This document shows, one piece after another, positions 1 to 57,409 of a DNA stretch of 57,409 bases. The notes beneath the pieces were generated by a model. It saw nothing but the letters and a program-made list of their open reading frames with translations. It was not told the origin of the DNA and did not search any database. The position numbers were made by a program, and so were the translations under genes. Source of the DNA: Candidatus Wildermuthbacteria bacterium RIFCSPHIGHO2_01_FULL_48_25 (GTDB lineage: Bacteria > Patescibacteriota > Minisyncoccia > Minisyncoccales > UBA10102); assembly GCA_001823155.1 (NCBI GenBank), contig MHTR01000006.1, positions 1 through 57,409 of the forward strand, read 5' to 3'. Every line of letters starts with the position of its first letter. Positions within the stretch are counted from its first letter, which is position 1.

Positions 1-7554: not shown

Positions 7555-9288
7555 TCATTCCTCTGTTGCTCTCACCACTTCTTCAACAGTGGTGATGCCG
7601 TCGAGTACCTTTAAGATACCATCCTGGCGCAAAGTCGTCATCCCCTGGCGTTTCGCCTCGTCAAAGATCTTCTTCTCAGACGGGTCTTGGAGCACTATTC
7701 GTTCAAGTTCGTCTGTCATAGACAATATTTCAAACAGGGCAACGCGGTCTTTGAATCCATTGCTCCCGCACGACTTGCAGCCCCGCGCGGCAAAGATCTG
7801 AAAGTCTTTTTGCAAAATCAAGGGTTCCGCGTACTTCTTTGCATCTAAAGGAAGAGCCTCAACTTCTTTCTTGAGCATTTCGAAAACGGCCTTTGTGGGT
7901 TTTTCCTTTTCCTTGCACTCGTCGCACAGTTTTCGAATGAGGCGCTGGGCAACGGCAATGCTCAAGGTGGAAGGAATGAGGTACCTATCGATTCCCATGT
8001 CTATCAACCGCGGAATAACGCCAGTTGCGTTATTCGTGTGCAGAGTGGAAAGCACAATATGCCCGGTTAAGGCAGCATGAATAACCAAAGAAGCTGTTTC
8101 TTTGTCGCGCACCTCTCCCACCATGATGACATTGGGGTCTTGGCGCAAAATCTGGCGAAGCCCAGAAGCGAAATCATACCCAATTTCAGGCCTCACCTGC
8201 GATTGGTTGATCCCTTCAACCAGATACTCCACCGGGTCTTCAATAGAAACAATATTCACTCCTTCCTGGTTCAGGATCTGCAAAATAGCGTACAAGGTGG
8301 TGGTTTTGCCCGAACCCGTGGGACCGGTGGAAAGCACCAAACCATACGGTTTTTTGATCGCTGCTTTTACTTTTGCGAGGTTTGAGCCAGATAACCCAAG
8401 GTCTTCGAATTTCTTTAATCCTTTGGAAGGGTCTAACACGCGAATAGCCACCTTTTCTCCCAAAGCGGTGGGGAACGTGGACACGCGAAAGTCTATATTC
8501 ACCCCTTCAATGGGAGCCGAGAACCTTCCGTCTTGCGGCACCCTCGTTTCGTCAATCCTCATATTCGACAAAATCTTCACGCGAGAGAGAATCGCTTCTT
8601 GTACTTTCTTTGGCAGGAACAGGGAAGCGTGGAGCTCTCCTAAAAACCTGAACCTCACGCGTACCTGGTCTTTGGTGGGCTCAACGTGAATGTCTGAAGC
8701 GCCTCCCTCAACCGCGGTTCGCAAAATAACTGCCACCATTTTGGTAATGGGAGCTTCTTCCACAATGCGCGACAAAGCCCTGCTTTTTACCTCGCCTTCT
8801 TCGCCCAGCTTGTCATGCACTTCTTTTTGCAGAGCTTCCAGGGCTTCTGTCATCTCGCCTTTCAAGTTCCGGTACTGGCGCAGCAGAGCCTCGAAAGTGG
8901 AGAGGGAGATCAAGGAAACCGTGTAGGTGAAGTTTCCCTGTCGCGCCAAAAACTTCAAAGCGTCTTTGGCTGCCGCATCTTCGGGAGACACCATGCCGAT
9001 TTCCAAGGTTTTGTTTTGCTGGCCCAAGGGAATCATTCTGTAGTACTTTGCCGAATCCTCGGGAATGAGCTCCAAGACGCGCAAAGGGATCTCTTCAGCA
9101 GCTATCTTTTTTAAAGGAACCTTCAAAGCTTCGCTCTTCAAAGAAAAAAGCGTCTCTTCGTCAACGAGCTTTTGCGAGAGCAAAGCTTCTTCTATTGAAA
9201 CGCCAGAAGCTGCCGCGCTTGAGGCCAACTCTTTTGCCTTTGCTTGGTCAAGGATTCCTTTTTGAATGAGAAGCTGGAGTACGTCCAT
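7555..9288 (-). CDS. pilB: type IV pilus assembly ATPase PilB (GspE family)
   Basis: 577 aa. N-terminal GspE_N-like domain, Walker A GPTGSGKTT, and a CxxC...CxxC tetracysteine motif (CDECK..CKSCG). Confidence 0.92.
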   Translation of the reverse strand: MDVLQLLIQKGILDQAKAKELASSAAASGVSIEEALLSQKLVDEETLFSLKSEALKVPLKKIAAEEIPLRVLELIPEDSAKYYRMIPLGQQNKTLEIGMVSPEDAAAKDALKFLARQGNFTYTVSLISLSTFEALLRQYRNLKGEMTEALEALQKEVHDKLGEEGEVKSRALSRIVEEAPITKMVAVILRTAVEGGASDIHVEPTKDQVRVRFRFLGELHASLFLPKKVQEAILSRVKILSNMRIDETRVPQDGRFSAPIEGVNIDFRVSTFPTALGEKVAIRVLDPSKGLKKFEDLGLSGSNLAKVKAAIKKPYGLVLSTGPTGSGKTTTLYAILQILNQEGVNIVSIEDPVEYLVEGINQSQVRPEIGYDFASGLRQILRQDPNVIMVGEVRDKETASLVIHAALTGHIVLSTLHTNNATGVIPRLIDMGIDRYLIPSTLSIAVAQRLIRKLCDECKEKEKPTKAVFEMLKKEVEALPLDAKKYAEPLILQKDFQIFAARGCKSCGSNGFKDRVALFEILSMTDELERIVLQDPSEKKIFDEAKRQGMTTLRQDGILKVLDGITTVEEVVRATEE

Positions 9289-9411
9289 CCCGTTAGAAGC
9301 AGATCGCGATCAGCGCCAATCCGCAAACATTATTTATTTTCATGATCTTGTATCATTGATTTATGCATTGGACTTATCTCGTGAGCGATCGCGGCTTCTA
9401 ACGGGATCCAT
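9289..9411 (-). mobile_element. MITE-like copy C of the CCCGTTAGA element
   Basis: Sense strand: ATGGA-T-CCCGTTAGAAGC...GCTTCTAACGGG-ATGGA(CGTA = pilB start). 12-nt perfect termini with an imperfect extension (GCGATCGC blocks). Confidence 0.7.
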
Positions 9412-9415
9412 GAAG

Positions 9416-9709
9416 TTAGAGAGGCAGGAACGGGTTCTGCCTTCCCAGGTTTTGGGGAATTGCGGGTTCTGCCACAGGCTCGCTGAACTTTTCAAAGGGG
9501 TTGCTCTTCAGGAATTCAAAATCAATGTCAACGCTCCTGGTTCCCGAAGGCGCCAAAGACGAAGCCGGAGCTTCGGGAAGGGGCTTGAAAAGACCCTGGT
9601 ACAAGACGAACGCCGTGACTCCAAGCACTCCGAACAGCAACAGAGCAAGCAAGCGCTGCATTTGGCGCTGCTGCACTAAAGTTTTTGGTTTGGGAATGGA
9701 AAATGCCAT
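9416..9709 (-). CDS. small single-pass membrane protein after pilO (possible PilP-like component)
   Basis: Track ORF 9416-9778 overlaps pilO, so I start at the internal ATG 9709 (MAFSIPKPK...), just after the pilO stop (9714). One TM segment (LLALLLFGVLGVTAFVLY). A protein of similar size and topology follows pilO in cluster 2. Confidence 0.5.
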   Translation of the reverse strand: MAFSIPKPKTLVQQRQMQRLLALLLFGVLGVTAFVLYQGLFKPLPEAPASSLAPSGTRSVDIDFEFLKSNPFEKFSEPVAEPAIPQNLGRQNPFLPL

Positions 9710-9713
9710 ATAG

Positions 9714-10220
9714 TTACAACGAGTAGGCTGAAATATGGATATGGAACTCAAAGCGTGTTCCTTCCCGCGGGGTTGCAAACTCCAGGGATGTCACGTTCAT
9801 GGCGCGGCTCGACTGCTGAACCCGTCGCAAGAACTCTTTTAAGCCCTCGTAAGCGCCGTCGGCAGTCACGTTCACCTCAACCTCTTTGGGCGAGGAATCC
9901 TCGGCAACGTTCGACGATACCGCGGTTACGATAAGCCCTGAAGAAGCCGCGATGTCCTGCAAGGTGTCATACAGAGAAGGAAGGTTAGGAGCAGAAGGAA
10001 ACGCAGAGTCAAGATGTGAAAGCTCGGTTGGATACTGCTGGAGCTCTTTTTCCAAAGAACCGAGTTTCGCGAAATATGCTTCGCGGTTCTGCGTTTCGGT
10101 TTCAGCCGCGTTCAACGCGTTTCTTGCCAGAGAAAACTCCTGGTACGCGGGCCACGTCCAGAGCAAAAGCACGATCACGGCGAGAGCGAATATTCCAATG
10201 ACGACAAATGGGGACTTCAT
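9714..10220 (-). CDS. pilO: type IV pilus alignment protein PilO-like
   Basis: 168 aa. N-terminal TM, then coiled coil, then a ferredoxin-like C-terminal domain. Follows pilM-pilN. Confidence 0.6.
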   Translation of the reverse strand: MKSPFVVIGIFALAVIVLLLWTWPAYQEFSLARNALNAAETETQNREAYFAKLGSLEKELQQYPTELSHLDSAFPSAPNLPSLYDTLQDIAASSGLIVTAVSSNVAEDSSPKEVEVNVTADGAYEGLKEFLRRVQQSSRAMNVTSLEFATPREGTRFEFHIHISAYSL

Positions 10221-10726
10221 GGGGCGAATGTAAGTTCCATAGTAAAAAGCACCTGGCCTTTTGAAAGGGAAACATCAGTGAGCTTCACGTTGCGCAGTTC
10301 TTGCTGGCCTTCAAAGCTCGCTATCTGCTCGCCCAAACTTCCAAAGTCAGTGCTTTGGCCGCTCAGCACCATGCGGTTCTCTTGAACGTTCAACCGCGCG
10401 TCGTTAAAAAACACCGAGGGGTGCGTTCTTGCTTCCAGGAACGCGAAAAAGGGAAGGGTGTCATCCTGGGACTTCAGAAAGGAAGAAAAATACTCAATTC
10501 GCTTTTGGTAACCCAACACGCTCCTTTCTAGTTCCCGCTCTTGGCTGGTTTTTCCTCCCAAGAGCACGGTGTTCAGTTCGGCAGTACTTTGTTCAGTGTT
10601 TCCCTTGAGCACCTGAAACAATACAAACAGTCCGGCCGACAACACTAAAAGGGAAATACCCGTATACAAAACAGTGTTCTTTGTGAAAAACGACTCGGAC
10701 TGTGTTTTGGGAATGAGGTCTTGCAT
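10217..10726 (-). CDS. pilN: type IV pilus alignment protein PilN-like
   Basis: 169 aa. Short cytoplasmic N-terminus and one TM segment. Position immediately after pilM. Confidence 0.6.
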   Translation of the reverse strand: MQDLIPKTQSESFFTKNTVLYTGISLLVLSAGLFVLFQVLKGNTEQSTAELNTVLLGGKTSQERELERSVLGYQKRIEYFSSFLKSQDDTLPFFAFLEARTHPSVFFNDARLNVQENRMVLSGQSTDFGSLGEQIASFEGQQELRNVKLTDVSLSKGQVLFTMELTFAP

Positions 10727-10728
10727 AT

Positions 10729-11799
10729 TTATTGAAGTCCCCGGAGCGCGGCTCCCACTGCCACCGCGTGTGAAGGGCCAAGATTCTTAAGCGTTTGCTC
10801 GAGCACAGGAGGGTAATACAAGTTTTCAAAAGGGTTGGCGATACTCGTGGGTTTTTTCACGGTTGTTTCCACATACTCTCGCAATCCAGGGAGCAAAGCG
10901 GTTCCGCCTGCCAGAATGATCTTCTCGACCTCTTTCCCTCCCTGCTGTTGGAATTCTTTTGAAACCCGCTCGAGCTCCGAAAGAAGAATGTCTACCATGG
11001 GAGAAAGGATAAGGGCAAGGTTCTTGTCTGTCATGCCTTTTTCAAACTTGTAGCGTTCCGCCATTTTGGCGTCAACAGACAGGGATTTTGCAATGCGGTC
11101 GGTCAAACTGTTTCCCGCCACGTCCACGCTGTGGGAAACCCGCAAGGTGCGCTTTGCAATAATGTTCACGGTGGTGCTCTGCGCGCCAATGTCTAGGAGC
11201 GCAAGAGAACTCTTGTCTTCCTCGTTTACGCACGAGCGCATGATACAGAACACCTCTGCTTCCAATCCCGAAAGCGTCAGCCCCGCGAGATTCGCGATTT
11301 CCTGGTACTGGTTCACGATCTCCTTGGGAACCGCCACCATCAAAATTTTCAAAGGGGTCTTTTGCTCAAAGGTTCCTTCCAAGAGCTGCCAGTCGAACGT
11401 CACCTCGGAAAGCGGAAGGGGAACGTGCCTTCTTGCTTCAAACGCCACGGCTTCTGGCAATTCCTCTTTGGTCATAGGCGGAAGCTCGAAATGCGTGAAG
11501 AAGCTGGAGAAATCGGGGAGTGAAAAAAGCGCGTCTTTAGTCTGGATTTTTGCTTCCTGCAGAATTGCCTTGAGCACCCGCGCGATATCCTGCTTTGAAA
11601 GCACCAGGGTGTTCCGCTCAAAGGTGCGGAAGGGTTTGTCGTACAATGCGGAACTCTGAAGCTCCGCGTAATTCTTCAAACTCTTCCTGCCTCCCCAGCG
11701 CTTCACCTCGGCTATCTTCACGGCAGATGTTCCAATGTCAACCCCAAGAAAACTCTTGGGCAATACTGTGAATGAACGAAAAGGTAAGGGTAGTTTCAT
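10729..11799 (-). CDS. pilM: type IV pilus assembly protein PilM (actin-like ATPase fold)
   Basis: 356 aa. LGVDIGTSAVKIAE, LLDIGAQSTTVNI and ILAGGTALLPGL motifs of the PilM/FtsA-like family. Confidence 0.85.
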   Translation of the reverse strand: MKLPLPFRSFTVLPKSFLGVDIGTSAVKIAEVKRWGGRKSLKNYAELQSSALYDKPFRTFERNTLVLSKQDIARVLKAILQEAKIQTKDALFSLPDFSSFFTHFELPPMTKEELPEAVAFEARRHVPLPLSEVTFDWQLLEGTFEQKTPLKILMVAVPKEIVNQYQEIANLAGLTLSGLEAEVFCIMRSCVNEEDKSSLALLDIGAQSTTVNIIAKRTLRVSHSVDVAGNSLTDRIAKSLSVDAKMAERYKFEKGMTDKNLALILSPMVDILLSELERVSKEFQQQGGKEVEKIILAGGTALLPGLREYVETTVKKPTSIANPFENLYYPPVLEQTLKNLGPSHAVAVGAALRGLQ

Positions 11800-11887
11800 C
11801 CCGTTAGAGATAGGAAACGCTTCGCAACGTTTCCGTCATTCGTTGGTAAACTATAAAACCTTTTGTGAAATCTCTAACGGGATTCAT
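11800..11887 (-). mobile_element. MITE-like copy D (internal-deletion derivative of copy A)
   Basis: Sense strand: ATGAA-T-CCCGTTAGAGAT...GGAAACGTTGCGAAGCGTTTCCTATCTCTAACGGG-ATGAA(ACTA = pilM start). The 24 nt next to pilM (cccgttagagataggaaacgcttc on the plus strand) are identical to the pilC-proximal end of copy A. Confidence 0.8.
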
Positions 11888-11927
11888 GTAGTATATCAAG
11901 AAAGCTGCGCAAGTGCCACAGTTGTAT

Positions 11928-11936
11928 ATTGTACCA
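11928..11936 (-). promoter_or_regulatory. candidate extended -10 promoter of pilus operon 1
   Basis: The minus strand reads TGgTACAAT about 40 nt upstream of copy D. No good -35. It lies between the tRNA-Ser gene and the first operon element. Confidence 0.3.
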
Positions 11937-11964
11937 CACCAAAAACCAAAGAGAAAAGAAAAAG

Positions 11965-12051
11965 CGGCGGGGGTGAGATTCGAACTCACGAAGGACTTGC
12001 ATCCTTAATGGTTTTCAAGACCATCCGGATAAACCGCTCCCGCACCCCGCC
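11965..12051 (-). tRNA. tRNA-Ser(UGA)
   Basis: Hand fold: acceptor GGCGGGG/CCCCGCC, anticodon stem ATGGT/ACCAT with loop CTTGAAA, long variable arm, T-loop TTCGAAT. Confidence 0.85.
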
Positions 12052-12064
12052 CTGAGCATAAATG

Positions 12065-12151
12065 CGGAGAGGGTGGGATTCGAACCCACGAAGGGTATTA
12101 CCCCTTAACACATTAGCAGCGTGCCGCTTTCGGCCACTCAGCCACCTCTCC
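12065..12151 (-). tRNA. tRNA-Ser(GCU)
   Basis: Acceptor GGAGAGG/CCTCTCC, anticodon loop CTGCTAA, long variable arm (AGGGGTAATACCCT), T-loop TTCGAAT. Confidence 0.85.
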
Positions 12152-12244
12152 TTAAACACCCATAGTGTACCTGAATTTTTAGGGGAAATCAACTTGCCTA
12201 TTCGCTTTTCGTTTGATATCCTGACAAAAGAAAGAGAGGTCAAG

Positions 12245-12487
12245 ATGAGATACATGGTAACGATCTGCACGAAATGCAGTTCCGGCCACCGTCTCTCTGA
12301 GCCTTGCGCATTAGCAAAGACGAGAAAGGACACGTTTAGGCACAAGGTACAGTTTCACGTGTGCGCAGCCGAAGACTGTCCCGGCCCTTTCGAACATGAG
12401 CACGCCCTCCAAAGGGCGGAACAGAACCGAAAACGCGTCATGAGAATGGTCAAATTCGCTCCTTCGGTAGAGGATCTTCGAATCTAG
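12245..12487 (+). CDS. small Cys-rich (zinc-ribbon-like) protein
   Basis: 80 aa from the internal ATG of track ORF 12062-12487; the upstream part of that ORF is antisense to tRNA-Ser. GAGAGG lies 6 nt upstream of the ATG. CTKC...C...HVCAAEDC cysteine pattern, and a terminator follows. Confidence 0.45.
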   Translation: MRYMVTICTKCSSGHRLSEPCALAKTRKDTFRHKVQFHVCAAEDCPGPFEHEHALQRAEQNRKRVMRMVKFAPSVEDLRI

Positions 12488-12493
12488 AGTGCA

Positions 12494-12530
12494 AAGGCCC
12501 GCACCGCGCCTCAAAGCGGTGCCTTTTTAT
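12494..12530 (+). terminator. rho-independent terminator
   Basis: GCACCGC-gcctcaaa-GCGGTGC followed by CTTTTTAT. Confidence 0.7.
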
Positions 12531-12532
12531 GC

Positions 12533-12560
12533 TTGAATTTTCCCTTAAAAAAGGTATATT
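12533..12560 (+). promoter_or_regulatory. sigma70-like promoter driving tRNA-Arg and recG
   Basis: TTGAAT (12533-12538), 16-nt spacer, TATATT (12555-12560). The tRNA starts about 10 nt downstream. Confidence 0.55.
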
Positions 12561-12569
12561 GAAAAACAT

Positions 12570-12641
12570 GCGCCCGTAGTTCAACGGACAGAATGAGGGA
12601 TTGCGGATCCCTTGATAGAGGTTCGATTCCTCTCGGGCGCA
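12570..12641 (+). tRNA. tRNA-Arg(GCG)
   Basis: Acceptor GCGCCCG/CGGGCGC, D stem GTTC/GAAT, anticodon stem AGGGA/TCCCT with loop TTGCGGA, T arm AGAGG-TTCGATT-CCTCT. 72 nt. Confidence 0.85.
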
Positions 12642-12644
12642 CAC

Positions 12645-14738
12645 ATGAATCTTGCTACCCTTCTTTCACAAGTCCCCCGAGTTGGCCCTGTCTACCAAAA
12701 ACGGTTGAAGAATCTCAGAATCACGAGTGTGCGTGACCTCCTTTTTTATTTCCCCCGCGGCTATGAGGATTTTTCGAACATAACTCCCATTGTGAACCTC
12801 AAGGAAGGAATGAGTTTTTGCGTTCGAGGAAAGCTTTTAGAAATACAGGAAGCAAGAACGTTCAGAAAGCGAATGTCTCTTACCACGGGCCTTGTTGAAG
12901 ACAAAACAGGAGCAGTTCGCATTTTATGGTTCAACCAACCCTATCTTGTCACGTCTTTAAAACAGGGCGACGAAGTGTATCTTGCGGGAAAAGTGGTACG
13001 CGACAAGCAAGGCATTTTCCTTGGGAATCCTGTGCAGGAAAAAGCGCAGAACTCAACCTTTGAACTCACTCATCTCGGACGAATTGTGCCTGTGTACGCG
13101 GAAACCTCAGGAGTTTCTTCGAGATGGCTCCGTTCTATTATTAAATCAGTGCTTGTTCAGCTTGAGGGCATTTTAGAAACCCTTCCTCAAGAGATCCTCA
13201 AGGGAAAGAACTTTCCTGCTCCCCAAAAAGCGCTTTGGCAGATACACTTCCCAGATTCCATAAAAGAAGCCGAGAACAGCCGGAACCGGTTTGCGTTTGA
13301 AGAGCTCTTCCATATCCTTTTGTTCATTCTTTCTGAGCGAAAGAAAATAGCTTCCATTAAAGCTCCTCCCATTCCCTTGGACACTGCCGTAATGTCGCGT
13401 TTCACCAAAAAGCTTTCCTTTCAGTTGACTGACAGCCAGAAAAAAGCTGCATGGCAGGTGCTCAAAGACCTGGAACAGCCGCGCCCCATGAACAGACTGC
13501 TTGAAGGCGACGTGGGTTCGGGAAAAACCGTGGTTGCCGCAATGGCCGCCTTGTCGGTCGCAAAAGCAGGGTACCAAACCGTGTTCATGGCTCCAACGGA
13601 AATACTTTCTCAGCAGCACTTCAAGAGTGTGGGCGCGTTGTTAAGCCCATTCAAGTTAACCGTGGGATTGCTTACCGGAAGTTCAGATCGCTTCATTTCC
13701 CCCAAGCTTCCCAATGACTCCATTGAGGTTTCAAGAACCAAATTGTTGAAAATGGCGCTGGAAGGAAAAGTGAACCTTATCATCGGGACGCACGCGTTAA
13801 TACAGGAAAAGGTGCGGTTCGGAAATCTGGGCCTCGTCATTATTGATGAGCAACACAGGTTCGGCATTAAACAGAGGGCAAAGCTCTTGCACCGCTCAAC
13901 CCTTATTCCCCACTTACTCTCGTTGACCGCAACCCCCATACCCAGAACCCTGGCGCTCACCGTGTATGGAGACCTCGACCTCTCTTTGATCGCAGAACTT
14001 CCAAAGGGAAGAAAAGAGATTATTACAAAAGTTGTTGCTCCTGAAGAACGGAAACAAACCTATTCATTCATCGCAAAAGAAGTGAAAGCAGGAAGACAAG
14101 TGTTTGTCATTTGCCCTCGCATTGAGAAAACAGAAGAGAGCGGAGCGCTTGAGATGAAAACCGTGAAAGAGGAACACGAAAAGCTTTCCAAGGAGATATT
14201 CCCCAAACTGAACGTAGGCATGCTCCACGGGAAAATGCCCAAAACCGAAAAGGAAGAAGTCATGAGGAAGTTTAGAATGGGGAAAATACACATTCTGGTT
14301 TCCACCTCGGTGGTGGAGGTTGGGGTAGATATCCCCAATGCCTCGGTCATGCTCATTGAGGGGGCCGAGCGTTTTGGCCTGGCCCAGCTCCACCAGTTCC
14401 GAGGCAGAGTGGGAAGAGCAGAACACCAATCATACTGTTTTCTGCTTACCGAAAGTTCGAGTTCGGGCATTCTTTCACGACTGCGCGCGCTTTCGAGCGC
14501 CAAGAACGGATTTGAGCTTGCCGAACTCGACTTAAAACTGCGGGGCGTTGGGAGTTTTACCGGGACCAAACAATGGGGAGTTCCGGATTTTGCCATGACG
14601 CAGTTAACCAACCTCAAACTGGTGGAAGAGGCACGGGAAGCCGCAAAGAACCTCCTGGAAAAAGACATTGCGTTAAAAAAATATCCCTTGCTCAAAGCAC
14701 GGGTGCAAGAACTCCGCTCCAACCTCCACCTCGAGTAG
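12645..14738 (+). CDS. recG: ATP-dependent DNA helicase RecG
   Basis: The track ORF starts at 12612, inside the tRNA, so I use the in-frame ATG 12645 (MNLATLLSQ...). OB wedge domain, GDVGSGKT, DEQHRFG and QLHQFRGRVGR helicase motifs. Confidence 0.9.
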   Translation: MNLATLLSQVPRVGPVYQKRLKNLRITSVRDLLFYFPRGYEDFSNITPIVNLKEGMSFCVRGKLLEIQEARTFRKRMSLTTGLVEDKTGAVRILWFNQPYLVTSLKQGDEVYLAGKVVRDKQGIFLGNPVQEKAQNSTFELTHLGRIVPVYAETSGVSSRWLRSIIKSVLVQLEGILETLPQEILKGKNFPAPQKALWQIHFPDSIKEAENSRNRFAFEELFHILLFILSERKKIASIKAPPIPLDTAVMSRFTKKLSFQLTDSQKKAAWQVLKDLEQPRPMNRLLEGDVGSGKTVVAAMAALSVAKAGYQTVFMAPTEILSQQHFKSVGALLSPFKLTVGLLTGSSDRFISPKLPNDSIEVSRTKLLKMALEGKVNLIIGTHALIQEKVRFGNLGLVIIDEQHRFGIKQRAKLLHRSTLIPHLLSLTATPIPRTLALTVYGDLDLSLIAELPKGRKEIITKVVAPEERKQTYSFIAKEVKAGRQVFVICPRIEKTEESGALEMKTVKEEHEKLSKEIFPKLNVGMLHGKMPKTEKEEVMRKFRMGKIHILVSTSVVEVGVDIPNASVMLIEGAERFGLAQLHQFRGRVGRAEHQSYCFLLTESSSSGILSRLRALSSAKNGFELAELDLKLRGVGSFTGTKQWGVPDFAMTQLTNLKLVEEAREAAKNLLEKDIALKKYPLLKARVQELRSNLHLE

Positions 14739-14748
14739 CTCGTATTCC

Positions 14749-14848
14749 TAGGTTGAGCCTAGGTGTGGATAACTAGGCCGGGCCTAGTTTAAATAGAAGG
14801 CGCCCTTGTATGGGCGCTCTATATAATCCACACACTAGGCTCAACCTA
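14749..14848. repeat. nested palindrome (three hairpins) between convergent recG and GT2 genes; likely bidirectional terminator
   Basis: Outer arms TAGGTTGAGCCTAGGTGTGGAT (14749-14770) and ATCCACACACTAGGCTCAACCTA (14826-14848). Inner hairpin AACTAGGCCGGGCCTAGTT (14771-14789) is a covarying relative of the AACTTGGCC..GGCCAAGTT repeat. A second inner hairpin is GCGCCC-ttgtat-GGGCGC. Confidence 0.7.
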
Positions 14849-23215: not shown

Positions 23216-23662
23216 TTAGAAACCTATAATCTGTCTCAAAACGGTTGTCAATCCCTTTGCAAGAAGTATAACACCAAAACCCACGGCTGTCCAAAGCAAT
23301 AAGCTTCTTGCTTTTGTAAACTGGGCAGGGTTTCCTCCCGCGGTCAAAAACATGAAGCCCGCGAACACCACCATAATGGGAGTGAACACAATGGCAACCC
23401 CGAACAAAAAGTTCATGATGTTGTTGATAATATCGGTAAACGAATCCGCGCTAAGAGGATTGCACAAAGTTATCTTGTTGGAATCAGTATACTGACAAAT
23501 TCCTTCCCCTCTTTCAGTTGCGGGATTATCTCCAAGACACACGAGGCCGGGGTCACATTGAAAATTAGAATCGCAAGGTTTGCACACCGCTCTCGCGTCT
23601 GAAACACCAGGCAGGAGCAACAGCGCCAGTACCATAACAAAAAAGGCAAGCTTCGCATTCAT
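23216..23662 (-). CDS. T4SS-pilin-like small secreted membrane protein, paralog 5 (Cys-rich variable domain)
   Basis: I start at the internal ATG 23662 (MNAKLAFFVMVLALLLLPGVSDA). Eight-Cys variable region, then the FLFGVAIVFTPIMVVFAGFMFLTAGGNP module. Confidence 0.6.
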   Translation of the reverse strand: MNAKLAFFVMVLALLLLPGVSDARAVCKPCDSNFQCDPGLVCLGDNPATERGEGICQYTDSNKITLCNPLSADSFTDIINNIMNFLFGVAIVFTPIMVVFAGFMFLTAGGNPAQFTKARSLLLWTAVGFGVILLAKGLTTVLRQIIGF

Positions 23663-23806
23663 TCCACCAATTATACTGCACACAAAAATGCCTGCAAGCA
23701 TTATTCTCCACAGCTTGACATTTTCCCAAATATGGTGTTATTATATAGACCAATCGTCTTGTACGAGATTGTGAATGCGGGACAAAACGGCAGAAGGAGG
23801 AAGACG

Positions 23807-25054
23807 GTGCGAAAAGTTCTTGTATTGGGTTTGTTCTTTTCATTAGTACTGGCGCTTGCGTCGGTTGGATGCGCGAGTAAATCCAGCGTAAACAAGCTGG
23901 AATCTCGCGTGACGCGAGTGGAGGTAGGGAACGAAGAGGCGCATACGAAAATCGCCGGCGTGAATACCGGTCTCGAAGTCACGAACGAGAATGTCAACAA
24001 TCTGGGCAACCGAGTAGGCGAGGTAGAAACTCTCGGCGTACGCGTGGGCGAAGCGGAGGTTGACATAACCAACCTCGCGAACGAACTCGCCAGAAAACTC
24101 CCGCGAGAACAGATGATCGAGGTTCTCAGCGAGCTGTACGGCCTCGACTCAAACCTGGACGAGGAAACAAAAAAACTCGTTCAGAACATCCGCGACGCAG
24201 GGTACGCAAAATTGGCAAGGGAAGTCCTGGCAAAAGAGCTGAAGGTTCCCCTGGAAGAACTTGCAAGACTGAATGAGCGACTAACGAACGCTGAAACGAA
24301 ACTGGCAGCGCCAACGCCGACTCCTACGGCTACACGCGCTCCTGCGCCAACGCCAACAGCCACAACAGCCCCTGCGCCCACGGCCACCCCGGTTCCTGTG
24401 CGGACCGTAATACCAACTGCGGCCCCAATACCAACTCGTGTCGCGCCCAGCCCAACGCCAACAAAGACCCCGGTTCCGACGCGCGTGGGCGTCACAGACA
24501 TTCCAAAGGAAACCGTCTTCACGCTGAAGGTGGAGCTCGACAAGAACGGCGACAACAAAGTTCTTGCCATAGTTTCAAACCTACGGGACTGGGCTGACGA
24601 CCCAGGATGTCCAAACGACGCCTTGGCGCAGCGACCAGAAACGTCTTTGGAGTGGGTGCGGTGCCTCACAACAAAAGACAGACTCACGGAGTGGCTCGGC
24701 GTTAGCGAGGTCCCAACACCGGGCGAAGAGTGGCTGGTCCTCGACAAGACCGTGTTCGCGGTCTCCAAAGTAAAGGAAGAGCCCCTCGGGAGACAACCCG
24801 CATTCTGGGTTGAGATCAGACCGTCATCTTTAGCCGACCATCTCCTGGTCGAACTCGAAGCAGGAGCTGTAAAACTGACGGGCGCTGCAGACCCAGGCGG
24901 TGAAACTATTCAGCCCAATGGCCGCTTCCTCGAACGGGACAGGTACGTGGGCTGGATGACGAAATGGACAGTAGGAAAGTGGGCCAGAGGGGAGCCGCCC
25001 AACTACCAAAAACCAGGCGTGTATGCCGTGTATCCGCTCCTCACGGAACGGTAA
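23807..25054 (+). CDS. GC-rich putative lipoprotein: coiled-coil region, Pro/Thr-rich linker, C-terminal globular domain
   Basis: I propose GTG 23807, preceded by GGAGGAAGACG (strong SD). VRKVLVLGLFFSLVLALASVGC is lipobox-like. A heptad-like region (..NRVGEVETLGVRVGEAEVD..) is followed by ~60 aa of PT repeats. Visibly higher GC than its neighbours. Confidence 0.6.
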   Translation: MRKVLVLGLFFSLVLALASVGCASKSSVNKLESRVTRVEVGNEEAHTKIAGVNTGLEVTNENVNNLGNRVGEVETLGVRVGEAEVDITNLANELARKLPREQMIEVLSELYGLDSNLDEETKKLVQNIRDAGYAKLAREVLAKELKVPLEELARLNERLTNAETKLAAPTPTPTATRAPAPTPTATTAPAPTATPVPVRTVIPTAAPIPTRVAPSPTPTKTPVPTRVGVTDIPKETVFTLKVELDKNGDNKVLAIVSNLRDWADDPGCPNDALAQRPETSLEWVRCLTTKDRLTEWLGVSEVPTPGEEWLVLDKTVFAVSKVKEEPLGRQPAFWVEIRPSSLADHLLVELEAGAVKLTGAADPGGETIQPNGRFLERDRYVGWMTKWTVGKWARGEPPNYQKPGVYAVYPLLTER

Positions 25055-25075
25055 AACGGCAAAACGTCGCAACAT

Positions 25076-25114
25076 AGGGCTTACTCGCAAACGCGGTAGG
25101 CCCTTTTTCTTTTT
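25076..25114 (+). terminator. rho-independent terminator
   Basis: AGGGCTTAC-loop-GTAGGCCCT followed by TTTTTCTTTTT. Confidence 0.75.
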
Positions 25115-25119
25115 GAGAG

Positions 25120-27627
25120 TTATAAGCAAGCAGCCGAAGCTACTTTATCCCCAGGGTCAAGGCGCATAATGCGAACTCCCTGCGTTGAGCGGCTGATTTT
25201 CGGTATTGAGGTAACAGCAGTGCGAATGACCTGGCCTTTTCTTGAGATGACGATAAGGTCTTCTTCCTGGCCATTGAGTATGTTGGCGAACACCAGGTTC
25301 CCGGTTTTTGGAGTGACGTTTGCAGTCTTGATGCCAGAACCTCCTCTGGTTTGGAGCCGGTACTCTTTGACGTCTGTTTTCTTTCCATAGCCATTTTCAG
25401 AAAGAATGAATAAGTAATCCACTTTCTGCTCTTTACTGTCCAGCGAAGGAATGACATTCATGCCAACCACTTCATCACCCTTCTTCAACCTAATGGCGCG
25501 AATGCCAGCGGCAGTTCTTCCCATGACCCGCACGTCTTTTTCCTTGAAGCGAATGGATTGGCCCAGTTTGGTGACAATAATGAGCTCGTCTTCTCCTGTG
25601 GTTTTTTGAACTCCACGCAACAGGTCACCTTTTTTCAAGGTAATGGCAATAAGGCCCGAGCGCCTCACGTTTTTAAAGTCATCAAGTTCTGACTTTTTGA
25701 TAACCCCGTCTTTGGTGACGAATACTAAATTCTTGATTCCAGCCTGAATGTCATCTTTGCCAATAGCAAACAAGGTAAGAACCCTGTCTTCTGAAGTAAT
25801 GTCAACAAAGTTCAAAAGGCCTCTTCCCTTGGAAACTCTCGTGCCCTCCGGGATTTCGTACACCGGAGTTTGGAAGAGTTTTCCTGAATCGGTGAACACC
25901 ATCATGTGGTCATGCGTTTGGCCGTAGAGGAAGTGCTCCACAATATCTTCTCCCATGGTCTTCATGCCCACAATCCCTTTTCCTCCGCGCTTTTGTATTT
26001 TGTAGGTCGCCGGATTAATGCGCTTGATGTATCCACCCTGGGTCAAAGTTACAATGGTGTCTTCCTGGGGGATAAGGTCTACCTCTGCTATTTCTCCCAC
26101 AGCGCTCGCAACTACTTTTGTTCTCCTTTCGTCTTTGTATGTTTCTTTGAGTTCTTTAAACTCTTTTACCACCACCTCGTCTATTTTCTTGGGGCTTGCC
26201 AGAATGGTCATTAACTCTTTGATGCGAGCGCGAATGGCTTTTAATTCATCCTCGATCTTGTTTCGCTCCAGGCGCGCCAGCTGGGAAAGCCGCATATCCA
26301 AAATGGCGTTTGCTTGGATTTCCGTCAGTTTGAACGCCTTCATCAGCTTTACTTTGGCGTCTTCGCGGTCTTCTGCCTTCCTGATAAGCGCGATGACTTT
26401 ATCAATATTCGAAAGCGCCTTCCACAACCCTTCCAAAATGTGCTCGCGTTCTTTTGCCTTTGTTAATTCCCACTTTGTTCTGCGCGTCACCACAACTCTC
26501 CGGTGCTCAATGAAGAAAGACAGCATGTCTGCCAAAGACAAAACCTTTGGCTGAATGCCGTCTACCAAAGCCAAGAGATTCAAATGGAACGTCTTTTGCA
26601 AATCTGAAAACTTATACAAGCGGTTGATGATTTTCTGCGGGTAGGCGTCTCTCTGCAGGTCAAACACTACTCTCATGCCGTCTTTATCAGACTCGTCTCT
26701 GATGTCTTTTATTCCCTCCACTTTCTTTTCCTGAACGAGTTTGGCGAACTGCTCGAGCAAAGAGGACTTCACCACCTGGTAAGGAATTTCCGTAATGATG
26801 ATCTGCGGAGTTCTTGCCTGCCCTGAGCGCTTCGAAGGGTCTTCTTCCACCACATCTATTTTTCCGCGGACCACAATGGGGCCCTTGCCCTGGGAATACG
26901 CCTGAATGATCTCTTGCTTGTTGAAAATGGTGCCGCCAGTAGGAAAGTCTGGGCCTTTCACGAACTGAAACAAGTCCTCAGTGTCTGCTTTTGGATGCTC
27001 AATAAGGTAAAGCAAGGCATCAACAACCTCAGTAAGGTTATGGGGAGGAATGTTGGTTGCCATTCCCACCGCGATCCCCAGAGTTCCGTTGAGCAAGAGC
27101 TGGGGAAGCGGAGAAGGAAGAACCGTGGGTTCTCTTCTCGTTCCGTCATAGTTGTCCACAAAATCCACTGTGTCTTTTTCAATATCCTGCAGCGTTAATT
27201 CTCCCAAGCGCGCCATCCTTGCTTCGCTGTAACGCATCGCGGCCGGCGGGTCGCCATCTATGGAACCAAAGTTCCCCTGGCCTTCGACCAAGGGGTATCG
27301 CATGGAGAAATCCTGCGCCATGCGCACCATGGAGTCATACACCGCGACATCTCCGTGCGGGTGGTATCTTCCCAACACGGCACCCACAACTGTGGCAGAC
27401 TTTCTGAACTTTGCCGCGTGGGTCAAGCCCTCTTCCTGCATTGCGAAGAGTATTCTGCGGTGAACGGGCTTCAACCCGTCGCGAACGTCGGGTAAGGCGC
27501 GCGCAACAATAACAGACATTGCGTAGTCTAAGTACGAACTGCGCATTTCTTCCACTATCTCCCTGTCTTTCACTGCGCCAATTGCAGTTCCGCCAGCTGG
27601 CGGATTTTCTTTTTCTTCTTTTGCCAT
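25120..27627 (-). CDS. gyrA: DNA gyrase subunit A
   Basis: 835 aa. [14 protein letters not shown] and [10 protein letters not shown] active-site region, with a C-terminal beta-pinwheel repeat domain. Confidence 0.95.
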
Positions 27628-27630
27628 ACC

Positions 27631-28299
27631 TTAGGGGGTAAGAACAACTATTTTTGTTTCTTCTGTGGTTATATCCCTTGCCTTAATGGTAAGTTTTTCC
27701 TGGGGCTGAATGTTCTTTGCTCCCATGACTTTCAAGAACTCATCCACTCCCGCCAGTTTCACCTTGAGCTTGGGAAGAGCATAATGCATGGGAATCGCTA
27801 TTTTCGGCTCAATTTGGTTCACAATGTGCGAAGCGCCTTTTGCGTCTATAGTGTATACGCCTCCTACTGGAATAAACAGAATGTCAATATCCCCAATTGC
27901 TTCCAACTGCTCGGCTGTCAACTCTTTTTGGCCAAAATCTCCCATGTGGCACAAACGCATGTCTTCCACCTCAATAGTATAGATGGTGTTCGTGCCCCGC
28001 TCTTTCCCTTCTTGTTCGTCATGATAGGAGAAAATGCCCTGCACGAAAGCTCCTTTTGCGTCATACTCTCCAGGGTTTGCGATCAAAAAAGGAGTGCCCT
28101 TCAGGGAAGTACCCTTCAGGGCCTTTGCGTTGTTGTGGTCAAAGTGGTCGTGGGTAAAGAGCGCGATGTCTGCTTCAAGAGGAGAAAGCTTTAAGCCAAT
28201 GTCATCCCCATAAGGGTCAACAACGATTTTCAAGGTCTCTTGCTTTGAGGGACTGGCCGTAATTTGGAAGCACGCTTGCCCTTTCCAAACAATTTGCAT
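27631..28299 (-). CDS. metallo-beta-lactamase-fold hydrolase (UPF0173-like)
   Basis: 222 aa. THDHFDH metal-binding motif. Confidence 0.8.
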   Translation of the reverse strand: MQIVWKGQACFQITASPSKQETLKIVVDPYGDDIGLKLSPLEADIALFTHDHFDHNNAKALKGTSLKGTPFLIANPGEYDAKGAFVQGIFSYHDEQEGKERGTNTIYTIEVEDMRLCHMGDFGQKELTAEQLEAIGDIDILFIPVGGVYTIDAKGASHIVNQIEPKIAIPMHYALPKLKVKLAGVDEFLKVMGAKNIQPQEKLTIKARDITTEETKIVVLTP

Positions 28300-28319
28300 A
28301 TACAGACATTATAGCACGA

Positions 28320-28348
28320 TTGACACTCGCGCTCAACTCCGCTATATT
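28320..28348 (+). promoter_or_regulatory. consensus-like sigma70 promoter of the S1 gene, positioned for a leaderless transcript
   Basis: TTGACA (28320-28325), 17-nt spacer, TATATT (28343-28348). ATG 28356 lies 7 nt downstream. The track ORF used the TTG of the -35 as its start. Confidence 0.55.
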
Positions 28349-28355
28349 GGGAGAT

Positions 28356-29501
28356 ATGCTTGAAACAGCGGTCATGGACAAACCTTTACACAGCAATCTG
28401 GAAATGGTGCGGCCCCTGCGCCAGGGAGAAATTGTGGAGGGCAGGGTGGTAGGCCTTGGAAAGTCTGCCCTGTTTTTGGATTTGGGGCCCCAAGGAACCG
28501 GCATTATTTACGGCAGAGCGTTTTTGGAAGAAAAGGACTCGCTGCGCGACTTGAAAATGGGAGACATGCTTTCGGTAAAAGTGATGGATATAGACAACGA
28601 AGAGGGGTATGTTGAGCTTTCGGTGCGAGAAGCAGGAAGGGAAATCACCTGGAAAAAGCTCCATGAGCTGAAGGAAAAAGAAGAGCTCTTCAAAGTAAAG
28701 GTGCTCGGAGCCAACAAAGGAGGCCTGCTTGCCCAGATTGAGGGGGTGCAAGCGTTCTTGCCCGTGTCCCAGCTCGCTCAAGAGCACTATCCCAAAGTGG
28801 AAGGAGGAAACCCCAACCAGATCTTAAAAGAACTCCAGAAGTTCATGGGTGAAGAACTGGAAGTTGAGATTTTGGATTTGGACCCCAAAGAAGGAAAAGT
28901 GATTTTGTCTGAAAAATCAAAAGAGCGGACCAAGATGAAAGAGCTTTTGGCGAAATTCACCGTAGGTGACGTGGTGGAGGGTGAAATTACGGGCATTGTG
29001 GAGTTCGGAGCGTTCATGAAGTTCGGAAACATAGAAGGACTCATCCATATTTCGGAGATTGACTGGCAAATAATTGAAGACCCTTCCCTCTACTTGAAAG
29101 TGGGAGAAACAGTGAAAGCAAAAATCATAGACATTTCGAACAGCAGAGTATCGCTTTCTTTGAAAGCATTGAAAGAAGACCCGTGGAAAGAGATTGAAAC
29201 AAAGTATAAGAAACTCGACGTCATTAAAGGAAAGGTGACAAAGATCAATCCTTTTGGAGCGTTCGTTGAAGTGGAAGCTAAAATTCAGGGCCTGTGCCAC
29301 ATTTCAGAGTTCGGCACACGGGAGAAAATGGAACAGAAGCTTGTTTCCGGAAACACCTATGACTTTCAAATTTTAGACATCAACATTCAAGAGCACCGCA
29401 TGAGTTTACGCCTTGTTGAACCCTTCGACTCCGCTCAGGGTAAAGAAAGCACCCCTCTGAAAACAGCGGAAGAACCCAAGGCAGAGGAACCCGAAAAATA
29501 A
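28356..29501 (+). CDS. rpsA: S1 RNA-binding domain protein (30S ribosomal protein S1-like, 4 S1 repeats)
   Basis: Four repeats of the G.VV.G.V...GAFV..G...G..H.SE type. Start taken at ATG 28356. Confidence 0.7.
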   Translation: MLETAVMDKPLHSNLEMVRPLRQGEIVEGRVVGLGKSALFLDLGPQGTGIIYGRAFLEEKDSLRDLKMGDMLSVKVMDIDNEEGYVELSVREAGREITWKKLHELKEKEELFKVKVLGANKGGLLAQIEGVQAFLPVSQLAQEHYPKVEGGNPNQILKELQKFMGEELEVEILDLDPKEGKVILSEKSKERTKMKELLAKFTVGDVVEGEITGIVEFGAFMKFGNIEGLIHISEIDWQIIEDPSLYLKVGETVKAKIIDISNSRVSLSLKALKEDPWKEIETKYKKLDVIKGKVTKINPFGAFVEVEAKIQGLCHISEFGTREKMEQKLVSGNTYDFQILDINIQEHRMSLRLVEPFDSAQGKESTPLKTAEEPKAEEPEK

Positions 29502-29502
29502 C

Positions 29503-29533
29503 AAAAAGGACTTACGAGGTCCTTTTTGGTTTC
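29503..29533 (+). terminator. rho-independent terminator after the S1 gene
   Basis: AAAAAGGAC-ttacgag-GTCCTTTTT then GGTTT. Confidence 0.8.
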
Positions 29534-29571
29534 ACAATAAAGTGTGTGTTTGTGAACAATACCTGTTTTTC

Positions 29572-29600
29572 TTGACATAAAAGATTTCTTATGCTATATA
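29572..29600 (+). promoter_or_regulatory. consensus sigma70 promoter of the orphan gene 29677-30855
   Basis: TTGACA (29572-29577), 17-nt spacer ending in TGc, TATATA (29595-29600). Confidence 0.6.
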
Positions 29601-29612
29601 TATAATCGGTAC

Positions 29613-29630
29613 GGGAAACGAGCGTTTCCC
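29613..29630 (+). promoter_or_regulatory. 5' leader hairpin
   Basis: GGGAAACG-ag-CGTTTCCC followed by TCTAAAAA. Resembles the GGAAACG..CGTTTCC-(TAT)CTCTAA arm of element copies A and D. Confidence 0.5.
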
Positions 29631-29676
29631 TCTAAAAATAGGCTGAAAACACAGCACAGGAAGGAGTATAGTTCAG

Positions 29677-30855
29677 GTGACATACCAAGACCCAACCTCC
29701 CAGGCAACTGAAGATGCCGAGGGAGGGGTGACGCAAGAAACGGCAGAAAGGATGTTCGGCGGGGCTGGACGCGTCGAAAGGGCGCGGCCAAATGGGAACG
29801 GCGGGGCGAAGCCACAAGTTCGCGTCGTCGAGCCGGAACCCGAAGCGCTTCCAACCAGGAAGTATACACGCATCGCACCGCACAGCCGCCCAGTCCATTT
29901 GGACGAGTTCGCTGCCGCAGCCCTTATCAGACTGTTTCCGCACCAGGCGGAGGATCGGTGGCCCGGCATAGCAAGAGCCGAATTTCTGCCATTCGATCTC
30001 GACTTGGAGGATGCCCGCGACTTGCGGGACGACGAGGGAGTTCTGAAGCTCGGCTGGAACCCCTTGCCCAACAGGATGCTACGCGAAGACGTAGTGGACG
30101 AACATTCCCTGCCCGACGAAGAACGGCGGGAACGGTGTACCACCACTCTTGTAGCAGGGCTCCTGGATCTGAATTCCAAGGATCGTTTCCTACTCAAGCC
30201 GGTACTCGCCGAAGTCCTGGAAAGCGACAAGAGGGGTCGAAGACCTTTGAGCTCTATGCACTTGGCGGATCTCGTCATGGCACCGTTCACCAACGGCAAC
30301 GGCGAGACGTACCGAGAGGTGCTCCAGATCGTAGTCTGGGCGGTACGAAAGGTGATGGAGAAACAGCAGCGATTCCTCAGCGCTGCGGAAAGATTGAAGC
30401 CCGACCACACCTGGTACATCCCGGGGCCAAGAGGCCTGGTGACGGTTCATGTCCTTAACTACGCAGACTCAAGCGAGCTTGAACAGTTCGAGGGCGCTGT
30501 CACCGCGGTGTGCCGCATAAGGGGAGCCGAGATAATCGTCATCCGGAACCCCGACGGCCACATCCAGGTCATCGGCGACCCGCAAAAGAGGTTGCCAATG
30601 CACGACGTGGCCCTCGGCTTGAGGGCATACGAATGCCACCTACGAGGCAGGAACCTCCCGCCGCTTGCCGAGCTTCGGAGAAAGGGAACGATCCCCGAGG
30701 TGCCGGAATGGCACTTCTCCGATTCCGGAAACGTCCTCAACGGCGGGGAGGCACAGCCCTGGACCCCGGCCACGCTCCTTCAGCTCGAGAACGTTGAGAA
30801 AGCGCTCGAGCACGTCTTCGATCCGGCCTGGATGAAGGCGCACGGGTTCGTCTAG
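29677..30855 (+). CDS. GC-rich orphan protein, unknown function
   Basis: 392 aa, GTG start with AAGGAG 10 nt upstream, own promoter and terminator. My 60-nt sample at 29701-29760 is 58% GC, against roughly 43% by eye in the adjacent S1 gene. The weak motif IAPHSRPVHLDEFAAAALIRLF recalls the MYG1/UPF0160 N-terminal HxDE motif (very tentative). Confidence 0.6.
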   Translation: MTYQDPTSQATEDAEGGVTQETAERMFGGAGRVERARPNGNGGAKPQVRVVEPEPEALPTRKYTRIAPHSRPVHLDEFAAAALIRLFPHQAEDRWPGIARAEFLPFDLDLEDARDLRDDEGVLKLGWNPLPNRMLREDVVDEHSLPDEERRERCTTTLVAGLLDLNSKDRFLLKPVLAEVLESDKRGRRPLSSMHLADLVMAPFTNGNGETYREVLQIVVWAVRKVMEKQQRFLSAAERLKPDHTWYIPGPRGLVTVHVLNYADSSELEQFEGAVTAVCRIRGAEIIVIRNPDGHIQVIGDPQKRLPMHDVALGLRAYECHLRGRNLPPLAELRRKGTIPEVPEWHFSDSGNVLNGGEAQPWTPATLLQLENVEKALEHVFDPAWMKAHGFV

Positions 30856-30873
30856 CTCAAAAGGAGAACATTC

Positions 30874-30912
30874 AAGGCCTTCTCGCACCAAGCGGGAAGG
30901 CCTTTTCTTTTG
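30874..30912 (+). terminator. rho-independent terminator
   Basis: AAGGCCTTC-loop-GAAGGCCTT followed by TTCTTTTG. Confidence 0.8.
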
Positions 30913-30941
30913 TCGTATTTCTGCTACTATTGAACGTGAAC

Positions 30942-32774
30942 ATGAAAAACTTTGGGAAGAACATCGCGGTAGTCATTTTGATCCTGCTGGGCCTGGCCTT
31001 GCTCTTTTCGTTGTTTGCCCAACCTTTTGAAGCGCCCAAGACTGTTTCATTGACGCAGCTTACAAAAGACATTAACGAAGATAGGGTGGAAAAAATAGAG
31101 GTGGCAGACCAAGTGCTCGCTGTTTCTTATACAGACGGAAGCAAGGTACAAAGCAGAAAAGAAACAGAGGCAGCTCTTTCTGAAACGTTAACGAACCTGG
31201 GAGTGGAACAGGGGAAACTGGCGAACGTGGAAATCGCGAACGTTGAGCAAACGAGCTTTTTAGAAATCATTTCTCCTTTCCTGTTCATTCTGCTCCCCAT
31301 TCTGTTCTTCGTGTTCTTTTTCTTCTTCATCTTCAGGCAAGCGAGAGCGGGTTTGGGCCAGGCGTTTGATTTCACCCGTTCAAAAGCAAGACTCTTTGGA
31401 GCTGAAGGCCAGGTGAAAGAACGGGTTTCGTTCAAGGACGTGGCGGGGCTGAAAGAGGCGAAAGAAGAACTCTATGAAGTGGTGGATTTCTTGAAGAACC
31501 CGAGAAAGTACTTGGAAATGGGAGCAAAGATCCCAAGGGGAGTATTGCTCGTGGGAGCTCCTGGAACAGGAAAAACATTACTCGCGCGCGCAGTGGCTTC
31601 TGAAGCAGGAGTGCCGTTCTTTTCTGCTTCTGGTTCTGAATTCGTTGAGCTCTTTGTGGGAGTGGGAAGCTCAAGAGTACGGGATCTCTTTGGCACCGCA
31701 AAAAAAGCAGGGCGCGCCATCATCTTTATTGATGAATTAGACGCAATCGGGCGCATGCGCGGCATGGGATTCACTGGAGGGCATGAAGAGCGGGAACAAA
31801 CCCTGAATCAAATATTGGTGGAAATGGACGGGTTTGACCGTGAAGACGGAAGGATCGTGCTCTCGGCTACTAACAGACCTGACGTCTTAGATCCGGCACT
31901 GCTTCGGCCTGGCCGCTTCGACAGACGGATCATCCTCGACCTTCCCGACGTCAACGACCGCGAAGAGATATTGAAAATACACAGCAAGGGCAAACCTCTC
32001 GCAGAAAACACAAAACTAAGAGAGATCGCGGAACGAACTCCGGGATTCGCGGGAGCTGACTTAGCCAACCTCATGAACGAGGCAGCCATTCTCGCGGCCC
32101 GCCACAACAAAACACATATCGCGCAGGATGACCTTACCGAGAGCATTGAAAAGGTTTTGCTGGGGCCGGAGCGCAAGAGCCACGTGCTTTCCAGGAACGA
32201 AAAAGAGGTGACTGCGTACCACGAAGCAGGGCATGCCTTGGTTTCCTCGTCTTTGCCTTTCGCAGACCCGGTGCGCAAGATTTCCATCATCTCAAGAGGA
32301 CGGGCAGGCGGATACACCTTAAAACTGCCTGAATTCGACAAGCACCTAAAAACAAAGGCGGAATTCCTCGCAGACTTAGCCACCTTAATGGGAGGATATG
32401 TTGCTGAAAAACTCGTGTTCAAAGACGTCACCACGGGAGCAAGCAACGACCTGCAGCAGGCGTCAGAACTGGCGCGAAAGCTCGTCAAAGAATTCGGCAT
32501 GTCTGAAAAGTTCGGACCTGTCACCTTTGGAAGGGCAGAGGGCGGCATGATGTTCCCCGGAGACTGGGGAGAAACCAAACCCTATTCAGACGCGGTTGCC
32601 GCAGACATTGACCAGGAAGTCGCAAAGATCTTGGAACAGTCACAGAAAACCGCGGAGCGCGTCTTAAAGCAGCGCAAAGGTACTCTTGCTAAGATAGCCA
32701 AGGTTCTGATAGAAAAGGAAACAATAGAGCGAGACGAGTTTGAGAAGTTGATCGCGAAACAAAGGGGCCAGTAG
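30942..32774 (+). CDS. ftsH: ATP-dependent zinc metalloprotease FtsH
   Basis: Start at ATG 30942 (MKNFGKN...). [18 protein letters not shown] and HEAGHAL motifs. Confidence 0.95.
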
Positions 32775-32837
32775 CTTAGCGGCTAAAGCTTCAAGCTTAT
32801 ACCTTGATGAGCGATGGTTCGAGTCCATCCTGGCCCA
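32765..32837 (+). tRNA. tRNA-Ile(UAU)
   Basis: Acceptor GGGCCAG/CTGGCCC, D stem GCTT/AAGC, anticodon stem TCAAG/CTTGA with loop CTTATAC, T arm GATGG-TTCGAGT-CCATC. The first 10 nt overlap the last ftsH codons. Confidence 0.8.
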
Positions 32838-32842
32838 CACAG

Positions 32843-32915
32843 GGGCGGTTAGTTCACCGGTCAGAACGCCTCGTTGACATCGAGGAAGTAACAGGTCCGA
32901 TTCCTGTACCGCCCA
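32843..32915 (+). tRNA. tRNA-Val(GAC)
   Basis: Acceptor GGGCGGT/ACCGCCC, anticodon stem CCTCG/CGAGG with loop TTGACAT, T arm ACAGG-TCCGATT-CCTGT. Confidence 0.8.
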
Positions 32916-32960
32916 CACTTCGTCGCTAGCGCTCCTCAGTGCCTTCGGCCCACTACCTTT

Positions 32961-33617
32961 ATGAACCTATTGAAAATTCTGTTCGAAGATGATACGATGC
33001 TCGTGTTAGAAAAGCCCTCGGGCATAGATATTGCCGGGCTCCAGAAGCACCTCAAAAGTGGATATATTCCTGCCCATAGGCTAGACAAAGAAACTTCAGG
33101 CCTTTTGCTCGTTGCAAAAACGCCAGAAGCCCTAGACTTCTTCCAAGCGCAGTTCAAGGAACGAAAGGTGGAGAAGAAATATATCTGCCTTGTGGTGGGG
33201 GATATGAAAGAGAATGAGGGAAGGGTTGAAAGTTTACTCGGAAGAGCTCCTGGAGACAGAAGAAAACAGAAAGTATTCCTGCCGGGAGAAACAACCGGAG
33301 GAGAAAAGCGAGAAGCAGTGAGCGAGTACCGAGTGCTCGAACGGTTCAACGATTACACGCTCCTGGAGGTAAGCCCAAAAACAGGAAGAAAGCACCAGAT
33401 ACGGGCACAATTCGCTTCTCTCCACCATCCTCTCGCGGGAGACAAGCTGTACGGGTTCAAAAACCAGAAAATCCCAAAAGGGCTGAAGCGGCACTTCCTT
33501 CACGCAAGCTATCTAAAAGTACCAACCCTAAAGGGAGACTCAAAAGAGTTCACTCTAAAATTGCCAGAAGATTTAGAAAGTATACTAAAAGAATTGCAAC
33601 ATGGAAACAAAGATTGA
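32961..33617 (+). CDS. RluA-family pseudouridine synthase
   Basis: 218 aa. [15 protein letters not shown] catalytic motif and GRKHQIRAQ. Confidence 0.85.
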
Positions 33618-34068
33618 AACATTCAACAAAGCATTTTTGAAAACCATTCCCGACATTCGCCCGGGTGACACGGTTCAGGTTCACCAGAAGATCAAAGAAG
33701 GGGACAAGGAAAGAATCCAGGTGTTTGAAGGCGTGGTTCTGGCAATGAAACACGGGAAGGGCGTGAGCGGCATGATTACCGTTCGGAAGGTAAGCCAGGG
33801 AGTTGGTATTGAGAGAATCTTTCCCCTGCACTCCCCGTTCATTGAGAAAATAGAGGTGGTGAAGCGGGCAAAAGTAAGGAGAGCAAAACTCTACTATTTG
33901 AGAGACGCGAAGGGAAAGAAAGCAAAGTTGAAAGCAAAAGAGTTCAACCTCGAAAAACCAGAAGAGCCAGCTCCTGTAGTGGAAGAGGCAAAACCAGAAG
34001 AAGTACCGGCAGAACAGAACCAGGAGCAAGCTCCTGCAAAAGAAGAAACGAAGACAGCTGAAGCATAA
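33601..34068 (+). CDS. rplS: 50S ribosomal protein L19 with Lys/Glu/Pro-rich C-terminal extension
   Basis: [31 protein letters not shown]...[24 protein letters not shown] is canonical L19. About 45 extra C-terminal residues. Confidence 0.9.
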
Positions 34069-34073
34069 CTTCT

Positions 34074-34156
34074 GCGCGGGTGGTGAAACCCGGTAAACAC
34101 GCTAGCTTGAGGTGCTAGTGCCGCAAGGCTTGGAGGTTCAACTCCTCTCCCGCGCA
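34074..34156 (+). tRNA. tRNA-Leu(GAG)
   Basis: Acceptor GCGCGGG/CCCGCGC, anticodon stem CTAGC/GCTAG with loop TTGAGGT, long variable arm. Confidence 0.85.
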
Positions 34157-34164
34157 CTAAATGA

Positions 34165-34236
34165 GGGCGGTTAGCTCAGTGGTAGAGCGACTCTCTTACA
34201 CAGAGTAGGCCATAGGTCCGAGTCCTATACCGCCCA
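34165..34236 (+). tRNA. tRNA-Val(UAC)
   Basis: Acceptor GGGCGGT/ACCGCCC, anticodon stem ACTCT/AGAGT with loop CTTACAC. CCA follows in the genome. Confidence 0.85.
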
Positions 34237-34240
34237 CCAT

Positions 34241-34312
34241 GCCGCGGTAGCTCAGTGGTAGAGCATTGGTCTGAAGAACCATTGGTCGTCAGTTCAATTC
34301 TGACCCGCGGCA
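34241..34312 (+). tRNA. tRNA-Phe(GAA)
   Basis: Acceptor GCCGCGG/CCGCGGC, D arm GCTCAGTGGTAGAGC, anticodon loop CTGAAGA. Confidence 0.85.
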
Positions 34313-34362
34313 CATTGAGGCGCAAAATGCGCCGAAATCCCGAGCGAAAGCGAGGGACGTAG

Positions 34363-34437
34363 GCGGGAGTAATTCAGTGGCAGAATGTCTCGTTGCCAAC
34401 GAGAATGTCGGGGGTTCGAATCCCCTCTCCCGCTCCA
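34363..34437 (+). tRNA. tRNA-Gly(GCC), CCA encoded
   Basis: Acceptor GCGGGAG/CTCCCGC, anticodon stem TCTCG/CGAGA with loop TTGCCAA, T-loop TTCGAAT, 3' TCCA. Confidence 0.85.
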
Positions 34438-34443
34438 CAGTTT

Positions 34444-36225
34444 CTATCTCACCATGTCGTACTGCTTGAGTTTTTGTTTTCTCAAAGCAAGCGGCATTTG
34501 CTGCAAAGCCAAAAGCTGAGCAAAGATCCCTTTGGTTGCCGCAAGCGCTGAGGGCGCCCCTATTTCATCTATCTTTCCTTCTTCCAAGGTAACCACGGTA
34601 TCCACGTTCTGAATGGTGGAGAGCCGGTGCGCGATGATAAGCGTGGTACGATCTCGCATCAAAACCTCCAGGGCCTTTTGCACTTCCCGCTCAGACCTGC
34701 TGTCTAAAGAACTGGTGGCTTCGTCGAGAATGAGCAAGGGAGCGTTTTTCAACACCGCTCTCGCAATGGCAACCCGCTGCTGCTGGCCACCTGAAAGCTT
34801 CACTCCGCGTTCTCCAATAGGAGTATCGTATCCTTGAGGAAGCTTTTGAATGAACTCGTCCGCGTTCGCGGTTTTCGCGGCAGCAGCAATCTCTTCCATG
34901 GTTGCGCCCTCTTTGCCGTAGGCAATGTTTTCTTTCACGGTCCCAGAGAATAAGGAAGGGGACTGGAACACCACTGCGATGTTCTCCCGCAGCGACTCCT
35001 GGGTCACGCCTTGAATATCCTGGCCGTCAACAAGAATTTTGCCTTGCTTGGGTTCGTAAAAACGCAGCAAGAGGTTGGCAATGGTTGTTTTTCCTCCTCC
35101 GCTTTCGGCCACCAAGGCAAGCTTGGTTCCAGGCTCAATGACAAACGAAATGTTCTCAAGTACCTCAGTCCCTTTTTCGTACTGAAACGACACGTTCTGG
35201 TACTCCACCCTTCCCTCTTTTACCCTGAGTTCTTTTGCTCCAGGTATGTCCTGGATCGCGGGGCGTATGTTCAACACGTCAAAAAAGTCCCTGCTTCCTG
35301 CCTGGGCCCGCTGTATCTGGTCAACAATAAAGGAAGAGGCAAACAAGGGGAACTGCGCCTGCGTTGCCAGCTGTATGAGCAGAGTCATTTCCCCCAAGGT
35401 GAACTTGCCTTCGAACGTCTGCCACACAATGAAGCCGTAAATGCCAAGAAAGACAACGTTCAAGCTCAGCCTTCGAACAACGTCGTACCAATGCCATTTT
35501 ACAGACTGCGTCTTTGTGATTGCCTCAATGGTGTTCCGCTGATTCCCAAAAAAAGAATGCTCGAGCGCTTCCTTCGCAAAAGACTTAACCGCCCTCATTT
35601 GCGAAATGGCTTCCGTGAACCTTCCGTGAGAAATATCCGTGTGCTCGTTGATAACTACCTGCTTCTCCTGCCAGGAGCGGGAAGAAAGCGTGGTTATCCA
35701 AATGTACAAAGGAAAAAGCACTGCCAAAAACAAGGCAGTGGGCCAGGAATAGTAGGCGATGATGAGGAGCGTGATGAACGAGGTCAAAAAGAAACTCGAG
35801 AAGTTGTTGGTGAACGCCTTCATGAAGTCGGTCACCGTTTCAATGCCGCGCACCAGTTTGCTTGTTATCTCGCCCACCACCGCGTTGTCAAAGTACCCTA
35901 CGGGAAGAGACAACAAATGGCTGTAGTAGCGCTTTGACAAAAGGGAATGCAGCTTTACCGACAGCAAGTCTCCCCAGTACCCCGACATGTTCGAGAACAG
36001 GGTAATGGCAACTCCTGCCGCAAAGTTAATGGCCACCAGCAACGCAAAGTACGTGAAGGGAATTTCTTTGCCGCCCAAAATGGCAACAATGCCGTCCACA
36101 ACGTACCGCATGACAAAAGGAGTCGCCTGATTCAGCAAAGCGATAAGAATAACAAAAAGCGCGATAGGAATGTAGTATCGCTTGAGCTCCCAAGAAAACT
36201 GAACAACGCGAATAATATCTCTCAT
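34444..36225 (-). CDS. ABC transporter, fused permease/ATPase (MsbA-like exporter)
   Basis: Start at ATG 36225 (MRDIIRV...). Six-TM domain, then Walker A ESGGGKTT, signature LSGGQQQR and Walker B LILDEATS. Confidence 0.9.
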   Translation of the reverse strand: MRDIIRVVQFSWELKRYYIPIALFVILIALLNQATPFVMRYVVDGIVAILGGKEIPFTYFALLVAINFAAGVAITLFSNMSGYWGDLLSVKLHSLLSKRYYSHLLSLPVGYFDNAVVGEITSKLVRGIETVTDFMKAFTNNFSSFFLTSFITLLIIAYYSWPTALFLAVLFPLYIWITTLSSRSWQEKQVVINEHTDISHGRFTEAISQMRAVKSFAKEALEHSFFGNQRNTIEAITKTQSVKWHWYDVVRRLSLNVVFLGIYGFIVWQTFEGKFTLGEMTLLIQLATQAQFPLFASSFIVDQIQRAQAGSRDFFDVLNIRPAIQDIPGAKELRVKEGRVEYQNVSFQYEKGTEVLENISFVIEPGTKLALVAESGGGKTTIANLLLRFYEPKQGKILVDGQDIQGVTQESLRENIAVVFQSPSLFSGTVKENIAYGKEGATMEEIAAAAKTANADEFIQKLPQGYDTPIGERGVKLSGGQQQRVAIARAVLKNAPLLILDEATSSLDSRSEREVQKALEVLMRDRTTLIIAHRLSTIQNVDTVVTLEEGKIDEIGAPSALAATKGIFAQLLALQQMPLALRKQKLKQYDMVR

Positions 36226-36278
36226 AGTCCAGTATTTGTTATAACACAAAAGCTGCCTTTCTGGGCGGGCTTTTTGGC

Positions 36279-36821
36279 TTATGCCAGAATCTTTTCCTGA
36301 TGCGCCCTAAACAGGAACGCTTTTGCGAATTCAAACGCGCCAAAGAACGCTCCGGTAAAGAGCAGGTCAGCTGCGAGCATTGAGCGGAAAAAGGGGAGCG
36401 CCAAGGTGTAGGAGAGCATGAGCCCCTGGAAGCTCTTTTCGTACCAGGGAGAAAATGCCCACACCGCGAAGTTTGTCGCGAGATAAAAGAATACCGCGCC
36501 TCCCAAAGCCCCTCCCAAGACCATTAAAGGGTTTTGTTTTGGAAGAACTCTCCCAATTAACGCGTACAAGAGGAAGCTCCCATACACCACTGCCATGAGT
36601 TTGAAATCGTAGAATCCAATAAACAGGTCTGAAAAAAACATTATGAACAGCGGGACAAACAATCCCAACCAATGCTTTCTTGCCAGATACGCGCCGGCGA
36701 ACAGCGCTAAAGCTCCAAGCGAGGTAAAGTTCGGAGCATGGGGAAGTAGCCGCACCCCAAAACTCAAAACAGCGATAATACCCACGAACAGAAATAAGAA
36801 TTGGGTATGAGTGAGTTTCAT
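36279..36821 (-). CDS. small polytopic membrane protein (ECF S-component-like; candidate cobalamin uptake protein)
   Basis: 180 aa, ~6 TM, N-terminal ..LPHAPNFTSLGALALFAG.. motif. Start overlaps the stop of the PduO-type adenosyltransferase gene. Confidence 0.45.
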   Translation of the reverse strand: MKLTHTQFLFLFVGIIAVLSFGVRLLPHAPNFTSLGALALFAGAYLARKHWLGLFVPLFIMFFSDLFIGFYDFKLMAVVYGSFLLYALIGRVLPKQNPLMVLGGALGGAVFFYLATNFAVWAFSPWYEKSFQGLMLSYTLALPFFRSMLAADLLFTGAFFGAFEFAKAFLFRAHQEKILA

Positions 36822-37360
36822 TTATACGTTGGTTTTGTTTCTTTGATCTTTTTGCCGTGAGCTTCCATGCGGGCCAGGGCGTAGAGGTAGCTTGAGAGCC
36901 GATTCAAATATGTTAACACTTCTTTTGAAACCTTTTTCTTTTTTGACACAATGAACATGCTCCGCTCCGAGCGCCGCGCAACGCTTCTCAGTACATGGAG
37001 CAGGGCAGACGATGTATTACTTCCCGGCAGCACGAAACTGCGCTCGGGTTGGATTTTGCGCTCCATCTCATCGATTTCTTTTTCCACTGCCCGTATCCGT
37101 TCTTCTTTTAATTTGGGTGCTTTGAATTTCGGGTACAAAAACCACGCGGTTTCGGCCTGAATAATGAAAAGGTCTTGTTGAACCCTTTCAAGTTTCTTTG
37201 AAAGCGTTTTGTTTTTCAAGAAAGCGCGTGCAAATCCAACAAATGAATTCAACTCGTCCAGATCCCCCAAGGCGCACACAATGGGATTGTCTTTGGGGAT
37301 CCTTTTCTTTCCAATGGAAGAGCTTCCTTTATCTCCCTTGCCCGTGTAAAAAAGGGGCAT
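36818..37360 (-). CDS. pduO: PduO-type ATP:cob(I)alamin adenosyltransferase
   Basis: 180 aa. YTGKGDKGSSS...ALGDLDELNS... and a helical-bundle C-terminus typical of PduO/MMAB. Confidence 0.8.
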   Translation of the reverse strand: MPLFYTGKGDKGSSSIGKKRIPKDNPIVCALGDLDELNSFVGFARAFLKNKTLSKKLERVQQDLFIIQAETAWFLYPKFKAPKLKEERIRAVEKEIDEMERKIQPERSFVLPGSNTSSALLHVLRSVARRSERSMFIVSKKKKVSKEVLTYLNRLSSYLYALARMEAHGKKIKETKPTYK

Positions 37361-37367
37361 ACTGCTT

Positions 37368-39827
37368 TTACGTGCAGCGGCTGAACCCGCATGCCTTACA
37401 ACTCATGCATCCTTCAGACATGAAGAGCTGAGAGCCGCAATCTGGGCATCCTGGCATGAACCCGAACTCCGCAATGGTTTTCTCTTCGTCTTTCACCAAG
37501 GGAAGCACTTCCTGGCTTTCAGGGCGGCTCAGCACCTCGTCTACGTGGTTCCCAACCTGCGCGTGCTCTTCCAGAACCCTTCCAATGGCGTCTGGCAAGG
37601 AAAGCACGGTGCCCCGGTCTGTAAACACGGGCATGGGGCCTCGAATGCCTCGCAGCTGGTCTACCACCTCTTCAATTTTGATGCCCGAGCGCAAAGCCAA
37701 GGAAGCCATTCTGCAAATTGCTTCAGACTGCTCCTGGTAAAACCCTCCTGACTTTCCAATGGCGGCAAATACCTCAAACGGAATGCCTTTTTCGTCATTG
37801 TTCACCGTGACATACAGGTTTCCGTACCCGGTCTTCATCTTGTAGGTCTTCCCGGTCATGATCTCGGGGCGGGGGCGGGGAGCTAACCTGGTTTTATCCA
37901 TGGCAAGCTCCAGGGATTTCTTTTGCTCAATGGTTCCTTCAGAAGAAATGGCTGTGGGAGCGATCACATTCTCTCCGGTTCCCAGGTTCAGGATCTGCAC
38001 CGCCCTGCTTCCTTCCCGATACACGGTAGCTGCCTTGCACCCGAGCTTCCAAGCAGACACGAAACTATCTGCTATTTCTTCTCTGGTAGCCGCATTGGGA
38101 AAGTTGATGGTTTTGGAAATGGAATTATCCACGTTGCGCTGGAACGCGGCCTGCATTTTCATGTGGTCGAGCCCGGCAATGTCCATGGAGATGACAAAGG
38201 TGTCTTTCAATTTCTGAGGCAACCCCTTGATGTTCTGGACGCTTCCCGTCTTGATGACTTCCTGCATGGCCTCCTCTTCCTCTTTTTTGGAGAGTTTAAG
38301 TTTTGCCAGCGCTTCTTTGAAGTACTTGTTGAAGTAGTGGTACTGCTGGCCGTCTTTGTCTTGCTTGGTATAGAACAAGGCGAAGTTAGGCTCGATTCCG
38401 GAACTCGTGTCGAACATCATGGAAATGGAACCGGTTGGAGCAACAGTGGTCAACGCAGCGTTGCGAAGCTTCTTTCCCAGGCCTGCTTTTTGCGCTGGAG
38501 AATGCACGGGCTTCTTTTGAACGAAAATGCTCTTCTTGTAGTTTCCGAATACTCCCTTTTCTTTTGCCAGCTGTTCAGACATTTCGTACGATATCTTGTT
38601 GATGAAGCCCATGGCTTTTTCAGCGGTTTCAATGCCTTCTTTGGAGTCATACCTCACTCCTAACTGAAACAGCATATCCGCGAATCCCATAATGCCCAGC
38701 CCGATTCTCCGATCTGCTTTCGCGAGCTCGGTACATGCAGGAACCGCGAAGTCAAAGAGGTCAATGACGTTGTCCATTAAGCGCACAGCTGCCCTGGTGG
38801 CTATTCTCAAGCGGGGGAAATCCATTTTCCCTCCTTTCACGAACGCGGCCAGGTTCAAAGAACCCAGGTTGCAGTTGTCATAGGGATGCAAAAATTGTTC
38901 CCCACAGGGATTTGAAGAAGCCAAAGCACCCAAGCCAGGAAGGGGATTGGAATGATTAATGGTGTCTATGAACGCGATGCCAGGTTCCCCATTCCTCCAC
39001 GCGCCTTCAATAAGCTGACTGAATAGATCTTTTACCGTGATATCCAGTTCTTCTGAACCATAGACCGCGCCGTTAGGGTGGCGCAGCACCTTGTGCGGCT
39101 TCATTTTCTTATCCTTGAACCTGCACATCCACAAAGAATCGGGTTTCTTGGTCAGCAAGTCCATGAACTCGTCTGTCACGGTGACGGAAATATTGAAATT
39201 GCGAATGGCCCCCTCCTGCTCCTTGCAGTGAATAAAGTCCAAAACATCGGGGTGGTCTACCCGCATCATTGCCATGTTTGCTCCGTGCCTGCCTTGCTGT
39301 TTTATGGTGCCAAAAGCGGCGTCATATACTTTCAAGAAAGAAACCGGGCCAGACGCTCGGCCTCTGGATTTCTTGGTGGGGAAGTCTGCGGGCCGCATTT
39401 CAGACAAATCAAAACCAAGGCCGCACCCTGCCTGCTGAAGCATTGCCGCGTCTTTGAGCGTTTGGAAAATGCTTTCCATGGAGTCATGAATAGGCAAGAC
39501 CACGCAGTTTGCGACAATGGGAGTGTCACCCCCCGCGTTGGTGAGTGTGCGGCCGGCAGGAGTGTACTCCTTGCCTGCCATGATATCAAAGAACTCTTTT
39601 GCGGTTTTTTGCACAAACTTCTCGTCTTTCCCGTACCTCTTCTCAACTCCTGCCAGGGTGTTTGCCACTCGCAGGAACAAGTCTGCCGGAGTTTCCTGGT
39701 TTCCCTTATCGTCCTCCAGGAGATAGCGCTTCCTCATCATCTTTTGCGCGTTCTCCGAAAACCTGGCATTGACCGTTTGTTTCTCTCTCGCGGAAACCTT
39801 GAGGGAAAGCGTTTGTGCTTTGGACAT
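37368..39827 (-). CDS. nrdJ: adenosylcobalamin-dependent (class II) ribonucleotide reductase
   Basis: The track ORF (to 40082) overlaps nrdR out of frame, so I start at ATG 39827 (MSKAQTLSL...). SNPCGEQ active-site motif, TVAPTGSIS, and a C-terminal CPDC...CMSCKAC zinc finger. Confidence 0.85.
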   Translation of the reverse strand: MSKAQTLSLKVSAREKQTVNARFSENAQKMMRKRYLLEDDKGNQETPADLFLRVANTLAGVEKRYGKDEKFVQKTAKEFFDIMAGKEYTPAGRTLTNAGGDTPIVANCVVLPIHDSMESIFQTLKDAAMLQQAGCGLGFDLSEMRPADFPTKKSRGRASGPVSFLKVYDAAFGTIKQQGRHGANMAMMRVDHPDVLDFIHCKEQEGAIRNFNISVTVTDEFMDLLTKKPDSLWMCRFKDKKMKPHKVLRHPNGAVYGSEELDITVKDLFSQLIEGAWRNGEPGIAFIDTINHSNPLPGLGALASSNPCGEQFLHPYDNCNLGSLNLAAFVKGGKMDFPRLRIATRAAVRLMDNVIDLFDFAVPACTELAKADRRIGLGIMGFADMLFQLGVRYDSKEGIETAEKAMGFINKISYEMSEQLAKEKGVFGNYKKSIFVQKKPVHSPAQKAGLGKKLRNAALTTVAPTGSISMMFDTSSGIEPNFALFYTKQDKDGQQYHYFNKYFKEALAKLKLSKKEEEEAMQEVIKTGSVQNIKGLPQKLKDTFVISMDIAGLDHMKMQAAFQRNVDNSISKTINFPNAATREEIADSFVSAWKLGCKAATVYREGSRAVQILNLGTGENVIAPTAISSEGTIEQKKSLELAMDKTRLAPRPRPEIMTGKTYKMKTGYGNLYVTVNNDEKGIPFEVFAAIGKSGGFYQEQSEAICRMASLALRSGIKIEEVVDQLRGIRGPMPVFTDRGTVLSLPDAIGRVLEEHAQVGNHVDEVLSRPESQEVLPLVKDEEKTIAEFGFMPGCPDCGSQLFMSEGCMSCKACGFSRCT

Positions 39828-39846
39828 GAAGTGGTTGAGATTAGTA

Positions 39847-40299
39847 TTATTTACTTTTTTCAAGCTTTTGGATTTCCCGCTCAAAGGCCTTGGTGCTTCC
39901 GAACTTGCGGTACACGGACGCGAAGCGCAGATAGGCAACTTTATCGAACGATTTAAGGTGGGAAAGAACGACTTGTCCCACCTGCTCTGATGGGACAAGC
40001 TCTTTTTCAAGATTGAATATGTCTCCCTCAACAGCTGAAACCACCTTTTGGAACTGCTGCTCGGTGTACGGGCGCTTCTCAAGCGCCTTTCTCAAGCCAA
40101 GCTCGATCTTGTGGCGCAAATAGGGCTCCCGGGAGCCGTCCCTCTTCAGAATCTCCAGGCCCAGGAGCTCCAAGCGCTCATAGGTAGTGAACCGCTGCTT
40201 GCACTGCACACATTCCCTCCTTCGTTTTATGGCTTTTTCTTCTCCTGCGGTCCTGGAATTGATGACTCGCGTTTTACTCTGGCATAAAGGACAGTTCAT
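39847..40299 (-). CDS. nrdR: transcriptional repressor NrdR
   Basis: MNCPLCQSKTRVINSR...CVQCKQRFTTYE zinc ribbon plus an ATP-cone. Confidence 0.92.
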   Translation of the reverse strand: MNCPLCQSKTRVINSRTAGEEKAIKRRRECVQCKQRFTTYERLELLGLEILKRDGSREPYLRHKIELGLRKALEKRPYTEQQFQKVVSAVEGDIFNLEKELVPSEQVGQVVLSHLKSFDKVAYLRFASVYRKFGSTKAFEREIQKLEKSK

Positions 40300-40310
40300 G
40301 AATACATCCT

Positions 40311-40357
40311 CCCATATCTTGTATGGGGATCAATAGTATCTATACAAGGATTCTTGT
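40311..40357 (-). promoter_or_regulatory. two candidate NrdR operator palindromes
   Basis: ACAAG-gatt-CTTGT (40344-40357, inside the promoter spacer) and CCCATA-tcttg-TATGGG (40311-40327, overlapping the SD). Centres are ~31.5 bp apart, the spacing I recall for tandem NrdR boxes. The match to the consensus is poor. Confidence 0.3.
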
Positions 40358-40367
40358 GTGCTTGCAA
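40339..40367 (-). promoter_or_regulatory. sigma70-like promoter of the nrdR-nrdJ operon
   Basis: Minus strand: TTGCAA (40367-40362), 17-nt spacer, TATAGA (40344-40339). GGGAGGA SD lies 7 nt before the ATG. Confidence 0.5.
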
Positions 40368-40453
40368 CACTGATTTTATCATCCCCAAGAAACGTGTCAA
40401 ACAGCCGCTTGTGGATAATTTTTAGCCCTGCATACAAGCCCTTGACTCCACCC

Positions 40454-40482
40454 TTGACTTTTTCGCCACAGTGTGATATATA
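40454..40482 (+). promoter_or_regulatory. sigma70-like promoter of the 3D-domain gene
   Basis: TTGACT (40454-40459; a second TTGACT lies at 40442), 17-nt spacer, TATATA (40477-40482). The leader contains CCCCC-gcga-GGGGG (40492-40505) directly before the ATG. Confidence 0.5.
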
Positions 40483-40512
40483 GTACTTTGTCCCCCGCGA
40501 GGGGGTTTTCGT

Positions 40513-40986
40513 ATGAAACACATCAAAAAGCATACATTCATCTTGGGATTTTCAGCCCTTTTGACGGGTTTCCTCCCTTTGTTCAGTTTCCAAGCAACAG
40601 ACTCTGTATCTTTGGAACCCCCTTCAAACCTCCTAGTGGCTCAATCCCATTCTTTGCTTCCCATCGCGTCTCCTGAAACTCCGCAAAAGGTGGTGAGTAA
40701 GGTGCTGGTGGTTGTCACCGCCTACTCGTCCACGGTTTCGCAGACCGACGATACGCCGTTCATCACGGCTTCTGGAACCACGGTTCGAAACGGTATTGTG
40801 GCAACCAACATACTGCCCATGGGAACAAAGATTAAGATTCCCGAACTTTACGGAGACAGGGTATTCGTGGTGGAAGACCGCATGCACCCGAGAAAGAATT
40901 ACCAGGTGGATATCTGGTTCCAGGAATATGTAGACGCGTTGAACTTCGGAGCAAAATACGCCTACATTGAGGTGCTGGGAAGTTAG
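40513..40986 (+). CDS. secreted 3D-domain protein (cell-wall-active, MltA/Rpf-associated domain)
   Basis: 157 aa. Signal peptide. VVVTAYSS....QTDDTPFITASGT.V..GIVA.N.LP.GTKI.IP...G.VF.VEDRM matches the 3D domain pattern. Confidence 0.7.
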   Translation: MKHIKKHTFILGFSALLTGFLPLFSFQATDSVSLEPPSNLLVAQSHSLLPIASPETPQKVVSKVLVVVTAYSSTVSQTDDTPFITASGTTVRNGIVATNILPMGTKIKIPELYGDRVFVVEDRMHPRKNYQVDIWFQEYVDALNFGAKYAYIEVLGS

Positions 40987-41002
40987 AACGTTGAAGTGGA
41001 CA

Positions 41003-41046
41003 AAAACTAAACCAGGCTTAGGAATTCCTAAGCCTGGTTTAGTTTT
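41003..41046. terminator. 44-nt perfect palindrome, bidirectional terminator
   Basis: AAAACTAAACCAGGCTTAGG-AATT-CCTAAGCCTGGTTTAGTTTT lies between the convergent 3D gene and tRNA-Leu, with an A-run and a T-run on either side. Confidence 0.8.
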
Positions 41047-41050
41047 GATG

Positions 41051-41133
41051 TGCCCAGGGTGGGAGTCGAACCCACAAACCCTTTCGGGTCAAGGATTTTA
41101 AGTCCTCTGCGTAAACCATTCCGCCACCCGGGC
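41051..41133 (-). tRNA. tRNA-Leu(UAA)
   Basis: Acceptor GCCCGGG/CCTGGGC, anticodon stem GAGGA/TCCTT with loop CTTAAAA, long variable arm, T-loop TTCGACT. Confidence 0.85.
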
Positions 41134-41141
41134 ATTCTTTG

Positions 41142-41212
41142 AGGCGCCTGGCGGAGTTGAACCGCCGTACGGGGATTTGCAGTCCCCTGCCTAGCCGCTC
41201 GGCCAAGGCGCC
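41142..41212 (-). tRNA. tRNA-Cys(GCA)
   Basis: Acceptor GGCGCCT/AGGCGCC, anticodon stem GGGGA/TCCCC with loop CTGCAAA, T-loop TTCAACT. Confidence 0.85.
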
Positions 41213-41213
41213 G

Positions 41214-41498
41214 CTATATCATTACGAACTCGATCTTGGGAATGGGGCGCATGACAAGCCGCTTGTTGAGTTTCTGCTGGATTTCAAAGATGTTCTTTGA
41301 GAGAACAGCCAAGGCCTGCTGAGAGCGCTCCTCGGGAATAATCGTAACGTAAATTTTGGCGTGCTGCAAGTCAGGGGAGCTCACTGCCTGCGCTATGGTA
41401 ACGAACACACTCTCGGGGAGTTCAACGCTTTCCAGCACAATGCGAGAGAGCTCTTTTCTAAGCAATTCGTTCACGCGCAGTATTCTTTGAAATTGCAT
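41214..41498 (-). CDS. rbfA: ribosome-binding factor A
   Basis: 94 aa from the internal ATG 41498 (MQFQRILRVNELLRKELS...), directly after the infB stop. The longer track ORF overlaps infB. Confidence 0.8.
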   Translation of the reverse strand: MQFQRILRVNELLRKELSRIVLESVELPESVFVTIAQAVSSPDLQHAKIYVTIIPEERSQQALAVLSKNIFEIQQKLNKRLVMRPIPKIEFVMI

Positions 41499-41505
41499 AC
41501 AAAAG

Positions 41506-42987
41506 CTATTCTTGGATAAAGAAATGCAGTTCGTCTCCCGCCTGAACCTGCGTATCTCCTTCATATGAGATGCCGCACTCCTGGTTCTTTTCCACGGTTC
41601 CCGTGTCTTTTTTATCCCGCTGGAGGTTGAGCATCCTTCCTCTGCCCACAACCTCTCCGCCCCTCATAACCTCAATCTGCGCTCCTCTGCGCACCTCTCC
41701 GTCTGTCACCTTTCCGCCCAGGATCTGCCGGTTTTTCTCGGTAAAGAACACTGCCAGCACTTTCAATGCTCCTATTTCCTTTCGTACCGCAACCTCGGGT
41801 GCCTCGGCTTTCTCCTGGAGCGTTCGCACTGCCTGCACAAGGTCGTAAATAACTTCAAAGGTCATGATCGCTATCTTCTCGCGTTCTGCGAACTCGAGCG
41901 CCTCTTTTCCAACCTGCACGCGGAATCCCAGAATCGTTGCCTTGCTTCCCTGCGCCATTTTCACGTCACCTTCCGCGATATCTCCAACGCCAGAATGCAT
42001 AACGCGTATTGCCACCTTTTCCTGAGGAAGCGCCAAAAGCATGCCTTCCAACGCTTCCAAGCTTCCCGCGAAATCCGTTTTCACAATGAGGTTCAGAATC
42101 CTTGTTTCAGGAGAAACAACTTGGGGAGCTTTCTTTAGTTCTTCTGTTTCAACAACGCCTTTTCGCGCTTCTTCCTCACTCTCAAACACCTGGAACTCTT
42201 CTCCCACGCGGGGCGCCTGTTCAAATCCAATCACTCTGGCGGGAAAAGAAGGGGGAACAGATTCCAAGGAATTCCCCTGGAAATCTTCCAATATTTTTGC
42301 CTTTCCAACAGCGCTCTTGGTTCCAAGTACGTCTCCCTGGAAAACTGTTCCTTGGCGCACCAAAAGGGTCGCGACTCCTCCCCGCTGGCTGTCCATGGAT
42401 GACTCGATAATCACGCCAAGGCCGGGCTTTGTAGGGTCTGCCTTGAGGTTTTGCAAGTCCGCGAGAAGCACGAGCATTTCCAAGAGCTCGGGAATCCCTT
42501 GCTTGGTTGTTGCCGAAGTGCCAATAGAAGGAACATCACCTCCCATGCCCTCCACAAACACTCCTGCTCCAGAAAGATCACGCTTGGTTCGTTCCAGATC
42601 TGCTCCGGGAATGTCTATTTTGTTTATGGCAACCACGAAAGGAATCTCCGCTTTTTTAATAACGTCAATCGCTTCTTTGGTTTGGGGCTGTATACCATCA
42701 CCCGCCGCTACCACGAGAATGGCCAAATCAGCGACATCTGCACCTCTTGCCCTCAAAGCGGAAAAGGCCTCATGGCCTGGAGTATCAATAAAGGTAATGG
42801 GTTTGCCTTGGAACTGCGCAACGTATGCACCTATGTGCTGCGTTATGCCGCCTGACTCTTTTGAGGTTATCTTAAACTCTTCTCGAATTGCTTCCAAAAG
42901 AGAACTCTTGCCGTGATCCACATGGCCAAGTACTACTACGATGGGAGGTCTCGCAACCCCATTTTGTGATTTCTCTGTGTCTGCCAT
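41506..42987 (-). CDS. infB: translation initiation factor IF-2 (compact, lacks long N-terminal region)
   Basis: 493 aa. GHVDHGKSSLLEAI, DTPGHEAF and NKID G-domain motifs followed by IF2 domains. Confidence 0.92.
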   Translation of the reverse strand: MADTEKSQNGVARPPIVVVLGHVDHGKSSLLEAIREEFKITSKESGGITQHIGAYVAQFQGKPITFIDTPGHEAFSALRARGADVADLAILVVAAGDGIQPQTKEAIDVIKKAEIPFVVAINKIDIPGADLERTKRDLSGAGVFVEGMGGDVPSIGTSATTKQGIPELLEMLVLLADLQNLKADPTKPGLGVIIESSMDSQRGGVATLLVRQGTVFQGDVLGTKSAVGKAKILEDFQGNSLESVPPSFPARVIGFEQAPRVGEEFQVFESEEEARKGVVETEELKKAPQVVSPETRILNLIVKTDFAGSLEALEGMLLALPQEKVAIRVMHSGVGDIAEGDVKMAQGSKATILGFRVQVGKEALEFAEREKIAIMTFEVIYDLVQAVRTLQEKAEAPEVAVRKEIGALKVLAVFFTEKNRQILGGKVTDGEVRRGAQIEVMRGGEVVGRGRMLNLQRDKKDTGTVEKNQECGISYEGDTQVQAGDELHFFIQE

Positions 42988-42997
42988 ACTTATTCAT

Positions 42998-43081
42998 CCC
43001 GTTAGAAGTTAGCTGCTTTCATGCCTCATTACATCCTGTTAGCACCGTGCATATTTGTGGGAAACTTCTAACGGGATTCAT
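42998..43081 (-). mobile_element. MITE-like copy F of the CCCGTTAGA element
   Basis: Sense strand: ATGAAT-CCCGTTAGAAGTT...GTGCTAACAGGAT...AACTTCTAACGGG-ATGAAT-AAGT-ATG(infB). The upstream gene now ends ..HESR-TAG inside the left repeat. Removing the element restores ..CAT GAA TAA. Confidence 0.75.
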
Positions 43082-43433
43082 GAAGCGCTTTCTTAATGGC
43101 TTCTTCCTCTTCTTTGGAAAGGGCGTATTCTGATTTCCCCGCCTGCACGGGTTTGCCATACATGCGGTTGTACTCTTGCAAATAGTGTGACGTCAGCACC
43201 ACTCCATTATTGTCTTCGTCTAAGAAGGCGGCGCTGAAGCTCTGGTCACCCCCTCCTTCTCCAAAAGGATTGTAGCGGATAATGCCCACTTTGGTCACCG
43301 CCTTTTTCATGCCTTTCTTGAAGTCTGCCAACTCTTGAGAAAGCTCTTCCAGTTTCTTTTCAAGGCCTTCAAGGTGCTTTTCCACCTCCTTAGAAACGCC
43401 TTGAAACTTTTTCTTTTTTGCTTTGAAAAACAT
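43068..43433 (-). CDS. DUF4446-like protein (coiled-coil N-terminus)
   Basis: 121 aa. GIIRYNPFGE.GGDQSFS.A.LD....GVVLTS motif as I recall it for DUF4446. The last 3 codons and the stop come from element copy F. Confidence 0.55.
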   Translation of the reverse strand: MFFKAKKKKFQGVSKEVEKHLEGLEKKLEELSQELADFKKGMKKAVTKVGIIRYNPFGEGGGDQSFSAAFLDEDNNGVVLTSHYLQEYNRMYGKPVQAGKSEYALSKEEEEAIKKALHESR

Positions 43434-43464
43434 ATTTTACTCCCTAAAGATAGCATACCTTGGG

Positions 43465-43510
43465 GAAATAAAAAAGCCCCGTGTAGAATATGCCTACAAG
43501 GAGCCGGGGT
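43465..43510 (-). terminator. rho-independent terminator after 43526-43957
   Basis: Minus strand: CCCCG...TGTAG-gcatatt-CTACA...CGGGG followed by CTTTTTTATTT. Confidence 0.65.
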
Positions 43511-43525
43511 CCGCAGCCACCCTGC

Positions 43526-43957
43526 CTAGTTATACAAGAAGTAGAGCAAGAAAAACATGAACTGACCAGTGGACGTAACTACAAACATGACCGCAATTTC
43601 CGCATAGGAATAACCAGTATTACTTCTTTTTACCCGGGGGTACGAAGCACGGAGGCAGAAACGAGTCGCCCTAAAACCGAGGTATATCTGCGTTAGGATA
43701 ATACAGGCATTGACGACGACATAGGCAACGCTGATCGCTTTTGCCCAGGTTGGAGAATCGAAACTCAGCGCTCGAACTCCCATACGCGCCCCCGCCCCAT
43801 AAGCCACCACGAGTAATACAAGGAGTGCCATAAGCCACAGATAACTCCGCCTTCGCTTCGCGGTTGTCGTACTCTGGTAGAGACCAAAGACAAATGGACG
43901 TATCGGTATCTTCCCTGCAAAGGGAAGCCTGCCAATAAGCTTTACAAAACTCTTCAC
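43526..43957 (-). CDS. hypothetical polytopic membrane protein
   Basis: 143 aa with 3-4 hydrophobic segments. No recognisable motif. Confidence 0.45.
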   Translation of the reverse strand: MKSFVKLIGRLPFAGKIPIRPFVFGLYQSTTTAKRRRSYLWLMALLVLLVVAYGAGARMGVRALSFDSPTWAKAISVAYVVVNACIILTQIYLGFRATRFCLRASYPRVKRSNTGYSYAEIAVMFVVTSTGQFMFFLLYFLYN

Positions 43958-44131
43958 TTCGGCCTCCTTTCTATTTAAATTGTCAGTGTGCTATTCGGTG
44001 TTTAATCCTACATGAAAATAGTAATGCGTCAGGCGCGCTCGATGCTAAACAAAGAGTTTTAATATTCTTACTTAACGTACTACTTAAGCGATAGCATAAA
44101 TCATCCGTTAAGATACTTGTAGGACTGCTTG

Positions 44132-44154
44132 AAGTCAAACTTCAGGTTTTTTCA
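44132..44154. repeat. 23-nt direct repeat, copy 1 (downstream of the MFS gene)
   Basis: aagtcaaacttcaGgttttttca versus aagtcaaacttcaAgttttttca at 45442-45464 (22/23). Confidence 0.85.
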
Positions 44155-44171
44155 CGGCGCGGCCTGTTTCC

Positions 44172-45428
44172 TTACACCGAAATTTCTGGCACACGCATTT
44201 CTTTTTCTGTTTCTTTCTGAACCAAACTTATAAAACCATCTTTCTTTTTAAGCAAGAGGTAGAGCAAAATTGCCACAAAAATTAGAATTGCCCAACTAAT
44301 CAAAAAATACTCAAGTTTATTGTACGTATTTAGATAGCCAATAATTGGTGCGAGGACAACATAAGGCAATGTTCGCAAGAACGAGGCCACAGACAAAACT
44401 GTGGCTCGCTGATTTTCTTCGGCTCTATTGTTGAGGACTTCGCTCATGAAAGGATAGAGGACATACTCGCCTGCATAGAGAGTAAATACAACGAAATAGC
44501 CCCACATGCCGATGTCTGCAAATGATAACAATAAGCTCGCGGCCGCGCTAACTGATACTAGAGCAAGCACGCGTTTCTCGCTCATATTCTCCGCGTACTT
44601 GTGCATCAATGCCAATATACCTACGGTAATAAGACTACTCGTTGCTATCACAATAGAACCCCAAAATGGGTCGAAATGAAATCTGTCGAGCAAGACCAAA
44701 CGCAGTAAGCCCCATCCAGCAGTGTAGAAAAGACCTTGCACTATGAGGATTATCGGCACATACAACCACAGTTTCGGTGTTCGAAATTGTGCAAAACCAG
44801 ATTTGATGCTAGCTAGATGTTCTCGCAATTCTGTTGAAAACTTTTGCTTGCCTTTTTCGGGACGAATATCTTTGATTGACCATATCAACAATACAGAACC
44901 GATAAATGAAAATCCAGTCAGAATCCAAGGAATGCGAGGGTTAACAGTATGCAGCCACCCTCCGACAACAGTCGCCACTAGTAAACCGATGAGAACAACT
45001 TGAGAACCGCGCATTACTAACTTTCTCCAATTTACGGACGCACGGTCAAAATTGAGTTTCCCAAAGAATAAAGCTTCATCGGCGCCCGACACAAAAGAAA
45101 TGCCAATCATCATAATTGCTTGCCCTGCAAAAAAGGGAACAAAGCTACTTCCAAATGCCTGTATTAATAGACCACCTCCGGCGAGAAATTGCCCTAATTT
45201 AACCATTCTGTCGCGCCCGAACCTATCGGCTAATACGCCAGACGGAACTTCCGCGATAAGCCCGATTGCGAATGCGAAACCATCGAGAATACCGACCTGT
45301 TGGTCTGTAATAAACAGACGATAAAAATAAAGCCAAACTGCCTCGACAAAAAAGAGATTTGCTAGAAATTTGTACGCGAGATATTTTCTTGAAAGCCAGC
45401 GCTGATTTTGGGTGAGTTCTTGGCTCAT
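44172..45428 (-). CDS. MFS transporter
   Basis: I start at ATG 45428 (MSQELTQ...); the track ORF start overlaps the IMPase gene. 12 TM-like segments and a GVLADRFGRDR loop motif. Visibly more AT-rich than its neighbours. Confidence 0.8.
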   Translation of the reverse strand: MSQELTQNQRWLSRKYLAYKFLANLFFVEAVWLYFYRLFITDQQVGILDGFAFAIGLIAEVPSGVLADRFGRDRMVKLGQFLAGGGLLIQAFGSSFVPFFAGQAIMMIGISFVSGADEALFFGKLNFDRASVNWRKLVMRGSQVVLIGLLVATVVGGWLHTVNPRIPWILTGFSFIGSVLLIWSIKDIRPEKGKQKFSTELREHLASIKSGFAQFRTPKLWLYVPIILIVQGLFYTAGWGLLRLVLLDRFHFDPFWGSIVIATSSLITVGILALMHKYAENMSEKRVLALVSVSAAASLLLSFADIGMWGYFVVFTLYAGEYVLYPFMSEVLNNRAEENQRATVLSVASFLRTLPYVVLAPIIGYLNTYNKLEYFLISWAILIFVAILLYLLLKKKDGFISLVQKETEKEMRVPEISV

Positions 45429-45441
45429 GAGGGATCGCCTA

Positions 45442-45464
45442 AAGTCAAACTTCAAGTTTTTTCA
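45442..45464. repeat. 23-nt direct repeat, copy 2 (3' end of the IMPase gene)
   Basis: Covers the last codons (..KKLEV-TGA) of 45445-46233. Confidence 0.85.
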
Positions 45465-46233
45465 ATCCTTTGGCTGATTCCACGAGAGCGTCGTGTACAA
45501 CACCATTTGAGAAAATGGCAGCTTTAAAGGGCTCCAGATAGCTGAGTGCTGCGCCATCGAGTCCCGTAACCATTCCTCCGGCTTCTTCAACAATAACGTG
45601 TGCCGCGGCAGTGTCATATCCACTAATACCTTCTTCCAAGTATCCAAGGAATGAGCCGCGGGCGACAAGACACATTTTGTAGACCGAACCGCTGAATACC
45701 GCTAAGCGAGCGCCGTGCTTGATAAGATACTCTACGCAAGCGGCGTTGCGAATCGTTTTCTCGGGACTGCTCGTGATCGCTACATATCCTTCGGATAGTT
45801 TCTTTTGAGAAACGTGGATTGGTTTACCATTGCAATAACTCCCGTTCCCGCGAACTGCTTCATACATCGTGTCGAGAAACGGATCATAGGCCACGCCAAG
45901 AACCGGTACGCCATCTACTGCCAACCCAAGCGAGAACATCGCCGTTGGCACGCCCCAGACGTACGCTTTCGTCCCATCAATGGGGTCGCAGATCCAACGT
46001 CTGCCAGCGCCATACTCTCCGGTGCTTTCTTCTTCTCCGATAACTACGTCCGCAAAGTTCTTTTCCAATTCCTCAATAACCATTCGGTTTATGGTCTTGT
46101 CGGCAACCGTTACGGGAGAACCGTCAGCTTTTTGCTCTTCGCCACTACCAACCCGAAAATACTGGAGCATGGTGGCACCAGCGCGGCGAGCGATGTCTTT
46201 CGCAACGGCGAGTTCTTTTGTGAAATCGTCCAT
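45445..46233 (-). CDS. inositol monophosphatase family protein (SuhB-like)
   Basis: Start at ATG 46233 (MDDFTKELA...); the longer track ORF reads through two tRNA genes. EEES.G, WICDPIDGT and a C-terminal ...YDTAA motif. Confidence 0.85.
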   Translation of the reverse strand: MDDFTKELAVAKDIARRAGATMLQYFRVGSGEEQKADGSPVTVADKTINRMVIEELEKNFADVVIGEEESTGEYGAGRRWICDPIDGTKAYVWGVPTAMFSLGLAVDGVPVLGVAYDPFLDTMYEAVRGNGSYCNGKPIHVSQKKLSEGYVAITSSPEKTIRNAACVEYLIKHGARLAVFSGSVYKMCLVARGSFLGYLEEGISGYDTAAAHVIVEEAGGMVTGLDGAALSYLEPFKAAIFSNGVVHDALVESAKGLKKLEV

Positions 46234-46242
46234 ATGTAGCGG

Positions 46243-46329
46243 CGGCGAGAGGAGGATTCGAACCTCCGATACCCTTACGGGTATAGCGGTTTTCGAGACC
46301 ACCCCGTTCAACCACTCCGGCATCTCGCC
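46243..46329 (-). tRNA. tRNA-Ser(CGA)
   Basis: Acceptor GGCGAGA/TCTCGCC, anticodon loop CTCGAAA, long variable arm (TATACCCGTAAGGGTATC), T-loop TTCGAAT. Confidence 0.85.
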
Positions 46330-46337
46330 CTTTTCTG

Positions 46338-46408
46338 TGGACCTGAGGGGAATCGAACCCCTGCTCTGTGACTGCCAGCCACATGCACTGCCATTATGCA
46401 ACAGGCCC
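46338..46408 (-). tRNA. tRNA-Ala(GGC)
   Basis: Acceptor GGGCCTG/CAGGTCC with a G3:U70 pair, anticodon stem TGTGG/TCACA with loop CTGGCAG, T-loop TTCGATT. Confidence 0.85.
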
Positions 46409-46417
46409 AATATCTTG

Positions 46418-46489
46418 TGTCCCCGGGAAGAATTGAACTCCCATTTTACCCTTAGGACGGGTCTATTCTATCCGTTGAATTACGAGGAC
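46418..46489 (-). tRNA. tRNA-Arg(CCU)
   Basis: Acceptor GTCCTCG/CGGGGAC, D stem ATTC/GAAT, anticodon loop GTCCTAA (one mismatch at the top of the stem), T-loop TTCAATT. Confidence 0.75.
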
Positions 46490-46580
46490 AAATCATAAGT
46501 ACCTTATCACAAAAACTGGCCCTTCACAACCCCTTCGCTCCGCTCAGGGCATGCCTGTGGAAAAGTATTACAAAAGAGGA

Positions 46581-46608
46581 TTGACAAGAGATTCTCTATT
46601 CATATAAT
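46581..46608 (+). promoter_or_regulatory. consensus sigma70 promoter of the acidic mini-ORF
   Basis: TTGACA (46581-46586), 16-nt spacer, TATAAT (46603-46608). Confidence 0.6.
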
Positions 46609-46696
46609 ACGCTTTGTAATCGTTTTACAACCAATACGTCTTTGTACTTTGTAATAACGTAAAAAGGTCGCACTAGGCACTCAACACAAACGCGGT

Positions 46697-46870
46697 ATGG
46701 CACTCTTAGAAGAAATAGAAAACGAATTTTTGGCTCAAGACGGAGAAGAGGAGGTGTTTCCGGGAGAAGAGGAAACGGTAGAGTTGGAGGAGGCGGACGA
46801 AGATGAAGACGATGACGATGATGACGAACTCGAAGACTCGGGGTTTGACCCGGAAATAGGGAACGTGTAA
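46697..46870 (+). CDS. 57-aa extremely acidic protein (29 D/E, no K/R/H)
   Basis: Below the track length cutoff. My translation is MALLEEIENEFLAQDGEEEVFPGEEETVELEEADEDEDDDDDDELEDSGFDPEIGNV. Consensus promoter upstream and a hairpin terminator downstream. The overlapping minus-strand ORFs look like antisense artefacts. Confidence 0.5.
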   Translation: MALLEEIENEFLAQDGEEEVFPGEEETVELEEADEDEDDDDDDELEDSGFDPEIGNV

Positions 46871-46881
46871 CCGCTTGAACA

Positions 46882-46918
46882 AACGCCCCGCCATCACTGG
46901 CGGGCGTTTTCTTTCTTT
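46882..46918. terminator. hairpin terminator between convergent genes
   Basis: AACGCCCCGCCA-tcac-TGGCGGGCGTT followed by TTCTTTCTTT. The stop codon of 46894-47415 sits in the loop. Confidence 0.65.
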
Positions 46919-47415
46919 GAGTTTTTCTTTTGTTCTCCAGCTTCCTCTGTTCCGCGCTCCAGCAGAAAAATCCTATTGTGCAATCCTTTGAGAAGAAAGT
47001 TCGTTTCGTGAGACCGTTCAATCAGCTGGTCTATCTTTTTTGAAAGGTCTTCAATATGCTTGTCTTTCGTTTCAATGACATCTTGGAGAACCGCAATCAT
47101 CTCGTCTTTGCCCTTGAGCACTTCTCCCGTTTCTTCCTTGGTCGGGCCAAGGACTTCCTTGGCCCGACCAAGGGAATCTTCTTCGGAAGCAGAAACGAAT
47201 ACTTCCTCTTCTATGGGCTCTCCCTCAAGGGCTTTGAGCAAGAATTCCTTGTTCAAAAGATACATCATGCCCTTTTCACGCTGCTCTTTTTTCATGATGC
47301 TTTCCAAGGAAATGCCCGACGTTTCCAAGGCGTCTTTTAACACGCGCATCAAGCGAACATCGCTCTCGCCCGTGAGCCGCATGGCTTCTGCTATTGAGAT
47401 AAACTCTTCATTCAT
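46894..47415 (-). CDS. HTH (MerR/excisionase-like) plus coiled-coil protein
   Basis: Start at ATG 47415 (MNEEFISIAEAMRLTGESDVRLMRVLK...); the longer track ORF runs into tRNA-His. The C-terminal half is heptad-rich. Confidence 0.5.
   Translation of the reverse strand: MNEEFISIAEAMRLTGESDVRLMRVLKDALETSGISLESIMKKEQREKGMMYLLNKEFLLKALEGEPIEEEVFVSASEEDSLGRAKEVLGPTKEETGEVLKGKDEMIAVLQDVIETKDKHIEDLSKKIDQLIERSHETNFLLKGLHNRIFLLERGTEEAGEQKKNSKKENARQ
47136..47173. repeat. double palindromic repeat inserted in frame in 46894-47415
   Basis: CCTTGGTCGGGCCAAGG-ACTT-CCTTGGCCCGACCAAGG, with the same CTTGGYCSGRCCAAG core as the pilD and tsaD repeats. Encodes ..SLGRAKEVLGPTKE.. Confidence 0.8.
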
Positions 47416-47423
47416 AACGTTTT

Positions 47424-47500
47424 TGGGGTGAGCGACGGGATTCGAACCCGCGGTCTTCGCTGCCACAGAGCGACGCTTTAGCCGCTAAGCTACGCCCACC
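47424..47500 (-). tRNA. tRNA-His(GUG) with encoded G-1 and CCA
   Basis: G-1 plus acceptor GTGGGCG/CGCTCAC, discriminator C, D stem GCTT/AAGC, anticodon stem TCGCT/AGCGA with loop CTGTGGC, 3' CCA. Confidence 0.85.
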
Positions 47501-47503
47501 ATG

Positions 47504-47575
47504 TGCTCCCACGAGGAATCGAACCTCGATTTGCTCTTTAGAAGAGAGCCGCTCTATCCGTTGAGTTATGGGAGC
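47504..47575 (-). tRNA. tRNA-Arg(UCU)
   Basis: Acceptor GCTCCCA/TGGGAGC, anticodon stem GCTCT/AGAGC with loop CTTCTAA, T arm CGAGG-TTCGATT-CCTCG. Confidence 0.85.
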
Positions 47576-47618
47576 GAATACACAGAGCTTGTATACCAGA
47601 AAAATGCCTTACAGTCAA

Positions 47619-47906
47619 TCAGAAAATGTTAGGAATGTTGGGGGTGTTGGGGGTTGCAAAGTTTGCTTTGCGCTCCTCCAGCTTTGAGAACACGTCTTGG
47701 AAAAGCGTTTCCTGGAATCCCGATTGCAAAGCTTCCCGGGAGCCTTCCTTGAGAGATGAGCGCGAGAAAAACACGGCGAGCAAAGATACGGCGACCGCGA
47801 GGCCGATTAAAGCAAGAGTGAAAAGAAATGCGTTCTCCGCGAGCAGACGCGGAACCTGCCTCATGTTCCCCTGAAAAGACTTCAGTTGTTCAAAAGAAAG
47901 TTTCAT
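47619..47906 (-). CDS. small single-pass membrane protein after pilO2 (possible PilP-like component)
   Basis: 95 aa with one TM segment (AFLFTLALIGLAVAVSLLAVFF). Same position and size as 9416-9709 in cluster 1. Confidence 0.5.
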   Translation of the reverse strand: MKLSFEQLKSFQGNMRQVPRLLAENAFLFTLALIGLAVAVSLLAVFFSRSSLKEGSREALQSGFQETLFQDVFSKLEERKANFATPNTPNIPNIF

Positions 47907-48424
47907 TATTTGCTGTACACCTTGAAGAATAAAGAAAACTCGACCTCTTCGTCTTTCTCAGTCACCTGCAGGTTTCTTATCGCGACAAGGTAGGGGCCTG
48001 ATTCAAGCTTTTCCAGGAACGAATACATGCGGGGAAACGTGGTTCTGGCGCTTATTTGAAAATCAATAGAGGGCCAGCGGTCTTCGGGAAGGTGCTTTGG
48101 CTCCTGCGGAGTGATCCTCAGGGAGAATCCCTGCGCCCGAGCCAAGTTTTCCAGAAAGCCAAAGAAAGGAGAAGGATTCTGGGAAGCCACGAACATGGTT
48201 TGAAACTCCTCCAAGTTTTCCTCGTTTTGAAGCTTGAAATGCCTGAAATCCTCCAAGGCCTTTTGCTGGGCTTCCAATTGAAGGAGCTTCTGCTGCTCTG
48301 TTTTGAGTTCTCCTGTCGTCTTCATAATAGCTCCTACCAAAGGAACAATGCCAAACACCAAAAAGAGGAGGAGCAGAAGCGAAGAAGCAACGGAAGCAAC
48401 GAATATTTTCTTTGAGCGCGTCAT
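47906..48424 (-). CDS. PilO-like protein (cluster 2)
   Basis: 172 aa. N-terminal TM, coiled coil, C-terminal domain. Follows a PilN-like gene. Confidence 0.55.
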   Translation of the reverse strand: MTRSKKIFVASVASSLLLLLFLVFGIVPLVGAIMKTTGELKTEQQKLLQLEAQQKALEDFRHFKLQNEENLEEFQTMFVASQNPSPFFGFLENLARAQGFSLRITPQEPKHLPEDRWPSIDFQISARTTFPRMYSFLEKLESGPYLVAIRNLQVTEKDEEVEFSLFFKVYSK

Positions 48425-48978
48425 TGGTTTACTTTCATGCTTGCTGAAAAATTCTCGAGGTTGGTGAAGTTGGAAAGGGGAAAGAACAAATCTTTGAAAA
48501 AGATGTCTTGCTCGAGATTAGCCCGAACCTCAGACAAAATCTCTCTTGAAGGCGAAGCCCCCTGGAGCACGACTTGTGAAGATTCTTGTATGGTTTCTCC
48601 CTTGAGGAACGTTGTTCTGGCTGCCGAAAAGGAAAGCGAAGACAGGGAAACCCCTGTTGGAAGGTCTTGAGTGAGCTTATCAAAAAGCGCGGTCACAGAA
48701 ACTTGGCGCTGCAAAATCCCCGAAAGCGCGGCGTAGTCGGCTTTCTTTGCTTCAAACTCTTCTCTTGCAACAGTCAACTGCGCGAGCTCTTTTTCAAACC
48801 CGCTTGCCAGGAGTTTTTGGCTCCCCAGCTCCCCCCACAGATACGCCAGGGTAGCCAGCAGTAGAAAACTCAAGACGAGCAGAAACACCCCAAAGGATGT
48901 TACGAGAATGAACAAAATGCGAACGTTCTCTTCGTCTTTCAGCTCTTTTTTGAATGTGTGAGGCAGCAGGTTAATCAT
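48421..48978 (-). CDS. PilN-like protein (cluster 2)
   Basis: 185 aa. MINLLP... N-terminus typical of PilN, one TM segment. Confidence 0.6.
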   Translation of the reverse strand: MINLLPHTFKKELKDEENVRILFILVTSFGVFLLVLSFLLLATLAYLWGELGSQKLLASGFEKELAQLTVAREEFEAKKADYAALSGILQRQVSVTALFDKLTQDLPTGVSLSSLSFSAARTTFLKGETIQESSQVVLQGASPSREILSEVRANLEQDIFFKDLFFPLSNFTNLENFSASMKVNQ

Positions 48979-50032
48979 GGCTTTTCATTCCCCGCAATGC
49001 TAACCCCAGGGCAGTGGTATACTGCAGGGATTGGTCAAGAGGAAGCGGAGGAAGCTCTTTTTGTTCTTTTTTGAAAATGTTCACCCACGGATTCCCTATT
49101 TCAACCGGGACCTCAAGCTCTTTCTGGAAGAACTCCGCGAGACCCTTCAGATTCGCTCCTCCGCCCGCGAGCAGGAGTTTTCGTATCCGCTTTTCCTCTT
49201 TTTGCAAATGCTGGTGGCTCGAGTGAGACTCGTAGTAGCCCACGTACTTTTTCACCTGGTTCAGCAGTTCCTGGAGCAACGGGAACAAAGATTCCTGGAT
49301 TCCCTGCGTCTTTTTCAATTCTTCCGCTTCCTCCTCTGAAACAGAGAGTGCCGAGGCAAGGGCGCGGGTGAGCTGGCTGCCCGAAACGGGAATGGAGGCG
49401 GTGAAACGAAGGGAGGTGCCCGCGAACACCGCGAATCCCGTTCTCGTAGCTCCCATGTCCAGTAGCAAGAGAGGGGCCTCAGCAGTCTCATCGGCCACGA
49501 GGGCTCGCGCGGTTGCCATCGACTCAATTTCCAGAACTCTCGCGGTAAGGCCTGCCTTGCGAAAACAGTTCACGTATGAATCCACCACGCTCTTGGGAAG
49601 AGCCGCCAAAAGAACATCCATATGGTCCAAGCTATTTTTCAATGGAGGAACGTACATTGAATCCAGGTACACGGTGTCAATGGAATAGGGAATGTAGTTC
49701 TCGGCTTCAAACAGCACTGCCTGCTTTACCTCTGCTTCTTTCATCTTGGGCAGCTGCAAAACCTGCAAGAACGCCTTTTCCTCGGGAAGCGACGACACCA
49801 CGAACGGGGTTTGAAGCTTCAAAGAACGCACTGCTTCCTTCAAAAGCCGCGCCACCTCATCCTCGTTCTGTATTTCTCCTTGCGCGATAAGGCCTTCTGG
49901 CAACGGAAACTCTCCAAAGGAAGACAGCTGGTATCCGTTCCTCGTTTTTTTGAGTTTCGCTATCTTGAACGAGCGGTCTGACACGTCCAAGCCGAATGCT
50001 TCGGGATACAGCGTTAAAAAATCCAGTTTCAT
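48971..50032 (-). CDS. PilM-like actin-fold protein (cluster 2)
   Basis: 353 aa. GLDVSDRSFKIA, LLDMGATRTGFAV and LLAGGGANLKGL motifs. Confidence 0.8.
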   Translation of the reverse strand: MKLDFLTLYPEAFGLDVSDRSFKIAKLKKTRNGYQLSSFGEFPLPEGLIAQGEIQNEDEVARLLKEAVRSLKLQTPFVVSSLPEEKAFLQVLQLPKMKEAEVKQAVLFEAENYIPYSIDTVYLDSMYVPPLKNSLDHMDVLLAALPKSVVDSYVNCFRKAGLTARVLEIESMATARALVADETAEAPLLLLDMGATRTGFAVFAGTSLRFTASIPVSGSQLTRALASALSVSEEEAEELKKTQGIQESLFPLLQELLNQVKKYVGYYESHSSHQHLQKEEKRIRKLLLAGGGANLKGLAEFFQKELEVPVEIGNPWVNIFKKEQKELPPLPLDQSLQYTTALGLALRGMKSHD

Positions 50033-50042
50033 TCCTTTAATC

Positions 50043-51278
50043 TTACTCTATTTCCTTCCAACTTGTAACTTCCCATCCTCCTCCCAGGCCCGAGCTGAAG
50101 GAAGAAGAGGTCAACCCCAGCTCGTACTCAATGGTCGCGTTGTTCTTTAGGTGAAGTTGGTATCCAGTTGCTTCTTTCAGAACCGTGTTGTTCTCAATAA
50201 CAATGGTTCCAGCGGAAGCATAGGCAATGTCCAGAATTGCGTTGTTCTTAATATTGAGGGCAGAACTACTTGAGTTCGTGGTGAGGTACATCAAGTAGCT
50301 CCCCGCGGTTCCAGACCCTGAAGAAACACTGTTGTTATCCAAAGTAATGGTGCCGTCTGCAATAATGACTCCGCTTGTGGCTCCGTACGACGAACTCATC
50401 CTTACTTGCGCGCTGTTTTTTACGATGATATCCCCGGTAACCCAGAGCGTACCGGTGAGCGTGAGGATGGCGCTATTTTCCATTTCCAAGTTCCCCACTA
50501 TTTTTCTCGGGCCCAACGTAAGAGTTTCATCCCCATCCAATTCCACGGTTCCTGACGTTATTCCTCCTGCCTCAGCCTCGTCTTTCCACTGCTGTATTTG
50601 GGCCGCGCTAATGGGAAGGGGAATCGAGTCGGGAGGAGTACCGAGTGTTTCCAGAGAACCAAACGTGCATCCTTGATTCGTGTTCACGTGCAACGTATTG
50701 GTAATATCCGAACCGTCGCACTGGTCTACGAACGCATCCCCCTCAACAATCACCTCGGCAACTTCGTTGTTCGCTCCCGCCACAGTGACAGTCTCCGTAA
50801 TTACCGCGCCTGAGTCTCCCTGTATGCTTCCATTGGAATACACATTGCCTTCGACCCTGCTGTTGTTATCCATGATCAAGCCCCCGTCTCCGATGTGCGC
50901 GCCGTAAAAAAACTGAATGTCGGTGCTCGTGACTTCGAGCACGAGCTCGAGATTCCTTGTCGCAGTTCCTTCAATGCCCTTTGCGCTCACGGTTCTGACA
51001 ACCCCTTCGCTCGCAACATTCACCTCAACAGGCGTGGCGAGGAGCGGTATGGTGTAGCTGAGGGGGAGCGGAAGGGAATTCTTAACGCGGTACGCCGCAT
51101 CTTCCAGGCCTGACTCTGCGGCAAAAAGCGCCTGGCTGGAGTTTTGCGCAGTGCGCATGATGGTCTGGCTCGAAAGCGCCAAAAACGCGACGCTTCCGGT
51201 AATGGCTACGCTAATGCCAACCGTCAGAACGGTTGCGAACAGCAAAGCGAATCCTTTTTCTGAGTTAGGGGGCAACAT
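50043..51278 (-). CDS. large minor-pilin/PilX-like protein with repetitive beta-rich body
   Basis: 411 aa. N-terminal KGFALLFATVLTVGISVAITGSVAFLAL hydrophobic segment, then a Gly/Asn/Thr/Val-rich repetitive region. Confidence 0.5.
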   Translation of the reverse strand: MLPPNSEKGFALLFATVLTVGISVAITGSVAFLALSSQTIMRTAQNSSQALFAAESGLEDAAYRVKNSLPLPLSYTIPLLATPVEVNVASEGVVRTVSAKGIEGTATRNLELVLEVTSTDIQFFYGAHIGDGGLIMDNNSRVEGNVYSNGSIQGDSGAVITETVTVAGANNEVAEVIVEGDAFVDQCDGSDITNTLHVNTNQGCTFGSLETLGTPPDSIPLPISAAQIQQWKDEAEAGGITSGTVELDGDETLTLGPRKIVGNLEMENSAILTLTGTLWVTGDIIVKNSAQVRMSSSYGATSGVIIADGTITLDNNSVSSGSGTAGSYLMYLTTNSSSSALNIKNNAILDIAYASAGTIVIENNTVLKEATGYQLHLKNNATIEYELGLTSSSFSSGLGGGWEVTSWKEIE

Positions 51279-51768
51279 AGGTCCGTAATGAGACGGTTTG
51301 GGAAATATCCAACTGGGCGTCTTTGAAAGAAAGGGAGATATCTACTTTCAGGGAAGGAACGTTTCCTGAAACTACTTTGGTAAACACCAGGCTGTCTATT
51401 GAAACCTCGCTCGGAGTCAAGGCCAGGGGAGAAGCGCCTTCTTTTTTCATGCAAAGCTCGCTGCCGCACAAAAAGAAGTCCACAAAAGTTTCTGTTTCCC
51501 CTTCAGGAAGATCTTTGGTGGTTTCCAAAGAGAGTTGGCCAGGAGAACTCGCGTAGAGGGAGGTTGAGTCATACACGCTTCTTGCTTCCCTTGCCTCTTT
51601 GCTCAGAAGTTCCAGGGCCTGGCTGGCAACAATGGAAAGCCGGCGCTGGGAACTCACCACAACCTGGGATTGGCTGGTCCACAGCAAAAAGGAGAACACT
51701 GCTCCTGTCACAACCGCAAGCACTGCCACATACACCAGTATTTCAACTACCGTAAATCCTTTTTTCAT
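51265..51768 (-). CDS. minor pilin/pseudopilin
   Basis: 167 aa. MKKG/FTVVEILVYVAVLAVV prepilin motif. Confidence 0.75.
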   Translation of the reverse strand: MKKGFTVVEILVYVAVLAVVTGAVFSFLLWTSQSQVVVSSQRRLSIVASQALELLSKEAREARSVYDSTSLYASSPGQLSLETTKDLPEGETETFVDFFLCGSELCMKKEGASPLALTPSEVSIDSLVFTKVVSGNVPSLKVDISLSFKDAQLDISQTVSLRTYVAP

Positions 51769-52292
51769 GGTTGTTTCCAGTTCGTAATGTACATCAAGAG
51801 CGTGACTTCTCGCGCCTCCCCCCGGTCAGACCACGAAACCCTTGCCGTGACCTTTTTGGTATCGGGGTCAACGATTCCGCCGCTCTCAACAATGTTCGAA
51901 CTGGCGTCACGGGAAACGCTCGAGAACGAAACAGACCTCGTGAAGTTTTCAACCTGCTCTTCTCCCTCAAGCAGCTGCCAGCGGGGTATTGCGTCAGCTG
52001 ACAAAAAAGGATAGTACGACGTGTCCAATAAAACCACTCCAAGCCCGTCATACTCGTTTGCTGGGTCGTCTGCGTCCCAAAAAACACCGTCTCGGTAGTT
52101 CAAGAGTGCTTCTAATGTTTCCTTGGCAAGCGCCTGGGCCCTGCCTTCCAAACTCGTATCTGCGCTCTGACGCAAAGCCAAGGTTGCCACTCCCAGAATA
52201 CTGGAAAGGGCTATTCCAACTACCGCGGTCACCACGAGTATTTCAATGACCGTTATTCCTTTTTTGCTATTGAAGGGAAGGAGATGAGACAT
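51765..52292 (-). CDS. minor pilin/pseudopilin
   Basis: ..NSKKG/ITVIEILVVTAVVGIAL prepilin motif. Start is ambiguous (ATG 52292 or 52316). Confidence 0.7.
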   Translation of the reverse strand: MSHLLPFNSKKGITVIEILVVTAVVGIALSSILGVATLALRQSADTSLEGRAQALAKETLEALLNYRDGVFWDADDPANEYDGLGVVLLDTSYYPFLSADAIPRWQLLEGEEQVENFTRSVSFSSVSRDASSNIVESGGIVDPDTKKVTARVSWSDRGEAREVTLLMYITNWKQP

Positions 52293-53130
52293 AGAGTGAT
52301 GTGCCAGCGGCAGCAACTCCGCTGTCGTTGTATTGGATAAGGTCTCCGGTGGTGTCTCCGCTTAAGGTCAAACTGAAACCCTTGGTATTAACCCTGCTGT
52401 CGCGGTGAACGGAAAACTGGGTGTTGTTCGTGGCATCATTCAAGTAATGTGTTTGGATTTTGAGTTTCTGCGTCTCTCCGCCCACGCTCACACTCTCTTC
52501 CCAGGAAAGCGCGTTTCCCTGAACATACGTATTGAGAATAGTGGTTTTGACAACCGGAGAGCCGGAGTTGGGGAACGTTAACGTCATAGTTTCGCTCTCG
52601 GTATCAATAATTCTGGCGTAATCAACGTGAACGTGTCTTGCGTCTTTAATTCGTTCCTCGTCTGAAGGAGTTCCTGGAGCAATTTGAGTAATGTCACCAT
52701 TCGCGTTGACGTACAACTGCAGTTCTTGCGCGCTCGCTTTTTCGCGCAGCACAACACTTCCTTCACTCACGGGAAACCCGGTGAGTTTTTCGAATACCGC
52801 TTCGTTGCTTTCAAGGCTAATCGTAGAAAACTCAAGCGAAGAAGAAAGCGTTTCTGTTTTGTCAAACGCGGGATCTCGTGTTGCAAACGCGCTTCCCTTA
52901 AACAGCGTGTAGCTTTGGATTGCGAATGAAACCCCCCAAGAACTCTCGCCCTTGGAAGCAACGGTGCTGGTCTTTGCTTCTTCCAACACTGCCAGCACTT
53001 TTTCAGCAGCTCCTTCGAGACCCTTCTCTCTTTCAAAGAACCGCAACGCGGGCAAGCTCAACAAAAGGATGCTGCCCAGGATCCCTATAACCACCAGTAT
53101 TTCAATGAAGGTGAGCCCTTTTTGTCGCAT
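52267..53130 (-). CDS. minor pilin/pseudopilin (GspH/FimT-like size)
   Basis: 287 aa. MRQKG/LTFIEILVVIGILGS prepilin motif. Confidence 0.75.
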   Translation of the reverse strand: MRQKGLTFIEILVVIGILGSILLLSLPALRFFEREKGLEGAAEKVLAVLEEAKTSTVASKGESSWGVSFAIQSYTLFKGSAFATRDPAFDKTETLSSSLEFSTISLESNEAVFEKLTGFPVSEGSVVLREKASAQELQLYVNANGDITQIAPGTPSDEERIKDARHVHVDYARIIDTESETMTLTFPNSGSPVVKTTILNTYVQGNALSWEESVSVGGETQKLKIQTHYLNDATNNTQFSVHRDSRVNTKGFSLTLSGDTTGDLIQYNDSGVAAAGTSLYVSSPSLQ

Positions 53131-54351
53131 TTATTTAATGGAGTTCAAAAGCGAATACATGGGAGAGATCATGGACACCGCGAAGAACCCCACCACTCCG
53201 CCAATAACCAACATGAGCAAGGGCTCAATGACCGAGGCCAGGTTCTTGGTCACCTGGGTGACCTCTTCCTCGTAAAACTCGGCCAGTTTGGCAAGTATTT
53301 CAGAACTCTCGCCTGTTTCTTCTCCAACGCTTACCATTTGGGTGACCAAAATAGGGTAGAGCTTTTCATGCTTTGCCAGAGAATCAGACACTTTGGCTCC
53401 TTTTGCAACCTCTTTGGCGGCTTGCTCTAAAGCTTCACCAAAGAACACGTTGCCCACCACGCGCGAGGTGATTTCAAGACCCCGCACAATGGGAACTCCG
53501 GTGGCTATCAAAGAGCTCAGGGTTCTTAATGTGGTGGCGCTATTGGTCTTGCGCACCAGGTCTGAGAGCAGGGGAGCCTTGAGCATGAACGCGTCCATTA
53601 TGCGCTTTCCTTTTTTGGTGCCGAGGGAACGGAACGCCAAGAATAAAAGCGCCAGAAGAGCCGGAAAAGCAAAATACCACTTCTGGCTCAAGAAGGTTCC
53701 GGTATTGATGACAAGCCGCGTGGTGAACGGAAGCTCAACGCCCAACTCCTTGAAGGTTTGCGCGAGTTTCGGCACCACGGTGACCAGCATTAAAATACCA
53801 ATACCAATCATGGCGACCACGATGATAGCGGGGTACAAGAGAGCTCCGGTTATCTGCGTTCTCAGCTCGTGCTCTTTTTCCAGCTGCAGAGCCAATTGGG
53901 ACAGCACGTTCTCTAAAGTTCCCGACTCTTCCCCAACCCTCACCATGTTAGCGAACAATTCAGAGAATATCTCGGGGTGCTCGTCTAAAGTTTGGGAAAG
54001 CGCTTTCCCCTGCACTATTTTCTCCTTCATGTCGAGCACCGCTTTTTTGAATGTTTTGCTTCTAACCTGTTGCGAAAGAATGTCCAAGGATTTGGGCAGG
54101 GCAACGCCTGCGCCCACCATGACGCGCAGGTTGCGAACGAACATGAGTTTCTCTTCCAAAGGAATACCGAATACGTCGGCTGAAAGGTCAAACCGAAAGG
54201 AAAAGCCCTTGCTTTCTTTTGTTTTTGCCGACGTCAGCACAAATCCCTGCTGGCGAAGAAGCGAAGCCAGCTCTTTTTCGTCTTTTGCTTCCTGGTAGCC
54301 TGTTTTGCTTTCTCCTGCCTGGGAAACAGCCGTGTAAAAATATGTTGGCAT
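53131..54351 (-). CDS. GspF/PilC-family platform protein (cluster 2)
   Basis: 406 aa with duplicated GspF domains. Abuts the ATPase gene. Confidence 0.9.
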   Translation of the reverse strand: MPTYFYTAVSQAGESKTGYQEAKDEKELASLLRQQGFVLTSAKTKESKGFSFRFDLSADVFGIPLEEKLMFVRNLRVMVGAGVALPKSLDILSQQVRSKTFKKAVLDMKEKIVQGKALSQTLDEHPEIFSELFANMVRVGEESGTLENVLSQLALQLEKEHELRTQITGALLYPAIIVVAMIGIGILMLVTVVPKLAQTFKELGVELPFTTRLVINTGTFLSQKWYFAFPALLALLFLAFRSLGTKKGKRIMDAFMLKAPLLSDLVRKTNSATTLRTLSSLIATGVPIVRGLEITSRVVGNVFFGEALEQAAKEVAKGAKVSDSLAKHEKLYPILVTQMVSVGEETGESSEILAKLAEFYEEEVTQVTKNLASVIEPLLMLVIGGVVGFFAVSMISPMYSLLNSIK

Positions 54352-56094
54352 TTATTCGGTGACCACGCGTATGACTTCTTCTATGGAGGTAATCCCTTTT
54401 GCGGCTTTCAAAAACCCGTCTTCCACCATGGTGAACATTCCCTCTTTCTCCGCCTGGGCCTGCAGCTGGTCTGATGTTGCTCCGCGAATAATGAGCTCTT
54501 TTATGGTTTCAGTCACCTGAAGCACTTCGTAAATACCCAGGCGCCCTTTGTATCCGCTGTCTGATTCTTTGGTTGCTTTGGGCTTGAAAAACGTTGCCTG
54601 CTGGAGTTTCTGTTTTACGGTGATGAGTTTCTCCTGTCTCAAAACCTCTTCGATGCGTTCCAAGTTGCAATACGGACCCAGGAGTTTCAGGTCTTGGGCG
54701 GAAAGAGAATAGGGAGTTTTTTCTTCCTGCAGTCTGCGCACCAGGCGCTGGGCAATAATGACAGAAAGCGTTGAGGAAAGCAGGAATGGCTCCACTCCCA
54801 TGTCTATCAAACGGGGCATGGCTCCTGCTGCTGAATTGGTGTGCAGGGTGGAGAGTACCAGGTGCCCGGTCAAGGCCGCGTTAATGGCTAATCCCGCTGT
54901 TTCCTTGTCTCTGATCTCTCCTACCATAACAATGTTGGGGTCTTGCCTCAGCAGGGAACGAAGCCCTGAGGCAAAACTCAAACCTATCTTGGGGTTTACC
55001 TGCGTTTGGTTGATCCTCGGCATGCGGTACTCGATAGGGTCTTCCACTGTTGAAATGTTGACCGCGGGCGTATTCAAAATCTCCATCATGGAGTACAGGG
55101 TGGTGGTTTTCCCCGAACCCGTGGGCCCGGTAACCAAAACCATGCCAACCGGCTTTCTCAGGTTGTTGTGCACGATTTCCAATGCCTCTCCCTGGAACCC
55201 GAGCTGTTCCAGTGTGAAGGCTTTGGCGGTTTCGGGAAGTAAACGCATGACCACCTTTTCTCCGTCAAACACCGGGATAATGGAAACCCTGACCGAATAC
55301 TTGTATTCGTCTGTTTCCACTTTGAACCTTCCGTCTTGGGGAAGCCGGTGTTCGTCGAGCTTCAGGTTCGAGAGCACCTTGATGCGCGCCACAATGCCGT
55401 TTGCCGCATTCTTGGGAAGAATCATGGCGTCGCGCAAAATGCCGTCAATGCGATAACGCACGAGCACTTCTTTTTCCAAGGGTTCAGTGTGAATGTCAGA
55501 AGCGCGCTGCAGAATGGCGTGCTTGAGCAAGGTATCCACAATGCGGATGACCGGGAGCTCTTCAGCAACCTTTTCCAAATCTTCTGCTTTTTCGCCGGTT
55601 TCCTGTACGGCTTTGATGCCTTGGATCTCTTCTTTGATGATGTCTCCGAACTCAGCCTCCAAACTTTTACCGTACTGCTGCAGAACCTGTTTTATGGAAA
55701 CGGTGTCGGTCAAACGAGGGAGAATGCGAAGGTCAGACTTCTTTTTAATGAAGTCAATGGTTCGAAGATCGTCGGGGTCGAGCATGGCAACCTCCAAATC
55801 CTGGCCCTTCTTGCGGAACGCCAAAATGTTGTTTGACCGGGCAATGGGTTCTGGAATTATCTTGAGCACCTCGGGGTCTATCTTTTCAGCCTGCAGGTTC
55901 ACGTATGGAATCCCCAAAATGTAGGCCTCGGTGCGAACCAGCTGTTCCTCGCCTATCAAGGCCTGCTCCAAGAGAACGTCACGCAAACGTTTCTTGTCTT
56001 TTTTGGCGCTCTCTTCTGCTCCAGCCAGTTCCTGTTCCGAAACAAGGCCCGCGTCGAGCAAAAAGGCCTTCAGTTGCTCGTTCTCAATTCTCAT
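54352..56094 (-). CDS. GspE/PilB-family assembly ATPase (cluster 2)
   Basis: 580 aa. GPTGSGKTT, VEDPIEY and STLHTNSAAG motifs. It lacks the tetracysteine motif seen in cluster-1 PilB. Confidence 0.9.
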   Translation of the reverse strand: MRIENEQLKAFLLDAGLVSEQELAGAEESAKKDKKRLRDVLLEQALIGEEQLVRTEAYILGIPYVNLQAEKIDPEVLKIIPEPIARSNNILAFRKKGQDLEVAMLDPDDLRTIDFIKKKSDLRILPRLTDTVSIKQVLQQYGKSLEAEFGDIIKEEIQGIKAVQETGEKAEDLEKVAEELPVIRIVDTLLKHAILQRASDIHTEPLEKEVLVRYRIDGILRDAMILPKNAANGIVARIKVLSNLKLDEHRLPQDGRFKVETDEYKYSVRVSIIPVFDGEKVVMRLLPETAKAFTLEQLGFQGEALEIVHNNLRKPVGMVLVTGPTGSGKTTTLYSMMEILNTPAVNISTVEDPIEYRMPRINQTQVNPKIGLSFASGLRSLLRQDPNIVMVGEIRDKETAGLAINAALTGHLVLSTLHTNSAAGAMPRLIDMGVEPFLLSSTLSVIIAQRLVRRLQEEKTPYSLSAQDLKLLGPYCNLERIEEVLRQEKLITVKQKLQQATFFKPKATKESDSGYKGRLGIYEVLQVTETIKELIIRGATSDQLQAQAEKEGMFTMVEDGFLKAAKGITSIEEVIRVVTE

Positions 56095-56456
56095 CCAATT
56101 GTTTCTTTCACTTTTTGAAGCACCTCCTCAATGGAGTAGTTCGCTTTCACCAGGTACGTGGTTGCTCCCAGGTCAACGGCGCGCTGTATGTTTTTCATGT
56201 CTTCCAGGTTCGTCAGCACGATGACCGGAATGTCTTTGGTGCTGCTGTTTTTCTTCAAAGCTTCCAACACGTCAAGACCGTTGCGCTTGGGAAGAATGAG
56301 GTCTAAAAGAATGAGGTTGGGCTTTTTGTCCTGAGCCAATTGGAGGCCCAGTTCTCCGTCCAGAGCAGCAATAACTTCAAAACCTTCCTGCGAAAGCACG
56401 TCTCCCAGGGCTTTTTGCAAAGCTCCCTCGTCTTCAACGACTAAAATAGTCTTCAT
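56091..56456 (-). CDS. CheY-like response regulator (receiver only)
   Basis: Start at ATG 56456 (MKTILVVEDE...). LILLDLILP and K motifs. Confidence 0.85.
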   Translation of the reverse strand: MKTILVVEDEGALQKALGDVLSQEGFEVIAALDGELGLQLAQDKKPNLILLDLILPKRNGLDVLEALKKNSSTKDIPVIVLTNLEDMKNIQRAVDLGATTYLVKANYSIEEVLQKVKETIG

Positions 56457-56479
56457 GGTAGTTAGGGCTATTAAGGGTA

Positions 56480-57403
56480 TTAGGTAATGGGAATACTGAA
56501 CCAAAACGTCGACCCTTTGTTTTCCTCGGAAGCGAATCCTATGCTTCCCCCGGATTTCTCGATCATGTTTTTCGCTATGTACAAACCCAGGCCCGAACCC
56601 TCGGTTTGGTGCCTCCTGGCGTTCGCGGAACGAAAGAACCGCTCAAAGATGAACTTCTGGTCTCCCTTTGGAATTCCCACGCCGTCATCTTCAACCTCAA
56701 AGCGCACCTTGTTCCCTTTTTTCTGGTAGCGCAGGCCAACCCCGCTCTTGCCGTAGCGAATGGCGTTGTCCAAAAGATTCTGCAAAACCTGGCGGAGCAT
56801 AACCGGGTCTGCGGTCACGTTCGACACCTTCCCGTCTTCTTCAACCTTCAACTTCATATTCGAAGCGGTCATCCAGGGCCGGAACGAAACCACCACGCTT
56901 TGGACGAGTTCTTTTAAAGAGAACTCCTGCTTCTGGAACGCGAGCCGGCCTTCTTCAATGCGGGAAGCAACCAGCAAGTCGTTCACCAGTTCGTGCATTC
57001 GGGAACTGTTCTCTTTTAAGATCTGAAGGTACTCTGCTTCTCCTTTTTCCACATTCCCCACCCGGCCCGAAAGCAGGATTTCCAACCCCCACTTCATATT
57101 CGAAAGGGGAGAGCGCAGTTGGTGCGACACAATACTCACGAACTCGGTTTTCAACCTCGCGTTCTCAGCTAGGCGCTGGAAACTGTCGGTAATGATGAAC
57201 GCGATTGCCAAAAGTACGCCTGCCAAGAGCAAGGTGACGAATGCCACCAGTAACGGGTCTGCAATGTATCTTGAGCCCACGGCGTAGAACATCAGAATGG
57301 ATATGATAATGACCGCGCCCATGAGCAAAAAAAGGAAGTGCGGGCATTGGAAAGTAGACAAGCCGTATTTCCTGCAGTGATGGAACACGTTGAATTCAGA
57401 CAA
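56480..57403 (-). CDS. sensor histidine kinase
   Basis: 307 aa. Two TM segments, HisKA H-box SHQLRSPLS, and HATPase_c N and G boxes (LLDNAIRYG, DDGVGI, GSGLGL). Confidence 0.85.
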   Translation of the reverse strand: MSEFNVFHHCRKYGLSTFQCPHFLFLLMGAVIIISILMFYAVGSRYIADPLLVAFVTLLLAGVLLAIAFIITDSFQRLAENARLKTEFVSIVSHQLRSPLSNMKWGLEILLSGRVGNVEKGEAEYLQILKENSSRMHELVNDLLVASRIEEGRLAFQKQEFSLKELVQSVVVSFRPWMTASNMKLKVEEDGKVSNVTADPVMLRQVLQNLLDNAIRYGKSGVGLRYQKKGNKVRFEVEDDGVGIPKGDQKFIFERFFRSANARRHQTEGSGLGLYIAKNMIEKSGGSIGFASEENKGSTFWFSIPIT

Positions 57404-57409
57404 CGCAAA

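Follow-up and report, generated by a model that had tools for sequence, protein, structure and literature searches.

Correia elements of Neisseria are short elements with 26-bp terminal inverted repeats and a TA target duplication, and they contain no transposase gene. They are inserted next to genes, are not known to sit precisely at start codons, and are transcribed within mRNAs, where their long hairpins can affect processing and expression. No autonomous partner of these elements is known to us. IS200/IS605 and REP/RAYT elements are very small, have sequence-specific targets and abundant palindromic derivatives, and have hairpin ends that are recognized probably in single-stranded DNA. Their transposases are of the HUH/Y1 type, and they have neither element-spanning terminal inverted repeats nor a target duplication. 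Rickettsia palindromic elements are short palindromic mobile repeats of small, host-dependent genomes, and are inserted in-frame inside coding regions; in or at genes they are tolerated because the reading frame is preserved; we know of no enzyme encoded by them. GIY-YIG homing endonucleases (I-TevI, T4 Seg) are selfish, lie between conserved genes, use host signals and have a large DNA-binding domain. They copy into the allelic empty site by recombination, without inverted repeats, target duplication or miniatures. The piggyBac transposon has CCCTAGAAAGATA ends and a TTAA duplication.

A repeat-nuclease system, Ssn/NTS, was described in 2025. Ssn is a single-domain GIY-YIG protein of ~94 aa without a DNA-binding domain (Chenal et al., Nat Commun 2025, PMC11893778). 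On both sides of its gene are repeats that form hairpins and that occur in many copies over the genome (PMC11893778). Each NTS/SRM repeat is a self-contained 20–30-nt hairpin with the motif HGTCWY... (PMC11893778). The resemblance of the repeat-gene-repeat arrangement to an insertion sequence was noted by the authors, and short deletion derivatives, empty sites, start-codon targeting and Patescibacteria are absent from the paper (PMC11893778).

The element studied here, element D, belongs to a Candidatus Wildermuthbacteria genome, that of an uncultured groundwater bacterium. The window, i.e., the whole analyzed stretch of 57,409 nucleotides, contains a pilus operon in the order pilM-N-O-(orf)-pilB-RR-pilT-pilC (RR, response regulator), and D lies at the start of pilM (Table 1). 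The unit of D is probably 84 nt long, has terminal repeats of 13 bp and is flanked by TGAA as a direct duplication of 4 bp. The 12-nt inverted repeat bounding the core was perfect (CCCGTTAGAGAT at 11800–11811 on the + strand, reverse complement at 11870–11881). The outermost bases flanking this repeat were complementary in 94% of the elements of the family (n = 143). The last A of the pilM-proximal repeat is the A of the pilM ATG, and the same repeat contains the stop codon of a short ORF.

Table 1. Positions of element D, its parts, its neighbors and the other copies in the window.
Feature	Position	Strand	Remarks
Copy A, full-length element with GIY-YIG ORF (5748–6035)	5751–6030	−	at pilC start, between pilT and pilC; empty in L127
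77-nt short copy, response-regulator gene start codon	7471–7547	−	repeat variant ...GAAAC; site empty in L127
117-nt short copy, pilB start codon	9289–9405	−	flanks ATGGA
pilM	10729–11799	−	Pfam PilM_2, E = 9.5e-44; first gene of operon
Downstream copy of target duplication TGAA	11795–11798	−	pilM bases 2–5
Element D, 84-nt non-autonomous element (probable extent)	11799–11882	−	82-nt core 11800–11881 plus 1 terminal base per side
pilM-proximal terminal inverted repeat of D	11799–11811	−	gene strand ATCTCTAACGGG-A
27-codon relic ORF with TAA stop	11804–11887	−	first 6 codons MNPVRD, as in copy A nuclease N-terminus
Subterminal hairpin of D, GGAAACGTT-GCGA-AGCGTTTCC	11813–11834	−	1 unpaired T separates it from pilM-proximal repeat
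Promoter-proximal terminal inverted repeat of D	11870–11882	−	gene strand T-CCCGTTAGAGAT
Upstream copy of target duplication TGAA	11883–11886	−	with A at 11887, original pilM start codon
Second promoter-like site TGATATACT	11890–11919	−	GTGGCA, 18-nt spacer, TATACT with TG
Candidate promoter, extended −10 TGTGGTACAAT	11928–11938	−	TGTGGTAGAAT in empty-site relative; read from sequence only, unmapped
78-nt short copy, class I aminoacyl-tRNA synthetase gene start codon	17694–17771	+	flanks ATGGAA
78-nt short copy, 10 nt upstream of infB	42998–43075	−	within last codons of upstream ORF

The folding of D was calculated for RNA and for single-stranded DNA. The RNA hairpin had a free energy of −34.9 kcal/mol (z = −5.65), and the ssDNA hairpin −19 kcal/mol (z = −4.9). 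Two cis-structures conserved in the family are kept in D: the 13-bp terminal stem and a subterminal stem beside the gene-proximal arm. The latter is the GGAAACG/CGTTTCC hairpin of the original prediction, which had placed it within 24 nt shared with copy A; the hairpin is real, but only its 3' arm lies within these 24 nt. Rfam covariance models were searched against the window, and only tRNAs reached the gathering score. For positions 11700–11960, the best match was Ysr100, with 18 bits against a threshold of 47 (E = 0.4).

The pilM upstream region was compared with that of relatives, as had been suggested, and the site was found empty. In L126–L129, whose PilM proteins were 77–80% identical to that of the window, D was absent at the orthologous position. 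The empty site reads TATACTAC-ATGAA-ACTACC (also written ...TATACTAC-ATGAAACTACC, ending ...TACATGAAACTACC), and the filled site reads TATACTAC-ATGAA-[T...A]-TGAA-ACTACC. The sequence TTTCTTGATATACTAC-ATGAAACTACC of L126–L129 corresponds to ...TACATGAA[T-82 nt-A]TGAAACTACC of the window. Because the empty site was found in a relative, D can be identified as a precise insertion between A and TGAA that duplicated TGAA. Since the element ends with ...CGGG-A, the ATG of pilM was rebuilt as A + TGAA. In L127, the pilB/RR and pilT/pilC junctions were also empty; this relative lacks three of the four operon copies, and its pilus operon is still intact. Contigs with identical PilM (L001–L005) and members with >90% identity (L140–L142) had identical elements, with no empty site and no divergence. 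Recent mobility of D was therefore not shown, because all sampled strains with >90% PilM identity carry D and because its retained interior is 18% diverged from copy A.

Different lengths of the target duplication were considered. A 5-bp duplication (ATGAA) fits D alone and fails on the change of the host ATG to GTG at elements with C...G ends. The 5-bp and 6-bp models were rejected, and the −1/+1 complementarity seen in 94% of copies is unexplained by the 5-bp model. A 4-bp duplication with a 13-bp repeat fits best. Across the family, the informative middle positions of the flanks matched in 60–64% of cases, compared with ~29% expected. The flank duplications elsewhere were often imperfect; in a 6-nt register, 19 of 143 were exact and 64 of 143 had at most one mismatch. 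Two copies, the window copy at 17694 and L099, resemble a 5-bp duplication.

Copy A lies in the same operon as D, 6 kb downstream. Its core is 278 nt (5752–6029), and the encoded protein matched Pfam GIY-YIG over residues 11–77 (E = 3e-17). Direct comparison on the gene strand bore out the predicted shared ends, with exactly 24 nt (GAAGCGTTTCCTATCTCTAACGGG) identical at the pilM side and exactly 12 nt at the other end; the 24-mer occurs nowhere else in the window. Since MAFFT scattered the interior of D along copy A, the interiors were compared by local alignment with 2000 shuffles. Identity was 32/39, and the score of 19 was not equaled in any of the 2000 shuffles (mean 8.8, maximum 17). D differs from copy A by two internal deletions and about 18% divergence in the retained interior. 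Therefore, the proposed internal-deletion origin holds for an A-like element, not necessarily for this copy A. Copy A is a candidate trans-acting partner of D. Both folds have the same two-stem architecture. In copy A, the partner arm of the subterminal-hairpin sequence is ~145 nt away, so the GGAAACG/CGTTTCC pairing there is a long-range stem. In D, the 15-bp long-range stem seen in full-length copies has collapsed into the subterminal hairpin.

The 12-mer repeat occurred 12 times in the window with at most 2 mismatches, compared with 3.1 expected (0/100 shuffles), and its 8-nt core, CCGTTAGA, occurred 12 times compared with 1.15 expected. The repeat occurrences pair up as six inverted pairs, i.e., six copies. 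Four of them sit in the pilus operon, and five abut a gene start. As gene starts make up 29 of the 273 ATGRA sites, the probability of this placement is 7e-5. At the copy near infB, the ATGAAT is not a start codon. A relative has at the pilB site a 77-nt element with a variant repeat, CCCGTACGA. Of 52 copies with T...A ends from different genomes, 32 lie directly at the start of an ORF that has at least 80 codons. At copy A, whose ends are C...G, the start codon of pilC is GTG, whereas the pilC of the relative starts with ATG. In five further copies with C...G ends, the left junction shows ATG and the right one GTG. The element thus provides the host start codon with its first base (A or G). 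Gene callers extend or miss ORFs at these junctions. The original prediction had overlooked that the target is duplicated, that the start codon is rebuilt and that insertion at gene starts is general.

The full-length layout, ATGAA[T/C]-CCCGTTAGAGAT...TTCCTATCTCTAACGGG-[A/G]TGAA, was found in eight copies from eight genomes. The nuclease ORF begins at the host ATG and extends across the two repeats (MNPVRD...FLSLTG) to its stop codon, the duplicated TGA, where it overlaps the rebuilt start codon. In seven of the eight copies, there is a 4-nt overlap between the nuclease stop and the downstream gene as called or listed; the exception is L145, where the called downstream start lies 25 nt into the nuclease ORF, though the GTGA junction is present. 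Full-length copies are located within operons, e.g., between dnaG and rpoD, ftsW and murG, or a PBP gene and a Mur ligase gene. They contain nothing besides the nuclease ORF in 278 nt. The nuclease has 85–95 aa and a single domain, as also seen in the structure model. Its fold is closest to UPF0213 and Slx1, with UPF0213 BH0048 (E = 6e-9), EF2693 and Slx1 as the best solved matches; no Ssn structure was found in the PDB. The nuclease homologues formed 4878 clusters. Among 120 homologue clusters, the in-frame, repeat-encoded N-terminus MNPVRD was present in 81 and the end LSLTG in 110.

Short copies were found in at least 120 loci of other genomes, in Patescibacteria, Planctomycetota, Desulfobacterota, Omnitrophota, Nitrospirota and other phyla. 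A search of these 120 loci for full-length copies of this subfamily gave none; the GIY-YIG genes that it did reveal were all more distant. A second D-type copy of 82 nt is located at a different gene start in another Parcubacteria genome (L121), with a compensated version of the subterminal hairpin, GGATGCGC/GCGCATCC. No description of the element family was found by full-text literature searches.

The base pairing of the family was investigated. Full-length copies showed 100% pairing in the terminal helix. For the 15-bp long-range helix, paired cells made up 95.8% and 5 pairs changed on both sides, while slid controls gave at most 50%. Repeat positions 10–12 vary, yet remained Watson-Crick in 93, 90 and 74% of cases, respectively, compared with 45, 49 and 32% expected. 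Pairing was at chance level from position 13, and G-T pairs accounted for just 1–5%.

Element D is a genuine MITE. It has terminal repeats, a target duplication, a small size (84 nt), a longer relative that encodes an enzyme, and copies at several unrelated sites. Its sole coding content is the 27-codon frameshifted relic ORF, and no transposition gene is present. The MITE relation claimed in the original prediction is supported by the empty site with duplicated TGAA, the interior homology, the retention of both cis-structures and the second D-type copy in L121.

The short ORF runs from 11887 to 11807 (MNPVRDFTKGFIVYQRMTETLRSVSYL) and is followed by TAA (11806–11804), CGGG and the pilM ATG (11799–11797). 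The original pilM ATG, with its native upstream context, now heads this ORF. An upstream ORF of 27 codons that stops at the TAA in the repeat, 4 nt before the pilM AUG, had been correctly described, but its ending near the ATG is not conserved. Among short copies at gene starts, the ORF reached the element end in only 15 of 37 (eight with TAA 4 nt before the ATG, four with ATGA overlaps and three with in-frame fusions). Therefore, ORF coupling is not a conserved family property among short copies, and the ORF is best regarded as a relic of the nuclease ORF that has been frameshifted and whose stop falls in the repeat by chance.

Promoter-like sites were found only upstream of D, and the extended −10 is conserved in the empty-site relative, which agrees with the predicted position of D between the promoter region and the pilM ATG. 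The −10 of the second site ends 2 nt before the upstream ATG. It was not taken as the main promoter, because with this spacing transcription in the relative that has the empty site would begin only after the pilM ATG. Since D sits between the promoter region and the ATG, transcripts of the pilus operon should begin with D. That D is their 5' leader follows from its position; a start inside D is not excluded, and no transcript data are available. In the absence of expression data, D is expected to influence pilM only slightly or in a modulatory way, without a dedicated regulatory function. A −35 kcal/mol hairpin bordering both ATGs could reduce initiation instead of being neutral.

The results suggested that D is a MITE of a ~280-bp element that encodes only an 85–95-aa single-domain GIY-YIG nuclease, and that its precise insertion at pilM was nearly harmless and its mobilization occurred in trans (probability about 0.8). 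D would be mobilized, now or formerly, by the nuclease of copy A; this is an inference, and mobilization needs biochemistry or genetics. The nuclease may be a structure-specific enzyme of the Slx1/UPF0213/Ssn type that recognizes the hairpin of both ends, probably in single-stranded DNA. D presumably persists as its insertion at this position does nearly no harm. No Shine-Dalgarno sequence is displaced, because the genome hardly uses such sequences (12 of 56 genes had even a weak match). Ribosomes starting from the old ATG may translate through the element and so open its hairpin, terminate 4 nt short of the rebuilt ATG and then reinitiate. It is also suggested, tentatively and with rather less confidence, that these are the first recognized transposons with a bare GIY-YIG nuclease as the sole protein. 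Their ends would be the arms of a hairpin, and their targets R-TNNA-Y sites, in Patescibacteria chiefly A-TGAA starts. Start and stop codons would be taken from the duplicated target and the host start rebuilt, so that the element is hidden in operons as a translationally coupled cassette, and D would be one of many miniatures.

Alternatively, the copies could serve a domesticated Ssn-like single-strand nuclease as recognition sites, in the manner of the NTS of Neisseria. Clustered at the pilus genes, they would allow this enzyme to cleave single-stranded DNA that is incoming or replicating, and thereby to modulate recombination or transformation at the pilus locus, with the leader position incidental. 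The nuclease is indeed a SsnA-sized single GIY-YIG domain, repeats that form hairpins and are found again elsewhere in the genome border its gene on both sides, and the strict Watson-Crick pairing suits DNA over RNA. The concentration of copies in one pilus operon also fits, as the type IV pilus serves DNA uptake. NTS cluster near particular genes and modulate transformation, and NTS-ssnA-NTS is insertion-sequence-like (Chenal et al. 2025, PMC11893778). However, the published SRM motif (HGTCWY N0-2 YYVSBRH N0-5 WNVSBRG N0-2 RNCYNB) had 0 matches in the window and 7 scattered matches, about background, in 1.01 Mb of related loci. Precise, duplicating insertions at unrelated gene starts (rpoD, murG, aminoacyl-tRNA synthetase) and before infB are the pattern of a selfish element, and the operon remains intact in the relative that lacks most of its copies. 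This explanation is unlikely. A cis-regulatory RNA leader dedicated to the pilus operon (an attenuator, a thermosensor, or an RNA that binds a protein or ligand), with the copies forming a shared regulon, would account for a stable structure directly before the ATG, for a short ORF ending 4 nt before it and for copies preceding four operon genes. Such a leader is very improbable, as the structure is missing from the corresponding position of a relative that otherwise shares the conserved leader and promoter. The same family precedes unrelated genes in many phyla, no Rfam family matched, G-U pairs are avoided in the terminal stem, and the short ORF is not conserved.

Movement of the short copies by an unrelated transposase (e.g., a DDE enzyme with 4-bp TNNA duplications), with the GIY-YIG gene a passenger or addiction module in one variant, is unlikely. 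A 13-bp repeat starting with CCC and a 4-bp T..A duplication are a cut-and-paste DDE signature, and for four of the six copies in the window, the repeat variant is matched by no nuclease copy there. To our knowledge, a GIY-YIG nuclease alone has no strand-transfer or DNA-joining activity. The origin of the 4-bp duplication is unexplained by such a nuclease, and a second, unlinked enzyme cannot be excluded. A passenger gene is nevertheless difficult to reconcile with an ORF that starts and ends inside the repeats and flanks in 81–110 of 120 homologue clusters and in eight genomes, and with full-length copies that carry nothing else. The covarying stem is superimposed on the nuclease coding sequence, which speaks for a long joint evolution of the gene with the element ends. 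No transposase was found among the eleven window proteins scanned against Pfam, although the window was not exhaustively annotated.

The assignment of D to a transposon family has several consequences. The pilus operon carries parasitic insertions in its leader and at three intergenic junctions, which matters for the prediction of starts, promoters and expression. The family is compact and very widespread and has a testable design: a hairpin element, a 4-bp duplication, a borrowed host start, a TGA stop and a rebuilt ATG or GTG. It offers a route to the role of thousands of orphan small GIY-YIG genes, to whether the Ssn-type repeat-nuclease pair is a mobile element, and to how transposons are tolerated by tiny, gene-dense genomes that lack Shine-Dalgarno sequences. 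Together with its small enzyme, the conserved 13-bp hairpin may be useful as a sequence- and structure-specific DNA tool.

Kinship with integron attC sites (RYYYAAC...GTTRRRY), suggested by TCTAAC/GTTAGA, was rejected; the order is reversed, there is no cassette gene, and comparison with the empty site gives a simple 84-nt insertion. The likeness to piggyBac (CCC... ends, 4-bp T..A duplication) is only a superficial parallel. Unlike Correia elements, the elements studied here have an identified partner, which encodes a GIY-YIG protein and not a DDE transposase, and the host start codon is rebuilt by the element. They differ from IS200/IS605 and REP/RAYT in that the only ORF is GIY-YIG and in having a 13-bp terminal repeat and a 4-bp duplication. 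Compared with homing endonucleases, the protein is a bare 85-aa domain, and it scored 26.3 bits against TIGR01453, for which the cut-off is 56. In contrast to Rickettsia palindromic elements, insertion is at the start codon and a full-length form was identified. The closest known relative is the Ssn/NTS system, but the Ssn repeat motif is absent here. The pairing constraints of the element family suit recognition of a DNA hairpin, as in Ssn. In the present family, repeats do flank the nuclease gene and recur, yet they are not whole hairpins: the flanks provide one arm each of the same hairpin. The two arms lie at opposite ends and the element itself is the loop, the ORF crosses both arms, and insertion occurs at start codons with a 4-bp duplication.

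On the gene (minus) strand, the region of element D, a short mobile element at the start of pilM, read ...CTTGATATACTAC ATGAA T-CCCGTTAGAGAT-[58 nt]-ATCTCTAACGGG-A TGAA ACTACCC..., with two 12-nt arms in perfect complementarity. A metagenome scan with PilM yielded relatives (L126–L129) with 77–80% protein identity. Upstream of pilM these read ...TTTCTTGATATACTAC-ATGAAACTACC... and contained no element. The sole difference between the window and this empty site was the exact insertion T-[82 nt]-A-TGAA. The original prediction, which had proposed a comparison of pilM upstream regions in related genomes and had taken D for a miniature inverted-repeat element (MITE), was supported by this empty site and the precise insertion in the window. 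The element was also absent from the pilB/response-regulator junction of a relative, and the pilT-pilC interval there read CGATAATCT-ATGAAGTTTAAC without a GIY-YIG copy. The pilB start of a relative carried a 77-nt element with identical flanks (ATGGA) to its window counterpart. Its repeat was CCCGTACGAAATT/AATTTCGTACGGG in place of CCCGTTAGA, a compensatory change in both arms. The pilB-start copies represent either an old shared insertion with arms co-evolving in place or a second subfamily at the same site.

The window belongs to a Candidatus Wildermuthbacteria population from aquifer metagenomes. The 12-mer with at most two mismatches occurred 12 times in it (3.1 expected), as did the 8-nt core CCGTTAGA (1.15 expected); no shuffle gave as high a count for either. 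The repeat matches paired up as six inverted pairs: D, four other short copies, and copy A, a full-length element at the pilC start encoding a GIY-YIG domain protein (E = 3e-17). The ORF adjoining D was PilM, followed 3' by pilN, pilO, a small ORF, pilB, the response regulator, pilT and pilC. Two tRNA-Ser genes lay directly upstream of D and pilM on the same strand, so read-through transcription is possible; the window held 18 tRNA genes in several clusters.

Positions of the elements and associated features (window coordinates unless a locus is named)
Feature	Position	Remark
Copy A	5752-6029	278 nt
Copy A ORF	5748-6035	GIY-YIG domain protein
Long-range stem arms of copy A	5765-5779 / 5921-5935	
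Short copy	7471-7547	
Short copy	9289-9405	
Element D	11800-11881	
Arms of D	11870-11881 / 11800-11811	
Local hairpin of D	11813-11834	9 bp
Short ORF in D	from 11887	TAA at 11806-11804, then CGGG, then pilM ATG
Short copy	17694-17771	
Short copy	42998-43075	
Internal CTAACGGGAT	7505-7514, 17727-17736, 43033-43042	in 77–78-nt copies
pilM	10729-11799	minus strand
Extended -10 TGTGGTACAAT	11928-11938	kept as TGTGGTAGAAT in relative
Promoter-like GTGGCA-18-TATACT	ends at 11890	
tRNA clusters	11964-12151, 32765-34437, 41050-41212, 46241-47575	
pilB-start 77-nt element of 77%-identity relative	L127:6943-7019, L126:3206-3282, L128:3940-4016	counterpart of window 9289-9405
Non-Patescibacteria loci	L013, L016, L020, L026, L028, L031-L033, L038, L040, L070, L075, L081, L082 and others	
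Tandem or nested arrays	L021:2943-3104, L117:8-222, L015:5741-5863, L074:2335-2437, L078:2089-2231	

The ends common to D and A were exactly 12 nt on one side and 24 nt on the other. The relation proposed between the two would have been undermined if the 24 nt were common outside elements; in the window, the 24-mer was present in D and A alone. With the shared ends left out, positions 3–42 of D matched positions 55–98 of A at 32 of 39 sites. The alignment scored 19; the 2000 shuffles averaged 8.8 and reached 17 at most, so that none was as good. The aligned interior comprised the 5' arm of a stem and the sequence immediately 5' of it. Both elements folded with the same architecture: a 14–15-bp terminal stem, one unpaired T on the 3' side, and a second stem. 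The latter was a local hairpin in D and, in A, a 15-bp pairing GGAAACGCTTCAATC / GATTGAAGCGTTTCC with about 145 nt of coding sequence between. From the shared ends, the interior alignment and the common folding, D is an A-like element minus two internal segments, and one of these deletions turned the long-range stem into the hairpin of D. Since divergence was 18% in the retained interior but nil over the 36 terminal nt, D came from the same subfamily but not necessarily from this copy of A. The element ends appear to be under constraint.

The pattern CCCGTTAGA-N50-80-TCTAACGGG was scanned in one genome per species, giving at least 120 loci. The following values refer to the 143 distinct copies among the loci listed. 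The flank consensus was RTNNAY on both sides, and 94% of copies had complementary bases directly outside the 12-nt arms. As direct repeats, the informative middle positions of the flanks, two in number, matched in 60% and 64%, versus about 29% expected by our calculation from base frequencies. The simplest reading of these sequences is a 13-bp terminal repeat, Y-CCCGTTAGA...TCTAACGGG-R, with a 4-bp target duplication TNNA. It agrees with three observations. In D, the terminal A plus TGAA gave back the pilM ATG. Copy A had C...G ends, and its pilC start is now GTG, compared with ATG in the relative; in five more C...G-ended copies the left flank had ATG and the right flank GTG.

The nuclease homologues formed 4878 clusters, and those named by source were annotated as Patescibacteria lineages. 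Among the 120 closest clusters, 81 began in frame with M-N-P-V-R-D, from the flank ATG and left repeat, and 110 ended with ...F-L-S-L-T-G, from the right repeat. All eight full-length copies, from eight genomes, read ATGAA[T/C]-CCCGTTAGAGAT...TTCCTATCTCTAACGGG-[A/G]TGAA, and in seven the nuclease stop codon overlapped a called or listed downstream gene by 4 nt. In the eighth (L145) the GTGA junction was present, but the downstream start called was 25 nt inside the nuclease ORF. The copies lay between dnaG and rpoD, ftsW and murG, PBP and Mur ligase genes, and pilT and pilC, and before an ATP-synthase subunit gene and ruvX. The conserved junctions and overlaps indicate that the host gene supplies the start codon of the element and the duplicated target supplies its stop, TGA; translation would pass on via the ATGA or GTGA overlap. 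Residues 1–6 of the nuclease were disordered in the predicted structure, which fits an N-terminal extension that is a by-product of the repeat, not a functional protein part. Another GIY-YIG gene (L096:1243-1525) had variant ends CCCTGTTAAAT...ATTTAACAGGG and the C-terminus ...YLTG* on TGAAG; the ORF-through-repeat layout thus extends to subfamilies with other repeats.

The closest solved proteins by sequence were the UPF0213 proteins BH0048 (E = 6e-9) and EF2693. The predicted structure ranked BH0048 first, followed by Slx1, EF2693 and the UvrC N-terminal domain. Branched DNA and stem-loops are the substrates of Slx1, a structure-specific nuclease. The homing-endonuclease model gave the copy-A protein only 26 bits, below its 56-bit cut-off.

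In the eight full-length copies, the terminal helix was 100% paired and the 15-bp long-range helix was paired in 95.8% of cells, with five pairs altered on both sides; sliding the partner by 1–3 columns reduced pairing to at most 50%. Both long-range arms code for protein (LRKRF and LKRFL). These nuclease-gene stretches with near-identical peptides were mutual reverse complements and covaried in eight genomes, indicating a nucleic-acid stem superimposed on coding sequence. Among the 147 short copies listed, repeat positions 10–12 were variable (more than 20 triplets). They were nevertheless Watson-Crick paired in 93%, 90% and 74%, versus 45%, 49% and 32% expected; pairing was at chance from position 13. 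G-T pairs made up 1–5% within the stem and 10–16% outside. The covariation, the Watson-Crick upkeep and the few G-T pairs argue, at the level of sequence, that pairing between the two ends is required, and that it more likely takes place in DNA than in RNA. When folded as single-stranded DNA, every short copy formed a hairpin, with z-scores between -4 and -7. In a Parcubacteria genome from another site (L121), a gene start reading ATGCGT carried an 82-nt copy with the architecture of D, whose subterminal hairpin showed compensating changes (GGATGCGC/GCGCATCC). Derivatives of the D type are thus recurrent, and what is conserved in the hairpin is its structure. Three second-type copies of 77–78 nt each had a third, internal CTAACGGGAT, through which the upstream arm can form a different stem instead of the terminal one. 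These may be composite or nested elements.

Five of the six window copies adjoined a start codon. The copy at 42998 lay in the last codons of the gene preceding infB. Because ATGAAT does not serve as a start codon there, what is targeted is a sequence rather than the initiation of translation itself. Only 29 of 273 ATGRA pentamers in the window headed an ORF of at least 100 codons (P = 7e-5 for the start bias). Among the loci listed from other genomes, 32 of 52 T...A-ended copies lay directly at the start of an ORF with 80 codons or more, compared with 12 of 87 C...G-ended copies. The gene-start bias is explained by target preference plus loss of gene-disrupting insertions, which cannot be separated here. 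The same 9-nt repeat core occurred outside Patescibacteria, in Planctomycetota including anammox bacteria, Desulfobacterota, Omnitrophota, Nitrospirota, Gammaproteobacteria and WOR-3. Judged by eye, most of these loci were C...G-ended, with GTTTAC, GTAAAC or GTTGAC flanks, and they were rarely at gene starts; one Paenibacillus match (L081) lacked the usual flanks and may be chance. According to a prediction reported in one paper, GIY-YIG genes have left Patescibacteria by horizontal transfer, which fits this cross-phylum spread. Several genomes had tandem or nested arrays of short elements about 6 nt apart or overlapping, whose mismatched flanks suggest recombination between copies.

Even a weak 4-mer Shine-Dalgarno match preceded only 12 of 56 genes in the window (gene starts such as 2137-2907, 6032-7078 and 23732-25054), and the empty-site pilM leader had no Shine-Dalgarno sequence. 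Translation initiation in this organism is largely Shine-Dalgarno-independent, and insertion at the ATG would thus cost no ribosome-binding site. The original ATG, with its native upstream context kept, now heads a relic ORF. This is the 27-codon ORF of the original prediction, which was found together with the repeats and shared ends as described. Ribosomes on it would, by inference, open the -35 kcal/mol hairpin, stop at the TAA 4 nt before the rebuilt pilM ATG, and could reinitiate. Among the loci listed, 37 short copies at gene starts had an upstream start copy. Eight stopped at TAA as in D, 4 at an ATGA overlap and 21 at 11–84 nt before the host ATG; 3 fused in frame and 1 entered the host gene out of frame. 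As the stop layout was not general, the coupling in D was regarded as a lucky frame, not a selected device, and the ORF as real but probably incidental. Promoter-like sequences were found only upstream of D. The extended -10 site was favoured, since the TATACT spacing in the empty-site relative would put the transcription start after the ATG. Whichever is used, the element would lie within the pilM transcript; this leader role is inferred from position only, without transcript data.

The literature available to the analysis contained nothing relevant on the repeat sequence, or on GIY-YIG in combination with MITE, terminal repeat, duplication, Patescibacteria or start codon. Among described systems the Ssn family comes closest. 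Its members are single-domain GIY-YIG enzymes of 94 aa, which cleave single-stranded DNA next to the hairpin repeats NTS/SRM; these repeats flank the Ssn gene and are scattered over the genome, and its authors noted an insertion-sequence likeness (PMC11893778). The repeat-plus-nuclease logic is common to both. However, the SRM motif had no match in the window and was at background level elsewhere, and the D/A elements lack it. Their hairpin arms at the element ends, ORF overlapping the arms, target duplication, miniature derivatives, empty sites and start-codon insertion are not in the Ssn paper (PMC11893778). In a relative, the interval between tRNA-Ser and pilM contained another small GIY-YIG gene (L127:4085-4410), which shared 48% identity with copy A and had a self-contained palindrome on each side (ATTTTCTTTGAAAAT / ATTTTCAAAGAAAAT), then TAAACG. 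This repeat-gene-repeat layout is nearer to the Ssn/NTS arrangement than the D/A type. The wider finding is the family of elements as a whole, a MITE and its parent element with an Ssn-like nuclease (cd10448 membership was not established). Should the GIY-YIG protein turn out to be the enzyme that moves these elements, the family would be a new type of transposon.

Follow-up and report, generated by a model that had tools for sequence, protein, structure and literature searches.

Bacterial MITEs such as the Correia elements of Neisseria are about 80 nt long, lack ORFs, carry terminal inverted repeats and a target duplication, and occur in many copies at gene boundaries; Correia-type MITEs form co-transcribed hairpins and are able to alter gene ends. 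MITEs of the Correia/Stowaway type duplicate TA and originate from elements with a DDE transposase. In the REP/REPIN-RAYT and IS200/IS605 systems, hairpin repeats are tied to one small nuclease gene, itself flanked by repeats, and the nuclease is of the HUH (Y1) type. IS200/IS605 elements insert 3' of a fixed tetra- or pentanucleotide and make no target duplication. GIY-YIG homing endonucleases, both free-standing and intron-encoded (I-TevI, the Seg proteins), are spreading selfish genes whose ORFs are often translationally linked to host genes; in homing, recombination copies them into a single cognate allele, and neither inverted repeats nor duplications are involved. The enzymes have added DNA-binding domains. 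Rickettsia palindromic elements (RPE) are mobile palindromes within or at the ends of coding genes, where they change the protein; they lie in frame and are translated as internal segments. The GIY-YIG fold also occurs in Slx1, a eukaryotic nuclease that cuts branched and hairpin DNA, works in repair and needs Slx4. The UPF0213/COG2827 proteins (BH0048, EF2693) are labelled hypothetical proteins, and we know of no function or mobile context assigned to them. GIY-YIG enzymes are hydrolytic nucleases for which, to our knowledge, no strand-transfer or ligation chemistry has been described, and the known members leave short 3' overhangs, not 4-nt staggers.

The locus compared here lies in a stretch of 57,409 nt from Candidatus Wildermuthbacteria bacterium RIFCSPHIGHO2_01_FULL_48_25 (the window), which holds six copies (A-F) of an inverted-repeat element. 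Copy F, at the junction of a DUF4446 gene with infB, is very probably a short derivative of this element that lacks an ORF and inserted recently; the full-length form of the element carries a single gene for a GIY-YIG nuclease of about 90 aa.

Copy F at the DUF4446-infB junction

The DUF4446 gene (43068..43433, minus strand; ORF 43433..43068, 121 aa) is identified by a Pfam match (E 8e-33) that ends at residue 116 of 121. A first-pass annotation had described its end as ..AAA GCG CTT CAT GAA TCC CGT TAG, with the stop inside a repeat, and both points can be read directly in the sequence: the TAG (43070-43068) falls within CCCGTTAGA (43075-43067, minus strand). In the sense of the genes, the junction runs ..TCC CGT TAG AAGTTT..(element)..AACTTCTAACGGG ATGAAT AAGT ATG GCA GAC. 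Copy F occupies 80 nt (42997..43076, minus strand) between two TGAA duplications and consists of the core CCCGTTAGA..TCTAACGGG (42998-43075, minus strand) plus one paired end base on each side. The upstream arm, TCCCGTTAGAAGTTT in gene sense (43062..43076), is complementary at 15 of 15 positions to the downstream arm, ..AACTTCTAACGGGA (42997..43011; both minus strand). The arms form a perfect 15-bp inverted repeat, and as RNA the region folds into a 15-bp stem of -33.8 kcal/mol (z = -3.3). The upstream TGAA (43077..43080, minus strand) comprises the last base of His118 and the codon of Glu119, and the downstream TGAA lies at 42993..42996 on the same strand. The span 42992-43081 extends from one ATGAAT to the other, and this hexamer had been taken as the duplicated unit. 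It fits the window, but the four-bp model derived from 157 copies is better, the flanking T and A being the paired end bases of the element. The repeat at the end of DUF4446 is real and not a chance match. CCCGTTAGA has 12 exact occurrences in the 57 kb, arranged as six convergent pairs, where about 0.4 would be expected for a 9-mer on both strands; allowing up to one mismatch raises the number to 19, compared with a mean of 8.9 in shuffled sequences, and 0 of 100 shuffles reach it.

Related genomes hold the junction without the repeat. The closest DUF4446 homologue among 5.8 billion proteins (P0003, 84% identity) ends ..EEEEAIKKALHE, and another, P0006 (70% identity to the DUF4446 protein), ends ..AIAKALHE. 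The junction reads ..GCGCTTCATGAA TAG CT ATGGCAGAA in the contig of P0003 and ..GCGCTTCATGAA TAA AT ATGGCAGAT in that of P0006; the repeat is absent from both, and in both the ORF after DUF4446 is infB (MAETKTAQSGVARPPIVVVLGH.. and MADTKQEKSSGVPRPP..). Without copy F and one duplication, the window would read ..GCGCTTCATGAA TAA GT ATGGCAGAC, the same architecture as in the two orthologous loci (L001, L002). The first-pass annotation had set the ancestral ending ..KKALHE-stop followed by infB beforehand as its test, and this is what P0003 and P0006, with their ..ALHE ends and repeat-free junctions, display; its reconstruction of ..CTT CAT GAA TAA GT ATG by deletion of the element and one repeat copy was likewise reproduced. 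The window is closer to L001 (84% in DUF4446, 92% in the infB N-terminus) than either is to L002, so that one insertion in the lineage of the window is the parsimonious reading. Copy F recurs unchanged in eight contigs of this species that come from different samples, GCA_001825005.1 among them; it is therefore fixed and not an assembly artefact.

Direct repeats around a hairpin favour precise deletion, and empty sites are exactly what excision leaves; the element might accordingly have been ancestral at this junction and lost from the orthologues. This is very unlikely. It takes two losses instead of one gain, as one of the lineages that lack the element is closer and one is further, and the perfect arms and duplication argue for a young insertion. 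More distant DUF4446 proteins, moreover, terminate at most a few residues away from ..KKA, and HESR is the ending of none of those inspected. A native regulatory RNA in the leader of infB, serving as an attenuator or a processing site, to which a stable stem just ahead of an essential translation gene would be suited, has next to no probability: the same arms occur at five unrelated genes of the window and at least 120 loci elsewhere, and they are missing from the orthologous junctions. In an Rfam search of the window only tRNAs reached the gathering score, and a permissive threshold returned nothing credible at copy F. Scanning the F region for promoter and terminator consensus sequences found no site within the element, so that an outward promoter or terminator role is also unsupported.

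The insertion point lies between Glu119 and the old TAA, and therefore no ancestral residue was lost. Since it precedes the old stop, the frame enters the upstream arm and reads TCC CGT TAG (43068..43076, minus strand), an element-supplied tail of Ser120, Arg121 and stop. An insertion with a new C-terminus and stop had been proposed, correctly as to the added Ser-Arg and TAG; it had been placed in the last codons, whereas the site is between the last sense codon and the stop. The target ATGAAT is indeed not a start codon, its ATG being out of frame within caT GAA. The ancestral TAA is now orphaned (42990..42992, minus strand) and is followed by GT and the ATG of infB (short IF-2, 493 aa, 41506..42987, minus strand), which formerly started 2 nt past the DUF4446 stop and now starts 80 nt past it. 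The infB AUG is 9 nt from the last base of copy F, an A (42997), rather than the 7 nt first given; it is 10 nt from the ..CGGG of the core and 4 nt from the end of ATGAAT.

A Shine-Dalgarno-like motif precedes 8 of the 54 predicted genes, several of which have crudely called starts, and none precedes infB in the window or its relatives. As the motif is rare and lacking at infB, no ribosome-binding site was displaced by copy F, and this, together with a tail outside the DUF4446 domain, may be why the insertion is tolerated. The gene starts of the window suggest that initiation in this genome is largely Shine-Dalgarno-independent or coupled. The last base of copy F also rebuilds an ATG that opens a 41-codon ORF (42872..42997, minus strand), out of frame with infB and overlapping its start. 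Because the equivalent ATG is the gene start at the other five copies, that at 42997 may well be used, and the ORF could be harmful. Both sides of the element carry stops in two of the three frames (on the upstream arm TGA in the duplication and TAG in CCCGTTAGA; on the downstream arm TAA in TCTAACGGG and TGA in the duplication), so a gene that runs into the element is terminated immediately in those frames. The TAG of the arm terminates seven ORFs of at least 100 codons, that of copy F and others in other genomes, and 17 further ORFs of at least 100 codons end in or beside the duplication.

Other copies in the window and the full-length form

Copies A-D are situated in a type IV pilus operon, on the minus strand. 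Copy A (5751..6030), the full-length form of 280 nt, lies between pilT and pilC and has a GIY-YIG gene as its sole ORF. Copy B (7470..7548) is at the start codon of a response regulator, copy C (9288..9406) at that of pilB, with the duplication TGGA, and copy D (11799..11882) at that of pilM. Copy E (17693..17772, plus strand) precedes a 701-aa ORF (17772-19877), at its start codon, and has a 5-bp duplication, TGGAA. The five short copies measure 79-119 nt. Copy D shares with copy A 24 nt of the end and some internal blocks and aligns as an internal-deletion derivative of an A-like element. At copies A-E, the RTG abutting the element is the start of the host gene. The terminal A or G of the element and the duplicated TG rebuild ATG or GTG, which accounts for the GTG start of pilC in the window as opposed to ATG in the relatives.

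Four contigs (L256-L259), whose protein homologues are named Candidatus Wildermuthbacteria, carry the same pilus operon without copies A-D. They provide empty sites for copy A (L256, L258), copy B (L256-L259), copy C (L258, L259) and copy D (L257-L259), with the junctions ..CTAC|ATGAAACT, ..TTCG|ATGAAGTT, ..AACC|ATGGATCT and ..AAGT|ATGAAAAT, which match the pre-insertion sequences predicted at start codons. The empty site reads ..GATATACTAC|ATGAAACTACC at pilM, ..CCTTATTCG|ATGAAGTTTAAT where the pilT stop overlaps the pilC start, ..TTTTAACC|ATGGATCTC at pilB and ..GAAGAAGT|ATGAAAATA at the response regulator. Copies A-D and F, five of the six in total, are thus verified insertions.

L257, which lacks copies A-D, has a GIY-YIG gene of the same Pfam family (364-618) about 180 nt upstream of pilM; its position differs from that of copy D, and the pilus operon may therefore be struck repeatedly. 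Copies B, E and F contain a third, internal arm-like motif (7500-7515, 17726-17734 and 43036-43046), GCTAACGGGAT or, in copy F, GCTAACAGGAT, which can pair with the upstream arm to give two alternative hairpins.

The ORF of copy A (5748..6035, minus strand, 95 aa) draws both its start and its stop from the insertion site: the ATG is made of a host A and the duplicated TG and overlaps the pilT stop, and the stop codon, which is the duplicated TGA itself, overlaps the rebuilt GTG of pilC. The product consists of MNPVRDSSST and an 85-aa GIY-YIG domain (PF01541, 63.6 bits vs. a cut-off of 22.6, E 2e-17). Homologues number 4869, and nearly all of those inspected start with MNPVRD and end with RFLSLTG, meaning that both arms are the coding termini of the GIY-YIG ORF. 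The conserved residues of the GIY-YIG motifs (Tyr of GIY, Tyr-x-Gly of YIG, Arg, Glu) are present, Y15, Y25-T26-G27, R33/R35, H39 and E59 being invariant in 31 homologues. In a structure model (pLDDT 85.6) the first ten residues are disordered, and the best PDB matches are UPF0213 (1zg2) and Slx1 (7cq2/6seh). On this model, the copy A protein is a predicted GIY-YIG-fold nuclease with UPF0213 and Slx1 as nearest relatives; a search of NCBIfam gave a group I intron endonuclease match alone, below threshold. Metagenomes supplied 29 intact full-length copies; 21 of them have their stop at the duplicated TGA, 23 border an ORF of at least 60 codons, and TGAA accounts for 13 of their 18 exact duplications. 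The stop of the full-length ORF overlaps the rebuilt host start (ATGA or GTGA), and no gene other than the GIY-YIG ORF lies between such arms in any locus examined.

The window holds other repeats as well. A second, unrelated family consists of doublet palindromes, for example AAACTTGGCCCGGCCAAGTTTG/CAAACTTGGCCGGGCCAAGTTT (17003-17048, 17232-17272, 2607-2650, 14749-14848, 41003-41046 and 47136-47173). Two of them are read in frame (SNLARPSLLKLGRAKF; PKLRLGRGPKRSLG) in a tsaD-like ORF (16503-17675), and further ones fall within two other ORFs (2137-2907, 46894-47466); the family resembles the Rickettsia RPE in looking like palindromes inserted in frame. Diverged tandem paralogues (3249-4519, 22302-23065, 51731-53123) appear as direct repeats of 130-260 nt spaced about 500-580 nt apart. 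Pilin-like genes beside the pilus operon are among them, and relatives have N_methyl proteins at the corresponding place. Many genes of the window overlap by ATGA.

Ends, target duplication and choice of site

Across the family, the ends conform to YCCCGTTAGA..TCTAACGGGR. A scan of one genome per species returned at least 120 loci; among the 80 matches listed with titles, roughly 47 have Patescibacteria names and roughly 27 have other names (Planctomycetota, Delta- and Gammaproteobacteria, Omnitrophota, Nitrospirae and others). Of 157 copies compared, 92% have a complementary base (C..G or T..A) adjoining the core, and the duplication is modelled best as the 4 bp immediately outside this paired end base, exact in 49%; the outer two bases match in 77 of the 87 copies in which the inner two do. 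Duplications of 5 or 6 bp (ATGAA, ATGAAT) or 2 bp, tried on the same copies, also fit the window and were rejected as worse than 4 bp plus the end base. The consensus is TNNA (TGAA 26, TAAA 20, TTGA 8, TGGA 8).

The paired end positions typically number 13 (131 copies). Arm positions 10-12 covary, with 92, 89 and 72% Watson-Crick pairs of several types, and the window itself has the variants GAAACT..AGTTTC in B and E and GAAGTT..AACTTC in F. Positions that vary and yet stay paired point either to selection for pairing or to ends copied from one another. A full-length partner with arms like those of B, E and F (CCCGTTAGAA..) was not found within the 57-kb window. Among the loci outside Patescibacteria (L018, L040, L064, L106, L111 and others), complementarity in contigs of Planctomycetota and Deltaproteobacteria runs past the core (for example GGGGCTTCAC|core|GTGAACCCCT), and GTTTAC or GTGAAC flanks are common rather than ATGAA. 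These copies may represent a distinct, longer-armed subfamily or mis-binned contigs.

The association with start codons has two possible sources. There are 273 ATGRA sites in the window. Leaving aside those already occupied, 13-22 coincide with starts, about 19 lie at other tolerable positions and 214 fall within genes. Start sites and tolerable sites away from starts are thus roughly equal in number, and five of six copies at starts is unremarkable (P about 0.16). The census is compatible with the earlier proposal that the association comes from sequence preference plus selection; the excess at start codons would then reflect this preference and the loss of insertions within genes. Recognition of ATGRA as such, which had also been proposed, fits the data in part. 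At L058, L069 and L095, as at copy F, the element sits at ATGAA sites that are not starts and have A before TGAA, but the wider family accepts TNNA. Roughly half of the copies in other genomes are at non-start sites, for example GTTTAC, so that the ATGRA preference is not general.

The element could instead sense start sites as such, for example via translation-initiation regions, with copy F an accident at a look-alike site. We regard this as unlikely, even though five of the six window copies are at start codons, 23 of the 29 full-length copies abut a long ORF and the base preceding the 40 TGNN duplications is always A (35), G (4) or T (1) and never C (0). Preference and selection suffice for the first of these figures, copy F and its three counterparts occupy non-start ATGAA sites, and half of the family is at TTTA, TTGA or TAAA sites. 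The orientation of the copies is also regular: the short copies B, E and F have one common polarity relative to the gene, and an internal ..CTAACRGG motif is forward in four and reverse in none of the oriented copies. These sequences hint that orientation is set by the mechanism.

Mobilisation and comparison with described systems

In the mechanism proposed here, the GIY-YIG protein would be the enzyme that mobilises full-length and short copies, the latter in trans. It would recognise the paired arms, probably as a hairpin or cruciform, and cut TNNA, preferring A|TGRA, with a 4-nt stagger; the ends might be joined through ligation of the matching overhangs by the host, through repair synthesis or by another route. 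The full-length form would gain an extra benefit from borrowed host translation signals. On this proposal, a bare GIY-YIG nuclease of about 90 residues, UPF0213/Slx1-like, would be the sole protein of an undescribed class of prokaryotic DNA transposon and the smallest transposase-like enzyme known. Its ORF would obtain start and stop from the 4-bp duplication made where a start codon has the form A|TGAA, use the initiation site of the host gene for its translation and return the ribosomes via an ATGA overlap; in a family with thousands of copies in Patescibacteria and others in several further phyla, copy F would be a non-autonomous member. We advance this tentatively, at slightly less than even chances. 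An exact 4-bp duplication is found in only half of the copies, and that of copy E is 5 bp, which argues against the GIY-YIG protein as mobiliser. The hydrolytic chemistry and short 3' overhangs of the known GIY-YIG enzymes, the lack of a general ATGRA preference and the absence from the window of a full-length partner for B, E and F count against it as well.

The short copies, copy F included, might instead be moved by a conventional transposase encoded elsewhere, with the GIY-YIG gene as a passenger or as a riding homing-type nuclease. We know of no GIY-YIG nuclease that transposes DNA, a 4-bp duplication with palindromic TNNA is typical of dimeric DDE enzymes, and 57 kb of the genome are in view. 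Full-length elements, however, hold the GIY-YIG ORF and nothing else, as is true between such arms at every locus examined; the arms double as GIY-YIG coding termini and are kept in thousands of homologues, and copy D derives by deletion from an A-like copy. A conventional transposase is accordingly improbable, and mobilisation by the GIY-YIG protein remains our working proposal. Termination-reinitiation fits the full-length form but was rejected as a general rule for the short copies: the upstream frame opened by the left ATG stops 4-11 nt short of the host start in B and D but about 70 nt short of it in C and E.

Copy F is a clean, dated case of a mobile repeat changing a protein C-terminus, and it separates the essential infB from the stop codon that it once abutted. 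With empty sites for five copies, the insertion model is, for an uncultured organism, unusually secure. Borrowed starts and stops, together with the stops of the arms, show how an element can occupy start codons in packed operons without killing genes. For annotation pipelines, wrong starts and small ORFs are to be expected at every copy. If the GIY-YIG protein does move the elements, it would add a fourth nuclease fold to the transposase repertoire and explain why Patescibacteria genomes hold such a large and so far puzzling number of small "GIY-YIG nuclease family proteins".

The open-access full-text literature yielded no description of a GIY-YIG-encoding inverted-repeat element or of the repeat, although a prior description is possible. 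A 2006 survey of GIY-YIG proteins does not mention UPF0213, COG2827, YhbQ or "inverted repeat", and the few passages in which transposases appear refer to other clusters. GIY-YIG ORFs have been reported in non-intron insertions in rRNA genes of Patescibacteria (PMC11270868). These insertions could belong to the same element family.

In every mark that can be read from sequence the element behaves like a MITE: the short copies are small, non-coding and multicopy, with terminal inverted repeats, a duplication confirmed against empty sites (F, A-D) and a longer coding element, copy A, that shares their ends. They thereby resemble Correia elements, but the duplication is 4 bp (TNNA/TGAA) rather than TA, the sole related coding element carries a GIY-YIG nuclease, and the ends rebuild start codons. 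A MITE of the Tc1/mariner-IS630 type was rejected, since the duplication is not TA but 4-bp TNNA, most commonly TGAA. As in REP/REPIN-RAYT and IS200/IS605, the hairpin repeats go with one small nuclease gene, and the covarying arms suggest that structure is recognised. A relative of these systems was nevertheless rejected: the nuclease is GIY-YIG and no HUH gene lies between the arms, and there is a 4-bp duplication, verified at empty sites. With homing endonucleases the element shares the selfish GIY-YIG gene and its translational link to host genes. The element protein, however, is a bare domain of about 85 aa, with UPF0213/COG2827 and the Slx1 domain as nearest relatives in sequence and fold. 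The copies lie at unrelated gene starts (pilC, response regulator, pilB, pilM, 701-aa ORF) and at the DUF4446 end, and all of those in the window have arms and duplications, so a homing endonuclease gene was also rejected. Like RPE, copy F alters a protein, but it adds two residues only, because its arm carries a stop codon. As a single event copy F is thus of an ordinary, well-documented kind, whereas the family to which it belongs looks new.
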